A DNA stretch of 63,434 nt, filler included, from 16 parts of 16 records of this genome joined end to end with filler, not necessarily neighbours in it; one strand, 5' to 3'; numbered from the whole stretch's first letter, positions 1 through 63,434 are shown. Notes: generated by a model from the sequence alone, not told the origin. Translations and numbers: made by a program.

Positions 1-617
1 TAGATTTTGTACCACCTGGTTGATTGCGGCCTCAGGCACAACCAGTTGTTGATTTGACAGTGACCGGACTTGTGAATAATACACATGATTCACTGTTTAC
101 ATTAGCGACAATTTGTCATTGTCACTGTCTTCTGCTACAGTAGTCAGTACCGGTACAGCTGTACCGGTAGTCGCGCGCGCGACTAAGGAAAAAGCGGACG
201 AAAATTTTCACGCAACTTGCCTCAGTACTACTAGTATGAATAGTGTGCACAGTGTACTGTACTATACACTCTTAGAACTCGTGTACAGGTCTGTACGTAT
301 TACATGTTCTAAGCCGGTAACTTACGGTACAGGGAACATGATGATGAGTCACGCCTCAGCAAATGCAGTTCGTACTTATGATAGTACTATACTAGATCTA
401 GTACGCCCATTTGGCATGCAGGTGCGCGCTCTACTACTATTCATGAGTTATTGTATATACAAGTTGCAGCGCAGTCAGCGCACGCACGCGGTCCACGCGG
501 ACGCCGCGCGTGCGTGGGGCCTATGGGCTATGCTACGGCGATCATCGACGCGCAGGCGGGTTACACTGTCGGTATCGCAGGTCCGCACTGCTGAGGCACT
601 GTGACTCAGTGGTGGCG

Positions 618-2069
618 ATGATGCGCTGTGGGAGAGGAAAGCGGGAGGGCAAAGCTGTGCACGCGCCGCAGATGGAGAGGCATGCGCGGACAGCGAGACG
701 TGATACGCGGACGACCGACGAGGTGGAAAGAGTGCACCGCGCCATCGCAGAGGACGAGGAGAAGCTCGAGCTGATGCGTGGAATGATGGGGGGCGACCAT
801 CCAGACACTTTGCGCGCAATTCACAATTTAGCAGTGCTGAAGCAGGCCACAGGCGACTTGGACGGGGCCTTGCTCTTGTTTGCTGAGACTTTGCACACAC
901 GGAGACGAGAGCTGGGCCCTGACCATCCAGACTCGCTTCGGTCGGCCAACAGCCTCGCGACACTGCAGCAGGCCATGGGTGATTTGACCAGCGCAACGGC
1001 GATACACTTGAGTACGCTGAACGTCCGTCGCAAGATCCTGGGAGACTCGCACCCAGATACGCTGACGTCGATAAGCAACCTCGGAATGGCGCTTCATGCC
1101 AACAATAGACTGGACAGCGCTCAGGAGCTGTACGAGGAGGCGCTAGAGGCGCGCCGGCAGTCGCTGGGCCAGTACCACCCCGATACGCTGGGTTCCATGA
1201 ACAACCTAGGGTCGCTGCTGCACGACAAGGGCGATCTGAGCGCCGCTGAAGCGCTTTACACAGAAGCACTGAGCTTGTACCGACGGACGCTCGGAGATTT
1301 GCACCCACGCACTCTCTGCGCGATCAACAACGTCGCCTCGCTTCTGCAGGACAAAGGTGATCTGAACAGTGCTAAGGTTCTGTATGAGGAGGCGATGTCT
1401 GGCTGCAGACGGACGCTCGGCGATCAGCACCCGGATACGTTGGGCAGCGCAAACAACTTGGCCTACATCATGCAGGACGTGGGCGACTTGGACGGTGCAG
1501 AGACAATCTATGCACAGGTATTGTCCAGCCGTCGTCGGCTGCTGGGCGATGCACACCCGGACACGCTCAAGTCGATCACAAACCTCGCTTCCTTGCGACG
1601 GGTCAAGGAACATCTTAGCACCGCACAGGATCTTTACAGTGAGGTATTAGCAACGAAGCGAGAGGTGTATGGTGATGAGCACCCGTCCACAGCCGCGTCG
1701 ATTTACAACTTGGCGGAGCTTTTCATGTGCAAGGGGGAGTTGGCACAGGCACTTCCACTATTCGAAGAACACCTGGCAGGACTGCGACGGAGGCTAGGGG
1801 ATGATCTTGCGGAGACAAAGGCGGCGGTGGCCAACCTCACGTGGTTGCAGACTAACCACGCAGCCGCACTATCGCATGCGCAGGCAGCCAAGGAGCGCCG
1901 GAAACAGAACCTGGAGGCACAGTTAAATCAGATCCGTTCAGGCGAGAATCTGGACGTGGGGCGAACGAGCGCAGTATCCGGGACTCGCTCTGGTGAGGGG
2001 CCCAGGACTGTCGGTCTAGACGGAATTCGCCTGGACCACGTAGGACAGGAGGGTTTCTTCGATTCATGA
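618..2069 (+). CDS. TPR-repeat protein (kinesin light chain/nephrocystin-3-like 42-aa TPRs)
   Basis: About 8 tandem 42-aa repeats of the form LG.DHPDTL.S.NNLA. Intronless ORF; start taken at the first ATG (618), with 672 an alternative. Confidence 0.9.
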   Translation: MMRCGRGKREGKAVHAPQMERHARTARRDTRTTDEVERVHRAIAEDEEKLELMRGMMGGDHPDTLRAIHNLAVLKQATGDLDGALLLFAETLHTRRRELGPDHPDSLRSANSLATLQQAMGDLTSATAIHLSTLNVRRKILGDSHPDTLTSISNLGMALHANNRLDSAQELYEEALEARRQSLGQYHPDTLGSMNNLGSLLHDKGDLSAAEALYTEALSLYRRTLGDLHPRTLCAINNVASLLQDKGDLNSAKVLYEEAMSGCRRTLGDQHPDTLGSANNLAYIMQDVGDLDGAETIYAQVLSSRRRLLGDAHPDTLKSITNLASLRRVKEHLSTAQDLYSEVLATKREVYGDEHPSTAASIYNLAELFMCKGELAQALPLFEEHLAGLRRRLGDDLAETKAAVANLTWLQTNHAAALSHAQAAKERRKQNLEAQLNQIRSGENLDVGRTSAVSGTRSGEGPRTVGLDGIRLDHVGQEGFFDS

Positions 2070-2673
2070 TAGAGTGAGTGTGGAGTGGCCCTTCAGACTG
2101 TAATGCCTCTGTCCGAGTATCGATGATGTCGATCGATCCGTTAGTTGTTCTAGCGATACCGTATTTTGCTTCTGTAGAAATCTTCGACATCATTCGAATC
2201 GTATCGGCAGCAGCGATCGTATGGGTATATATTCGGAATCAACGAACTTCCAACTTTTGTCTTCCGTCCTCCGTCGTCCAACTACTCTGAGTGTGACTAC
2301 GCATGTATGTGAATACGTGTACAACTGTACAACTGTACAGCTGTACTGTTCGGTGTATCGTGTTTGTTGCCCGAGCTGCGTGTACTTGCTGCTACATACA
2401 GGTAGTAGTACTTCTTGAGTAGCACTAGTTGCTCCGAGCTAGTAAAATCTAAAGAAAGTAGAACCCTAGAAAATCTGTATACGGACATAGGGCATGCAGC
2501 TACATGCCCTATGTTCACCGTTCATCCTTAGGATCTTGCTGATCGATGGTGACGAAGCGTGCGAAAGAAAATGTGGCTTGGAGTGTTGCTCTCAATACAC
2601 TGTGTGCCGCGATCGAAACGACGAGCTAGTGGCATACAACCTTTGCCACACTGTCGCGGCGTAGCGGTTGCAC

Positions 2674-3741
2674 CTACCCGCTGGAACGTACGCTTCCGCG
2701 GACGTAGTCGATTCGGTGGTAAGTCGGCCAGTACGTATTGCTGTTCGGCGGCTTCGCCCAGGTTCCTGATCCCCCGATCGCAGTGTTCAGTATCAAAAAG
2801 AACGGCATATCCCAGAACAACGGCGCCTGCGTGTCATCCTTGCTCACGTTCACCAGGACTTTGTTGTCCACCACGAAAGCAAGGTAATCTTGCGTGTGTT
2901 CGACTGCGAACTCATGAAAGGTAGAGCCCCAGTCAACAGGCAAAGCAGTGCACTCATGGACGCTCTTGTGACCGACTGGATAAGAGCAGTTCTTCGCCGG
3001 CCACGTTGTCTGCCAGTGGTAGGTGCCGCACCTGCACAAGCCATGCGACGTCGGGTTTACAGGCGGACGTACACAGATCAGAGTGGGTGATGAGTAGCAG
3101 CGTTGGTCAGTGCAAGCAGAATTGCAGCCCTCACGCAGCACTCACGCTTGCGCGTTGCCGTCCACCATTTCCAAGATATCAATTTCACCCTCGTCCGGGT
3201 CGCACGAGCAGCCACCATTCTTCCCCGGGCCAGTGCAGGCTTGCGTGCCCTGTTCAGAGTTCGAATCATTTGGCATCATCCAGTGTGCTGGCCAGATTCC
3301 AGCCCCATCGTCAGCGGATGTCCCACCTGGCAGCATTGCGCTCACACAGACCCGATAGCCAGCGCCACCAGCGACACTCCACGTTGCCTTGTCGCGACTT
3401 GTCACCCCTGCGCTGGTGTAGTTGAAACAACCTTCCTTCGCGGTGCATTGTTGTGCTGGAAGCTTGTCGGACTTGAGAACTAGCTTGCCATCCTCGATGT
3501 ACACATTGTCCGCGTCGCAGCGTCCGAACCGTCCGATGCCAAAGCCGCACTGCCCAGCACTGTTGTGGAGATATTTCGACCAGCGGCTTGAATTCAGGTC
3601 CGGGCCATCGAATTCCTCGGCAAACGAGCGTGGCCAGGCGGCAGAGGCGTCACAGAAGCTTACCCTGCTTTTTACAGGCACGGCTGTTTGCATTGCAAGG
3701 GCCGCGGTGGCCAAAACGGTCGGCAGCAGAGGGTCCAGCAT
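2674..3741 (-). CDS. Secreted glycoside hydrolase family 16 (beta-glucanase/laminarinase-like); 2 exons, intron 3032-3145
   Basis: Signal-peptide-like N-terminus; EEFDG..LN...W, YTSA, GIWPAHWM, catalytic EIDILE motif, FHEFAVE and PFFLILNTAIGG. A GTGAGT...TGCAG intron joins the two ORFs in frame. Confidence 0.9.
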
Positions 3742-3838
3742 AGCGCTAATTCCGATCAGCGGGCCTAGCTCGCTCCGCGTCGACCGTCGCGCCAGCCGCG
3801 CCGCACAGCACCTACCTTAAATCACCCATCCGGCCATG

Positions 3839-3938
3839 NNNNNNNNNNNNNNNNNNNNNNNNNNNNNNNNNNNNNNNNNNNNTTAATTAATTAANNNNNN
3901 NNNNNNNNNNNNNNNNNNNNNNNNNNNNNNNNNNNNNN
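3839..3938. other. Artificial contig spacer N44-TTAATTAATTAA-N44 (first of 15)
   Basis: The same 100-nt linker with six-frame stops also occurs at 8835-8934, 12055-12154, 15225-15324, 18844-18943, 22745-22844, 28806-28905, 32800-32899, 36492-36591, 40478-40577, 44490-44589, 48089-48188, 53035-53134, 56235-56334 and 59634-59733. Confidence 0.99.
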
Positions 3939-4147
3939 ATTCAATTCGTTCCGGCACTTCACTTCACATTATTCTGTGGCGATGAGGCCGATTCATCACC
4001 TTCCCCATTACTGAGGGTGGCGTCATTCCGTGGTGACGGCGCTGGATCATCTCCTGAGGTGGCGAGCCCGAACCTTTGGAGTCTCACTCGACGCATTTCC
4101 TCCGCAGATGGTTCCGAGGAGTCTGAGGCTGCTGGCATATCGCCCAT
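3939..4147 (-). CDS. 5' fragment of a protein with an N-terminal SAEEMRRVRLQRF motif (VCP/p97-binding-like), truncated by the contig end
   Basis: ATG at 4147, MGDMPAASDSSEPSAEEMRRVRLQRFG. The motif resembles the (A/E)EE(I/M)RxxRLxR(F/L) segments of UBE4B-type p97 cofactors. Confidence 0.4.
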
Positions 4148-5517
4148 CTCATTCGTCGCCTCCTCCAACAGTATGAATACATCCTTCCAAAAAAAAAGTT
4201 GGAAATAGTAACTCTTTTTTTTTGACTGGTGGCTTTTTGGGCACCGGGCCACCGCGTTGGTCAGCATCGCGCTGATCAACGTGAGCCACTTTTTTTTTCC
4301 AGCAGATCACGGGAACAGTGTGCATTCTGCCGTAATTTCCCATCCTGGTTCATAAGTCAACAAGCCTGTAGATCTACTAGTAGTAGCCATACCGCATTCC
4401 CCTCGGGCGGTAGATCTAGCTAGCATCTACGCGTTGATACGACTCTGAAGGCAGAAGGCGGTCGAAGCGATGCATCCGCTCGTGGCGGCGCTGCAGAAAT
4501 TGGTGCTCTGGGCGTGCATGGGAATGAACGGTGAGCGGCTCCCCCTCCCGCCATGATCTGACGTCAATCTCGCTGGCTCGGTTCCGTCGCCCGTACCAGC
4601 ACCTGGATTGTACGGCTCGCTCGCTGCTGCGTGCTGCCACGCTGGCTGGCTGACTGGCTGGTATGAATCGGAGCAGCATGGTACATAATGTATCCGGGGC
4701 AGGTCGATGCGGCTTTGGGCGGGCAAAAGGCCGGCGCCGTCGCACGCACCGGAACTTTTCTAATCGTCCTTTGGATTTTCCTGTTCGAGCGCATGCGGGC
4801 CGCAGAAGATAAGGAGAAGGTGCGGGAGAAGGCACAAGAGCCGGGACTGGGAGCGGGGGTGGAAGCTGCTACGTCGAACACTGCGGAAGGTCAATCTAGC
4901 AGCACTACGAAAGAGGGTGGTTCAGCATCAGCCATGCGCAAGCGCGCAGGTGAAGGTGACAGCCAGCACAAAGGAGGCGGGCCCACGGTCGAGATTATTG
5001 ACTGATGACCGATGCCTGACCAGCCATAGCCCGCTGACAGAGCCATGATGCGAGGCACTGTAGGTAGCCATACCGTCCACCCTCATGGAGGTGATCACCA
5101 GCGACGTTGTGTTCGTGGACAGCTTCCGTGCATTAGGGTGGAACACCAGTACCTGTCCTCGGACAAACGCGCCCTGGCGAGGGTTCCACCCAACGAACAC
5201 AGCCACTGAGCAGGTGCAGGTGTTGCACCGAGTCGATGGTCGTATCAAAAGTAGCACTGCGAATGATGGAGCAGATCCGCAGCGCGCGCGTGGCGGGGCA
5301 AGCTTGTGTCCGCGATGGGGAAGCGTGCGGATGTGTGCGTATCGCTGCTGTGGGCGCAGAGTCGTCAGTACTAGGTAACATGTCAGTGGATTGAGCCCAT
5401 GACTGAGGCTGTCGCTACTTTTTCCACCTGCCCTCTCATTCCTGTTTGCAGTCACTCAGAGCGTTCGGTCCGCTCACCACTTTCTAGAGAAAGGTCATTC
5501 TTGCCTAGTGCGGAGCA

Positions 5518-7961
5518 CTAGACCGGATCTTCGGCAGCGCCGTCCCCTGTTGGTGGGACTGCGATCTCCGGCGCGGGTTCCGGCTGCGCGTCATCTTCCA
5601 CTTCAAATACCTGAGACAGAGTCGGCAGGGTCTTTAGCGTCGCATCCTGCGAAACGCTACGCGTTTTCAAGAAATGCGCACCTCTTCGACGTCGCTACCA
5701 GATCCGCCGTTTTGTCTCAGTCTACCTTTCGAGTCGAGACGAGGTCTCCTCCTCCAGCACTTCGTCTCATCACCCTCCGTTCCAGCCGAAGACTCTCCAT
5801 CCTCCCCACCATCGTCAACAGTCTCGTCCTCCACTCTGGCAGACTCCCTGCAGAACACAGCGCACACATACCGTCGTAATCGTTGTACTGTCAGGGTAAG
5901 CAAACACTAGCCGTGAGGTCAGACAGCTCCATCGCGCACCACTCAGCCCGCAAATCGGGGTGATAGTGCTCGATCTCCTGGTAGAGCACCTCCCGCAGCA
6001 TCTCCTTCGTCATAGTCTTCGCTTCTTCAAAGACAAACTCTGATTTGTCCAGTCTAGGTGTTTCTGTGTACGGTATTTGCGCCCCGGGCAAGTCGCGAAT
6101 TGCGTCGAAGTATTGATGCTCCACAGCAGCCGCTCCCGAAATGCCTGTGGCAGATAGCGTGTCAAAATCATTTGCAGCTCAGCACAAAAAGGCAAGCGTG
6201 CGGACTGAGCATCTGCCAGAAGACATGTGAACACGCGCCAGGCAGTTGCTCGCATCCGCAGTTGGTCCACGAAGAAATATCAGTTGATAGGTGACGGATC
6301 GCCGACTTACGCCTGTCCGCGGAAAACATGAGCATCTCCTTGATCAAGTCCAGCTCCAAGTCGTCGGCCTCGCTCGGGAAAAAGGCCCGAAACTCAGTCG
6401 GCCTCTTGCTGCGCATGGTGCGTAACAGCTCCTTAACGCGGCTTGACCGAAGTGATTGCAAATCTTCACGTGACGGCGCGCCTACTAAGTCCGTGATGAG
6501 GTCTAATTGCTGCTCGCCGTTCTTGCCGGGAAAGAGTGCCTTGCGCACGAGCAGCTCCGAGGCAATACAGCCGATCGACCAGATATCTATTGCAGCGGTG
6601 TACCGCGTGAGGTAGCAGCAGATTAGCTCCGGCGCGCGGTACCAGCGACTTGCTACGTAGTCTGTCCATAGCGCGACCGTTTCCTCCTCGTCATCGGGTT
6701 TGCGCGCGCGTGCCATCCCGAAATCGCAAATCTGCACAGCAGGAAGATAGTGAGCAGCAAGTAGGCACCAACACATGAAGACGATGAGGATCACAACAAC
6801 GAGACCAACCTTGCAGTCGCAGTTTGCGTTGATCAGGATGTTGCCCGGTTTCTGCAGCAGCATAAATCCAGTCAGCAGCGCGTCGGCCAACAAGCAAGCG
6901 GGCCGGCCGCCTGATCACGCTCTTGCGGAATTCACGCGCGTTCACGCACCAGGTCGCGATGAAAGACTTCGGCTGAGTGCATGTGTGCCACTCCTTGCAA
7001 TATCTGCGCGGCGGCGAACTGGGTGAGTCGCTGTTCTCACAGCTGCTCGCTGCGGATGGCTGCGATGTGAAAGCGTGAGCGTGATCACGTTCAAAATCAC
7101 GCTTTTGCGCAGGACGACCCCCAACCCACACGCGCATGATTGTGCAGCTGCAATTGCGCACCTGGTACAGCACCCACCGCCTATGCGTCATATCGTAACG
7201 CGTTTCAGAGCGAATCATGTGGTTCAGATCCGTGTCGAACAGCTCGAACACGATGTGTCTGTATCGAGGCGAAAGGTCGCAGGAGCAGAAGGCAGGCAGC
7301 GGGAGCAGTAACGGCACGCGTTGTATCAGCCCACGCACGAAGCACCAAGTGTCAATTTGGACGATGACGAGATGGCTGAGAGGCTGTGCGCACATGTCAT
7401 TGTACGATTTCCTGTTTCTCGGAAGCAGGACGTCCTCCACTGCCACAACCTGCAGCGGCGCAATGCCAGTCAGGCTGGCGGCACGCAATCTCGGGCACGA
7501 CGAAGAGATATCGGGCGTACATTGGCATGTTTCAGAAGCCGCAGGAATCGCAACTCGCGCACGATGCGCAGCGCGTCCTCCCGAACCTCGAAGACCCTAT
7601 CGATGTGCTTGATGGCAACCTTTTTGTTATCCTTCGTGCGGCAGCGCCCAGCCCTGCGTGGCCCCAAGACACACCCGCGAGTGAAGCAAACCATCTAGCG
7701 GGTGCGCAGCGACGCACAGCGCTGACCACCGCGCTGCCCGCTGTCTGGAGTCTGCCAGCGCCTCCCAGGGAGGAGGGACAGCCTGCTGGCATCCAAAGGC
7801 CGCCTGTGTGGTGAGGTGAGGTCGCACCAAACGACTCCATAGGCTCCCTTGCCGACGATGTGCGACACCTCGTACTTGCTGCCGCCGAATGCATCCGCCT
7901 TGGAGTAGGCCGTGGGCAGCTTCTTCCCGCCCTTCCCCGCCTTTGAGCTCCTCCGCTGCAT
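5518..7961 (-). CDS. Mitogen-activated protein kinase with a TDY activation loop (plant group D-like); about 10 exons
   Basis: Spliced reading gives GKGAYGVVW, VAIK, RELRFLRLLKH, HRDLKPGNIL, DFGMAR and WTDYVASRWYRAPEL. GT-AG introns at 7654-7827, 7450-7520, 7259-7393, 7004-7161, 6852-6949, 6732-6809 and 6145-6310, plus two less certain 3' introns. Confidence 0.93.
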
Positions 7962-9246
7962 CCCCAGCGCCGCCGCCAGACCCTCTGGCGGCACCTGCCT
8001 CTAACACAGCAGCGCCCCCAACACCACCAGATGCGCCGTTGGACGGCTCAGATCGCCACCCCTCAAAAAACTAAGAAGCGCTACAACCACCAGCCCATCC
8101 CCTCACCCTCCGCAACCCTTGCTCAGCCCCCTCACCGCCCTCCCCACACCCTCCAAAAACCGTTACGCCGCCGTTACGCCCAGGCCAAAAAATGCAGCCC
8201 GCGACCACGTGCTGCACAGATACCTCTCACCCCTCATTTTCATATGATTTTCATATGATTTTATATATAAATGAGAATTCCCTACCGTCCGTGGCAGCGC
8301 GAGGGCGTGAGTCGCGGCCGATGGCACACTCCCGGGGTACTGGTACATTGCATTAACGCGGGTGAGATTTCTATACAAATTCTATGCCACGCACTGCATT
8401 TTACTACGAGATTATGTGCAGCCCAGAGTCCTTTTCCACACGTGCGTGACGGATTGGACAATCACGTGCACAAGTTTTCATAGGGAATTTTCATACATTT
8501 CATACGGACACGTGATACTATTCCATATGGGATTCGCGCCAGCAATTTCCAACCGCTCTCCACCTGAGAAACTCGGACATGGGCACTACCCAGTAGGCTG
8601 GACGGCGGTTCCGGAATGATAGCTATTTCAGGAGTGATGTGCGAAACTAAGAAGCGACTCGAGGTGGTCAGACGGTCCTTACAAGCGATTGCTTGGTGAG
8701 TTCCCCGATGACTAACCGGAATCAAACGCATCGGATGACTTTCATCAAGTGCATTAATCTCTAATGATACTACGAGTTTGAAAATTAAGCGTGAGATCTC
8801 TTGTTCACCCAAAAGCAACAACCAACCAAGCAAGNNNNNNNNNNNNNNNNNNNNNNNNNNNNNNNNNNNNNNNNNNNNTTAATTAATTAANNNNNNNNNN
8901 NNNNNNNNNNNNNNNNNNNNNNNNNNNNNNNNNNGCAGGTCGCGAAATCAGGCATCGCACAATAGTCTGCCGTGTGACTTAGTGTGACCGAGTTGCAGTT
9001 GGAGTTCGAGTCGTCTCGAGGCGCCGACGTTGGGAAATTGGGATTCGGATTGGCGGATTGCTGCCGTCCGGTTTTTTCAGTTGGCACCGTCAGCAGGGCG
9101 TTGGGTTCTATCCTCTGTGTGGCGGTGGTCGGACCGCAGCAGCAGCAGCAGCAGCGGCGCACGGCTGGCTCTCGCTGCGCCAGTCAGTCACGCAGCGCAG
9201 GTTGAACAGCGCTGCGGGGTTTTGGGCGGCAGAGGGGAGACCGAGG

Positions 9247-9558
9247 ATGGGCAATGCGATGTGTGCAGAGGATGCCGGTGGGACGGCTCCGCAGTCGGAG
9301 CCGTCCATCTGTCCATGTCCTCCGTGCTGCGTTGTCCAGACCCACAAATACCCTGCATATGCTGACCGAGCATCAGCATCATACGCGGTCGACACCCCAT
9401 ATGACCGACAGTACGTGTCGCCTCGGGTGAGGAGGGTTTCACCCCGTCGCGTTGGCTCACCTGTGCGGCGTTATAGCCCTCAGCGCGAGACCGTACGGGT
9501 GATGTCCCCAGTACGTTCGCGCTCACCCTCACCCTCACGGCGGTATAGACGGTACTAA
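9247..9558 (+). CDS. Small predicted lipid-anchored protein with an Arg/Ser/Pro-rich tail
   Basis: MGNAMC start (myristoylation/palmitoylation-like), CPCPPCC cluster and repeated SPR/SPV/RSPS motifs; 103 aa. Confidence 0.55.
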   Translation: MGNAMCAEDAGGTAPQSEPSICPCPPCCVVQTHKYPAYADRASASYAVDTPYDRQYVSPRVRRVSPRRVGSPVRRYSPQRETVRVMSPVRSRSPSPSRRYRRY

Positions 9559-9911
9559 GATCAAGCCACGATGAAGTCACAAGAAGACAGATCGGATGGT
9601 GCGCAGTCGCGGCGGTCTACACCGTTCGGAGACCAGTGGCGATCACGTCCAGGCGACTGACTGAGACGAGTCACAGTGATGAGGATGAGGATGAGGGGAT
9701 GAGGAGGAGGGCAGAAGCCCTGACGGACTGACAGGTCGCTGAAAGTGAATGTACTGAGGACCATAAAGAATGCGATTAGCAGCTCGAAAGTCAGCCAGGT
9801 AGGGCAGGCACGAGCGCAAGCAGGCAGACAGGCGGCCGGGCGGGTAAGCACATGATGCGGCTGAGTTATTCAATGCAAGACTTGCAGCAGTTTCAATCGG
9901 GTTCGTTGCAT

Positions 9912-12054
9912 TCACTGCAACGTGGCCGCTTGGAGAATCACCCCTCCAATCGCCGCGCCTGCGCTTGTAGCATTGCTGCATGCTACCTCAGCACCATCTG
10001 CAATGGGGCTCCCCGCATCCACCGCGATCGAGTGGAATTGGATATTGCGGGCAACTGTTTTTGCATCCGAAGCTACTTGCGTCCACTGGCCACTGAGCGT
10101 GCGCTTGCCAGCTGGTTTCTTCGCTGACGGGATGGTCAATGTTGCGATAAAGTAGGGGCCCGTTGTCTTGGCCGGCATAGTGTACTCGAACGTGCCGGTC
10201 GCGACGCCGTGCATGCTAAACAGTGTAGCGTTCAGAGTAGCCAAGTTGCCACTCACGCCCATATAGACGTACACGTTAGTAGGAACGTCGACCGGCGGAA
10301 TGTCAACCGTGAAGATGAATCCACCTGGCGGACCTTTTGCCGCTTTGCTCCACACAGCATCCGGCGTGCTCACAGTACTGCCAACTTGTGCTACCGCGGG
10401 TGTGCCCGGTTCGAATCCACCATTGTGCCAAGAGTACATCATCCCGTCGTTGTTGAAGCTTGGCATCGCGCCGTCGGTCACCTTCAGCGGCTGGATCAAC
10501 CTACTCACCTTGCACTTGCGGTTAACAGATTTAGGGTCATTGCCGAGTCCGTAGTGCGTCCAGTCGGATATGCCCACCCCCGACAGGTCGACTTCGCCTT
10601 TCTTTTGAGGTGAGACGGCTCCGCACAAGGCCTTGGAACATGGTACTGGTACAGGAGGTGCAGGTGCTGGTGGCGGTGGCGGGACTGGTAGATGTAACGC
10701 TGAGACTTTCACCATGAGGACTGCATCCGGATTTTCCGCTTTGAAAGCTAGCTCCCACCTTAAGTTGAACGGGATCTTCTGTGCAATGTCTAACGCCGTA
10801 GCATTTACATGCTCTTCGAACACCGTGGTTGCATCACCATCGATCAACATGGCGCTGATGGCTGCGGCTGCCGCGACTGAGCCTGCATATACCATAAGAC
10901 TCGAGCGCGTCGTCGAGCTTGCAGACACATTGAATAGTATGCCGTCTGTTCCATTTGCAGTGCAGCTACCCATAGACGTGGTGCCTGCAGACCAGATGAA
11001 GGTCGACTGTGTGCCGTTGCATGGCACCAAAGCATTACCTACCGCGCCAGAGACTGCCTCAGAAATTCTCCGCCGACCATCGTCAGAACGAGCAGACTGC
11101 GCGCCTCCCCACACAATCCACTCTTCCGGTCCTGACTCAGGGAGCTGGACTCTGGCAGCAGGCGCGTTGAAGCGCCCACACAGTGGCTTGTCGCCACAAT
11201 CTAGAGGTTTGTCCGTGCCAGGGACATCCGCCGCACAGCGAAATCCGACCGTGCCGGCTCTTTCATATCGGGAGTTCATGAGAAAATACTTGTTGTGCAC
11301 GAGGTTGGTGGTCATTCCACAATGGCCGGTGGCACAATTCCCATCCGTGAGCGGAAAGTACCAGATCGAGCTACTTGGTCGATAGTTGCTGCCGCCCCGC
11401 AAGATTACTGATCGCGTGTGTGTATCTTCATACTCGTCCGTCATTTGCCAGACGTTCCCAACCATGTCCAATATGCCGAACGGCGACGCACCAGCAGGAT
11501 AGCTTCCGACCTTCTCCGGCCCAGGGAACACGGTGCCGGTGCGCTGCGGTGGAGCAAGTTTGTTCGTCTCGTTTGGTTCTGTAGATCCCCAAGGGTATGT
11601 CTGTGTGCTGTCGCCACCACCACTGGCAGCGAACTGCCACTCTTCTTCGTGTGGAAGACGTTTGCCTTGACTGGTACAGTATGCCTTAGCTTCAGCATAT
11701 CCAACATAAGTCACAGGAAGTGTTTCATTCCCGGGGTAAGGCTTCGGCTTACTCTCATCGCTCCAGTCCCAATTCTTGAGATAATGATATCGATCGGTGG
11801 GAATTTGATCTGGATGATTGTTCAGGTACTCGACGAAGTCGCCGTGCGTGACTGGAGTTGTATCGAGCCAAAACTCTGGGACGTTCACCCACTGCGTGTG
11901 GTAACGATTGGGCTGCGACTCCCACTCGTACTGAAAGTCCACGCCGAAAGGGTTTACGGTGAAACTCCGGGGATCGCCAACGGACCCAGAGCCCTCGATC
12001 TCGATCCCCTTCACTGAGAATCGCAACGGACCGCCCGGAATCTTTGTCATATCA
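9912..12054 (-). CDS. FGE-sulfatase (SUMF1/EgtB/PvdO-type) domain protein with two C-terminal repeated domains; 5' truncated
   Basis: PVTYV...A.AYC...GKRLP.EEEWQFAA, YPWG, SPFGILDMVGNVWQ, RGGS and VGFRCA motifs. The ORF is open to the contig end. Confidence 0.85.
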
Positions 12055-12154
12055 NNNNNNNNNNNNNNNNNNNNNNNNNNNNNNNNNNNNNNNNNNNNTT
12101 AATTAATTAANNNNNNNNNNNNNNNNNNNNNNNNNNNNNNNNNNNNNNNNNNNN

Positions 12155-12241
12155 TGTGGCTGGAGCGGCTGATTCGGGCTGCTGTGGTGGGCTTTGCCGG
12201 GTCTTGTTGCTGCCGGGAATTCGGCGGGAATTCCAACTTGC
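12155..12241 (+). repeat. Left terminal inverted repeat (87 nt)
   Basis: TGTGGCTGGAGCGGCTGATTCGGGCTGCTG...GGGAATTCCAACTTGC matches the reverse complement of 15138-15224 with 5 transition mismatches. Confidence 0.97.
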
Positions 12242-12267
12242 CCACGCTAGCTTTCGCTTGCTGCCAA

Positions 12268-14874
12268 ATGGAGCGTAGGCAATCCGCACGCCTGTGTCAA
12301 GCGTGCTCGAACCCCCAAAGCCATAAGCTTAAGCATGTGTGTGGCAAGGGACGTGGCAAGCGTTCCATGGATGATGTGGTGGAGCCAGCGGCCCGGCGGC
12401 AGCGTTCTGGTGACCAGTCCTGTGAGGTGGTGCCAATGCTACCTGAGTTGCTCGGTTCCGCGAGTGATAAGTTTGCGCTACTGAACAAAAGCGATTACGT
12501 GATAGGAAAAGAGGTGTTTGTCGATGGGTCCAACTCCCATTGTGATGGTGGGCATGGCAAGATTGTATCGCTCAAGCCACGTGCAGGAACGGCACAGAAC
12601 CGTGTGCAGGTAAAGTTCTGCGCAACGGCGAAGTCAGCTTGGGTGTCTCATGGGTCATTGCTCTTGTGGGATAGCGACACAAATGGACCAATGCTGCGAT
12701 CCAAACGACGCGCTGCTTCGCGCGATCCATGCGATACTCCACACGCTAAGCGTGCACGGGGTGGTGCATCTACGGCAGTCAAGCGTGACAGCTTGACGGG
12801 CGACAAAATGGACGGTGTCAATGCTGCATCTGTGCCTGATACGGAGATAAAACGCGACAGCAGCGACAGTAGTTCATGCACCACACGTAGGTTCGATGAG
12901 AATAAGATTGAGATTGAGCTCCAAGTGTGGGCCTGTGGAGAAGTTACATTTCGACTCCACATAAAGGGATCACATCTGGCGGTGCGACACAATCAGAACC
13001 TGGCACGAACGAAAGAGATGTTAGCTGCGTGTCTAACTGTAGTGGTGCCACGATTGCAAAAGATAGCTGATGCCATGTCGTTGCCAAACATTCACGTGTG
13101 GGCAATTAGCTTGCGATGGGCTAGAGCCGAGTTTAAGAATGTGTTCAGGTCCTGCGGGGACTTTCGCAGCATTGGGGTCTCTGCTGCCAAACGAATGACT
13201 GCAGCGAATATTAGCGAGTGGTATCGCGAGGAGACATTACACACGTGGTCATTGATATGCACATCGTGTATGTCTCAGGTTGCCAACACTAACCAACCAC
13301 ACCTGCAACAATTGTATTCAGTCACGGACGAAAACATAAGCTCGGAAGCAATCCAGCGTCGCAGAGAGGATGATTATAGAGCCAAGAAGAACATTCGCCA
13401 TGCAGCCATGCGAAAACACAACCAGGCGATTCTTCGAGTGTGGTCTAGCACACAGTGTATTGTCAGTGCCAACGTCAACTACGCTAGCAGAGGAGCGTAT
13501 CAAAGAGATCGACTCACTAACCGTCATCATGTCGCTGGAAAGGCTCGTCGAGTGTTGTTCCGTGGTGGCTGCAGTGATGTCTCCGTCCCAGTACGCATGA
13601 CTGCGCGCAAGCAGAAAACAGCAGAGGAGCCATCTGCAGCAGCACCAACAGGCACATTGTATGAGCAGCGCATGGCAGCAACGGCAAAAGTAGGCAATGC
13701 GTACGGGAATACTGCCCTCGCAACCCCGTTTCCGGCGCAAACCAAGCGAAATTTGCACACGTACAGCACCACTGCTGCAAAGCATGGCAAGCAATACCTC
13801 ACGAAGGTCAACAATAGCACGGTGCTCGGCATTGGTGCTGTGACACAGACCCTGCACAGCGAGGTAAAAGCGCATGCAGGGGACACACCTACTGTACTCG
13901 AGTCCATCGGCTCAAAATGGAGCTCAAATCTGCCCACTGGCCTCTATGCCCTGATCGTTGAGCCAGAAGCACTCTTGATCGAAGTCACCGACTCAGGAGC
14001 AGGCTCTCGATTAGCGCATGCATGGGTGATGCCAGTTGGCACGGTGAAGGCGATGGTGTCAGAAGTCACCATGGCCGCTTGGGCTGACTTCGTTGGCCCT
14101 CAAGATGTCGAGGACGCAACGCTCCAGGCTAAGACAAACGGTGCGCGGCCGATTGATGTCTGCGTGTGCGATCAGTTCGCGTGCAGCCGTTGCAGCCACT
14201 CCAAGCTCTTTTCGGGTGTGGATACTGAGAGAATGCCTGCAGCATTCCGGCTTGGTGAATCAGCAGACCAACAGCTAGCAAAGAATGCAAAATGGGCTTG
14301 GCAAGACCGCAAGCGAGCGTGGAAAATTGTGCACAGATGTTTGGAGCAGGAGTACCAGGCTTGTATGGAGGCGCTGCCTGCTGCTTCTGTCAAGTTGAAG
14401 CCAGATCAGCAAAAGCAGCTAGAGGGAGCCGTGTCTTCTGAGACAGTGCTGCCCATTTTGCGCAGAAACTGTGGGGAGGACTGGCTCAAGAACGCTGGCT
14501 TCGGTGGCGATGAACCTGAGGCAAGCAAGCGCATGGAGGGGGTGATTCGGGGCTGGTTGAAACATCAGCTCGGCGTCGACCCGAAGAGCACTCGCAAGAA
14601 GAAGGGACTAGCAGTCGATTTGCACAAGCAGTGGGATCGAGGCGTACCAAGAGTGTTCCAGAGCCAACAAGTAATGGCGCGCTGGACCGATGGCCGCGGG
14701 AACGTGTCCACTGCGCCATGGAACGGCCACTATAGAGCGCAGGTCGTTGGGGACGCGATCTCCGGACAGTATCGACTGCTGTTCGCCCCCCATGACGGCC
14801 ACCCAGCGCAAGAGCATCCATGTGTGCCGATCGAGCACATCGATCATAGAGATCCTCGAATTTGGGATGAATGA
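12268..14874 (+). CDS. Hypothetical 868-aa protein with a CxxC..H...H.C motif, Tudor/PWWP-like barrels at both ends and a CxC..CxxC motif
   Basis: Uninterrupted ORF; first ATG about 27 nt inside the left TIR's inner edge. Motifs CQACSNPQSHKLKHVCG, VQVKFCATAKSAWVSHGSLLLW, CVCDQFACSRC and VMARWTDG...HYRAQVVG...YRLLF. Confidence 0.75.
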   Translation: MERRQSARLCQACSNPQSHKLKHVCGKGRGKRSMDDVVEPAARRQRSGDQSCEVVPMLPELLGSASDKFALLNKSDYVIGKEVFVDGSNSHCDGGHGKIVSLKPRAGTAQNRVQVKFCATAKSAWVSHGSLLLWDSDTNGPMLRSKRRAASRDPCDTPHAKRARGGASTAVKRDSLTGDKMDGVNAASVPDTEIKRDSSDSSSCTTRRFDENKIEIELQVWACGEVTFRLHIKGSHLAVRHNQNLARTKEMLAACLTVVVPRLQKIADAMSLPNIHVWAISLRWARAEFKNVFRSCGDFRSIGVSAAKRMTAANISEWYREETLHTWSLICTSCMSQVANTNQPHLQQLYSVTDENISSEAIQRRREDDYRAKKNIRHAAMRKHNQAILRVWSSTQCIVSANVNYASRGAYQRDRLTNRHHVAGKARRVLFRGGCSDVSVPVRMTARKQKTAEEPSAAAPTGTLYEQRMAATAKVGNAYGNTALATPFPAQTKRNLHTYSTTAAKHGKQYLTKVNNSTVLGIGAVTQTLHSEVKAHAGDTPTVLESIGSKWSSNLPTGLYALIVEPEALLIEVTDSGAGSRLAHAWVMPVGTVKAMVSEVTMAAWADFVGPQDVEDATLQAKTNGARPIDVCVCDQFACSRCSHSKLFSGVDTERMPAAFRLGESADQQLAKNAKWAWQDRKRAWKIVHRCLEQEYQACMEALPAASVKLKPDQQKQLEGAVSSETVLPILRRNCGEDWLKNAGFGGDEPEASKRMEGVIRGWLKHQLGVDPKSTRKKKGLAVDLHKQWDRGVPRVFQSQQVMARWTDGRGNVSTAPWNGHYRAQVVGDAISGQYRLLFAPHDGHPAQEHPCVPIEHIDHRDPRIWDE

Positions 14875-15137
14875 AGTCTCATTGGTCACACATAGCGCGT
14901 TGCGCCACAACGCTAACAAACTGTTGCATGCAAAGCACAGGCACATGGTTATCAACCCAGCAACAACAACCCAGATACACACACCCACACACATTTGCGG
15001 ACACACCACTGTGCCATCAACTAACGCTGCGAATCGGACTTTGTACGTCCATTCTCCTCCATACTTCATGGCCCACCGTCGTGTCGCAACAGTGTAAGCA
15101 AGCACGCAACCATACCGTAAACGAGGCAGCGACAGCA

Positions 15138-15224
15138 GCAGGTCGGAATTCCCACCGAATTCCTGGCAGCAACAAGACCCGGCAAAGCCCACCGCAGCAG
15201 CCCGAATCAGCCGCTCCAGCCACA
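15138..15224 (-). repeat. Right terminal inverted repeat (87 nt)
   Basis: Reverse complement of 12155-12241; ends ...CCGCTCCAGCCACA at the contig end. Confidence 0.97.
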
Positions 15225-15859
15225 NNNNNNNNNNNNNNNNNNNNNNNNNNNNNNNNNNNNNNNNNNNNTTAATTAATTAANNNNNNNNNNNNNNNNNNNN
15301 NNNNNNNNNNNNNNNNNNNNNNNNCCGAAATTTGCATGGGGGGCACCAGATGCACAGGCCGTTTAATCAAGGTGTGTACCCACGCGCCCGCGCGGCCGGC
15401 CGCCGGGCGGGGGCTGTATGAGTGTACCGTGGGTACTCTACCGGTAGATCTAGCTATGCTAGTATGTGTCGTCGCGCGCGCGGTCGTCGCGCGTCCGCGT
15501 CCATGCACGGAGCTGGACCACGGCGACAGCGGAACTGGCGGCCTGTTACGTTGCTACTCGCGCGTGCGGTGCCGGTATACATGTACGTGCTCACAAAGGC
15601 GTGGGTGCGTGGCACGCCTCGCAATCCGCCGTCGATCTCGTATCATCGATCCCGACTCGGGCGTGTACACGCAGCACACGCAAACACTGTGCGACTTCCG
15701 GCTGAGCGCTACTCTCTCGCCCTGATGGCCAGTGCGCCGATGTGACTTGCAAGGAAGGACGCTCAGTGGGCATTATTGTGTACTCAGCACTCTCAGCTGA
15801 CGGAGCTGGGCGCACAGACGGCACGGTTCACTGGCTTGGCGTGCGGTGTGCGCACTGTG

Positions 15860-17035
15860 ATGAAGTGTTGTGCCAAGCCAGCGGGTCAACGTCGTGCAGA
15901 GTCGCCCGCAGTCTCGCCAGCTTCCAAGTCGCATACCAACGCCGGCAGTGCGGCTGCGAAGACAACGGCAACAGCACCGACTAACGAGTTGGCAAATCGG
16001 CAGAACTTCAGTAAGCGAGGGGACACTACTGCAGCAACGGTGGCGACAACTGAGGGCGAACTTACCGACCCGAGCTCCAAGATATCTGCACCCGTGCCCG
16101 AGCCTGAGCCCGAGCTTGAGCCCGAGCCTGAGCCCAATGAAGTGGCCACAGCCGACAAGGCCTGCCCGGGCTCGGAGGAAGGCGTGCCCTCGGCCAGGCC
16201 AGGTCATAATGTGGTATTGGACTCGGTGTATGGCAATGTCAAGCGCAAGGAGACGAGTAGGCCGTTTGCAGAGGCTAACGCTGGTCTCCAGGAGTCTGAT
16301 GTGTCGACACCACCGGGGCGTGAGAAAGTGAAGGCAACCTTGGCAGCCGACCTGCCTCCAGGAACCGACGAGGCGGTTGCACACACCTCGGCCTCAGTAT
16401 CACAGCTAGATGCCGGAGCAGGAGAACAGCGACAGGTGGCTGTCGCGAATTCGACGAAAGAGAGAACGCAGCAGGCCCAGGCGCCAGACAGCTCGGAGGC
16501 CAGTGAACGACGCACATCACCCGACCGTGACGTCCAGAAGGCGTCGACAATGGAGCAGTGGGTGAATCATACCGAGCTAGCGGAGGAGCTTCGGGAAGCT
16601 GCGGCAGCGAATGAGACGCTACGCTCGGAGAACACGCATCTACAGACCCAATTGGAGACGATGGATTTGCTATACCTGCATGCTAAAAAGCTCGTGAAGG
16701 GTGGCAGTGCAGGGGCGCCTACCTCTGGCGACTCAGCGCGCACCATCGACCCTGGTCTAGATGATGCCGTCGTCAAGCTGCAGACCACAGGCAGCCCGGA
16801 GGCTCGTGAGGCTCGCGAGGCCACTGAAAAGCATACACTAGCCACATATGATGCCCAGGAGGCGTCGACAATGGAGCAGTGGGCGGATCATACCGAGCTG
16901 GCGGGGGAGCTTCGAGAAGCAGCGGCAGCAAATGAGACGCTACGCTCGGAGAACGCGCATCTACGGGCTCAGTTAAAAACGATGGACTTACTATATCTGC
17001 ATGCTATGGACTTCATCAAAAACGATAACCCGTAG
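15860..17035 (+). CDS. Low-complexity protein with a duplicated coiled-coil module
   Basis: Long ORF with an EPEPE tract and two copies of ASTMEQW..HTELA.ELREAAAANETLRSEN.HL..QL.TMDLLYLHA. Confidence 0.6.
   Translation: MKCCAKPAGQRRAESPAVSPASKSHTNAGSAAAKTTATAPTNELANRQNFSKRGDTTAATVATTEGELTDPSSKISAPVPEPEPELEPEPEPNEVATADKACPGSEEGVPSARPGHNVVLDSVYGNVKRKETSRPFAEANAGLQESDVSTPPGREKVKATLAADLPPGTDEAVAHTSASVSQLDAGAGEQRQVAVANSTKERTQQAQAPDSSEASERRTSPDRDVQKASTMEQWVNHTELAEELREAAAANETLRSENTHLQTQLETMDLLYLHAKKLVKGGSAGAPTSGDSARTIDPGLDDAVVKLQTTGSPEAREAREATEKHTLATYDAQEASTMEQWADHTELAGELREAAAANETLRSENAHLRAQLKTMDLLYLHAMDFIKNDNP
16534..17006 (+). repeat. Direct duplication of about 150 nt (16534-16685 and 16855-17006) within the CDS
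   Basis: Two high-identity copies offset by 321 nt, in frame. Confidence 0.9.
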
Positions 17036-17274
17036 AAATGGTACGCTACGTATCGGCCCTGTGGCGAGCATGCTTCATGGGTAGTGGCGGCTCTGTCCGC
17101 GCCATAGGCTTAAGATGCGCATGGCCTTTCTATGACGACAGGTAGACGGCATGCAGTTTAGTATGGAGGAATGGACCCGTGTTTGAGCTCCTCCGCAGAT
17201 AGTTTACGCGGGACTTGAGAACAGGGCCTACAGCAGCGTTCGCAACAGGCGCGAGCTTACTGACTCGATCAGCT

Positions 17275-18118
17275 TCACTCCTCCGCGTCTGCTGTCGGTA
17301 GCGCTGCCCCCGGCGCTGGAGACAGAGAAGCTGTCGGAGGCACCGACGCGATCCGCACGCGGCCGCTGTCCGGTCCGTCAAGCGTCATGATCTCCGCGTG
17401 AGACCAGTCTGGCCCTGCGGTTGCCGCAGTGACTGAGCCGCTGTCAATGCTAGCAGCTGCCTCAAAGAGATGCGCGAGCTCTCTCTCCCAAATCTCTTCC
17501 CCCTGGTATCGGCGGCAGGTCAGTGCAGTAATATCAATGCGCACTGACAAGACTGCTGGAAGTGAGAGGCGCTGTTCACCTTCGCGCGTTGACTCTCGGA
17601 GATGTGGACGCGTCCAGAGTTGCCGTTCATGAAGACCCCGCACAGACTCGACTTGTCGTTCCAGTTGTCCTTACGCTCGCCACGCCTTGCTCGCACTCGA
17701 CCTTCCATCTGGGCTTTGGTGTGCATGCCTCCGCCGACAACCGCTCCAGAGTCTTCATCTTCATCATCGTCTTTGTCATCATCTGCTCTGGATCGAACCC
17801 GGGAGTGTCCCTTGCTGCCGAGGTCAGCCTCCATGGCTGACACAGTTATCTTTCGGGCGCGCGGCGGAGAGCCGTCGTCACCCCCCTCGCCCTTGGGCGC
17901 GTGCATCTTCGTCCCCGAGCCGCCCGGCTCAGGGGCAGCTGGACCGGCTGAGGTCGCGGGGCTGAGATCGCAGACGGATTCCGGGGCGCTGCTATAGCAC
18001 CAAATCGCAGATGTCAGAGCTGATGTGACCGTACACGGGAATGAACATTTGACGGCAGAGGAGGAGGTAGGGCGTACCCGTGAGAAGGCAGGAGATGTGA
18101 CTGTAAGTCAGCGAGCAT
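17275..18118 (-). CDS. Hypothetical protein, multi-exon
   Basis: Coding-like segments (DDEDEDSGAVVGGG..., YQGEEIWERELAHLFEAAA) separated by GT-AG-like introns; start uncertain. Confidence 0.4.
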
Positions 18119-18943
18119 GGTTGGTCGGTACGTGGCTGATGTCAACGTGGACAACTCGAGGTCCACCCCACTGAAGGCCTATCTGTTGCCCAGGAGGCTA
18201 CGTACAACTGTCCAAGGGGACCCGGTTGCGCTGTGCTGCTCGCGGGATATGAGCGCTCTGAGACACAATGTAGGGCGGAGGAGACCGTGGATCCAGCTGC
18301 AGATCTGTACTGAGTAGGCGTCTTGGTTGCGTAGCTGACGGAGGGGTTCTGCGAGTCAAGTGCACCGGCTGCAGCACAGCTTCAGCAGGGGCCGATTTTT
18401 CTGCCCAGGATGGACAAATCGCTCTCCAAAGAATCTCCGGTGCCTAAACCAATTGACTACGGTACCGAGTATCGAGAGTACAGTATGAACTATTCGAACT
18501 ATGATATCGTACCAGACTATCGATATCGTAATTCGTATTGATCAATCGAAGCACGCTTTCATTTTTTCAAAATACATGAAGCTGAATACACCGGGTATTG
18601 ATATACCTGGGTACTCGAGTCTAGGCGTACTGTACTATAGAGTATAGTATTCAGAGTAGTCCGGCTTGATCAATCCGGCGGGTAGATCAGCTACACCGCG
18701 TAGTCACTAGATCTAGTAAGTAGTATCCGGGTGTGTACAAACAGATTTAGCCAGGGGAAGTCCGCACCCCAGACCCCGAGGGGGCCTGAAAAACACAATA
18801 AAAATCCTCCATGGAGTAGTAGAGAAAAGGGGGGTTCTGGCTCNNNNNNNNNNNNNNNNNNNNNNNNNNNNNNNNNNNNNNNNNNNNTTAATTAATTAAN
18901 NNNNNNNNNNNNNNNNNNNNNNNNNNNNNNNNNNNNNNNNNNN

Positions 18944-22361
<3,418 letters not shown>

Positions 22362-22391
22362 CCGCAGCGAGGCGAGCTTTGCTCTCGGCCT

Positions 22392-22520
22392 CAGCCAGCC
22401 AGCCCAGCGCTGCTCACACGGTAGCGCCGCCAGCCCAGCCAGCCCAGCGCTGCTCGCACAGCAGCGCTGCCAGCCCAGCGCTGGCCACACGCAGCCAGCC
22501 AGCCCAGCGCCGCCTGGCAC
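22392..22520 (+). repeat. Degenerate tandem repeat (CAGCCAGCCCAGCGCTG units) upstream of the AAA ATPase start
   Basis: About 4 copies of agcccagcgc(t/c)g with cagcc stutters. Confidence 0.7.
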
Positions 22521-22881
22521 TGGCAGCGCGAACGTGCGTCACAGGCGGGGTCAGGACCATGCTAATATCAATAGTGGGATGCGAAACAAACCAGCGGCTC
22601 TGGGCGGTCCGCGGATCTGTGTGCATTTATGGGTGAGTTCTACTAGGATGCGAGAGAGCATGAGGACGAGCATGAGGACAAAATCGCGTTTACAATTCTG
22701 CATTCTGGGCACTTCAGAATTCAGAATTCCAAACCAACTCCTCANNNNNNNNNNNNNNNNNNNNNNNNNNNNNNNNNNNNNNNNNNNNTTAATTAATTAA
22801 NNNNNNNNNNNNNNNNNNNNNNNNNNNNNNNNNNNNNNNNNNNNGTGTGTGTGTGTGTGTGTGTGTGTGTCGGGAGATCTG

Positions 22882-25800
22882 ATGGCGGCGGCGGCGGCGG
22901 GTAGCCCGAGCAGCAGCGCGCCGAAGACGCCGCCCGGGGGACCGGGAAGTTGGCAGCAGCGCTGTCGCGAGGAGGTCGGCTGGTACGCGAACGGAGTGGA
23001 GGGCGTGCCGGAGGCGCAGGACTCCTACACCGGCAGGCAGACGCGGGAGTTCATCGTGAAGTACATAACCACCCGGGAGAATGAGACGCCGAAGCAGATC
23101 GTGGGGAACCTGGAGGATGTGCGGCTGGAGGACTTCCTGGAGCTGAACAACACGCGGTTCTTCAGCGGCGCGCTCAAGGCCTCCAGCAGGCTGCGCAAAG
23201 CGACGAAGCTGCTCATCCCGACCTTGGCCCAGGGAGACAACGGCAAGTTCACTGACGGGGAGGTGCGCGCGACGAACTACCAGATCTGGCTGGTCGAGCA
23301 CACGGACGGCGAAGTGACGGAGCTGCTCGCTTCAGAGGTGCAGGAAGCGGTGTGGTGCTACCGGCGGATCAATGAGGGCTGGACCATCGCTACGGATGCC
23401 CCTCATATGGGGGCTCGCGTCCGACGCGTGTTTCCCGACCAGAAGGATCCCAACGACCCCGACCAGCCGTACTGTGTAAACGGGACCCTCGTCGGCTACC
23501 TGCCCCCGGGCGAGGACGAGGACGACTTCGCGATGTGGCACATGGTACATGATGGCGGAGATGACGATGAAGACCTGGAAGCCGCCGAAGTAGAGGAGGG
23601 CATCCAATGCTACACTGCATTCCAATCCAACAAGCAGGTTGTTCCCGCGAGACCTGCAGCAGCGCCCGCGCCCCCGAGCAAACGGGAGTCGAGCAAGACG
23701 GAGCCGCCCTCGAGCAAAAAGGAGCCGCCCTCGAGCAAAAAGGGGCCGGCCTCAAGCAAAAAGGAGCTGCCGTCGAGCAAAAAGGAGCCGCGCACATCGA
23801 CAGATGCAGCACCAGACAAGGAAGTCAAGAAGAGAAAGGACAAGAACGCACCAAAGGGCCCTCGTGCAGCATTTGCCTTCTTCTACACCGAAGTGCGCGC
23901 AGACATGGTGAAAAGAGACCCGGACTTAACATTTGCCGACGCAGGCAAGCGTATTGGGCAGCTGTGGCGCGATATGGACGCGGACTCGAAGGAACCATAC
24001 GTCGCAATGGCTGATGAGGACAAGCTTCGCTATGCAAAAGAGATGGAGAGCTACGTGCCGCCAGTGGAACAGGTCCCTTCGCCGAAGCGTCAGAAGGGCA
24101 AGGCCACGCAGTCGCCGGTAGAGAGCTCCAGCTCCGAGTCCGAGTCAAGCTCGGAATCGGAATCCGAATCCGAATCAGAGTCTGAATCGGACTCTGACTC
24201 CGAAAACGACAAGGACGCTGGTAAGGAGGACATCGAAGACGCTTCATCGCAACCGAAGGCCCACGATGCGGAGTGGAAGGACCTAGACGAAAAGCAGCGC
24301 GACGCTGCACGAGTGCTTGGCTACACTGAAGAGCAGTGGCAAGGCAAAGAGGTACCCCCTGCTTGCGTTGGCTCGCACTGGGAAACGGACCCAGATGTAG
24401 TACGGACCTGGGAGGAGCTATCACCTGAGCAGTTGGAAGCGGCCCAGGCACTCGGGTATGAGAAGTGGGAGTGGGATAATGCGATGCGAGACGGCGTACT
24501 TCCTGCAGACAACGCATCAACCTCGATGTTTCTAGTAAAGGAGGAGTGTTTCGCGTTTGACTCCGAGGGCAAGGCTTACCAGGCAGTTGTCAAGAAGACG
24601 CGAAGAACAACCGCAACACACGTCCCGTCCCCAGCCAAATATAAAATGGGTTCCCCGAACAGGAAAGAGACCGATGCAACTGTGGAAGACACTATAGGCC
24701 ACGAACCAAATACGAACGGCCAGCCATCGAAAAGATGGGAATATTTCATACATTACAAGGGCTGGAAGTCGAGATGGGACGTGTGGATGACAAATGAGAG
24801 CATTTTCAAAAAAAATGCCGAGAATGCCAAGCTTTGCACCGAGCAAGGTGAGGACGTGAGCAAGGGTCCGTCAGGCTTTTCAAAGAAGGACAAGGAGGCA
24901 CAGAAAGAGAAGCTCAGACAGGAAGCGCTGGCAAAGAAGCAGAGGGAGTTGAAGGCGAAGAAGAAAGCCCAAAAGGCCGCCAGGCGAAAGGCCAAAGTTG
25001 TAAGAAAGGCCGCCAAGGCAGAGGCCAAGAAAGTCAAAGCAGAGGCCAAGCGGGCCAAAAAAACTGCCAAGCGGAAAATGTCTGGCGATGGGACAACTGT
25101 CGACGGAAAACCAAAACGCATTCGCCCGTCGAAGGTTACGGAGGATCGCGTGCGTCGAAACAGCTCTGAAGCCCAAGCAGCACGCCAAGTGCAGCAGACT
25201 GCACTGCCCGAGATCTTGCAAATCCAGCTGTCGCAGGACTACAAAGCATGTCATGACCAGCAGAAGGTGATTGCGCTGCCTCGGAAGCCGTCTGTGGCGC
25301 AGCTGTTCGAAGACTTCGTCACGGCGAAGCTCAAATCGATCCAGTCGAAGCTTTCAAGGGGGCATCGGATTGCTAGTGGCGGTGGCGACGGCGGCCCTGA
25401 CCAGACCACTGCTCGGTCGACTTTGCTAGTTGGCGCCGGTGCTGCCAGCGCAAACAGCACGTCGCCGCCAGGTGCAGCAGCAAAGGATGCCATCTCGGCC
25501 GACGGTGCACAGCAGAACATGAATGGTGCTGTACAGGCACCTAAAGTGCCCAAGTCGAAGAAGGGAATGACGAGTATGCAATGGTCGGACGAAGAGAATG
25601 AGTTGCTACTCAGATTGATTGAAGAAGATGGGGGACCCAACGACTGGCTAAATAAAGCTGCAAAGCTCGGAACCAAACGGAGTGGCGAGGCAGTCTACAA
25701 GCACTATAAGATCCTGGTAAACGAACGTGGACTCACTGGAGGCAATTTCGACTTAACACCGAGAGCTCCGCCGAAAAACTACACTCGCGAGCCTGATGCC

Positions 25801-26592
25801 AAGGTCCAGCATCGTGAGCAGACTATCATGGACGCGAACGAGCTAGCTCAGCACCGTGAGCAATGCAAGCGCTTGATTGCTCCTTGGGAGGAGCTATGTC
25901 GGGGACTGCGCGAGTTTTTCAACGCAGCGCTACTCCCCTTCCTACTGTACAAGTCAGAGCGAGAGCAAGTCGCGGACTTGAGGCGTACCTATCCGGAGTC
26001 AGCTGGTCATGATTTTGCATCACTATATGGACCGGAACACATGCTGCGACTGCTGGTACAGCTACCGGTGCGTGCAAAGTATCGTCCACGCGATTTGCTA
26101 CTCCGCGCAATAGTTGTTTTACCGCAATGCAGTGCAGAGCTAACGTGGTCCATCTGACCAAAATAATGGTGAATGCAGGAACTAATTGCAGGCATACCCA
26201 GAGAGCAGAAGGACGACACGGTGAGCCGTATCTACGGCCAGCATGGTTTTGCACGTTGGTTTGAGCGGCATTTTTATGACTGGTTCCACGACCCCGACGA
26301 TAACTACGTTGCCATCAGTGAGAACCCGTCGCTTGCCACAGCAGTTGCTGAACGCCCCGCTGAGAGCATGGGTGAAACTACGGCAATTGAGGATGCCGGC
26401 GGCGTCGGCACCACCTCAGCCGCGGAGCAACCGGCCTACTTGCGACCTAAGGAGCCTTCAAGTGCCATCGCAGCTGCTTCAACCGGCGTGCCGATTCAGG
26501 AGTCTGGCGCCTCAGTCAAGCATTCCAAGCTACTGTCTCGACTGCTATCCTCTCCAGAGGTGGTCAGTCCAGCCAGTGATGCTACGGGTTAG
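22882..26592 (+). CDS. MRG15/Eaf3-like chromatin protein with added LysM-like, Tudor-like, HMG-box and Myb/SANT domains; intron 26068-26178
   Basis: HMG box KDKNAPKGPRAAFAFF...DKLRYAKEMESY; chromo-barrel YFIHYKGWKSRWDVW; Myb WSDEENELLLRLI; MRG domain LPRKPSVAQL...GLREFFNAAL..FLLYKSEREQ...SLYGPEHMLRLLVQLP. Confidence 0.85.
23689..23790 (+). repeat. Coding tandem repeat, 21-nt unit (SSKKEPP), about 5 copies
   Basis: tcgagcaaaaaggagccgccc variants in tandem. Confidence 0.85.
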
Positions 26593-27025
26593 CACGTCAC
26601 CCTGAGTCTACTGACTGGCTGGTGTCTCTCGAGCAGAGTCTCGATGCCACTAGGCACGTACTGGCAAAGGGAGAACTGTAGAATGTGATTAGAGACCCGG
26701 TAGATCAAGTATTGCTCTCGGGCAGATCAAGCAACCACGGCGAATGCAGCCGCGCGTGCTGACTGGGGCTCAGATAGACTCAACGCACAGGCATCTGGCG
26801 GGATATGTGCATAGGAGATTGGTGCACGCTAGCAAAAGCGTTGCAACAGCCAAGTCACGGTCTTGTAAGCAACAGAAACATGCCTTCTTGAGTGAACACG
26901 GCAACGTAGTGAGCATACATCTACATGCACACGTGCGTCATCTGTTTGCCCTTCAAACGCCTCATCCGAGGTCACGTAGCCTACATCCGTTTCGACTCGC
27001 AGTGCCCTCGCACGAGTGCCTCTTT

Positions 27026-28805
27026 CTACACGGTCGCCCTTGGGCTGCTCCTTGGACTCTCGTCCCTTGCGGCCTCTGCACTATCCACATCGTCCCGTTC
27101 CGCCTGAAGCTTCCTGTTATCGTAGTCACCATTCACAACCAGTGAATCATATTTGCATACGAATGCGTACTTGCAAACCTTGGCCAACTAGGTACAAAGT
27201 GCCAGCAATGGACCCTAGACACTGGCATGCAAATCGCGGGGAAACAGGCACTTACTCGGCTTTCTCACGGTTCCACAAATCGTGCGTTTCCAGCCACGCG
27301 ATCATCTCGTCAAACTCGATAGTGCGGTCACCACCATCGTGCTGGTCGCCGTCAATGTCCGTCATCGCCAGATCGACGTCGCTGTCGCTCAACTGATGAG
27401 GAACAGTCAGCCACGGCACAGCTCAGGGACATTCGGTGTGACGATTCGAGCAGGTGCTGGCACAACCTAGCACTGTCTACGCCTCCGGCTCTTTGCGCGC
27501 AATGCAGGCATAAACAAGTGGATCGCATCACTGAGTCCGTACACACCGGAACATTGAGGTTCGAGAAGAAGACCTTCAATTCACTTTCGTCTATGCGACC
27601 AGAATGATCCTACGCATGCAATCAGGCGCGAAACTTGAGGTGCCGATAGCACAAGCAAACAAGCAAGCCCGGTGTGTACCGGTAAAGGTGGCGCGGTGCA
27701 TACCGGGTCACTTTCCAAAAATGTGGTATGCAAGTCGTCCAAGGTCTTGTATTCCAGCCTATCGCGAAGCCCTCTCAACGAATCCTTCATCCTTGCGGCA
27801 TATTCTTCATGCAGGCGCTTCTCTGCTTCTATATCCTCTTGCGTGCGGTATCTGTGACCCTGGCGGTATTCTAGTACCTCACGCGCGTCGAGGATCCATT
27901 TCGGCATCGAAGGGGCGACAGCTAGAATCATCACGCGCATCAGCAAGACGCAGTGCTCTGTGATCACGAATTGCAGCCACAAGGTCCACTGCTCCCCACG
28001 CTTCATCAGACCGTTGCAGCCGTAATGACATGTGTCGCCCTCTGGGCACGTGTTGACTCCATTTTTATGATACTGCCCCTCCGTGCCATGGACCGTGGTC
28101 GAGACCGGACACAGCAACTGCGATTTAGCGTCCTGGTCACCCACAAAAGTGATCATGGTCGCATTCGTCACGCACGCTAAGAAGCCCAGCACGCTGAGCA
28201 CCGCAAGCCACGATCCGATCCCAGCTCGGGCTCTCCACTTCGGACGCTGGAACGCGAAACACATCTTGAAGCCCGAGGTGCGGATCTCGATGACATTGTT
28301 GACGAAGGCCAAAAACGGCGCCAGAGGAAAGGCCGGCGCAAACAGCACAAGGTATCCAAACTGCACCACGCGGTCGTTGAAGTCCGCAAATGTACCCTCG
28401 TACGGCATCAGTCCTGCCTGCAGCTCGTATGGGTTGCGCATCTTTTTCAACAGCTTCATCTTACCCCGCGGGTCGTCACCGCCTGCAGCGTTGTCCGCCA
28501 CATTTCCAATTTCTTCCAATGCAGCCCGCATGGTATCCGGCAGCATTGCAGTACCCTTTGCAGATGCCTTCATGATGCCCTTCGTGACCGAGTTGGCCTG
28601 GCACTGCGCCTTCCATTTATATACGAACGGCTTCATCGTGTACGCGATCTGCTTACCCACTGTCTTGCCACTGAAGACAATGATCAGCTGCATCTGAAGC
28701 TCGGGCAGACAGTTGCCTTCATGACACGGGTGCGAGGCCTTGGAGATGGGGTCTTCAATCTCGCGCATGTAGGCAATGTAGAACAGCACGAAGTAGTTGT
28801 TGACG
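27026..28805 (-). CDS. Anoctamin/TMEM16 family protein with a C-terminal EF-hand pair; 5' truncated, multi-exon
   Basis: VNNYFVLFYIAY, ELQMQL, VQFGYLVLFAPAFPLAPFLAFVNNVIEIR, RP...GIGSW, VTNA and EH motifs. The spliced tail gives DPDHSGRIDESE and DIDGDQHDGGDRTIEFDE. Confidence 0.9.
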
Positions 28806-29128
28806 NNNNNNNNNNNNNNNNNNNNNNNNNNNNNNNNNNNNNNNNNNNNTTAATTAATTAANNNNNNNNNNNNNNNNNNNNNNNNNNNNNNNNNNNNNNN
28901 NNNNNGGCCCCAGGACCGATCAAATCACATTGTACCGTAACCGCTACGTGTTCGCGCGCAATTGCACTGCTGGGTATTGAGTATGCGCGTGCGGCTTCGT
29001 TGCGGGAGGCGCGCCGTGGGAATTCGAAGGCTCGCATTCTCGCGCCCGCGCCACGCACCCATGCAGGCAGATTAGAGGGCCCGCGCCGGGTCTCAGGCTG
29101 TCGGTGCGGCTTGAGCACGCACCTGGCA

Positions 29129-32100
29129 ATGTTCCGGCTCGCCACCACAGCTGCCCTGATCGGTGAGATCTGTAGCCGTGTACACATGTATGCCTCTTCG
29201 CTACATGCAGTCCTTGTACTCCCAGCATGCGTGAACAGCCACGCGCTGGCCACTCCTCTCTGCCCTGCACTCTCTATGTATGCCAGGGTGCCTCTTCGCT
29301 ACTGTACCGTGCACGCAGTGCCTGTACTGGATGCGTGAACATCCACGCTGGCAGCGGCTGCTCTACTGCCCACTTACTATGTATGCCTCTACTCTACTGC
29401 ACGCAGTGTGGCATGCGTGAACAGCCACTGTGACCCACATCTACTGCCCACTCTCCACTCTCTGCCCACCAGACGCTGGTACGCTGCAGCGTACGGCCAG
29501 TCTGGCCAGCACTCATTTCTCGGCGTCGTTAGGCTAGACCACCGGCGGCACTGCTGGGAAAGAGGAACGGCCTGCAAATAGAATGTACTGTCCACCGTTT
29601 ACACTGGATGACGCTCCTGACCTTCTGGACCAACACTGGCTGTTGGCGCAGCGATGGCGGGGTGCATTGGTGTCGGGCAGGCCCTCCCGCAGAAACATGC
29701 CTCTTCAGCGATGCATGATGCTGGTGGCATCGACCGCGTGCATGTGGTGTGGATGAATCACCTCGACGTTGGTTTCACGAATAACATTGCCAGCGTTCTG
29801 AACATCTACTTTCATGAGTACTTCACGAAGGCGATCGAGACGGCGAAGGAGGTCAACCGGCCGGGCGAGCCGCCAGTGTTTCGCTACACCAGCCACGCCT
29901 GGCTGCTGGATATCTTTCTCAATTGCCCCAAGTTTCTCGGTTTGGAGTGCCCGATGGACAGAATGAGCGAAGACGGAAAGCTCGGGGTCACTCCCGACTA
30001 TGACCCAGCTTGTGTCGTCTGCCCGAATGCAACATTGGTGGAGGCAGTAGAGCAAGGGATCCGAGATGACATCATAACATGGCACGCCTTCCCGTTCAAC
30101 GCGGAACCTGAGCTTGCGGACGCTGGCCTACTACTTGGTGGGATCGACGCTGTGCACGCGCTCGACGCTCGATTTGGAAAGCCAAACAAGACCGTGATCT
30201 CTCAGCGTGATGTTCCTGGCGTATCGCGTGGCATCGTGCCTTTAATGAGGGAACGTGGGCTGGTGGCATTTAGCGAGGGGTGCAATGCGCAGATTCAGCC
30301 ACCCTCTGTCCCGCCGATCTTCAACTGGACTGACACCGCTTCTGGAGCGTCTATTGTGATGCTACTGCACCCACGAGGTTACGGCGTGTCTGTTGACTCG
30401 GTCGCTGAGCCTACGCTGGACGTCGATGGCGAGGAGGAGGCTCCCGCAGTTTGCCCCGGGCTGCAAGGCGCTCGTGGGTTCGGGGTCAACGATGTCGTGC
30501 AAGTACCTGGCTTCAACGAGGCATTGGTGTATGCTTTCAAGAGCGACAACCAAGGGCCGCCTTCCGCTGCTGAGGTTAACGTGATCTTAAGCTGCATTCA
30601 CAACGCGAGTGGGGTTGGACTATTTCCAGGAAGCTCGCCGCAGGTTGTGGGATCAACATTTGATGCTTTTGTTTCTGCGCTGCTTGAGCACCCAACTGCA
30701 GCCGCAAGTTTGCCCGTGATCACTCAAGAGATTGGAGATACTTGTGCGTCGTTGATCACTCGAATTATCTGCGACTGTGACGTTGATTCTTTGGTCTGCT
30801 CTGCTGTCTGTCTGTGCGCAGGGATTTACGGCAGCCAGAGCGATCCGAAAAAGATGAAGCTATTGCGCTTGATGATGCGCGCACGTTCAGCGTGCACAGG
30901 TTGTGACTTCGCAGAGCCAGCCTTGAGGAACTTTACCAGACTGCTGCTTAAGCCGACTGAGCACACGTTCGGCTTGCATGGTCTTGGCCAGTTCTCTACC
31001 TGGGACAATCAACATCTGCATGCTGCCCTGGCAGACCATGACAACGAAACAGCCGCCGGACAGCTCGGATCGACGCTGCGAAAATGGAGTGCTTCTTGGG
31101 TAGAGCAACGGCTGTACCCCGAATATGCTCTTGCCGCGCTGACGGCTCCCGATGCATCAGCAGCTGCAGATTCTTTGCACGTAGCAATTGCCAAAGAAAT
31201 TCAGGAGCAATGGCCAGTCAGGGCGATCGACACCAAAGGCCTCACCAAGTATGCTGGTGGAGGCGACTTCTCCTTTGCGTTTGCGCATTTCTCTGGCACC
31301 GTATCTGCGACAACGGGTGGGTTGAGTGCACTAGTTGCACGATCGCCGGAAGCTGTGGTCCCGGACTGGAGCGCAGATGGTGACTACGATCTATTTCAAT
31401 TTGTATATCGAAGCCTCAGTCAGAAGCACGACTTCACGCCTTTCAGGAACGAGTATACTGGTGATTGGAAGGTACACAGCACCTTCGCCCTCTATCTACA
31501 ATCTTGACAAATCATTGCTCAGTGGCGCACTTCTATTGCTAGGATTAGTGTCCTCTTGGATGACTCCACAGCACGTTTGTTGATGGTAGGTAGTAGATTT
31601 AGCAGGTAGAATCACTACTGAAAGCTGCCATCATGCCATGGCCTGGGTGCTAATATATGCAGACATTCTCAGGATCCTGGTTTACATCTCAGCCAGGATC
31701 TTGTTACGACAAAACCAACCTGGACAACTCAACATGCTCGGAGCAGATGGGCTGTGCGAAGTCCCAAGACTGGTTGCCAGCAGCGATCACAATCTGGCGC
31801 AACAGCACTAGCATCGTCGTGGAAATGACCATGGTGAGACGCCATCAGTTCTCACTCGACTCTTATTGCGAGGCTAATTTGTCACCAACCGTAAACCCGT
31901 GCGCAGCCGACCGAGGCTCACGTGATATACGGGGCACCGGCCAAGGTCTACGTTGGTCTACATTTCAGCACCGCCTTTGCAGCGATCGATACGGATGTCC
32001 GCTGGATAGGCAAGACACCGACTCGCCTCCCCGAAGCGACTCTGCTAATGCTTCCGCTCTCGCACTGCCCCAGCGACGACGAGTGGCTGGTCGACAAGCT

Positions 32101-32517
32101 TGGAAGCTGGGTGGCGGCCTCGGACGTTGTGCCTGACGGCGGCGCGGCACACCTGCATGCTGTTGGTCAAGCTGGTGCCAAACGTGCCTGTGGCAACCAG
32201 ACACTTCACGTTGTTAATGTGGACTCCGCACTGATTTCCGTGGGGCACGCTTCACCGTTCCCGACGCCACTTCGGCCTCTGTCAAAGGCACAGGCGAGTG
32301 GTACCTTGGCGGCTGTGCTGCACAACAACATTTGGGACGTCAACTACCCAATGTGGTATTATCCACCTATCCTTCCAGGCCACCTTGGCTGCTACTATGG
32401 CTGCGCTGGTTGGACCTGACTCCGTAATCTGCACCGTGTGATCGCAGGTATCCCTTCGGCAAGTACACGCAGGTCGACGCCAGCGAGCGCTTTCGGTTCA
32501 AAACGTGGTGGGCGTGA
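29129..32517 (+). CDS. Secreted DUF5054/GH38-N-terminal-like glycoside hydrolase, multi-exon (first intron 29163-29651)
   Basis: Signal peptide MFRLATTAALIAMAGCIG formed across intron 1. Motifs HVVWMNHLDVGFT, ITWHAFPFN, SQRDVPG, DNQGPP, EIGDT, EHTFG, SWVEQR, KTPTRLPEA and LHNNIWDVNYPMWYP. Confidence 0.8.
29186..29470 (+). repeat. Three degenerate units of about 95 nt inside intron 1
   Basis: ATGTATGCC..., GCAGT... and ATGCGTGAACA(G/T)CCAC each recur three times in the same order. Confidence 0.75.
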
Positions 32518-33458
32518 GAGTTCGCTCTTCAATAAATCGATTTATTGAATCATGCGTGCTCAGCAATTCCGTGTCAAACGTCATCGAAAAGGAGTTCCTG
32601 ACTTGGTTCCCCGCATGCGATTTCAGAAATGTGAAAAACCGGGTTGCGTCCATGTCTTCCGCGGCGTGTGACCCGCTTCATTATAGGCATTTCGATACAT
32701 TCTAACATGAAGCTAGGGTTCCTACATAGGTTCGCGGGGCGACAACGTTTTGGGCGACACCGTTGTAATGGTGTCGCCCCGCGGCAGGTATCGCCCAACN
32801 NNNNNNNNNNNNNNNNNNNNNNNNNNNNNNNNNNNNNNNNNNNTTAATTAATTAANNNNNNNNNNNNNNNNNNNNNNNNNNNNNNNNNNNNNNNNNNNNA
32901 ACGGGCCCGAGCTTTGGCAAACCTTGGCGGAGTGCTGGCGGTCGCAGGGCGCGTGCGTAGCCTCACCAACTTTCGGATTCAAGTCCAATCCGTCAATGCT
33001 ACTATTCGAATAGTAGCAGGCGTCTACAGAGCTGACCTTCAAAATAAGCAAACTGTGTGCATTTCTGACTGCTGCTGATGCAGGAATCTGAGGCGGTGAC
33101 ACTGCTGGAGGATGCACTGCAACAAGCGTGGGCGGGTGACGTGACGACGGCAGACTTGCAGAGAAACTTTGACGCGGCAAAGGCAAAACTCCGTAAGTCG
33201 CGTGGGAAGTAGCCTGCGACTGTCCTCCGAATTGGCACGCCAACATCGAACCCGCCGTGGGTGCTCCGTACACGGCTCCGGTGGAACGATCGCCCACATT
33301 CTGACAACAGGGATGCAATTGACTGCCTGAAACAATGTATGCGTGGATACATTCTAGTCTATTCGAATAGCTTAGGAACGCGTGCATTTGTGTTTGCCAG
33401 CATGTTGAACACGTGGCTATTCATTCGGTCACACTTCTGGATTGCGACTCCCTTACTA

Positions 33459-36400
33459 CTAGTAGGAACCAACAGAGCTCATGGGCGGACACACGCTCAA
33501 GCAGCAGTCGCGGTATTGATTCTCCGAAGCCAAGAAGCCTGTGACACACATGGAAGCCTTCGGTCGCAATGCACCCGTCCCTGGGTGATACTGGTATTGC
33601 TGGCTGTCCTCGGGAATCGCTCCGCATGTCGCATTGGTCACCACAGATGGCCACTGCACACCCCCTTGGCCAGGGAAGCCAGGGACATCTAAGCATGTAT
33701 TGGTGGTGGTAGTTATACGGCCGGTTGCTCGATCATGCGCAACCAACTGCCCCTTTGTACCGGTGGCAGGAGTGCCATCTCGACCAGCGCAAGGCGCCAA
33801 AACTCCACCTTCGGCAATGCAGAGCGTTGTCGAGCGAAGCTGCAGTTGTCCACCTGGGAGCTTTTCCCACTCGGTCAAGGCGGCTGGGACATCGCAGGGT
33901 GTTGACACCACCAGGTCACCAGCCACGGGCGCCCCAGTTCCACAAGTGGCTACGGCGCCGCCGCCCGATGCTCGCCCTTCGAGCGCAAAGTTGTCGAACT
34001 GGACGCCGCCAAGTGTCGTCACCAGGGCCGCCCAGCCGCTTGTCGGGACTTGCCCCTTGAACGGTAGCTTTGGGTGTGGAGGACCACTCGGTGAAGGTGA
34101 CGGATGCGGGTGGGGGTGATTAGGGTCGTAGCCTGGACGTACACCAGAAGCTGGCTTAGTTGGGGTCTGCTCGCACCCGGTTGGATTGCCACGCCAGCAC
34201 GCTGCACCAAGAGGCACACAGTAGAAGCAATGCATGCCCACAGGTGATCAGCTTGAGTACACAGACAACTTACAAACAAAACGCAGTGTAAACAGCAGAG
34301 GAACAGAGACTCAATTGGGGGACATCGCAATCAGAGAGATCTGTTCACGTATTTTCATGTGTAAATGCAGGGCTGTGAGACGCACAAGTGTTGTCGGGTT
34401 CCACTTGCCACACTACACAATTCTGGTCTTTGCAGCAATTGAGTGCACACGTGTGGGCATCGTGGGCACTCTCGTCATGCTGAAGGCCTAAACAAGCTCC
34501 CGAATGGCTGGGCCAAGCAAGCAAACTGCAGTTGGAATGAGCAGGTGGTGCGGAGCCAGGTTTGTAGCCTGCGGCAACCTCTTTCGTACCGTGCTGTTTC
34601 TCTGTGGCAACAGTCCCATTTTTCAGCCAGCAACAGGCGGTATTAGGACGGCAGCTCCCACTCCCAGCTGATGTCGCCACCGCCCACGAAGTGCAGTGCG
34701 CATCGTTGCAGCATGCGTCAATACAGTGCTTGGTATCGCTTGGATCAGACTGCAGCTGCACTTGGCGGTAATCACTGCCAACCAGCATCTCATCGTGAGG
34801 GAGCAACACCATTGTGCCTGCGCAGCTTGGCTGTGTCGCTGTGGTGGTACTGATTGTGGTGACGGCAACACCGCTTCCCACACTGTCGTTTTGCTCTATC
34901 ACCGTTCTTGCTGCTGTCCGACCTTTAGGGGCGGTCATTTCTCCACTCCAAAAAATCTTCCCGTCCATCGATACCGTCGCGTTGTTGCCTACTGTCATCA
35001 GCGACAGCCGGTGCCATTCTCCTACACCCCAGGCAGCACCCGCAGGCAGTTTTCCCGTCGCGATCGGTGCACCATTACAGTAGCTGTTCGTGCAGATCCT
35101 CCATTCCGATGAGCTGGCATTGCTTCCCATAGGAATATTTGGAAGCGCGGGAATGCCACCTTGAAATCCACAACTCGGGTCGTCTGGGTTTCGAACTGTA
35201 GGTATTGCTGGAGTCGCACCACCAATATATACATATACACCAGGCGTAACGCCACGAAAGAAACACGTGTTTCGGACCCGCAGGGCCAGCCCAGCACCAA
35301 CTCCAGGGCTCTCAATCAGGATGTCGGCACCCACCTCGACGTCTTCAAAAAACATATCACCGATGATAGAGATTGGCTGAGAGTGGCCACGATTGCAGAT
35401 CGGCCACAGATCTAGCGGCAGCTGCTGACGGGAGACATTGCCAGACCGCCCACCGCCTGCTGGCATAGTTTCAAACTTCCCCATCTGATCCCCAAAATAA
35501 GGCGCCTCGGCACCAACCTCCATTCCATCAAAGTCTTCATGATACGGCAGCGGAAACGCAGCGGAGCGTGGTTCGCCCTGTGGCACCTGCGGCTTTGTGA
35601 CGCCACCGACAGTCGTAAAAGTGTACATGCAATCCGCGTCGATCTCCACCTCCATGCTGCCAGTGGCAGAGACCAGGATGTCAGCCTGCTTCATAAACCA
35701 CCCGTCTTGCTCGGCGGGGTACTCCCAGCCAGTGCAAGAGCGCCAAGAATGTACAGCCGTTGGCAGCGAAGGCATTCCGTTCAATCCAAACGATACCTTC
35801 TGCTTGGGTACTACCTCCCAGTCTGGTGGATCGCACCGGATGCACTTGCTCGTGTTTTGGCGAAAGGAATGCACGATGATAGCAAAATCTGGGGAGTCTG
35901 GACTAGCCATGGCTGCGTAGTTTCCTCCGCCACGCAGCGCACAGCGGCCCGTGGGAACAGACGCATCCATGCACGGCAATGCGCGCCATCCAGGCTGCAC
36001 GAATCTTGTCCAGTGCATGGTAGTCCAAAGCATTGGAGTAAGTTCATAGTGACCAGAGTTCGGCCATTCGGCACGAACCAGGCCGTCGGAGTCGTAGTCC
36101 ATCCCGCGGGCAAAGCTGCCGATCAGGTACCAGCTGATGGTGGCAGACAAGTCCCACCCCATGTTCTGTACGAGCAAGCGCCCCCAGCACCCTGCGCCAG
36201 TAGCATCACTGTACGTGCTGTAGTCCTCAGCGCTCCACGCAGGCACTCCAGCGGCGCGAACCTTTGGGCTGGTTCCCTTCGACCCCGGGTAATGACTTCC
36301 TAGGGCGCCTACTGCCGCCTTTACTGCTGCATTCGCAGCCATCTCGTCCGCAATCACGTCCATTCCGTTCCCTCCACCATCAGGTGCGATGATCTTGACG

Positions 36401-36491
36401 TGCCCCAGCCCACTTGCATCCAGCCGTTGGCGGAGCGCAAGGATGTATGGCACTGGGCCGGGTTCCTCATTCCAAAGTCCAATAAATGAAA
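33459..36491 (-). CDS. GALC: Glycoside hydrolase family 59 (galactocerebrosidase-like) with PAN/apple-like and ricin-B-like domains; 5' truncated
   Basis: GLWNE, IIAPD, GSHYPG, WSAEDYST...GAGCWGRLL, ATISW, HWTRFVQPGW, YTFTT and FPLPYHEDFD match the GH59 layout. There is an intron near 34240-34375. Confidence 0.88.
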
Positions 36492-36591
36492 NNNNNNNNN
36501 NNNNNNNNNNNNNNNNNNNNNNNNNNNNNNNNNNNTTAATTAATTAANNNNNNNNNNNNNNNNNNNNNNNNNNNNNNNNNNNNNNNNNNNN

Positions 36592-37177
36592 ATCCGCACG
36601 CAAGTGAATCTAGCTTCGACACACACACCACACGAAAAGCACCGAGTCCCCATTGACAAGATCAGCAACAGTGTCCGATGCAGAATTCGTCACGCAGCAT
36701 CCCCCACGATTGCATATGGAGGACGGCTTTCAGGCGAAAGGTGTCGTTCCCACTCAGACACGGCAAGAAATTTCCGAGCACACGCACTACACGCCCGCCC
36801 CCACCAGGCACTCCGGTCTGGTTTGGCTCCTGCAGGCTGAAGTTTGTATTCCAGTACGATCCATCGGGGCTGACAATATCACAGCTGGCGTTGAAAACTG
36901 TGCAAGGTCTGTGGAAAACTTCTGGCACGAAATACGTGCCACGAAGCCCGCTCTCGTTCAGACCTCGTGAGTGTTTGGTTGCGCTGGTATTGACGATGTG
37001 GAAAGACACCGAAAGTGGCAGCGCCAACGATGAATGGACCATCATACGGCCACTGTATGTGTGAACGCCGGTCGGCACGCTATCGCCTGGAGTGAGATAT
37101 GTGCACTCGTACTTGCTGGTGGCAACGACAGCGTTGGAACAGAGCAGCAGCCCGAGCAGAGCGATGAGCGATCTCAT
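36592..37177 (-). CDS. Hypothetical secreted protein, 3' truncated
   Basis: Signal peptide MRSLIALLGLLLCSNAVVA followed by coding-like sequence running toward the contig end. Confidence 0.5.
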
Positions 37178-37601
37178 TGACTGTGCCACTGGCTCAGCGT
37201 CAGTGGACTGGCCCAGTCCATATGGACTACGCGCCCCCTCCACACCCGTAAGAGCGTCATAACTGCACGTCCAGCATCATCGCCAGCGAGCTGCAGACTG
37301 CGAGCCCTCGCGCGTGCATGCATGCAGCCGCGCCGACCGCCGTCGATCGTGCATGCGACCTGGGCAGTGCGACATTTCAGATGAATCCGACTCTAAAAAA
37401 ATGAACTCGCCAAATGATGCCGCATGCAATGGAACTCGTCGAACGTGAAAGACGGACCGGGAGGGCAAACGCGAGCGCCGTTGGCTGCTGGTCGAATAGA
37501 GCTGGCTCGCAGCTGCTGTACCTCTACCTGGCCGCCAGCCATCTGGCCGGTATGGCCTGGCGAGCCGGGCCCTCTACATGTCAGCCTTACATGTAGTCGG
37601 A

Positions 37602-40477
37602 ATGGCGGAGGCTCCACCACCGCCGCCGCCAGCCAGGCCAATGGCGGAGGCCCCACCACCGCCGCCGCCAGCCAGGCCAGCCTCTGTGGCTCAGCTGCCA
37701 CCGCCAACAGCACCAGCTGCCGCCATCGGCACCAGCCCGCCGGAGGCGCCAGCACGCCCACCTGCGGAAGAAGCGAGCTTCCCAGCAGCTGAAGAGTGGG
37801 ATGATGGTGAGACGCGCCCACCGGAGGCTCCCGCGCGTCCAGCGGCGCCTCCACGCCCGGCCGCGGAGGCACCTGCGCGTCCAGCGGCGCCTCCGCGCCC
37901 GGAGGAAGCAGCGCAGCTTGCGGTAGAGACGTCGCGGGAAGACAGCTTTCCAGCAACGGGCGAGTGGGATCATGGCGTCGAGGAGGCTAGCCCGCCGCCG
38001 CCACCACCACCTCGACCGGACGAGGCACCACTGGCACCGGCGCGCCCACACGAGGCGCCAGCTGCTCAGCCTGACGCTGGATCACCCTTGCCAGCGCCGC
38101 ACCCGTCCGTGGAGGCTCCGCCTCCTGTGGGGCAGCAGCAGATCGCGGCAGCGGAAGAACTGCCGCCAGGTAATAGTTCAGTCCCGGGCTCAAGTGCTGG
38201 GACCAGTGACGGGACTGCAGCCGATGCTACACCGGAGGTGCTGGCTGATGTGGCGCCGGCTGCCCACCTAGAGCCGGAGCCGGAGCCGGAGGAGCCGGTA
38301 GCAGAGCCAGACCCAGACCTAGAGCCTGACCCAGACCCAGACCCAGAGCCAGAGCCAGAGTCATCAGAGCTAGAGCTATCAGACTCAGGGCCAGTGTCAG
38401 AGACGCCTCCAGAGGGTCTGAGCAAGAAGGAGCTGAAGGCTTGGAAAAAGCTTAAGGAGAAGCAGGAAAAGGAACGCAGGAAGCTCGAGCAGGCTAAGGC
38501 GCAGCCCGAGTCAGTAATGGACCCGGGACCAGATGTGCCGCCTGGAGCGGAGCCTGGTCAGACACCAGAGACCGAAGGTGATTCCACCACGGAGGTTGAT
38601 GCAAACCTTGACGTGCAGCCTGGTGGGGAGCCAGCGGCGGATGTGGCAGGCGAAGGTGAAGAGGTGGCCGCTGCGGAACCATCGTGGGCTGGCGTTGTGG
38701 AGCTGGTGAAGAGCGAGAAGAAGGGCAAAATCAAGTGGCAGAAAGGCTTTTGCTTTATATTCGAAGGTGTGTCGGAATATGAGTGGCATCCACGCCTGGA
38801 GATTCATGCGACCAAAGAAAAGGCGGCGCGCAGGCAAGGTGCTGAGCCGGCTCGTACATGGAATCTCTGGACTGGACAACACGCAGTACAAGCGTCTTCC
38901 TCATCACAAGGTCCGAAGAAATCGGTGCGCGTCTTACATTGTCTGTTCCTGTGCTTCTGCGGCCAGTGAGCAACCGATTGCCTCGCTGTGCTCGCAGGAG
39001 GTCACATTCGTCGGTGAAGAGCTCGGCATGCAGCAGCTCCAGCTCCCGAGCGATAGGGTTGAGGAGTTTCTTGCAGCAGTCCACGTGGCAGCATGCCCAC
39101 CACCACAGCCAAAGCCAGAGCCGGAGTCGGAGCCAGAGCCACAGGCTGACTCTGGACTGCGGCAAGAGGCTTCATTGGAGGCAATGGAACTCGAGTTGGA
39201 CTTTTCCTCTGGTGAGGAGCAAACAGAAACAGAAGGAGAACTGATGGCAGGAATGACGGAGGATGATCAGCGCAACTACCGGCAGGAAAGGGTCGAACGA
39301 TACTATAGGACGAAGGAGTGGTTTCTTGAGGTACACCTGCCAGGCTGTCGGTACTCTTTCCTTTTGTATACTCGCAAGTCTGGCTGCGCGCCCGAGTGGG
39401 CGGTTAGATGTACGCTAATCTCATTCATGGCCTGGTAGGAGGAGGCTCGAGTGGGCCGTATCGAACAGGAGAAGAGTCTAGACCAACTGTATACAATCCG
39501 TTCACTCGGTCGGTCCACCGCACAGTGTGAACAAGAAGAAGTCGACGTGGACAAGGACGAGGAGCAGGAGCGCTTTGACCTAGCATTTTACAAGGAGGGC
39601 CCTCTTGGTGTCATATTGATTGAATGCTACCACCCTCGGTACGTTCTTTTGCTGCGGCATTAGAAAACCAGTAGCAAGTACGAAGTAGCCCAACAACAAA
39701 CACAGGCGGCCATTTGCAGCTCGTCGAGCGGCTGGATTATCTAGTGTGTTTGGATGGACATTGTAGGTACAAAGCGCGCGGAGATCCGAACTGTGCTCTT
39801 CGCTACCTTCAGATCTCAAAGATCGTGAAACATTCAGAGGCAGGAGAGTACGAGCGTGATGGACGGTTGCAAGTCGGACTGATACTCGAGCGCGTGGACG
39901 GTGCGTCAAAAGTCTTATCCATCATTGGCATGAAACGAATAAATTAACTCATGGCGAAGAAACATGATTGCGTAGGTGTAAATGTGGTGGGTCGAGGCTA
40001 TGAAGAGGTTTTGCCGGTCATGCGGGCACGTGGTAGGCAGCCCTGCGTGCTTACATTCGTGAATCGGGTGCAGCACATCACAGAGGGATTGTTCGGCATT
40101 CCTTTGCAAGCGTTGCTAGATCTCGATGGAAGCGCAGTGCCGCATGTTACGACAAGATGCATTGAGCATCTGTATGAAGAGGGTATGTTCGAGCAGGGAT
40201 TATTCGCTGATGGCACGATGGAGCGCGCCGTGAAGGAACAGGCGGTGGCCGAGTTGAAGGTGCACTTCGAGCAAAACCACAACTATCGGATCACCCGCGG
40301 CAGCAATGTATATGTCGTAGCAGAGCTGATGTTACGGTTTTTCCGGTCCCTTCCAGAGCCGCTTCTCGGTACTCCAGACAGTGCACTGTACGCAGGGCTT
40401 GTAGCCGCGGGCAAGGATGATAGTCCTGTCAAAGATGGCGATTTGCACACAGAGCCAGAGCCAGAGCCAGAGCCAGA
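37602..40477 (+). CDS. Proline-rich RhoGAP protein with PH-like and PDZ-like segments, multi-exon, 3' truncated
   Basis: LFGIPLQALL...VPHVTTRCIEHL...EQGLF and VAELMLRFFRSLPEPLL (RhoGAP); EGPLGV...DGRLQVGLILERVDGVNV (PDZ-like after splicing); Pro-rich N-terminus. Confidence 0.75.
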
Positions 40478-40725
40478 NNNNNNNNNNNNNNNNNNNNNNN
40501 NNNNNNNNNNNNNNNNNNNNNTTAATTAATTAANNNNNNNNNNNNNNNNNNNNNNNNNNNNNNNNNNNNNNNNNNNNCGAAGACCGGATCGTTGCTGCGG
40601 CGCCCTCCTGGTGGGTCTGTGCGGCACTGCGGGCTCGAGCGCGCCGGAGCGGCAGACTCTTCGCGGTTGTTCGTACCCGCTTGGTTGTCCACAGCATGCG
40701 GATGCCGACTCGCCCAGTCGTGGCA

Positions 40726-43304
40726 ATGGCGCGTGCAGCCGCGCAGCTGGCACTGCTGGCACTGTTGCCAAATGTGACGTCGCTGGTGGCGCACCCCAAA
40801 TCTCCTCTGCTTGGCTTCTCGACGTGGAACTGCGTCAGTCGTGGTCCCACCACCAAGCGCCCGCGCCGCCGCGCGCCGTACAAATCTAGCGCCTCATTCA
40901 GCAGCAGTCCCGTCCTAGTAGTCATTTATATGATGGTTCTGTCCGCGGTTTTGGTGTGTGCCTTGCTGGATTGACCTGTCGTTGTCCAACCGGTACGTGT
41001 TGCTGCTGCCAGTTTCGCGGAGCCATCAATGAGACCCTCATGCACAGCGTCGCCGACTCCATGGTCAGCTCTGGCCTGGTTGCCGCTGGGTACAACTACC
41101 TGAATGTCGATGACTTGTGGGCTGCTGATCAGCGCAACGTCAAGGGAGAGATTACTGCTGATGCAGCCAAGTTTCCGTCCGGTATGCCTGCTCTCGCGCA
41201 ATATTTAAAGGATCGTGGCATGAAGCTCGGACTTTACACAAGCCGCAACGTACGGACCTGCTCTGGCAAGATGCCAGGATCCCTTGGGCACGAAGTCATC
41301 GACGCCAAAACCTTTGCGGCGATGGGTGCCGAGTTCCTCAAAAACGTGGGCCATCGCAGTGCAGTTGCGATTTCCTCGTCCAGGTCTCGTACCCAAAAAG
41401 AACACTAACGTGGGTGTTTCGTGATTCCTTTGCGCAGGACGACTGCGGCGTCATTTACGCAAATGCCGCGAAAGACTACGGGGCCATGCAGGATGCCATT
41501 GCTGCTCTGCCCGACATCGAGATGCTTCACAGTGTCAAGGCGCCTGACCTTGGTGCTAAAGATGCGCCAAAGGTTTGCCAGTTTCGGCGGGTTGCAAAAG
41601 ACGTAAAGGATGATTGGTGTGACATCATGCGACTGTTGGACACTGCAAACGACGAGCAGTTCCTGTCGGAGGTGGGACAGGGTTTCTTCTCTGATCTCGT
41701 GCGTGGCCCAAACACATTCAAATGCAAGAACTTGTGCGACTCTTGTTGTGGAAAGTGGCCTTATCAATACACTGTCTCAGGATATGATGGAGATTGGTAA
41801 TCCCGATGACCACGCGAGTGGGGACGCCTTTGGTGTGCCAGGGAAGCTCACAAACACATTGACAGTGGACGAGCAGATTGCGCATTTCAGCCTCTGGGCT
41901 GCGCTTAAGTCGCCGCTGGTGATCGGAGTGAGCTACTCGATAGATCTAGCACATCATGACTGGCATCTTGCTTCGTCGTTCTCACTAGTGGCCATGCTTC
42001 GCCGCTGCGGTGTTGACCACCTCTGCAGGCAGATCCACGCACTCTCACTGCTACCGCACGTGCGATTTTGACCAACGACGAAGTCTTGGCAGTGAACCAA
42101 GTGAGTCCAGATTGATGAGTTCGCACCGATTGCTACGACTCTGCTAGTTGGTAGCTCAAGGAGCAAGGTTCATTTGTGACTCCGGATTCTTTTGATAACT
42201 CAGGACTCTTTGGCTGCTCCTGTTCGACTCGTAAGCACCACATCAGCTGCGACTCAAGATGGAACTGCAATTGAACCGCCTACCGCGGTTCCATCGACAG
42301 CGAATGCACACATGGAAATGAATGGGTTGAAGCTGGAACCCGCGGGGACGAAGCTGAAAACGGAAGTGTGCGATGCGTCTGCTGACCGGCAGCGGTTCTC
42401 AATGATGCCAGTGCCACCTAGTAATTGCAAGCAAGGTGTATCGACAGCGGCAGGGGAAGCGTGTGTAACGATCACGTTCCAAAGATCGTTGTGGCCTCTG
42501 CGTCAGCCATCGGTAGGGCCAATCGGCGTGCAGTGTGCGACTGTGTTAGCAGGTAAGTCACTGATCAGTGACTGACCTTTTCACTTTTGTCTTTGCTGAG
42601 CGAAAATCATATTCTGCTGCAGATCGCTGGCCTTGGTGGGTTTCCCTGCTGCCATGTAACGCTTCTGACGACAGGCAGTTCTGGCTACGACGGCCAGATA
42701 CTAAAATCGAGACCATCTCAGAGGCTTACCAACTCGTCGCCAATACTGGTGGAGTTGCACGTCCATGGCCGTCTAGCTCAACGGGCAAGTGTGTCAATGG
42801 CACGTGCAAGCTGGAAGGTTGTCTATCTGTGGAGGGTAAGTCTATCTATAAGAATCCTGGAGCTGGCCAATGCTGAAGCACACTGATAGGTTGAGTGTGG
42901 ATTGGACAGGCGCCAATCCTGAAGTCGATCAATGCAACTGGTCGACCAACCACTCGCAGTTTGCATGGGACTTTTCGACCGATGGACCTGGGCAGCTGCG
43001 CAGTCAGTTGAGTGGACAGTGTCTGGCAACGGCCAACGGTGCCGAGGTGTACGCTGGGCCGCTCAGTGGCAACCGCCACACGGCTGTCTTGCTCAACCGA
43101 GGCACTTCGGAAGCCAACATAACTCTGGACTTTGCGACGTTGACGGATGAGTACGGCCGGCAGCTGGCGCGCGATAGTAGCAAGATGAGGGTCCGTGACA
43201 TCTTGCTGAAGAAGAACATAGGCACGTTTCAAGGCGCATACAGGCAGGAGGTTGCTTCTCATGCCGTCGCGCATCTGGTACTCGAGCCAGTAGCCCCACA
43301 ATAA
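40726..43304 (+). CDS. Glycoside hydrolase family 27 alpha-galactosidase with ricin-like insert, multi-exon
   Basis: Signal peptide; PLLGFSTWN, GYNYLNVDDLW, KFPSGM..LA, GMKLGLY, PGSLGHE..DA.TFA, spliced FLKNDDC, DMMEIGN, HFSLWAALKSPL, LAVNQD and a C-terminal VLLNR...VRDI. Confidence 0.9.
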
Positions 43305-43617
43305 CATTGACAGCATGAATGTACCATTCATTATGGACCGTGTCCAATTCGCACAACACCTTTGGTGGCAACACCTTTGGTGGCCAATCAGAGCTATCCC
43401 GGAACTATTGGTGCAATCAATCCATCTGAGCTCTATCTTCGGATTGACCTGGTAGCTCAGAGTTCTTTAGCGGCCCAGTGACGCTTTTTCTTAACAGGAG
43501 CATTTGGATCAATTTTCTAAGCTCGTGCACACGAGTACACACAAAGCACAGACAATCCTTGAGAACTCAGGGCACTGCTTGCAGGCATATCGCGGCATTG
43601 ACCCGTAGACACTCTAT

Positions 43618-44489
43618 CTAGTAGGATGGTTTACGCACAGGTAAGTTCAAGCGTTTCCGCTCACGGTGGTCCTTGATTGCCTGCAGCTGTTGCGGCGTCG
43701 GCGGCCCAGGACCCGGAGCCCCCGACGGCGGCGCTGGAGGCGCAATTTCACAATGTGGGCCTCGCCAGCCCTGTGAACATTTGCACACCGCGTTGTTGGA
43801 ACCAACAGGTGTACACGTTCCGTACTTACCACACTCAAGTTGAGTGGGCCATTGGCAAGGGTCAGGTGGCTCATGACAGCGTGGACCACGCTGTACAGGC
43901 AGGCGAGTACGTACGCACAGGTGCAGAAAACAGGTAAGAAAAGCATTTTGATGAAGCAACGGCCAGAATCGCATGAAATGAAACGCATACAAACATCGCG
44001 CGTTCAGCAGGGAGTTGGTTTGATTTGCCTACCCAGCCTTTCACGCAGATGCATGAGAAATCTCTGCCTTTCTTCACTGCTTCGTCGTCCGCGTCCACGC
44101 ATTTGCCGGCGTTGCCACATGGGTTGGCATCGCAGACATGGGTCTGGCAGTCGGGACCTGACCAGCCACGGGAACAACTGCAGCGATACGCTCTACCATC
44201 CGCGCCAACTTGTGCCGCGGCCAGAGTTTCACAAGTCCCACCGTTGAGGCAAGGTTCGCTGAGGCAGGCCGAAGGTGGGACGTCGCACAGGTCGCCGGTC
44301 CAATTGTTCTCACAGGCGCAGCTCCCTGCACCACACGAGCCGGCAGCGCGTGCTTCTGTAATTCCTATCTGCCGTCCGTGCTCTCCGCAGCCACACTGGA
44401 TGTCACACTGAGGTCCAATGTATTCGCCTTGACAGGCACAGCTGCCGGCATCGCAGGAACCAGCAGCTCGAGCTGCTGCTATGCCAACT
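43618..44489 (-). CDS. EGF-like repeat protein, 3' fragment
   Basis: Several CxC...G..C EGF modules (CSCSRGWSGPDCQTHVC, CKCSQGWRGPHCE); one intron at about 43891-44050. Confidence 0.7.
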
Positions 44490-45315
44490 NNNNNNNNNNN
44501 NNNNNNNNNNNNNNNNNNNNNNNNNNNNNNNNNTTAATTAATTAANNNNNNNNNNNNNNNNNNNNNNNNNNNNNNNNNNNNNNNNNNNNTGTGCGTCAGA
44601 GTGCGTCATCCTCCCTGCTGTCCAAGTCTAGCAGCAGTGGTGTTTTTTCCAAGTCTAGCTAGCACCAGATCCAGATCCAGTATACATAGAAAGGGTGTAT
44701 GTTAGGGCAACGAAGCACTTACCAGATGCTTGCTTGCTAAGTGCGCCGTCTTCTCGCCGATGTCGCTGGCTGTCCATACAGCTGTCTGCGAAATCGATTC
44801 GATTATGTTGGATGCTGATTCCCTGAGAGCCGAGATCGACTCAGACTTTCCAGCAGGCCTAAGGCTGGTGCGCACCTAGACATGCACCCATGCACCCAGA
44901 GACGACTTGACTTGACAAGACAAGACAAGACAAGACAGACGACTTGACTTACCTCGTTACCTCGGTAAAGGCTGGGTACTTGACGGTGACGACTTGTGCG
45001 TGTATGCATGTGCTGCATCCGCGTGGCGACTGGCCATGGGCGGTGGTGGCACCTTAGCCAGCACTGTAGCTCTCGGTACCACGCCTTGCCTGCGCGCGGC
45101 CGGCCTCCACCGCGCGCCCTCCCTCTGCGCTGCCCCATGCTGGCAGCTATAGGGGCTAAGCGCGAGCGACACTCAAGAGGTTGCGATTCGACACGGTTCT
45201 GGTCCATTCTTCTCGGCATCTCTCCCCCTTTCACACACACACACACCGCCGCTTACCCTCCTCACTCCCCTCCAGAGCGCATCTGAATCTATCTCCCTCT
45301 ATTTTGTCCTCAAGC

Positions 45316-48088
45316 TCAGGGACCTTCTGCATCTGCGGCTCCTGGCAGCTGATCCTCCCCAAATTGGGCTGACATCCCGCTCTGGGAGTCATACCTTCGT
45401 AGCTTGCGTGGCTTCTGTTCCTCTGGCTCTGGCGCCGATGCTTGTGCCTCTGCGTCAGTGGTGCTAGGCGTCGCGGCCAGCATTGCGGTGGCGAACACAG
45501 CCCGCGCCTTGGACCAGTTTTGCCGAGCCGCCGCGCGCTGGTGTATGCGCTCCCGGGCGCCAGCGGCTCCTCGAACGGCAGCTTTTCCGATCAGCCCGAG
45601 CACAGCGGCCTTCAGAATCGGCACGTCATCCTCGAGCTCGCGGTGGTACTCGTTAGGCTTGCTGAGGTGGTTGCCGTCCGCTTCGGTGGTATCGGCAGCA
45701 TCGATCGATGGAGCAACAGGAACAACCTCAAAAGATTTGCTCGCAGGAGGAAAGGCCGCCACACCCTTCCAGCCACACCGCTTTGCGTCTTTCTTCAACG
45801 TGACCAGGTCATAGTTGTACACGACAGCCCATACGATAAACCTCGTGAATCCACCGATACGGTTCGATAAACGTTGTTCAGAATCCTCCAGATAGAGCTC
45901 GATCGCACTTTCAAACTCATCCTTTGTGAGGGACACAAAAGGCGTTGAAATGTGCACGATGTCGTTGACCTTCTCGAGAGTCAGGATGAGAACCTCAGAT
46001 GCCTTCTGATATTCGTTTGCGCCCACGGCTTTCTCCCACACAGCCTCCAGAGGGCCGGCAACCTCGGGGGGTACGACGTTTAAGTTGCCATCTTGCTGTG
46101 CGTGCCAGTTGATCCACCGCGTTCGTGCAGCAGCAAAGAGCGCAGAGCGGTAGCACTTGTACAGCCCGCCGCAAGCAAAGCTCACCACCAGCCAGACGAC
46201 TAGGATCACGACAAAAGTGGGCCACGTGTGCACGCATTTGCCGTCACCAACCGCACAGTCATTTGTCTCTGTCGGGCATGGCTGCCCTCCACCAAGCGCG
46301 GGTTGCACTACGGTGAACGATCGCTCGTCATACAGCTCACACGCGCTCGTACACTCAGACCATTCTCCCATGCAGTCGAACTTGACACAGTTCCCGTCGC
46401 CACTGACACAGCTGTCAGCTGCAGTTGAACACGGGATTCCACTGCCACTCTGCGGGGAGACCTCTAGCCACGCGCGATCGGATGCACTCTCGCACTGCGC
46501 AGAGCACTCACCCCAAGTCCCGGAACAGTCGCTGTGAGCGACCACATCACTCAGCGCGCTTGCGAACACTCCAGCTAGAAGCACCGGTTGGTCAAATGCC
46601 TGTCTCAGTGCCTCCGGAGTGATGGGCTGATCTTCTCCCGCAGCTTCGGGCAGCAACACGATGTCAACCACGACACTCCCTGCTGCGATTACTGCGACGA
46701 CCACCTGTTCGTTGCTGATGCCGAGTGCCACGGCCAGATCTGTCCTGAAGCTCGTTTCAAACGATGATCGATCGCTGATGTCATCCATCGCGAGTGGCAG
46801 AGTCACTACCGCACTTATTGAGTTAGGTGGTGTGACAGAGAGACAGTGCTCCCCGCTGAAGCCGACTGCACAGCTACACGTATATGCCACAACCTGGTCT
46901 ACACACGCGCCACCGTTATTGCTACACGGCTGGCTTGCGCACTCATCGATGTTTACCTCGCACTCGTTGCCACTGAATCCCACCACACAGGCGCACTCAT
47001 ACAGACCGAGTTGATCAGTGCACGTAGCTCCATTCTCGCACGGCTGACTGGCACACTCGTCAATGTCTCCGTCGCAATTTGTGCCGCTGTAGCCAGAAAC
47101 GCAGGCGCACGTGTAGATGTTCGGGCTTTGGGCTGGAGCTGAACAGTCCCCATCGTTTTCGCAAGGAGCGCTTGCGCATTCATCCGTATCTACTTCGCAA
47201 TTCACTCCAGTGAAGCCGTCGATGCAGGTACAGGAATAATCGTTGACACCGTCCACACACGCTGCGCCGTTCTCACAACCACGAGACCAGAACCGACAGC
47301 GCGTCACAGAAGGTGGGCAGTTGATCCCAGTAGAGCCGTCGTTTTCGCAACATTCGCCAGTTGCCGCGTCACAGCAGCAGTCTTCCTCATCGAACGCGCA
47401 TCCTGTATCGCACTCGCCGTCGCCGTTCCATGCCCCAGCCTCGTTCCAGACTCCATCGGCAACTACTCGCTGCGCAGGACACAGCGGCATCGCTAGTGGC
47501 ATTGCTGTGCCGGGACAATCATCGATATTAGTAGCGCAGTTCGTGCCAGAGAACCCAGATAGGCAGGTGCACACATAATCGTCGACTGCGTCTGAGCACT
47601 CGGCGCCGTTTTCACACGGGAGAGAAGCGCACTCGTCTATGCACACGTCGTCTGCGACAATGCACTCGTACGCGCATGGGCAGCTCGCGCCGTCGCCTGT
47701 GCGAGGAACGCTCTCTGTCCACACGCGCTTTTCAGCATTTGTGCACGCACCGCGACATTCAGATATCGACCCTGCATCCCACGTCCGGCCAACCATGGCC
47801 TCGCACGTCGGGCTGCATTGCGAGAAAGACCCCTGGCAATCGTGGTCGCCCTCGAGGCCCCAGGGCCCGAAACGAAAAGTGTACATGAACGCGAGGGTCG
47901 CTAGTGTGCAAGGACACAGCGCAAAGATATACATCACAGGACGATCTTCATCGTTGCCAGCCCCGACGCACGAACAAGCGCCAACAATGAACACAAGTAT
48001 GCCGAATCCTCCCGACACTGAATGATACCATTTCCGCTTTGCGCGCGAAATCTCATCGGTGCATGTGAAGTGCTCGTCGTTCTCTTCG
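45316..48088 (-). CDS. Membrane protein with Ca-binding EGF repeats, TSP1/spondin-like repeats and an LNR-like motif; 5' truncated
   Basis: Five DEC.S.PC.NG..C.D....Y.C.C..GFSG..C-type repeats; DC.G.W.EC...C modules; transmembrane FVVILVVWLVVSFACGGL; further hydrophobic segments at the N-terminus. Confidence 0.85.
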
Positions 48089-48220
48089 NNNNNNNNNNNN
48101 NNNNNNNNNNNNNNNNNNNNNNNNNNNNNNNNTTAATTAATTAANNNNNNNNNNNNNNNNNNNNNNNNNNNNNNNNNNNNNNNNNNNNAGGCGAGAAAAT
48201 GTACAGTCAAGTTGCCACTG

Positions 48221-50843
48221 TCATTCTGAGAAACCAAAACTCATTTTCAAAATCTTGCTGAGCTCTGCCACCAGCGGAGTCTCAACCCTGGGCCTCCAGA
48301 AGCTCAAACCACCATTCGCGAGGTTAACGTTCTCAAATGAATCGAAATCGCTCTGAGATGGCTTCAGCTTAGTGGTGTGATTGTAGAGCTCGATGGCACG
48401 GATATCTGTCCAAATCGGAGCCAAAGCGCTGCCATTCCATTGTGGCCACATCGTAAAACGATAGCTGCAACCATCAGTATGATCAATCCGCATCGAGTAG
48501 CCCTGCATGCGCACATGCCAGTGATCAAACAAGCTGATCCATGCACAAATCCACCAAAAAAATTGCGCGAAGGCTAAGAAAGACATTTCTTCCGCGGATT
48601 GTCGCTCGCACCATCCAACCAAAGTCGGCGGCCTCTGTGCTGTGAATGCAGCTATTCATGGACCAATCCTCCCGCTGATTGACTTCTCGTGGGCAGCGTG
48701 GATACTGCGTAAGACCGACGACTTTGGACCACCCCGATCCCGTCGGGTCCTGTAGCAACGGCACCATGGACGTTCCCTCGACTGAATACGTGTCGTCACG
48801 TGGAAGTGGGACATCCATCAAATCACAGAGCGTTACGTATACGTCTACTAGTTCGACGATGGATGCTGTTCGCTTGCCCAGAGACGCTGTCAACCAGGGC
48901 ACGCGCATAATGAGAGGTACGTGCGCTGCGTTCTCCCAAAGTGTGCGCTTCTCCCTGGAGACACACGACACACGACACACGACACAAGAGGAGTGGATCA
49001 GTCATGCCCACCGTGCTACGGTGAAGGCGTGTGGGTCGCGCAACTCACCACATGTTATACTCGCCTAAGTGCTGCGCAAGGGCATAGCAAACGAAGCAAG
49101 ATGGTCAACCAATACTGTACTACTCATGGCCATAAGAACCTTGAATTGTTGGAACAAGACACTATGATTCTTACCCAGCCATGATCGCTGTGCACGACCA
49201 CTGCGGTATCTTGCGCGAGCTTCAAACGATCGAGCGCATGCAGCACCAGGCCGGCGCAATAGTCTGCCCACGAGACCTGTCCAAAGACAATTCATTCAAG
49301 GTAGGTGTGCGATTGCACCTGGTGAGTGAGTGCCTGCCGGATGAATTAGTCGATACTGACAGCACGTGCACGCATTGTATCGCACTTACGGCTGCATAGT
49401 AGGCCCCACGGTAAGTCTGGATCTCTTCGGCTGTGTTCGTTAGATTATGAGGGTCGACACCTCCGAGATTCGCGAAGGTAGTCCATGCAATAGGATCAAT
49501 CGACTCATCCAGCGTGAGCTGTTTCGGCATCGCCACCTCCGCTGGTGGGTACATATCGTAATATCCAGCCGGGGCGCGGAACGTGAGATGCGGTCGTCGA
49601 ATTCCAACCGCCAGGAAGAATGGCTTTGACTGTGTGGCGGCGAACTCTAGCTTCTGAATAGCATCGTCCGCTGCGATTCGATCGCAAAATGGTGTCGTGT
49701 TGCCTGCATTAGCCGCGGCGCGAGTTACTTGGCCCGAAAGCGGCACGTTCGCGGCTGCACAATACTCAACACCTTTGCCTCTGCAGCCGTCCATCGCATC
49801 AACGTACCCAAACCCTCCCGTGTAGTCAGAGTTTGATGCTGAGACACCACCAGTGTAGGCGCATCCCTCGAGAATCTGATTGAAGCGTCCGTACTCTTGC
49901 TGCATCGCGGAGTAGTTGCGGTTCTGCACGGAGACATTTGACCAGGACGGTGGATCGGCGAGCGGTGGAAGCCCAGTCCCACGCGGATAGCGTGGGTCAC
50001 CAGGAACACCGAGCCCCTTGTTTACATCGTGAAAATACTTGCCCACCCCCATGACGAGGTAGTTCCCGTTGTCCTTGAAATTCATCGGCAGCGGCGTCCA
50101 GGTCGGCATGGCCCCTCGCTGGCCTGACAGGCAAGGCGTTCCTGAAGGATGGGTGGCTTGATCGGGGCAGCCATCTGGGTCAGAGCCGGTGATGGTCGAG
50201 AACAGCGTGCACGTTGCACCGACCATAGACCACCCAGCACAGCCGTCGATGCTGGAGCAGTCAGTGCAGCACTGGCCACTGCTGCCCGTCATCCCCACGT
50301 TGCCGTCCGAGGCGTTGAAGCTCACACCATTCGGCCGGCGGGTTTTCCCTGCGAGTGGCGTGCCAGTGAAGACAACTCTGTTTTCAAACACACACTCCGC
50401 CTGTCGGAAATGGCGGAGGAAGTTCCATGCCTTGGTCGTTCCTGGGCGCCGACCTGTGGTGAAGCTCATTCTAGACGGCGCGCACACCGTCTGCTGGCAG
50501 TACGCGCGCTCGAAAACCAGCCCACCATCTGCCAGCGCCTGCAGGTGCGGTGTCCGCATTGCTGGCGCACCCTCCGTATACATCGAGAGGTCTGGCCGCA
50601 GGTCGTCGAACACGATGTACCTGCTCCCCGGTGAATTAGAGCACCTTGAGCAGCGGTCATTACACACTATATACAGTATCCCAATGCAAACTGAGCAATT
50701 TGCAGGAGGTGGACAGTTCAGCGGAGTAGGCACAGCACATTTCTTCGCGTGGAGCTCGCCCCTTCACATGCATATTCAAATGGCAGCAGCGAGAGGAGGA
50801 GCCACACCCTGCCGGGCGACGATGCTAGTAGCGCCGGGGACAT
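48221..50843 (-). CDS. Type I sulfatase (iduronate-2-sulfatase-like) with an inserted PAN/apple-like domain, multi-exon; start uncertain
   Basis: Spliced RRNVLYIVFDDLRP, CAPSR (CxPxR formylglycine motif), GVGKYFH, PFFLAVGIRRPH, YYAAV, HVPLIMRVP, ELVDVY.TL and GYSMR. Confidence 0.9.
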
Positions 50844-51305
50844 ATGGTCTATCTCGAGGTGGTGGGGCGCCACCCGGGCCTGGACTGGACCACCCGCCTA
50901 CGGAAACGGGCGCCCAGGGGACCTGAGACGGCTACCTTAATCACCGCGGGGTAACCCGCGCAAAGCTCGGCTGTAACGCTTGCCAAAGGCCATGCCAGCG
51001 ACAGCGTCGAGCCGCCGCGGCGCAACCTGCGACTACCTCCAGCCAGGTAGTATACTAATAGTCATGCGCGCGCACGCGCATGCAGGTTAGTTCCTTAGTC
51101 TATGAAGGAACCGAGCATTTTCGCGAGGCGCCCGCGCGCGCGGCCCGCGGCCGCGCGCGGCTTCGGGCTTGCATGGATGCATGGTTCATTGCATGGTGCA
51201 TGCCGCCGCCGCGCGTGCGGCCGCATCGCAGCCTCGCGCGGACGAGCCAAATTGCACGCTATTCCCTCGCTGTGCGCTGCAGCTGGTGACAGGCGAGTGA
51301 ACTAC

Positions 51306-52899
51306 ATGGTATCGATGTCAACGGTCGGGGACGACGATCCCGCGCCGTGGGCGGCTCCAGCAGTGCGGCGCCCGGCGAGGCTACCGCCGATGGACGCCGA
51401 TACCTACGAGCTGATCCTCGCTTGGCGCAACACCAGCATCAGTCATATGGACCTAGACCAAGTCAGCCCGAACACGCAACAAAAGCACCGGAGCGATCCG
51501 CGGGGGACGTTCGCCCGTGCGGGCACACAGCATACCCCGGCAGAACAAAAGCTTCGCGAGGATTTCGCGAAAAACAAGATGCGGTGGGTTGGTGAGTTCT
51601 GGGCGGACCTATGGTACTTCACGAAGAACACGAATCCGTTCGTCGCGTTATGCTTCTCTCACCCGCTGCATCCGGTCGGTCGGACTGAACGATACGTAAT
51701 CACCCTATTCCAGGCCCTCTTTGTAATGATCGTATCCTGCGGGCTGGGCGAAGCTCAGGAATGTCTCAGCTGTGGCATTGTGAACTGCGATGTGCGGAAC
51801 GACACCTGCCATCAGTCGTACCCGGAGTATGAGCGCTACCAGTTCGTTCGAGACCGCGTGGCAGAGCGAGGTGACGAGCTTGAGTCTCCTCCGCTCAATT
51901 GGTGCTGCAGTGCCTCGGCATGGGGTATGGTGTGGGCTGCTACGCACGTCACCATTCAGGACTACCAGATTGGGCTACCTATCTACGCACTTGTTGCCAA
52001 TGTGATATTCGGGCAGGTTTGCTTCTGTTTCGCGATGTGTGCTTGCTGTCAGGCAAAACCTATGCAGACCCGGAACCGCTGGGAACGATGTGGTCAGGTT
52101 ACGGTCTTACTGGTCGGAGTCGTCCTTGGGATCTGGTGTCCGTGGTTTCTCTCATACGTCGCGTGCGTGCCCAACACTGCTACCTTTGTTCACACGATAC
52201 AGGCACATCGCTGCCTTTTGCCGCGAAGGAACACTGCCGCCATAGCATTCTCATCTTAGCCAGTTGCACATTTATGATTTTGATGTATACGCGGCCATAG
52301 ATACAACGGCATGTTGGGAGAGGTACTCACTACGTTCTGTACGGCAAAGCTTACAAACGCAGCCGGAACAACTGCTTTTCAAACATTCCTGTTCTGCGTA
52401 ATCTGGAGGCTTCAGAAAGATACAACAGGTTTTCACGTCAGCGCGGAGGACTACGAGCAGTGAGATGCCCATGTGTCACCACTGCCCAAAATTAATCTTG
52501 GTTTTCGCTAGAATAGATAAGTCCAACGTCTCGATGTGCAGATATATCCTGGAAGTGCATACTGAAAGAGCTGCTAGCAAGCCTACGCTGCCGACGCTTC
52601 TTTCCGGAGCACCAGATCCAACGACGCAGTACGATGGTGGTTCCGAGACCGATTTCAAGCTCGAATCTGAGCCTGTGTCTCCGATTGGTGCTGACGTTGA
52701 CCTTGGATTGGAGACACACTCTGTGGGGAGCCCAGAAGTAGAGGAAGATCCCGCTGTGCAGTTGGACCAGGTACCGCAGGATGAACCGGGCGTAGTGGTT
52801 GCGGTAGAAGAGGTGGAGTTGTCGGAGGTGAGTGAGGTGAGTGAGGAGGGGATAGGAAGCGATCGTCGCAGTATCGCACTGGAACCGTTGATGCCGTAA
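51306..52899 (+). CDS. Hypothetical multi-pass membrane protein, multi-exon
   Basis: Several hydrophobic helices, a HPLHP...ERY motif and an acidic C-terminal exon. Confidence 0.6.
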
Positions 52900-53671
52900 T
52901 TAGAAAGCGGCAACGACGTTGAATTGACTTAATATCGATATAGCAATGCATTAAATTAATTGTCATACTATCATCGGCATACTTCAGCGTGCGCAAGCAT
53001 CAAGCTCAGCAGCAACAGCAGCAGCAGCAGCAGCNNNNNNNNNNNNNNNNNNNNNNNNNNNNNNNNNNNNNNNNNNNNTTAATTAATTAANNNNNNNNNN
53101 NNNNNNNNNNNNNNNNNNNNNNNNNNNNNNNNNNGGAGGGCAGCTCCACCGCTGGCAGCGACGAGACCACGCCCTACACACCAGTCAGTTGTATGGGCGC
53201 CAGTCAGTTGTATGGGAGCTGAACAGCGGCGACCACCGTATCGGGACCGGTCGGATCGCGCTCTCTAGATAAACTCGTACTTATTGCTGTATAATTGTTC
53301 GTGAGTAGTTCGATGCTGTACTGCATGGTACCGTACATTGCAACATGCATGCAAATTTGCAGTTGCCGCTCCGTGCGTCCCGCGTCCGTTCACAATGCTT
53401 GAACTTGCAACTGCACACGTGCGTGCGCGGCACGTAGGCGACAACCGCGGCGACGCATGCGGAGCGACGCACGAGCAACGGGAAGCCCCAAATAATCATA
53501 TTGGACAAAGACCGAATTGCTACCTTCAGGTATGCATGCACTCATCGATTCATGGTTATTAACTTGGGGCACCCACAAGCACACTAAGTTGTGCTTGTGC
53601 GCCCTAAGCTGCGTTAAATCAGTGCTCTACCTCCCGCGCACCTGCATGGCTTTACCACATGCGTCTTCCGC

Positions 53672-55135
53672 TCATGCGAAATCTGCGTTCCAGCCATCAC
53701 GCCCGCCAAGGAAGGCCTGTGTGAAGTCACAGCAGTCTGCTCGACCACCCACAGGCTGTGCGTGCTCGAAGTCGATGATCCACGCTGCTTGCCCAGCTTC
53801 ATCCACCATCACATTGAAACCTGTCAAGCCCGGGAAGTCCAGCCCAGCAACATCTACCATATGTGCAACTATCACCCGCACCTTCGCGTAGACGTGCGCT
53901 GGCACATGCTCGCTCTCGATCAAGAACCGTTGTTGATGTGTGAGACTGTCGTCTAGGAGCCGTGGGTCAGCAGGGTCCGTCCAGAAGTTCCAAGCCGTGA
54001 TTCCGGGCAAACACTGCATCGTCAGTCGACTTGGCGTGTGGCTATACGATGCTGGATCAGAGCCTGTTCCGCCAGAGCTGGCAGGCACCCACTCGATGAT
54101 TCTAGGACACGGAACGTTGCTGTCAAGCGCCAGCCGATGCATGTTTACCTCATGTTGTGCCACGTCAAATTTTACCCACGGTTGCAGCTGCTCTGTCGGC
54201 TCCTGCTTTCTTCGTCCTCTGACCCCTTGTATGTCACTAGCCAAGCCCATGCTGGGCTGCAGCAGCTCAGGCTTCGCCCCGTGATGCGGGTTCTCTCTGT
54301 CATAACTACGCAGCACGATTGCATCGTCCAGCGGTGGGCTCTGGTGGCAATCGGTGGAGCTGTCATCTCGATAGCCATTTGTCACGAGATCCGGCTCGTG
54401 CATATCGCCAGCAACCGTTGATTGCAGCTGCGGTTCGTCTGATGGGGGAGTAGCCGGCAACTGATCCCCGTCCTCCTCATCTTCCGAAGAAAGATCTCCT
54501 AGTTCTCGCCTGAACGCCTTGAGGCCGAGTGTAGCTCCGCCTGCCTGGCGTAGGATATCATCAAAGTCAAGGTCACTGAGGTTCTTTTCTCCAACGGCAC
54601 CACCGACCACGCGGCGCATCACATCTATCATTGCCTCGACCTCGTCAGATGGGAACTTAGACCGCAACAGCTCGAGGTATATCAGCTGCTGGGGCAGCGC
54701 GATCGCGCTGTCCGTCGGCCGACTCTGGCCTTCCCTTTGAGGCTCAGACTGCGGCTCGGGCGGCTCAGGGTCGGGCGGCGGTTCAGAGCCCAGCACCAAC
54801 TCAGGCTCAGTACCCAGCTGCAGCCGCGACTCTGGCTTCGGCGAGTCCGGTGCAAGCTGTGGGTGCTGCTCCCGCTGATGCTGACCACTTGCAGGCTCGA
54901 ACGTGGGCTGATCGCGCGCATCTGACATGGCAGATGATTTTGCAATACCTTCTGCAGCGTGTCTGGCTGCAATACGTTCTGCGGTTGTTTTGGCTGCAGA
55001 GTCCCCTTGCTCCCCCCACCGCTGGAGAGTCTCAAGCGTCAAAGTGCGGGGCATCCGCACTGCAGGTGGGGTCGACGCTTCAACGGGCGACGGTGCTTTC
55101 GATTCCTCAGCGTCACCGACTAACGCTGCGTGCAC
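53672..55135 (-). CDS. Protein with a C-terminal atypical kinase-like (pseudokinase) domain; start uncertain
   Basis: HEVNMH, VPCPRII, LTMQCLPG, FPGLTGFNVMVD and WIIDFEHA; disordered EPEP-rich N-terminus. Confidence 0.6.
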   Translation of the reverse strand: MHAALVGDAEESKAPSPVEASTPPAVRMPRTLTLETLQRWGEQGDSAAKTTAERIAARHAAEGIAKSSAMSDARDQPTFEPASGQHQREQHPQLAPDSPKPESRLQLGTEPELVLGSEPPPDPEPPEPQSEPQREGQSRPTDSAIALPQQLIYLELLRSKFPSDEVEAMIDVMRRVVGGAVGEKNLSDLDFDDILRQAGGATLGLKAFRRELGDLSSEDEEDGDQLPATPPSDEPQLQSTVAGDMHEPDLVTNGYRDDSSTDCHQSPPLDDAIVLRSYDRENPHHGAKPELLQPSMGLASDIQGVRGRRKQEPTEQLQPWVKFDVAQHEVNMHRLALDSNVPCPRIIEWVPASSGGTGSDPASYSHTPSRLTMQCLPGITAWNFWTDPADPRLLDDSLTHQQRFLIESEHVPAHVYAKVRVIVAHMVDVAGLDFPGLTGFNVMVDEAGQAAWIIDFEHAQPVGGRADCCDFTQAFLGGRDGWNADFA

Positions 55136-55725
55136 ACGGCCAACTTGGCTCGGTTGCAGAAACTCGGGCGGGAGAGAAAGTGACTCGCTTGTGGTGCGCT
55201 CGTGCTTGTCCTACTAGTATTGTTGTTCGCCACTCGGTGCCATGATGGTATCGATGCGTGCGTGCGTGGCGATCGCGCGCGCGCCGCCGCGCCGCGCCGG
55301 TCAGTCCCCTCGTCACGCGCATGGCGCGGGCAAGCGCAATTTTTGAGGGCATGACGCACATTAACATATATGATTAAATATATGGTGCCTTGCTCAGTGG
55401 CTACTGCGATCAATGAGTCGACCTTCAATCAGATTGTGTCAAAATTCTGAGCGCAAAGTAAAAAAATCAAACAATGCTGAGGCTTCCACGCAAGCGCAAA
55501 CAGGAGATCGCTCACAGCGTTCAAGTGCTGGGTGATTGTGTCTCTGCGTGTATGTAGGTTAGCTAAGGCACCTGAAAGAAACCCGGCGAGTAGAAGCGCG
55601 AAAGTAGGCCGTAGGTCGGTATGGATGTACAGGGTAGTAATAGACTGTACGAATGTACAGGGTAGTAGTGTGAAGGTAGTGTAGCTACATGCTATGCAGA
55701 ATGATATATTGCCACTTTGCGTGCG

Positions 55726-55798
55726 TTGTGACACCCTACCTCCACACTACGGACAGTTAGGACTAACCTGTCCATAGTATGAAGGTAGGGTGTCACAA
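55726..55798. repeat. 73-nt near-perfect inverted repeat (foldback)
   Basis: TTGTGACACCCTACCT...AGGTAGGGTGTCACAA; arms of about 35 nt with 3 substitutions and one 1-nt bulge. Confidence 0.93.
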
Positions 55799-55883
55799 AG
55801 CGTGTGGACGCTGCACAACAAGACGTGGTGTCGCAAAACAATGCAGATCATTGCGAATCTGAATCTTGCTTCTAGCAACTCCA

Positions 55884-56234
55884 TTAACGAGGCGAACCTG
55901 GCAACAACACCCCCGCGAACGCTTCGACCTGACGCGGAGTACTCATTTCATCCCAGTCGGTGCTTGCAGTGCTCGCCCTAGAGCGTTGTGGCGTACTCAG
56001 CCCCCTTGCTTCGGCCTCCATGCTTGCGAGAGCTGTTTCAACAGCATGCATATCGTCACTCATCGTTTTGTGTTTTGCGTTTAGCGCAGAGCGGACGCTG
56101 GCGTGAGAACTTCCGGCAATGGCCTCCTGCATCGAGGCTAAGCCGTATGCAGTAATCTCAGCTGCAATTAGCAATGCTGGGAAAAGCTCTGCCCGAGCTT
56201 CCTCATTGATGTGGTCATCTTCAATCCTCGCGCC
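55884..56234 (-). CDS. 3' fragment of a hypothetical protein
   Basis: Open frame from the contig end to the stop at 55884 (EEARAELFPALLIAAEITAYGL...). Confidence 0.45.
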   Translation of the reverse strand, partial: GARIEDDHINEEARAELFPALLIAAEITAYGLASMQEAIAGSSHASVRSALNAKHKTMSDDMHAVETALASMEAEARGLSTPQRSRASTASTDWDEMSTPRQVEAFAGVLLPGSPR

Positions 56235-56783
56235 NNNNNNNNNNNNNNNNNNNNNNNNNNNNNNNNNNNNNNNNNNNNTTAATTAATTAANNNNNNNNNN
56301 NNNNNNNNNNNNNNNNNNNNNNNNNNNNNNNNNNACATATAGATTTGCTATTAGGGTCTTTATAACACTAGCAATGCACAGCGGCGCGAGCGAGGTGTGA
56401 GCAGCGGCCTCAGAAGACGGGAAGTTTCCTCGTGCTACGCCTGGCTGCGCGCCCATCCGATCGGCCTAACTTAGACCCGTCTCCAGATTCCTGCCAGTGC
56501 ATCCATCATGTGGGCAGGCCACAGCATTCTGGCAGAGGAGTGGCGTGTACAGGCGAAGGGCCTATACGCGTGTCTTAGCGCCATGCATTGATCACCCTGA
56601 GGGCGCGTGATACAACGGCGCGATTGGTCTGAAGAAATAGACGGGAGCCTGAAGAAACAACGCCCTACATGTACACGTACGTGACCCGACAGGTACACGC
56701 AAATAGCAGTGCACACGTGTACGCAATTTGATACGATTCGATTCACTGGAGTTCAACCCGCAGGCTGGCGTGGGACAGAAATT

Positions 56784-57198
56784 TCACTGCAGCCGGGTGT
56801 CGTTGCAGTGGGAAATGCACCGCTCTGCACAGCGCAAAACTGTCCTTGCAAGCAATGCGCTGCGCGCACGCCCGTCACAGCTCACCTGCGCGGGCAGCCG
56901 TGGCTGTTGGGGCAACGCCACTGCTGGGTGCCGCCCACCGATGCTCCAGTTGCAATCTCGCGACTACTTCGCGCATAGCACGCATTTCCGCCGACTGAGC
57001 TGCCAGCTGCTGCGTCAGTGCTGCCAAGTTTTCGTTCACTGCGTGTGCTGTCAGTCCTGAAGCTTGCGAGTCTGTGCCTCCACTACATCCTTCCACGATT
57101 GCCGGTGCTTGTCGGTACCATGACAGCACCAGTACCATCGCGAACAGCACCACGAATCCGAGCACAGCAAAGAGTGTCAATCCCTGAACGCCAGCCAT
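56784..57198 (-). CDS. Small single-pass membrane coiled-coil protein
   Basis: N-terminal transmembrane LTLFAVLGFVVLFAMVLVLSW followed by a coiled coil; probable short 3' intron. Confidence 0.45.
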
Positions 57199-57395
57199 CG
57201 TACGGTGTCAATGTTAGCAGCATTCCACAAATCTGCGTGTTCACTTGCAGTGCCAACATACCGTAACAAGCTTGGGCTTCACCTCCTCTGCAATGATATC
57301 GCGCACCTGCGTGGTATCAACATGCCGACAGTGCCGTGTCAACATCGAACACGAACTGCTTCCTTGCATACAGACCAACAACCAGACAAGCAGGG

Positions 57396-59633
57396 TCAGA
57401 TGATTGCGGTCACCTCTTCTTTGAGGACCCTTTTCATCACGAGGATAAAAACATCCAACGTCTCTGCCTCGCTGACTGCATCGAGATCAACGTTGACCGC
57501 CCGTGCTTCCGCACTGGAATCCTCTTCCAATATCCGTGACATGAAACTGCGCCTGCGTTTGCCGTCCTCTCGACGCTCATCCGGCGTCGCTCGCTGCTTT
57601 GAACGATACCTCGATATCGACTTCTGCCACCATTCGACCAGACGCAGTTTTATCACCTCGCCCACTGCTTCCGTCAATAGCGGCAGATCGGCCATATCTG
57701 CGACGCCTACGCGTTCGCCCTCTGCCTGCAGCTTCTGGTGATGCCGTGCGCGCCATTGTTCCACTCTCCTCGAGTCCGTGCGCCACGCCCGTGCTGCAAT
57801 TCGACAGCGTGAACCAAAGCAATTCAGTGCATATACAGGCGGATGCAGACTCATAATCACCGTAGTATCACCTTGGATGGTTAGGCATATCACTCACGTA
57901 GCTCTTTGGACAGCCTTGCTATCATCTGTTGATAAATGAAGCGCTCTGCCGCAGTCCGGACGATGGGAGCTGAAGGGCTGTCCTGCAGTGTTTCGAACTC
58001 CACGTTGAGACCGAGGTAACCATACATGCGGTGCAGCCGGCGAACGGCAGCCTGTTCCGCCGTCCTTCGTATCTCAAATATGAGCTCGGTAACCGACGGT
58101 GGGCGGCCGAAGGGCAACGGTGGCCACGTCGCCTTGCGTTGTTTCTCCTCCGCTGACTTCTGCTCCGCGTCTGACTGTGAAACCACAGAAGCTGTACCGT
58201 TCGTGAATTCACCTGAGACAGCACTTTGGTCCGTTTCCGACTGTGGCTGCACTACTCGGATGATTATATCCAGCTCCGTAAATTCGTGAGCTCCTTCCTC
58301 GAGACCCTGGCACTGTATCGTGAACTCCGTCCCAGGGCTTAGAAGTGCGTAATCGGTCTCCTTGTGGTTCCCACGGAAGCGAAGTGTAGCATGGCGAAGT
58401 GTCGCTCCACCACCCGCGCAGGTCTTTGGGTCATTCTCACGATCGCGTACATGGAGGCGGCCACCCGGAAGCGATACCAAATTGCTCTCCCCCATTGCTC
58501 TCCGATCAAGTAGCGTTGCGTCGTTGAGGTCGAGCAGCTCATCTGGCGAAGCACTGATTCGCCACCAGATCTGCATATTTCTGTGTGGGTTGCGCTGGTG
58601 GTACGCCGCCTGTGGATCATCTTCCTCTCCAATCAGATCGTTCTGAAAAACAGGATTTCCTACACTGTGTCGGCGGGACTTTAACGCCGCTCCATCCATT
58701 TTATCGTGGCCCCGCCGTGGGTCCGCTGCATCACCGTCGCTGCTGCCAGTCCCGCCATCGATGGAAGTGCCCGGCTGCGATTCGCCGTCACTGTTATCAA
58801 CATCGATAGGAGCGTCAAAGGCCTTGCGACGCAGTTGTTTGCTCTGTGAAGACAGATGGGCAGCATGCAGAGACTCCAACAAGCCCAAGATCGACGAGTT
58901 GTATGGGTCGGTTGAAAGTAGCTGGCCCAGGGCGTGGCATGCCGTAGCCACCGGTTGCGCTGAAGTCTGCACTTTCGCGTCTTTCAACTCCGCAACAGCA
59001 CCTAGCACTTGATTTACAAATGCCTGCGTTCCGCCGACGTGCGACGTAACCGATGAAGGCGTAGTCCGAGCAGGGGTAGTAATTCCTGGCATGTTCATGT
59101 AGTGCTGTACCAGCTCAATTGCCTCTGGCAGCTGATGGCTGTGTACGTGCCCGGCAGCCAGTCGCACACACTCTTCCCGTGTGCGGTCATAATGCCCTAC
59201 AATTGACCTCCGTTGATGCAGCTCCAAACGTTCGTCGTACTGCTCTTGCTCTGCGGCGTTGTGTGGCTCAAGTTTGAGACTTGGGGTGGAGTTTGAGGCC
59301 CCAAGCAGGCTATTGCCTGTACTATGTATAGCATTCTGCAGCTGCACGCTGCTCATACTGACGGATCGAGCGCTAGATGTGGCGATCTCACGCTCCCGAG
59401 TGAGCTCGAGTTCGCTGTCATTCAGGCTCAACCGCTCTGAGCCCGTGGCCACAGATTGGCCTCCCGCATCCTCTGCGGACGAGAAACTGGGCTCTGCCAG
59501 CCGTAGTATAAGCGAATGATCGGTTTGTGCCTGCTGTTCATCCTTCTCAATGAAGGAATTCAGCCGCTCAGCCCATAACTTACAAATCGCCTCCGGCGTT
59601 TCTGCGAATTGTGTTGTGGCATCAATAACAGGA
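57396..59633 (-). CDS. Hypothetical protein, 5' truncated, probably 2 or more exons
   Basis: An ORF of 520+ aa open toward the contig end plus a downstream coding-like exon; no family recognised. Confidence 0.55.
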
Positions 59634-59733
59634 NNNNNNNNNNNNNNNNNNNNNNNNNNNNNNNNNNNNNNNNNNNNTTAATTAATTAANNNNNNNNNNN
59701 NNNNNNNNNNNNNNNNNNNNNNNNNNNNNNNNN

Positions 59734-62700
59734 ACAGCAACAGCAACAGCAACAGCAACAGCCCGTGGCATCAAAACCACAACGGCAACCGCAGTCGCAA
59801 GCAGAACGGCTCAGACTACCACTACCGGAGCCAGAGACACAGTGGATGCCACAAAGCGGACTTCCAGAAGGTAATCCAGTTGTTGCACAGCCGATAAAGT
59901 GGAAAAAGCAACCGAAGAGAACTCCTAATGCTCATCCCGCGGCAGATATCCACAAGGCCCCTCGCGCAGCCAATGCAGCAGGTGGTGACTCTGTTCCTAG
60001 TATTGAAAGTCCAGTGCAGGAAGCAGTGACAGGACCTGAATTTAGCGCCGACGCTCAATCTGCTTGTGCTGCAGATGGATCCCAACAGCAGCTGACAAGT
60101 ACATCATGGGATTCAGAGCAGGCGGAACATAAGACACCCGTGGCAAGTCCGATGCTGCACGTGTGCGAGGCACCAGACAAGAAAATGCCGGACACGCAAG
60201 AAGAAAGTTTGGCGTCACCATCCGAGCAGACGCAGCTGGAGCATTTGTATCAATCATGGAAGTTTAGCACTCTCATCCGCAGAGCTCGAGCATTGATGGA
60301 CGAAGATGAGGTCCTAGCAGCACAGGACAATGATCGTCCTCGCGATGCGGTTCAAAACCTGCTAATCAGTTGGCAGTTGGATGCAAAAGTGAGCACGCTA
60401 ATTCGCCACGCACGCTCGCTAGGTGTGGATGAAGACGCTATTCTGGACGCACACGATGATGATATTCCTAAGTTTGCACTGACGACGCTGATAATTGATG
60501 CAAAAAGTGGAAAACGGAAAGATGAGTCAGCGACTTCGACCATGCAAACGCCCGATGCAATCGATTCAGAGCTTCCGCAACCAATTGTACAGCCATTCTG
60601 CAACAGCTCTGAGCGTGGAAATTCAGAGGAGGTAGAGGTGTCCATGTCCTTGCAACGCAAAACAAACGTTGAGACTATTCATGCTTCGTTGGACGTGGAG
60701 TCAACGCGGTGTTCACTATGTCAAGGTCTCCTCGTTCGTCCGAAGTTGCTCCCATGTCTGCACAGCTTCTGCTGTAGCTGTCTTCAAGGGCATTATACAA
60801 CCATGAATACGAAACGGCGCAACACCACGAACATGATTGCGTGCCCACAATGCAACTCTACCAGCGCTCTCAGTGGTGGCGGCGTTGCGGCCCTACCGTC
60901 AAATTATTGGGCAGAGCAACTCCAGAAGGGTGTACATACTGCTGTCGGATCACCAGAAGAACATATAGAGCATTGTGAAGAGCACAGGGACGCCCTCACT
61001 CTGTTCTGTGAAGACTGTGACAAGCCAGTCTGCCGTGACTGTGTACTCAACTCACATTCGAGCCACAAGTACACCTCTGTTGTAGACGCCCGTGCCTTGC
61101 ATGCAGCTCGGATCGAAAAGCAGCTAGAAAGCACTGTTCGCAGGGGTGCTGCAGATGCCGAGCGCGCAGTTTTGGCTTGCACGACGGTGCGAAACCTTGT
61201 TGCTGAACGTACACAGCAGGTGGTACAGGAGGTTGACTTCTTTATAGAGGCACAGATTGAAGAGCTGCATATGCGTAGGCGAGAGCTGGTACAGCAAGCA
61301 ATGTCGCTGCAGCAGCAAAAGCTTGGAGCCCTTGACGCTCAGTGCACAGCGCTGTCATCAGATTGCAAAATTCTCTGCAGCGTAGCGCACTTCGTCGACA
61401 AGGCAATTCGTTACAGTCATGGGGCAGAGCTCCTGTCCATTCGCTCCTTGATCACAGATAGAATGCAGGAGTGCATGGCCAACACGACCCCTTTCGAGCC
61501 AGTAGAGGACGCATCTACACACTTTGTTGAACCATCGAGGCTGACTGAAGCAATCCGTACCGCGGGAGTTGTGCACGACCGGGCCGGTTATCCTCCCAAC
61601 TGCTTTGCTCGTGGTGACGGATTGAGTCAAGCGGTGTGTGGAGAAAAGGCTCACTTCGAAGTCGTTAGCGTGGACAGGTCAAGTGTCCGACGCACAGAAG
61701 GCGGCGACGCATTCTTGGTCCGTGTGATGATGGTACAGTCTCAGTCCAGTCATGAGCACAGCAACGAGACTGAGTCGAGTGGATCGGTTGTAGACTGTGG
61801 CGACGGTCGGTACATCGTGACCTACAAGCCACAATGTGTGGGACCTTACCAGGTCGCAGTAAGGCTGCGCGGTGAGCACATCAGTGGATCTCCTTTCAGC
61901 GTTGGTGTGATTGCCAAGAGTTTTCCACCTGGCCTACGGCTCTCAGACCTCGGCAGCGGTTCTGATGGGACTCTCATCGTCACAAGAGCCATGGTATTGA
62001 GCGAAATTTCAAGACAGTATGTTGATGTGATTGTTAAGCAAGGGGGCACACTCACATGCCATCGATGGGGTGGAGAAGCACGGTTTAGCAGCAGCAGTGG
62101 CGGTGGGGGCAAGCTTGAGTTGCGATGCCGTGGTCGTGTTGTGGTAGAGCGTGGCGGTGTGATCGACGTGTCCAGGTGCGGATATCAAGGGGGTGCTGCA
62201 CTTGGAGCATCACGTTCGCAGGCAGGAGGCCACTTCACATCGAGCGAGAACTACGGCCAGCAGGGGGAGTCATTAGTGGGAGTTGGGCGTGGCTGGCGCG
62301 ATTCAAATGGTGGTGGCGGCGGCGGCGGTGCAAGCAATCCGCTGTTCGGAAGCGTTGGAGGTGGCGGAGGTGGCTACGGCAGTGTAGGGGAAGATGGAAC
62401 TGTACTGCACAGCAATGGCACTGAGTATGACGGTGGGCGCGGTGGCCAGGTGACCGGCAGCTCACAGCTCGACCCCCCTCTTCTTGGCAACGGTGGTGGG
62501 TCTGGTACGGGAATTGCCGGCACAGGTGTCTCGCGGCCAGGTCGCGGTGGATCTGGCGGAGGCGTCTTGGTCATCGTCTGCCGTGAGCTTGTTGTACAAA
62601 GCGGTGGCGTTATTCGCGCTGATGGAGAGGATGGTGAGGGAGGCACAGCCCCGATGGATTCCGGCGGCGGCGGAGGTAGCGGTGGGAGCATTCTAATATG

Positions 62701-63022
62701 TGCAGGCGAATTGCATGCAGCCACTGGCTCGGTAGTCACCGCTCGGGGAGGACGCGGCGGACCGCCTGGCCACTTGAACACTCTAGACGCAAAAATATCG
62801 CCGGCGTTCAGTACAGCCGGGGGTTGCGGTGGAGTCGGTCGCATCCATGCGTTGGTTGCGGCTGGGGGGTTTCAAGGAGAGGTATTGCCGCAGCCGTTGC
62901 TGACGAATGCTCCACAGCCTCGAGTGATCGAGCGTGCAGCTGCGACGAACATGCAATTGCCAGCCCACGGCCTGGAGCAGCAGCCGTTTACAAGAGCACA
63001 CGGCACAATCGCGCTAGAGTAG
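59734..63022 (+). CDS. TRIM-like E3 ligase: RING, B-box, coiled coil, filamin repeat and glycine-rich C-terminal domain; probably 5' truncated
   Basis: RING CSLC...PKLLPCLHSFCCSC...CPQC; B-box CEEH...LFCEDCDKPVCRDC...H..H; filamin GDGL..A..GE.A.F.V...RRTEGGD.F.V...D.GDGRY.V.Y.P...G.Y.V.V...HISGSPF.V. Confidence 0.88.
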
Positions 63023-63434
63023 GGCAGCAACAAAATGCACCCAAATATCTTTCTATGATAATGTTTTACCAACATCAACAGTGGCATCTTAACAACTGCG
63101 TCTTGCCTCACCTTCCTGTACTTCTGCTGCGTGGTCCGACCCGCAGAGCTGGCTTTTCAGCAAACGGACCCTTCGCTGCACTCATTGTCCCTCCACCCAA
63201 CGCCATCGTTGCTGGTGTCAGAGCAAGTCGAGCACCCTCTTCCGCATTGCCGCCGAGGTCCACTGAGCTAAGAACGCGCATCTCAAACTTTGTGTTCTTT
63301 CCCAGCCCACTTGTGCTTCTGCTTCTCGGTGTGATGTGCGGAATAATCAGCAAAGTACCACCCCCAGCACCATTCTCTGCTCGATCATGGCATTCCCAGC
63401 CGCTGGGTAAGGTGACACTGACTTCAAGTGCTGA

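Follow-up and report, generated by a model that had tools for sequence, protein, structure and literature searches.

A repeat-bounded marine contig as a probable internally deleted copy of a terminal inverted repeat DNA transposon

Maize Ds, which derives from Ac, and Drosophila KP, which derives from the P element, are non-autonomous internal-deletion derivatives of class II terminal inverted repeat (TIR) transposons. The locus described here resembles them in several ways: both repeat arms and the coding ends are retained while the presumed catalytic middle is lost, the junction shows short microhomology (two nucleotides in this case), and several independent deletions occur in one family. 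In contrast to Ds and KP, the parent protein falls into no recognised transposase superfamily, and mobilisation in trans is only putative. We regard it as probable (about 0.72) that this contig belongs to a TIR DNA transposon of an uncultured marine eukaryote, in a non-autonomous copy with an internal deletion.

The window (the whole stretch of DNA analysed, 63,434 nucleotides) consists of 16 contigs with N/TTAATTAATTAA spacers between them; the feature studied is one entire contig of 3070 nucleotides at positions 12155-15224 (Table 1). It is the only one of the 16 contigs with a terminal inverted repeat, and its first 30 nucleotides occur twice in the window, where 0.00 occurrences are expected from 100 shuffles. 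An initial annotation described inverted repeats of 87 nucleotides that differ only by transitions, and our comparison of the arms agrees: they match at 82 positions, the mismatches lie at arm positions 31, 61, 71, 81 and 84, all five are transitions, and the similarity ends at position 88. The long ORF was also placed correctly, its ATG lying 27 nucleotides inward from the left arm. In P0007, a diverged copy, the frame stays open for 46 codons upstream of this ATG, to about 25 nucleotides past the contig start. The pair of CGGGAATTC copies in the left arm has its mirror image at about 15146-15165, with both CpGs mutated there; judged from the sequence, these copies may be candidate protein-binding sub-repeats. 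The whole window has no match in Rfam.

Table 1. Positions of features in the studied contig, counted from the first nucleotide of the window
Feature	Position	Strand	Basis or remark
Left inverted-repeat arm	12155..12241	+	82/87 vs right arm; inner 87 nt of longer repeat; contig begins at an assembly break
Right inverted-repeat arm, inner 87 nt	15138..15224	-	Match to left arm
Two copies of CGGGAATTC, 11 nt apart, in left arm	12214..12233	+	Direct reading
868-aa ORF (P0001): 1689-aa full-length protein minus residues 455-1275	12268..14874	+	Alignment to P0060
CxxC...HxC zinc-knuckle-like motif, N-terminal, aa 10-25	12295..12342	+	Kept in 4/5 aligned N-termini; no Pfam match
Beta-rich 'barrel 1', aa ~75-135, motif IG..VFVDGSNS	12490..12672	+	Motif in 4/4 sequences covering barrel 1
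Conserved N-half domain, aa ~210-450	12895..13617	+	Matches P0003 (E=3e-50), P0036, P0044 residues 4-220
Deletion junction, 2463 nt (821 codons) missing, 2-nt microhomology GA at 13627-13628	13626..13629	+	
C-half module, aa 454-868: conserved region with cysteine cluster, helical region, C-terminal barrel	13627..14871	+	
C-terminal Tudor-like 'barrel 3', aa ~795-855	14650..14832	+	Conserved in alignment; weak Tudor-clan matches
Unique 3' non-coding stretch, 263 nt, stop codon to right arm	14875..15137	+	

The contig extends exactly 30 nucleotides past the outermost arm mismatch, that is, k-1 for k=31. Beyond position 12155, public contigs continue for 375 nucleotides in run X1, 399 in X3 and 161 in X2, and the extensions of 375-399 nucleotides in X1 and X3 are unbranched. 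In both X1 and X3 the inner contig stops at arm position 51 on each side (81-30), and one stem contig spans arm positions 1-80 before continuing 375 or 399 nucleotides outward. The depth of this stem contig is 1.75 and 1.39 times that of the inner contig (19.9 vs 11.4; 22.2 vs 16), and no separate contig over the outer 50 nucleotides of the right arm is present in either run. Because the contig stops k-1 past the outermost mismatch and the public contigs run further outward, the TGT...ACA boundaries are break points of a de Bruijn graph inside a longer inverted repeat, not element termini. The 87 nucleotides form the innermost stretch, slightly diverged, of an inverted repeat that is at least 486 nucleotides long. 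The assembler halted where the two arms become identical, and the contig would be the central, uniquely assemblable part of a longer element copy. The case is an example of how a k-mer assembler can give contigs seemingly exact 'terminal' repeats from long imperfect inverted repeats.

The TGT...ACA ends had been read as element ends typical of Ginger-type elements, an argument that does not survive these observations. What the contig shares with the Ginger/integrase type is only the TG...CA dinucleotides at its ends, which are assembly breaks; neither the window protein nor the full-length protein P0060 (described below) matches rve or any other Pfam domain, and its relative P0044 has no rve match. 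Since the DNA continues beyond both ends, a linear element, also suggested initially, is contradicted as well. We likewise rejected a linear plasmid or virus-like element, as contigs run past the supposed end, no polymerase domain is present, and no relative was found among viral contigs.

Pfam finds no family at E<=10 in the 868-residue protein, which accordingly shows no detectable transposase, recombinase or polymerase, as the initial annotation had observed. However, the conclusion drawn there, an element free of transposase, is incorrect. The full-length protein P0060 has 1689 residues and is encoded on a 5974-nucleotide JGI contig. P0001 is identical to it at 451 of 454 and 413 of 415 positions over residues 1-454 and 1275-1689, respectively (99% on each side), and the difference in length (1689-868) is 821 codons, missing exactly in frame. 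The window ORF is therefore an exact in-frame deletion derivative of the 1689-residue protein, and the apparent lack of a transposase is due to the loss of the middle of a single large gene in this copy and is not a property of the family.

The same arrangement is seen at the DNA level. Contigs of 5433 nucleotides in X1 and X3 read 12205-13628, then 2461 nucleotides, then 13627-15174, and X2 has matching loose ends at 13627/13628, which translate to DKLIRDYGVQ and VVEFDDPDCP exactly as in P0060. All three public DNA runs thus carry the extra 2463 nucleotides; the deletion junction is in none of the three and comes from the window assembly alone. The sequence occurs in 13 runs, all of them 'seawater metagenome' libraries of small size (1.2-2.1 Gb). 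An intron was considered for the 2463 nucleotides and rejected: none of the three registers allows a GT-AG, GC-AG or AT-AC boundary on either strand, and in P0060 these nucleotides encode protein. RNA contigs of metatranscriptome X14 match 12314-12958 at 99% identity or more; these may be DNA, and the stretch they cover is common to the deleted and full-length forms and does not tell them apart.

The family extends beyond these near-identical copies. At least three sequence variants are represented by the window, by the form in X1-X3 and P0060, and by P0007, and many metagenomes contain family members, on stand-alone contigs of 0.5-7 kb. P0044 (1485 residues) is collinear with P0060 over about 1440 residues at 29% identity. 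A close relative of P0044 is carried by locus L001, where a 6379-nucleotide element (121-6499) has perfect 40-nucleotide inverted ends CACTTCTCC...GGAGAAGTG (CAC...GTG) and a second conserved subterminal block about 390-420 nucleotides inside each end. Its right flank is an open 102-residue EF-hand ORF of eukaryotic type. The flanks (CATCC|element|CAGGA) show no target-site duplication, and the contig may join flanks of different copies. L001 was assigned to a bacterial bin in which no second copy is found, and since a match occurs in only 1 of 401 genomes of the bin's phylum (0 in the 400 others), this points to a stray eukaryotic contig. An invertible cassette, another of the earlier proposals, is unlikely for the window copy because in this relative classical TIRs adjoin a host ORF.

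Three further deletions are present among the relatives. P0036 is without the equivalent of about 430-1646 of P0060, P0059 is without residues about 177-1030 of P0044, and L001 is without P0044 residues 512-752 and carries a frameshift. Counting that of the window copy, each of the four deletions takes away the central region in part or entirely, and the N-half domain (aa ~210-450) is kept in all four derivatives. The junctions of P0036 and P0059 read through as single ORFs that keep the N-half and C-terminal parts, and P0059 leaves the family frame upstream of its C-terminus. Among the protein searches with P0001, relatives were found only by an exhaustive representative search and a search among longer proteins. 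Word-indexed protein searches in the similar-length range with P0001, whole or as residues 452-868, gave no relative, nor did locus searches of metagenome contigs with P0001 or with an alignment of P0060 and P0044.

The central region of about 650-820 residues is the presumed catalytic core, and we infer that it is of DDE/RNase H-like nature. Acidic residues invariant between P0060 and P0044 include D535 (W.D..P), D621 (DHK), D652/D653 (HLADDV) and E1055 (F.FE..HK), of which D535, D621 and E1055 are, by inspection, candidate catalytic residues. Pfam searches with sub-regions of a relative gave weak matches to HeH (E=0.0028) and SAP (E=0.16) after the HLADDV motif. With entire proteins, Pfam reports no family at E<=10 in P0060 and only a weak Tudor_4 match in P0044; the library included RAG1 models, which have no match at E<=10, and the CACTA/CMC core (Transposase_21/Tnp2-type) is likewise without a Pfam match. 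NCBIfam searches with full-length proteins, and PDB sequence and profile searches with full-length proteins or core, returned nothing relevant. The ESM neighbours of P0060 residues 455-1110 include clusters of RAG1 RNase H/ZnC2/ZnH2 (0.89-0.91) and Transposase_21 (0.90), which serve as leads only, as just 1 of the 10 best family-bearing matches shares the family of the best one and the result is flagged 'probably wrong'. An AlphaFold model of the core from a two-sequence alignment has a mean pLDDT of 31.1.

What the window ORF retains is a set of accessory modules, possibly chromatin-reading, rather than a catalytic domain. Two of the motifs pointed out in the initial annotation are conserved: the N-terminal knuckle across most aligned N-termini (Table 1) and, in the relatives that cover that part, the cysteine cluster with the motif TNG..P..CVCD at about 14158-14196. 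The C-half module that contains this cluster is homologous to P0009, P0010, P0011, P0014, P0016 and P0017, and ends in barrel 3 with the motif F.gQrV.ArWT...G...Y.a.V...g.yRllF...HP.VP..I. A JmjC identity for P0001 was rejected, with ESM clusters at 0.83 or lower, below the useful range, and no JmjC Pfam match.

The proposal that the barrels are Tudor, PWWP or Agenet domains fares less clearly. Tudor-clan matches do occur; however, they are sub-threshold, the window protein itself is without Pfam matches, and the identity is not established. PHF1 Tudor is matched below threshold at E=0.47-2.3, the value of 0.47 being obtained with a 16-sequence profile and falling on barrel 3. Among 16 family members, two match Tudor_2 (E=0.13) and one matches Agenet (E=0.032), again sub-threshold; Tudor_4 matches the middle barrel of one, P0009, at E=1.1e-4 without reaching the cut-off, and this barrel is absent from the window copy. 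Barrel 1 has no Pfam match, and hhalign comparisons among the three barrels, barrel 1 included, are not significant (probabilities of 0.1-11%). The AlphaFold prediction that had been proposed as a check, run on P0001 alone, has a mean pLDDT of 34.9 and gives no confident fold for the Tudor/PWWP calls.

These features would fit a parent of roughly 6 kb or longer, a TIR DNA transposon of the 'cut-and-paste' type with one gene. Its 1689-residue protein would carry, in order, a zinc knuckle, a barrel, the conserved domain, the core, a second barrel and a C-terminal module made up of the cysteine cluster, helices and a third barrel. In the window copy, 2463 nucleotides have been lost between the 2-nucleotide microhomology, as would be expected if gap repair following excision had been interrupted, and with them have gone the whole presumed core and the middle barrel, which leaves the N- and C-terminal modules fused in frame. 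As the core is lost, the copy should be unable to move alone; it would need the full-length protein in trans and both true termini intact. The initial annotation's view of an undescribed transposon family thus holds insofar as this is mobile-element DNA with inverted repeats, but the contig is a deleted copy and not a complete element.

The window copy also bears signs of decay. Where the window and the public DNA contigs differ, all six changes are CpG<->TpG/CpA transitions, as are four of the five arm mismatches, and the observed/expected ratio of TpG+CpA in this contig, 1.46, is the highest of the 16 contigs. Such near-exclusive CpG transitions suggest methylated, decaying copies. Compared with the full-length copy there are five coding differences, four of them non-synonymous; one of these four, R378H, replaces a residue retained in P0060, P0003 and P0044. 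We infer that the window copy is decaying rather than functional.

The alternative that the truncated protein is functional, either as a 'reader-only' derivative that regulates the family or as a protein co-opted by the host, is distinctly unlikely. By analogy with truncated transposases, such a protein might occupy the element ends and inhibit the full-length enzyme by poisoning or titration. The loss of 821 codons keeps the reading frame exactly and the resulting ORF contains no stop, the read-through junctions of P0036 and P0059 have the same form, and the X14 RNA contigs match part of the ORF. However, the X14 stretch is also in the full-length form and may be DNA, the non-synonymous CpG transitions include one at a conserved residue, and in-frame junctions are not the rule, since P0059 loses the frame and the L001 deletion shifts it. 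An in-frame deletion with the fused ORF intact is expected by chance in about one third of cases, and also fits a selected truncated protein.

We consider it improbable that the junction arose as a chimera, in assembly or amplification, from a normal full-length element, as might be supposed from its absence in the three public DNA runs, all of which have the extra 2463 nucleotides, and from the small size of the 13 libraries that contain the sequence. A k-mer graph is unable to jump 2.4 kb over a 2-nucleotide overlap, and comparable deletions are seen in three relatives from other sources. In addition, three further CpG sites common to X1-X3 and arm positions 31, 61 and 71 distinguish the window copy from the full-length one, and it is therefore a separate copy. 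As for the inverted arms themselves, an MDA chimera, raised in the initial annotation, is contradicted by the five differing arm positions (four of them CpG), by the stem-and-loop layout in X1 and X3, and by the full-length gene on an independent JGI contig. Least probable is that no transposon is involved, the locus being an ordinary host chromatin gene family with three barrels that happens to be flanked by inverted repeats, or else an extrachromosomal cassette of invertible or linear form: the lack of a recognised transposase family, the missing target-site duplication in L001 and the weak Tudor-clan matches would agree with this, but the perfect ends of L001 directly beside the EF-hand ORF, four independent internal deletions, diverged copies such as P0007, the many stand-alone contigs, the continuation of the DNA past both 'ends' and the single match in the phylum of the bin, which points to a stray eukaryotic contig, all argue against it.

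With a deleted transposon copy as the preferred reading, the parent may be compared with known superfamilies. CMC elements and Transib/RAG1 share with it termini that begin CAC(T), as in L001, a place among the ESM neighbours (Transposase_21 and RAG1 clusters), a large protein and a long insertion between the candidate second D and E; in contrast, no Pfam model of either matches at E<=10. CACTA elements have CACTA/CACTG ends and a 2-4-bp duplication, whereas the L001 terminus is CACTT (four of five letters) and no duplication is seen. Similarly, Transib has CACAATG-like ends and a 5-bp duplication, whereas L001 begins CACTTCT, with no 5-bp duplication seen. A rather unlikely, though not negligible, further reading is that the parent represents a new superfamily of eukaryotic DNA transposons. 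Its protein of roughly 1700 residues would combine a nuclease core that resembles no catalogued transposase, and whose fold might be of RNase H type and very distantly akin to RAG1/Transib or CACTA, with a SAP/HeH motif and as many as three Tudor-like barrels directing insertion towards marked chromatin. Repeated loss of the core in frame would then give rise to 'reader-only' proteins, that of the window among them, which regulate the family or have been co-opted by the host.

Barrels in mobile-element proteins also have precedents among retrotransposons. Gypsy-10_Ec32 of Ectocarpus, a Tudor-bearing Gypsy element, is called the first reported transposable element with a Tudor domain (PMC12477816). 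This element and the chromodomain Gypsy elements resemble the present family in having a mobile-element protein with barrels, here with weak Tudor-clan matches; however, theirs are integrases of LTR retrotransposons, and the present element is a TIR DNA element in which the Tudor identity is putative. Our literature search listed no paper on this TIR-element family or on a Tudor-bearing DNA transposon, and supplementary libraries of transposable elements might contain relatives.

For the window, a false lead is removed: what appeared to be a 'transposase-free, repeat-bounded element' is a gutted copy with assembler-made ends. The parent family may merit a specialist look, as a single-gene TIR element present in many marine metagenomes whose 1689-residue protein is without a Pfam, NCBIfam or PDB sequence match. 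If the barrels are truly of Tudor type, this would be a DNA transposon with histone-reader modules, which could tether integration to marked chromatin; the only Tudor-bearing element we found in print is a Gypsy retrotransposon (PMC12477816). Finally, the divergence by CpG transitions suggests that the host methylates these elements, which would be useful information on an uncultured protist.

The contig at 12155-15224 is most probably a non-autonomous deletion derivative of a DNA transposon with terminal inverted repeats (TIRs), which is an ordinary kind of object. The initial annotation described it accurately as a repeat-bounded contig with a single long ORF: the 87-nt inverted repeats at its ends (the arms) are identical at 82 of 87 positions and enclose an 868-aa ORF, whose product is P0001. 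The mismatches, at positions 31, 61, 71, 81 and 84 counted from the contig end inward, are transitions only; arm similarity ends at 87, and the sequence from position 88 inward is unrelated. The window contains the first 30 nucleotides of the contig two times, where chance predicts 0.00 occurrences, and comparable inverted-repeat ends are absent from the other 15 window contigs.

The full-length form of the gene is present in public DNA. In two sequencing runs, X1 and X3, a 5433-nt contig consists of 12205-13628, then 2461 nucleotides that are absent from the window copy, then 13627-15174, and loose ends at 13627 and 13628 in a third run, X2, agree with this layout. Counting a two-nucleotide overlap (GA), the extra DNA amounts to 2463 nucleotides, or 821 codons. 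A full-length size of 1689 aa was predicted before proteins of the 'longer' length class were searched, and the one match returned was P0060, a 1689-aa protein encoded on a 5974-nt JGI contig. P0001 is identical to it at 451/454 and 413/415 residues on the two sides of a gap that takes in P0060 residues 455-1274, and hand translation of the loose ends from the public runs gives DKLIRDYGVQ and VVEFDDPDCP, the P0060 residues at the two borders of that gap. An intron of 2463 nucleotides has no canonical boundary in any register on either strand, and because the stretch is coding in P0060 the window copy must carry a deletion, one that leaves the reading frame intact. The deleted form was not found in the DNA contigs of X1-X3, and its junction is known from the window assembly only. 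Three points argue that the junction is real. A k-mer graph is unable to jump 2.4 kb over two nucleotides. Three more sites, at which X1-X3 agree with one another, and the arm positions 31, 61 and 71 set the window copy apart from the full-length one and identify it as a separate copy. Finally, relatives have comparable deletions. Altogether 13 public runs match the window contig; they are coded as 13 studies, and being alike in year, label and size they may belong to one campaign.

An exhaustive search of representative proteins found 20 relatives at E<=1e-3, all from metagenome collections (ENA, JGI/IMG, Logan, MetaClust/TARA and NCBI bins) and on contigs of 0.5-7 kb. Each aligns to the N-terminal half (26-439) or the C-terminal half (452-862) of P0001, never to both. 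The distant relative P0044 (1485 aa, on a 5388-nt contig) is 29% identical to P0060 and collinear with it over about 1440 residues, the region deleted from the window copy included. The central region is partly or wholly gone in all four independent deletion derivatives, among them the relatives P0036 and P0059. In cut-and-paste DNA transposons, interrupted gap repair gives rise to internally deleted, non-autonomous copies, and such deletions are the usual signature of these elements. The pattern across the four derivatives thus points to a cut-and-paste DNA transposon.

Features of the repeat-bounded contig, of other window contigs and of related elements (window positions unless another sequence is named)
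Feature	Position	Strand	Remarks
868-aa ORF	12268-14874	+	ATG 27 nt inside inner edge of left arm
194-aa ORF	14608-15192	-	begins in right arm
CGGGAATTC sub-repeats, left arm	12214-12233		two copies, 11 nt apart
CGGGAATTC sub-repeats, right arm	about 15146-15165		mirror those of left arm
TPR ORF	618-2069	+	rich in TPR_10/TPR_12
1091-aa ORF	22882-26157	+	HMG box, MSL3-type chromo-like barrel, Myb-like stretch, MRG domain
TRIM-like ORF	59846-63022	+	RING, B-box, filamin repeat
L001 element	121-6499 of L001		6379 nt
L001 inner inverted block	508-548 and 6082-6122 of L001		about 390-420 nt inside ends
Deletion, window copy	P0060 residues 455-1275		missing
Deletion, P0036	P0060 equivalent of about 430-1646		missing
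Deletion, P0059	P0044 residues about 177-1030		missing
Deletion, L001	P0044 residues 512-752		missing, plus frameshift

The ends of the window contig are assembly break points within a longer inverted repeat. The contig terminus lies exactly 30 nt outside the outermost arm mismatch (position 31). In a graph with k=31 this distance equals k-1, so the contig stops where the path loses uniqueness. Independent public data obey this rule too: in X1 and X3 the outermost arm difference falls at position 81, and both ends of the inner contig map to arm position 51 (12205 and 15174). A single 'stem' contig, 455 nt long in X1 and 479 nt in X3, spans arm positions 1-80 in these runs and then runs unbranched outward for 375 nt (X1) and 399 nt (X3), with a depth of 1.75 and 1.39 times that of the inner contig, respectively; it is the only contig there that holds the outer 50 nt of the right arm. 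X2 shows an overhang of 161 nt and bubbles inside the arm. This outward continuation implies an inverted repeat of at least about 486 nt. In P0007, a diverged copy represented by a protein fragment only, 46 codons are open upstream of the ATG, to about 25 nt past the contig start.

The TGT...ACA ends, proposed earlier as element termini, are therefore assembly breaks. A linear element of 3.07 kb is contradicted by the DNA that continues past the ends in X1, X2 and X3, and a placement among Ginger or integrase-type elements did not hold up. An amplification chimera is unlikely, as the arms are imperfect, the layout is repeated in X1 and X3, and the gene is also found on the separate JGI contig. 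Each CGGGAATTC sub-repeat carries a GAATTC, and both right-arm copies have lost their CpG; these sub-repeats may be binding sites. The 194-aa reverse-strand ORF opens with the mirror image (MGFAGSCCC...) of the reading frame that runs uninterrupted across the left arm; it looks more like a side effect of the inverted repeat than like a gene.

A relative's element with both inverted ends is found on L001, a 6805-nt public contig that carries a member of the P0044 cluster. The contig is assigned to a 'Planctomycetota' bin, and the annotation of its protein reads planctomycete hypothetical protein. Across 401 genomes of the phylum it is the only match, and the bin has no second copy. The element is flanked by an EF-hand ORF on one side and splice-acceptor-like sequence on the other. 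Given these flanks and the sole match in 401 genomes, L001 is most likely a stray, misbinned eukaryotic contig. The inverted ends of the element, CACTTCTCCCC...GGGGAGAAGTG, are perfect over 40 nt. A second conserved inverted block, with the core CTTTGACCCGCGAGGTAG, lies further inside, and the DNA between the terminal repeat and this block is unrelated between the two sides; the block may be a subterminal binding site. The flanks read CATCC / element / CAGGA, with no visible target-site duplication in a metagenome contig that may join the flanks of different copies.

The window differs from the public DNA contigs at six DNA positions, and all six are transitions between CpG and TpG/CpA, as are four of the five arm mismatches (10/11 for copies and arms combined). 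Deamination of methylated cytosines would be expected to leave such a pattern. Of the 16 contigs, the repeat-bounded one ranks first in TpG+CpA observed/expected ratio (1.46), and its CpG ratio is lowish (0.88). This bias suggests that the host, an uncultured eukaryote, methylates transposon copies. Four of the five coding differences are non-synonymous, and at three of these the window copy has the deaminated allele. These include R378H, which alters a residue that P0060, P0003 (a further relative) and P0044 all retain. Though small in number, the changes point to a copy that is decaying rather than under purifying selection.

The 16 window contigs are 3.1-6.0 kb long, have 55-60% G+C and are separated by N/TTAATTAATTAA spacers. 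Eukaryotic domains occur in their long ORFs (RING/B-box/filamin, EGF, anoctamin, MRG/HMG and galactocerebrosidase), and the TRIM-like, TPR, EGF, anoctamin and galactocerebrosidase ORFs together indicate a eukaryote poor in introns. The 1091-aa ORF looks like a host chromatin protein that has no relation to the repeat-bounded contig.

Neither P0001 nor P0060 matched Pfam at E<=10, and P0044 matched Tudor_4 alone (E=8.9e-4). NCBIfam gave no relevant match for the family proteins, PDB searches with single sequences and profiles returned noise only, and AlphaFold models had no usable fold (mean pLDDT 34.9 for P0001 and 31.1 for the core). Protein-language-model neighbours of P0060 455-1110 were an unnamed cnidarian cluster (0.95; SAP domain in 12% of members), RAG1 RNase H/ZnC2/ZnH2 clusters (0.89-0.91) and Transposase_21 of CACTA elements (0.90). 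We treat these neighbours as leads only, matches split between families being probably wrong for any single one. P0060 and P0044 share invariant residues, among them W533-x-D535, D621-H-K, H-L-A-D652-D653-V, FKNFVYGWH and F-x-F-E1055-x-x-H-K. By inspection, these would fit the beta1-D, beta4-D, helix-E order of RNase H-like transposases, interrupted by a long insertion. Weak HeH (E=0.0028) and SAP (E=0.16) matches follow the HLADDV motif in the relative.

Among the reader-like modules, the CxxC...HxC knuckle is kept in 4/5 aligned N-termini, the barrel start IG..VFVDGSNS in all four N-termini that cover it, and the C-terminal barrel motif and TNG..P..CVCD cluster across the C-half relatives. 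Among 16 family members, Tudor_4 matched one (E=1.1e-4), Tudor_2 two (E=0.13) and Agenet one (E=0.032); the Tudor_4 match covers the middle barrel, a part gone from the window copy. A 16-sequence profile reached E=0.47 against the Tudor domain of PHF1. The three barrels lie at residues 75-135, 1180-1235 and 1615-1675 of the full-length protein, and profile comparison of them with one another gave no match. A Tudor identity is plausible but not established, the support being weak and in a single direction.

In the mechanism we propose, the subterminal region would drive transcription of the full-length element. The one protein it encodes would attach to the long inverted repeats, and the central core of that protein would carry out the cutting and rejoining of the element. 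Anchoring of this complex to chromatin could fall to the barrels and the SAP/HeH motif. Having lost the core, the window copy would be mobile only if a full-length copy acted on its ends. Its fused 868-aa ORF may be an inert remnant, which is the reading we prefer; that the fused protein serves as a binding-competent competitor or regulator seems improbable.

A Gypsy element of Ectocarpus is presented in one account (PMC12477816) as the first reported transposable element bearing a Tudor domain. Our literature search found no description of a transposon family like the present one, which may already be catalogued in transposable element libraries. What is unusual here is the parent family, with a single 1689-aa gene that has no recognisable domain, and CAC termini in a relative. 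It may be distantly linked to RAG1/Transib or CACTA elements, and possibly carries Tudor-type modules.
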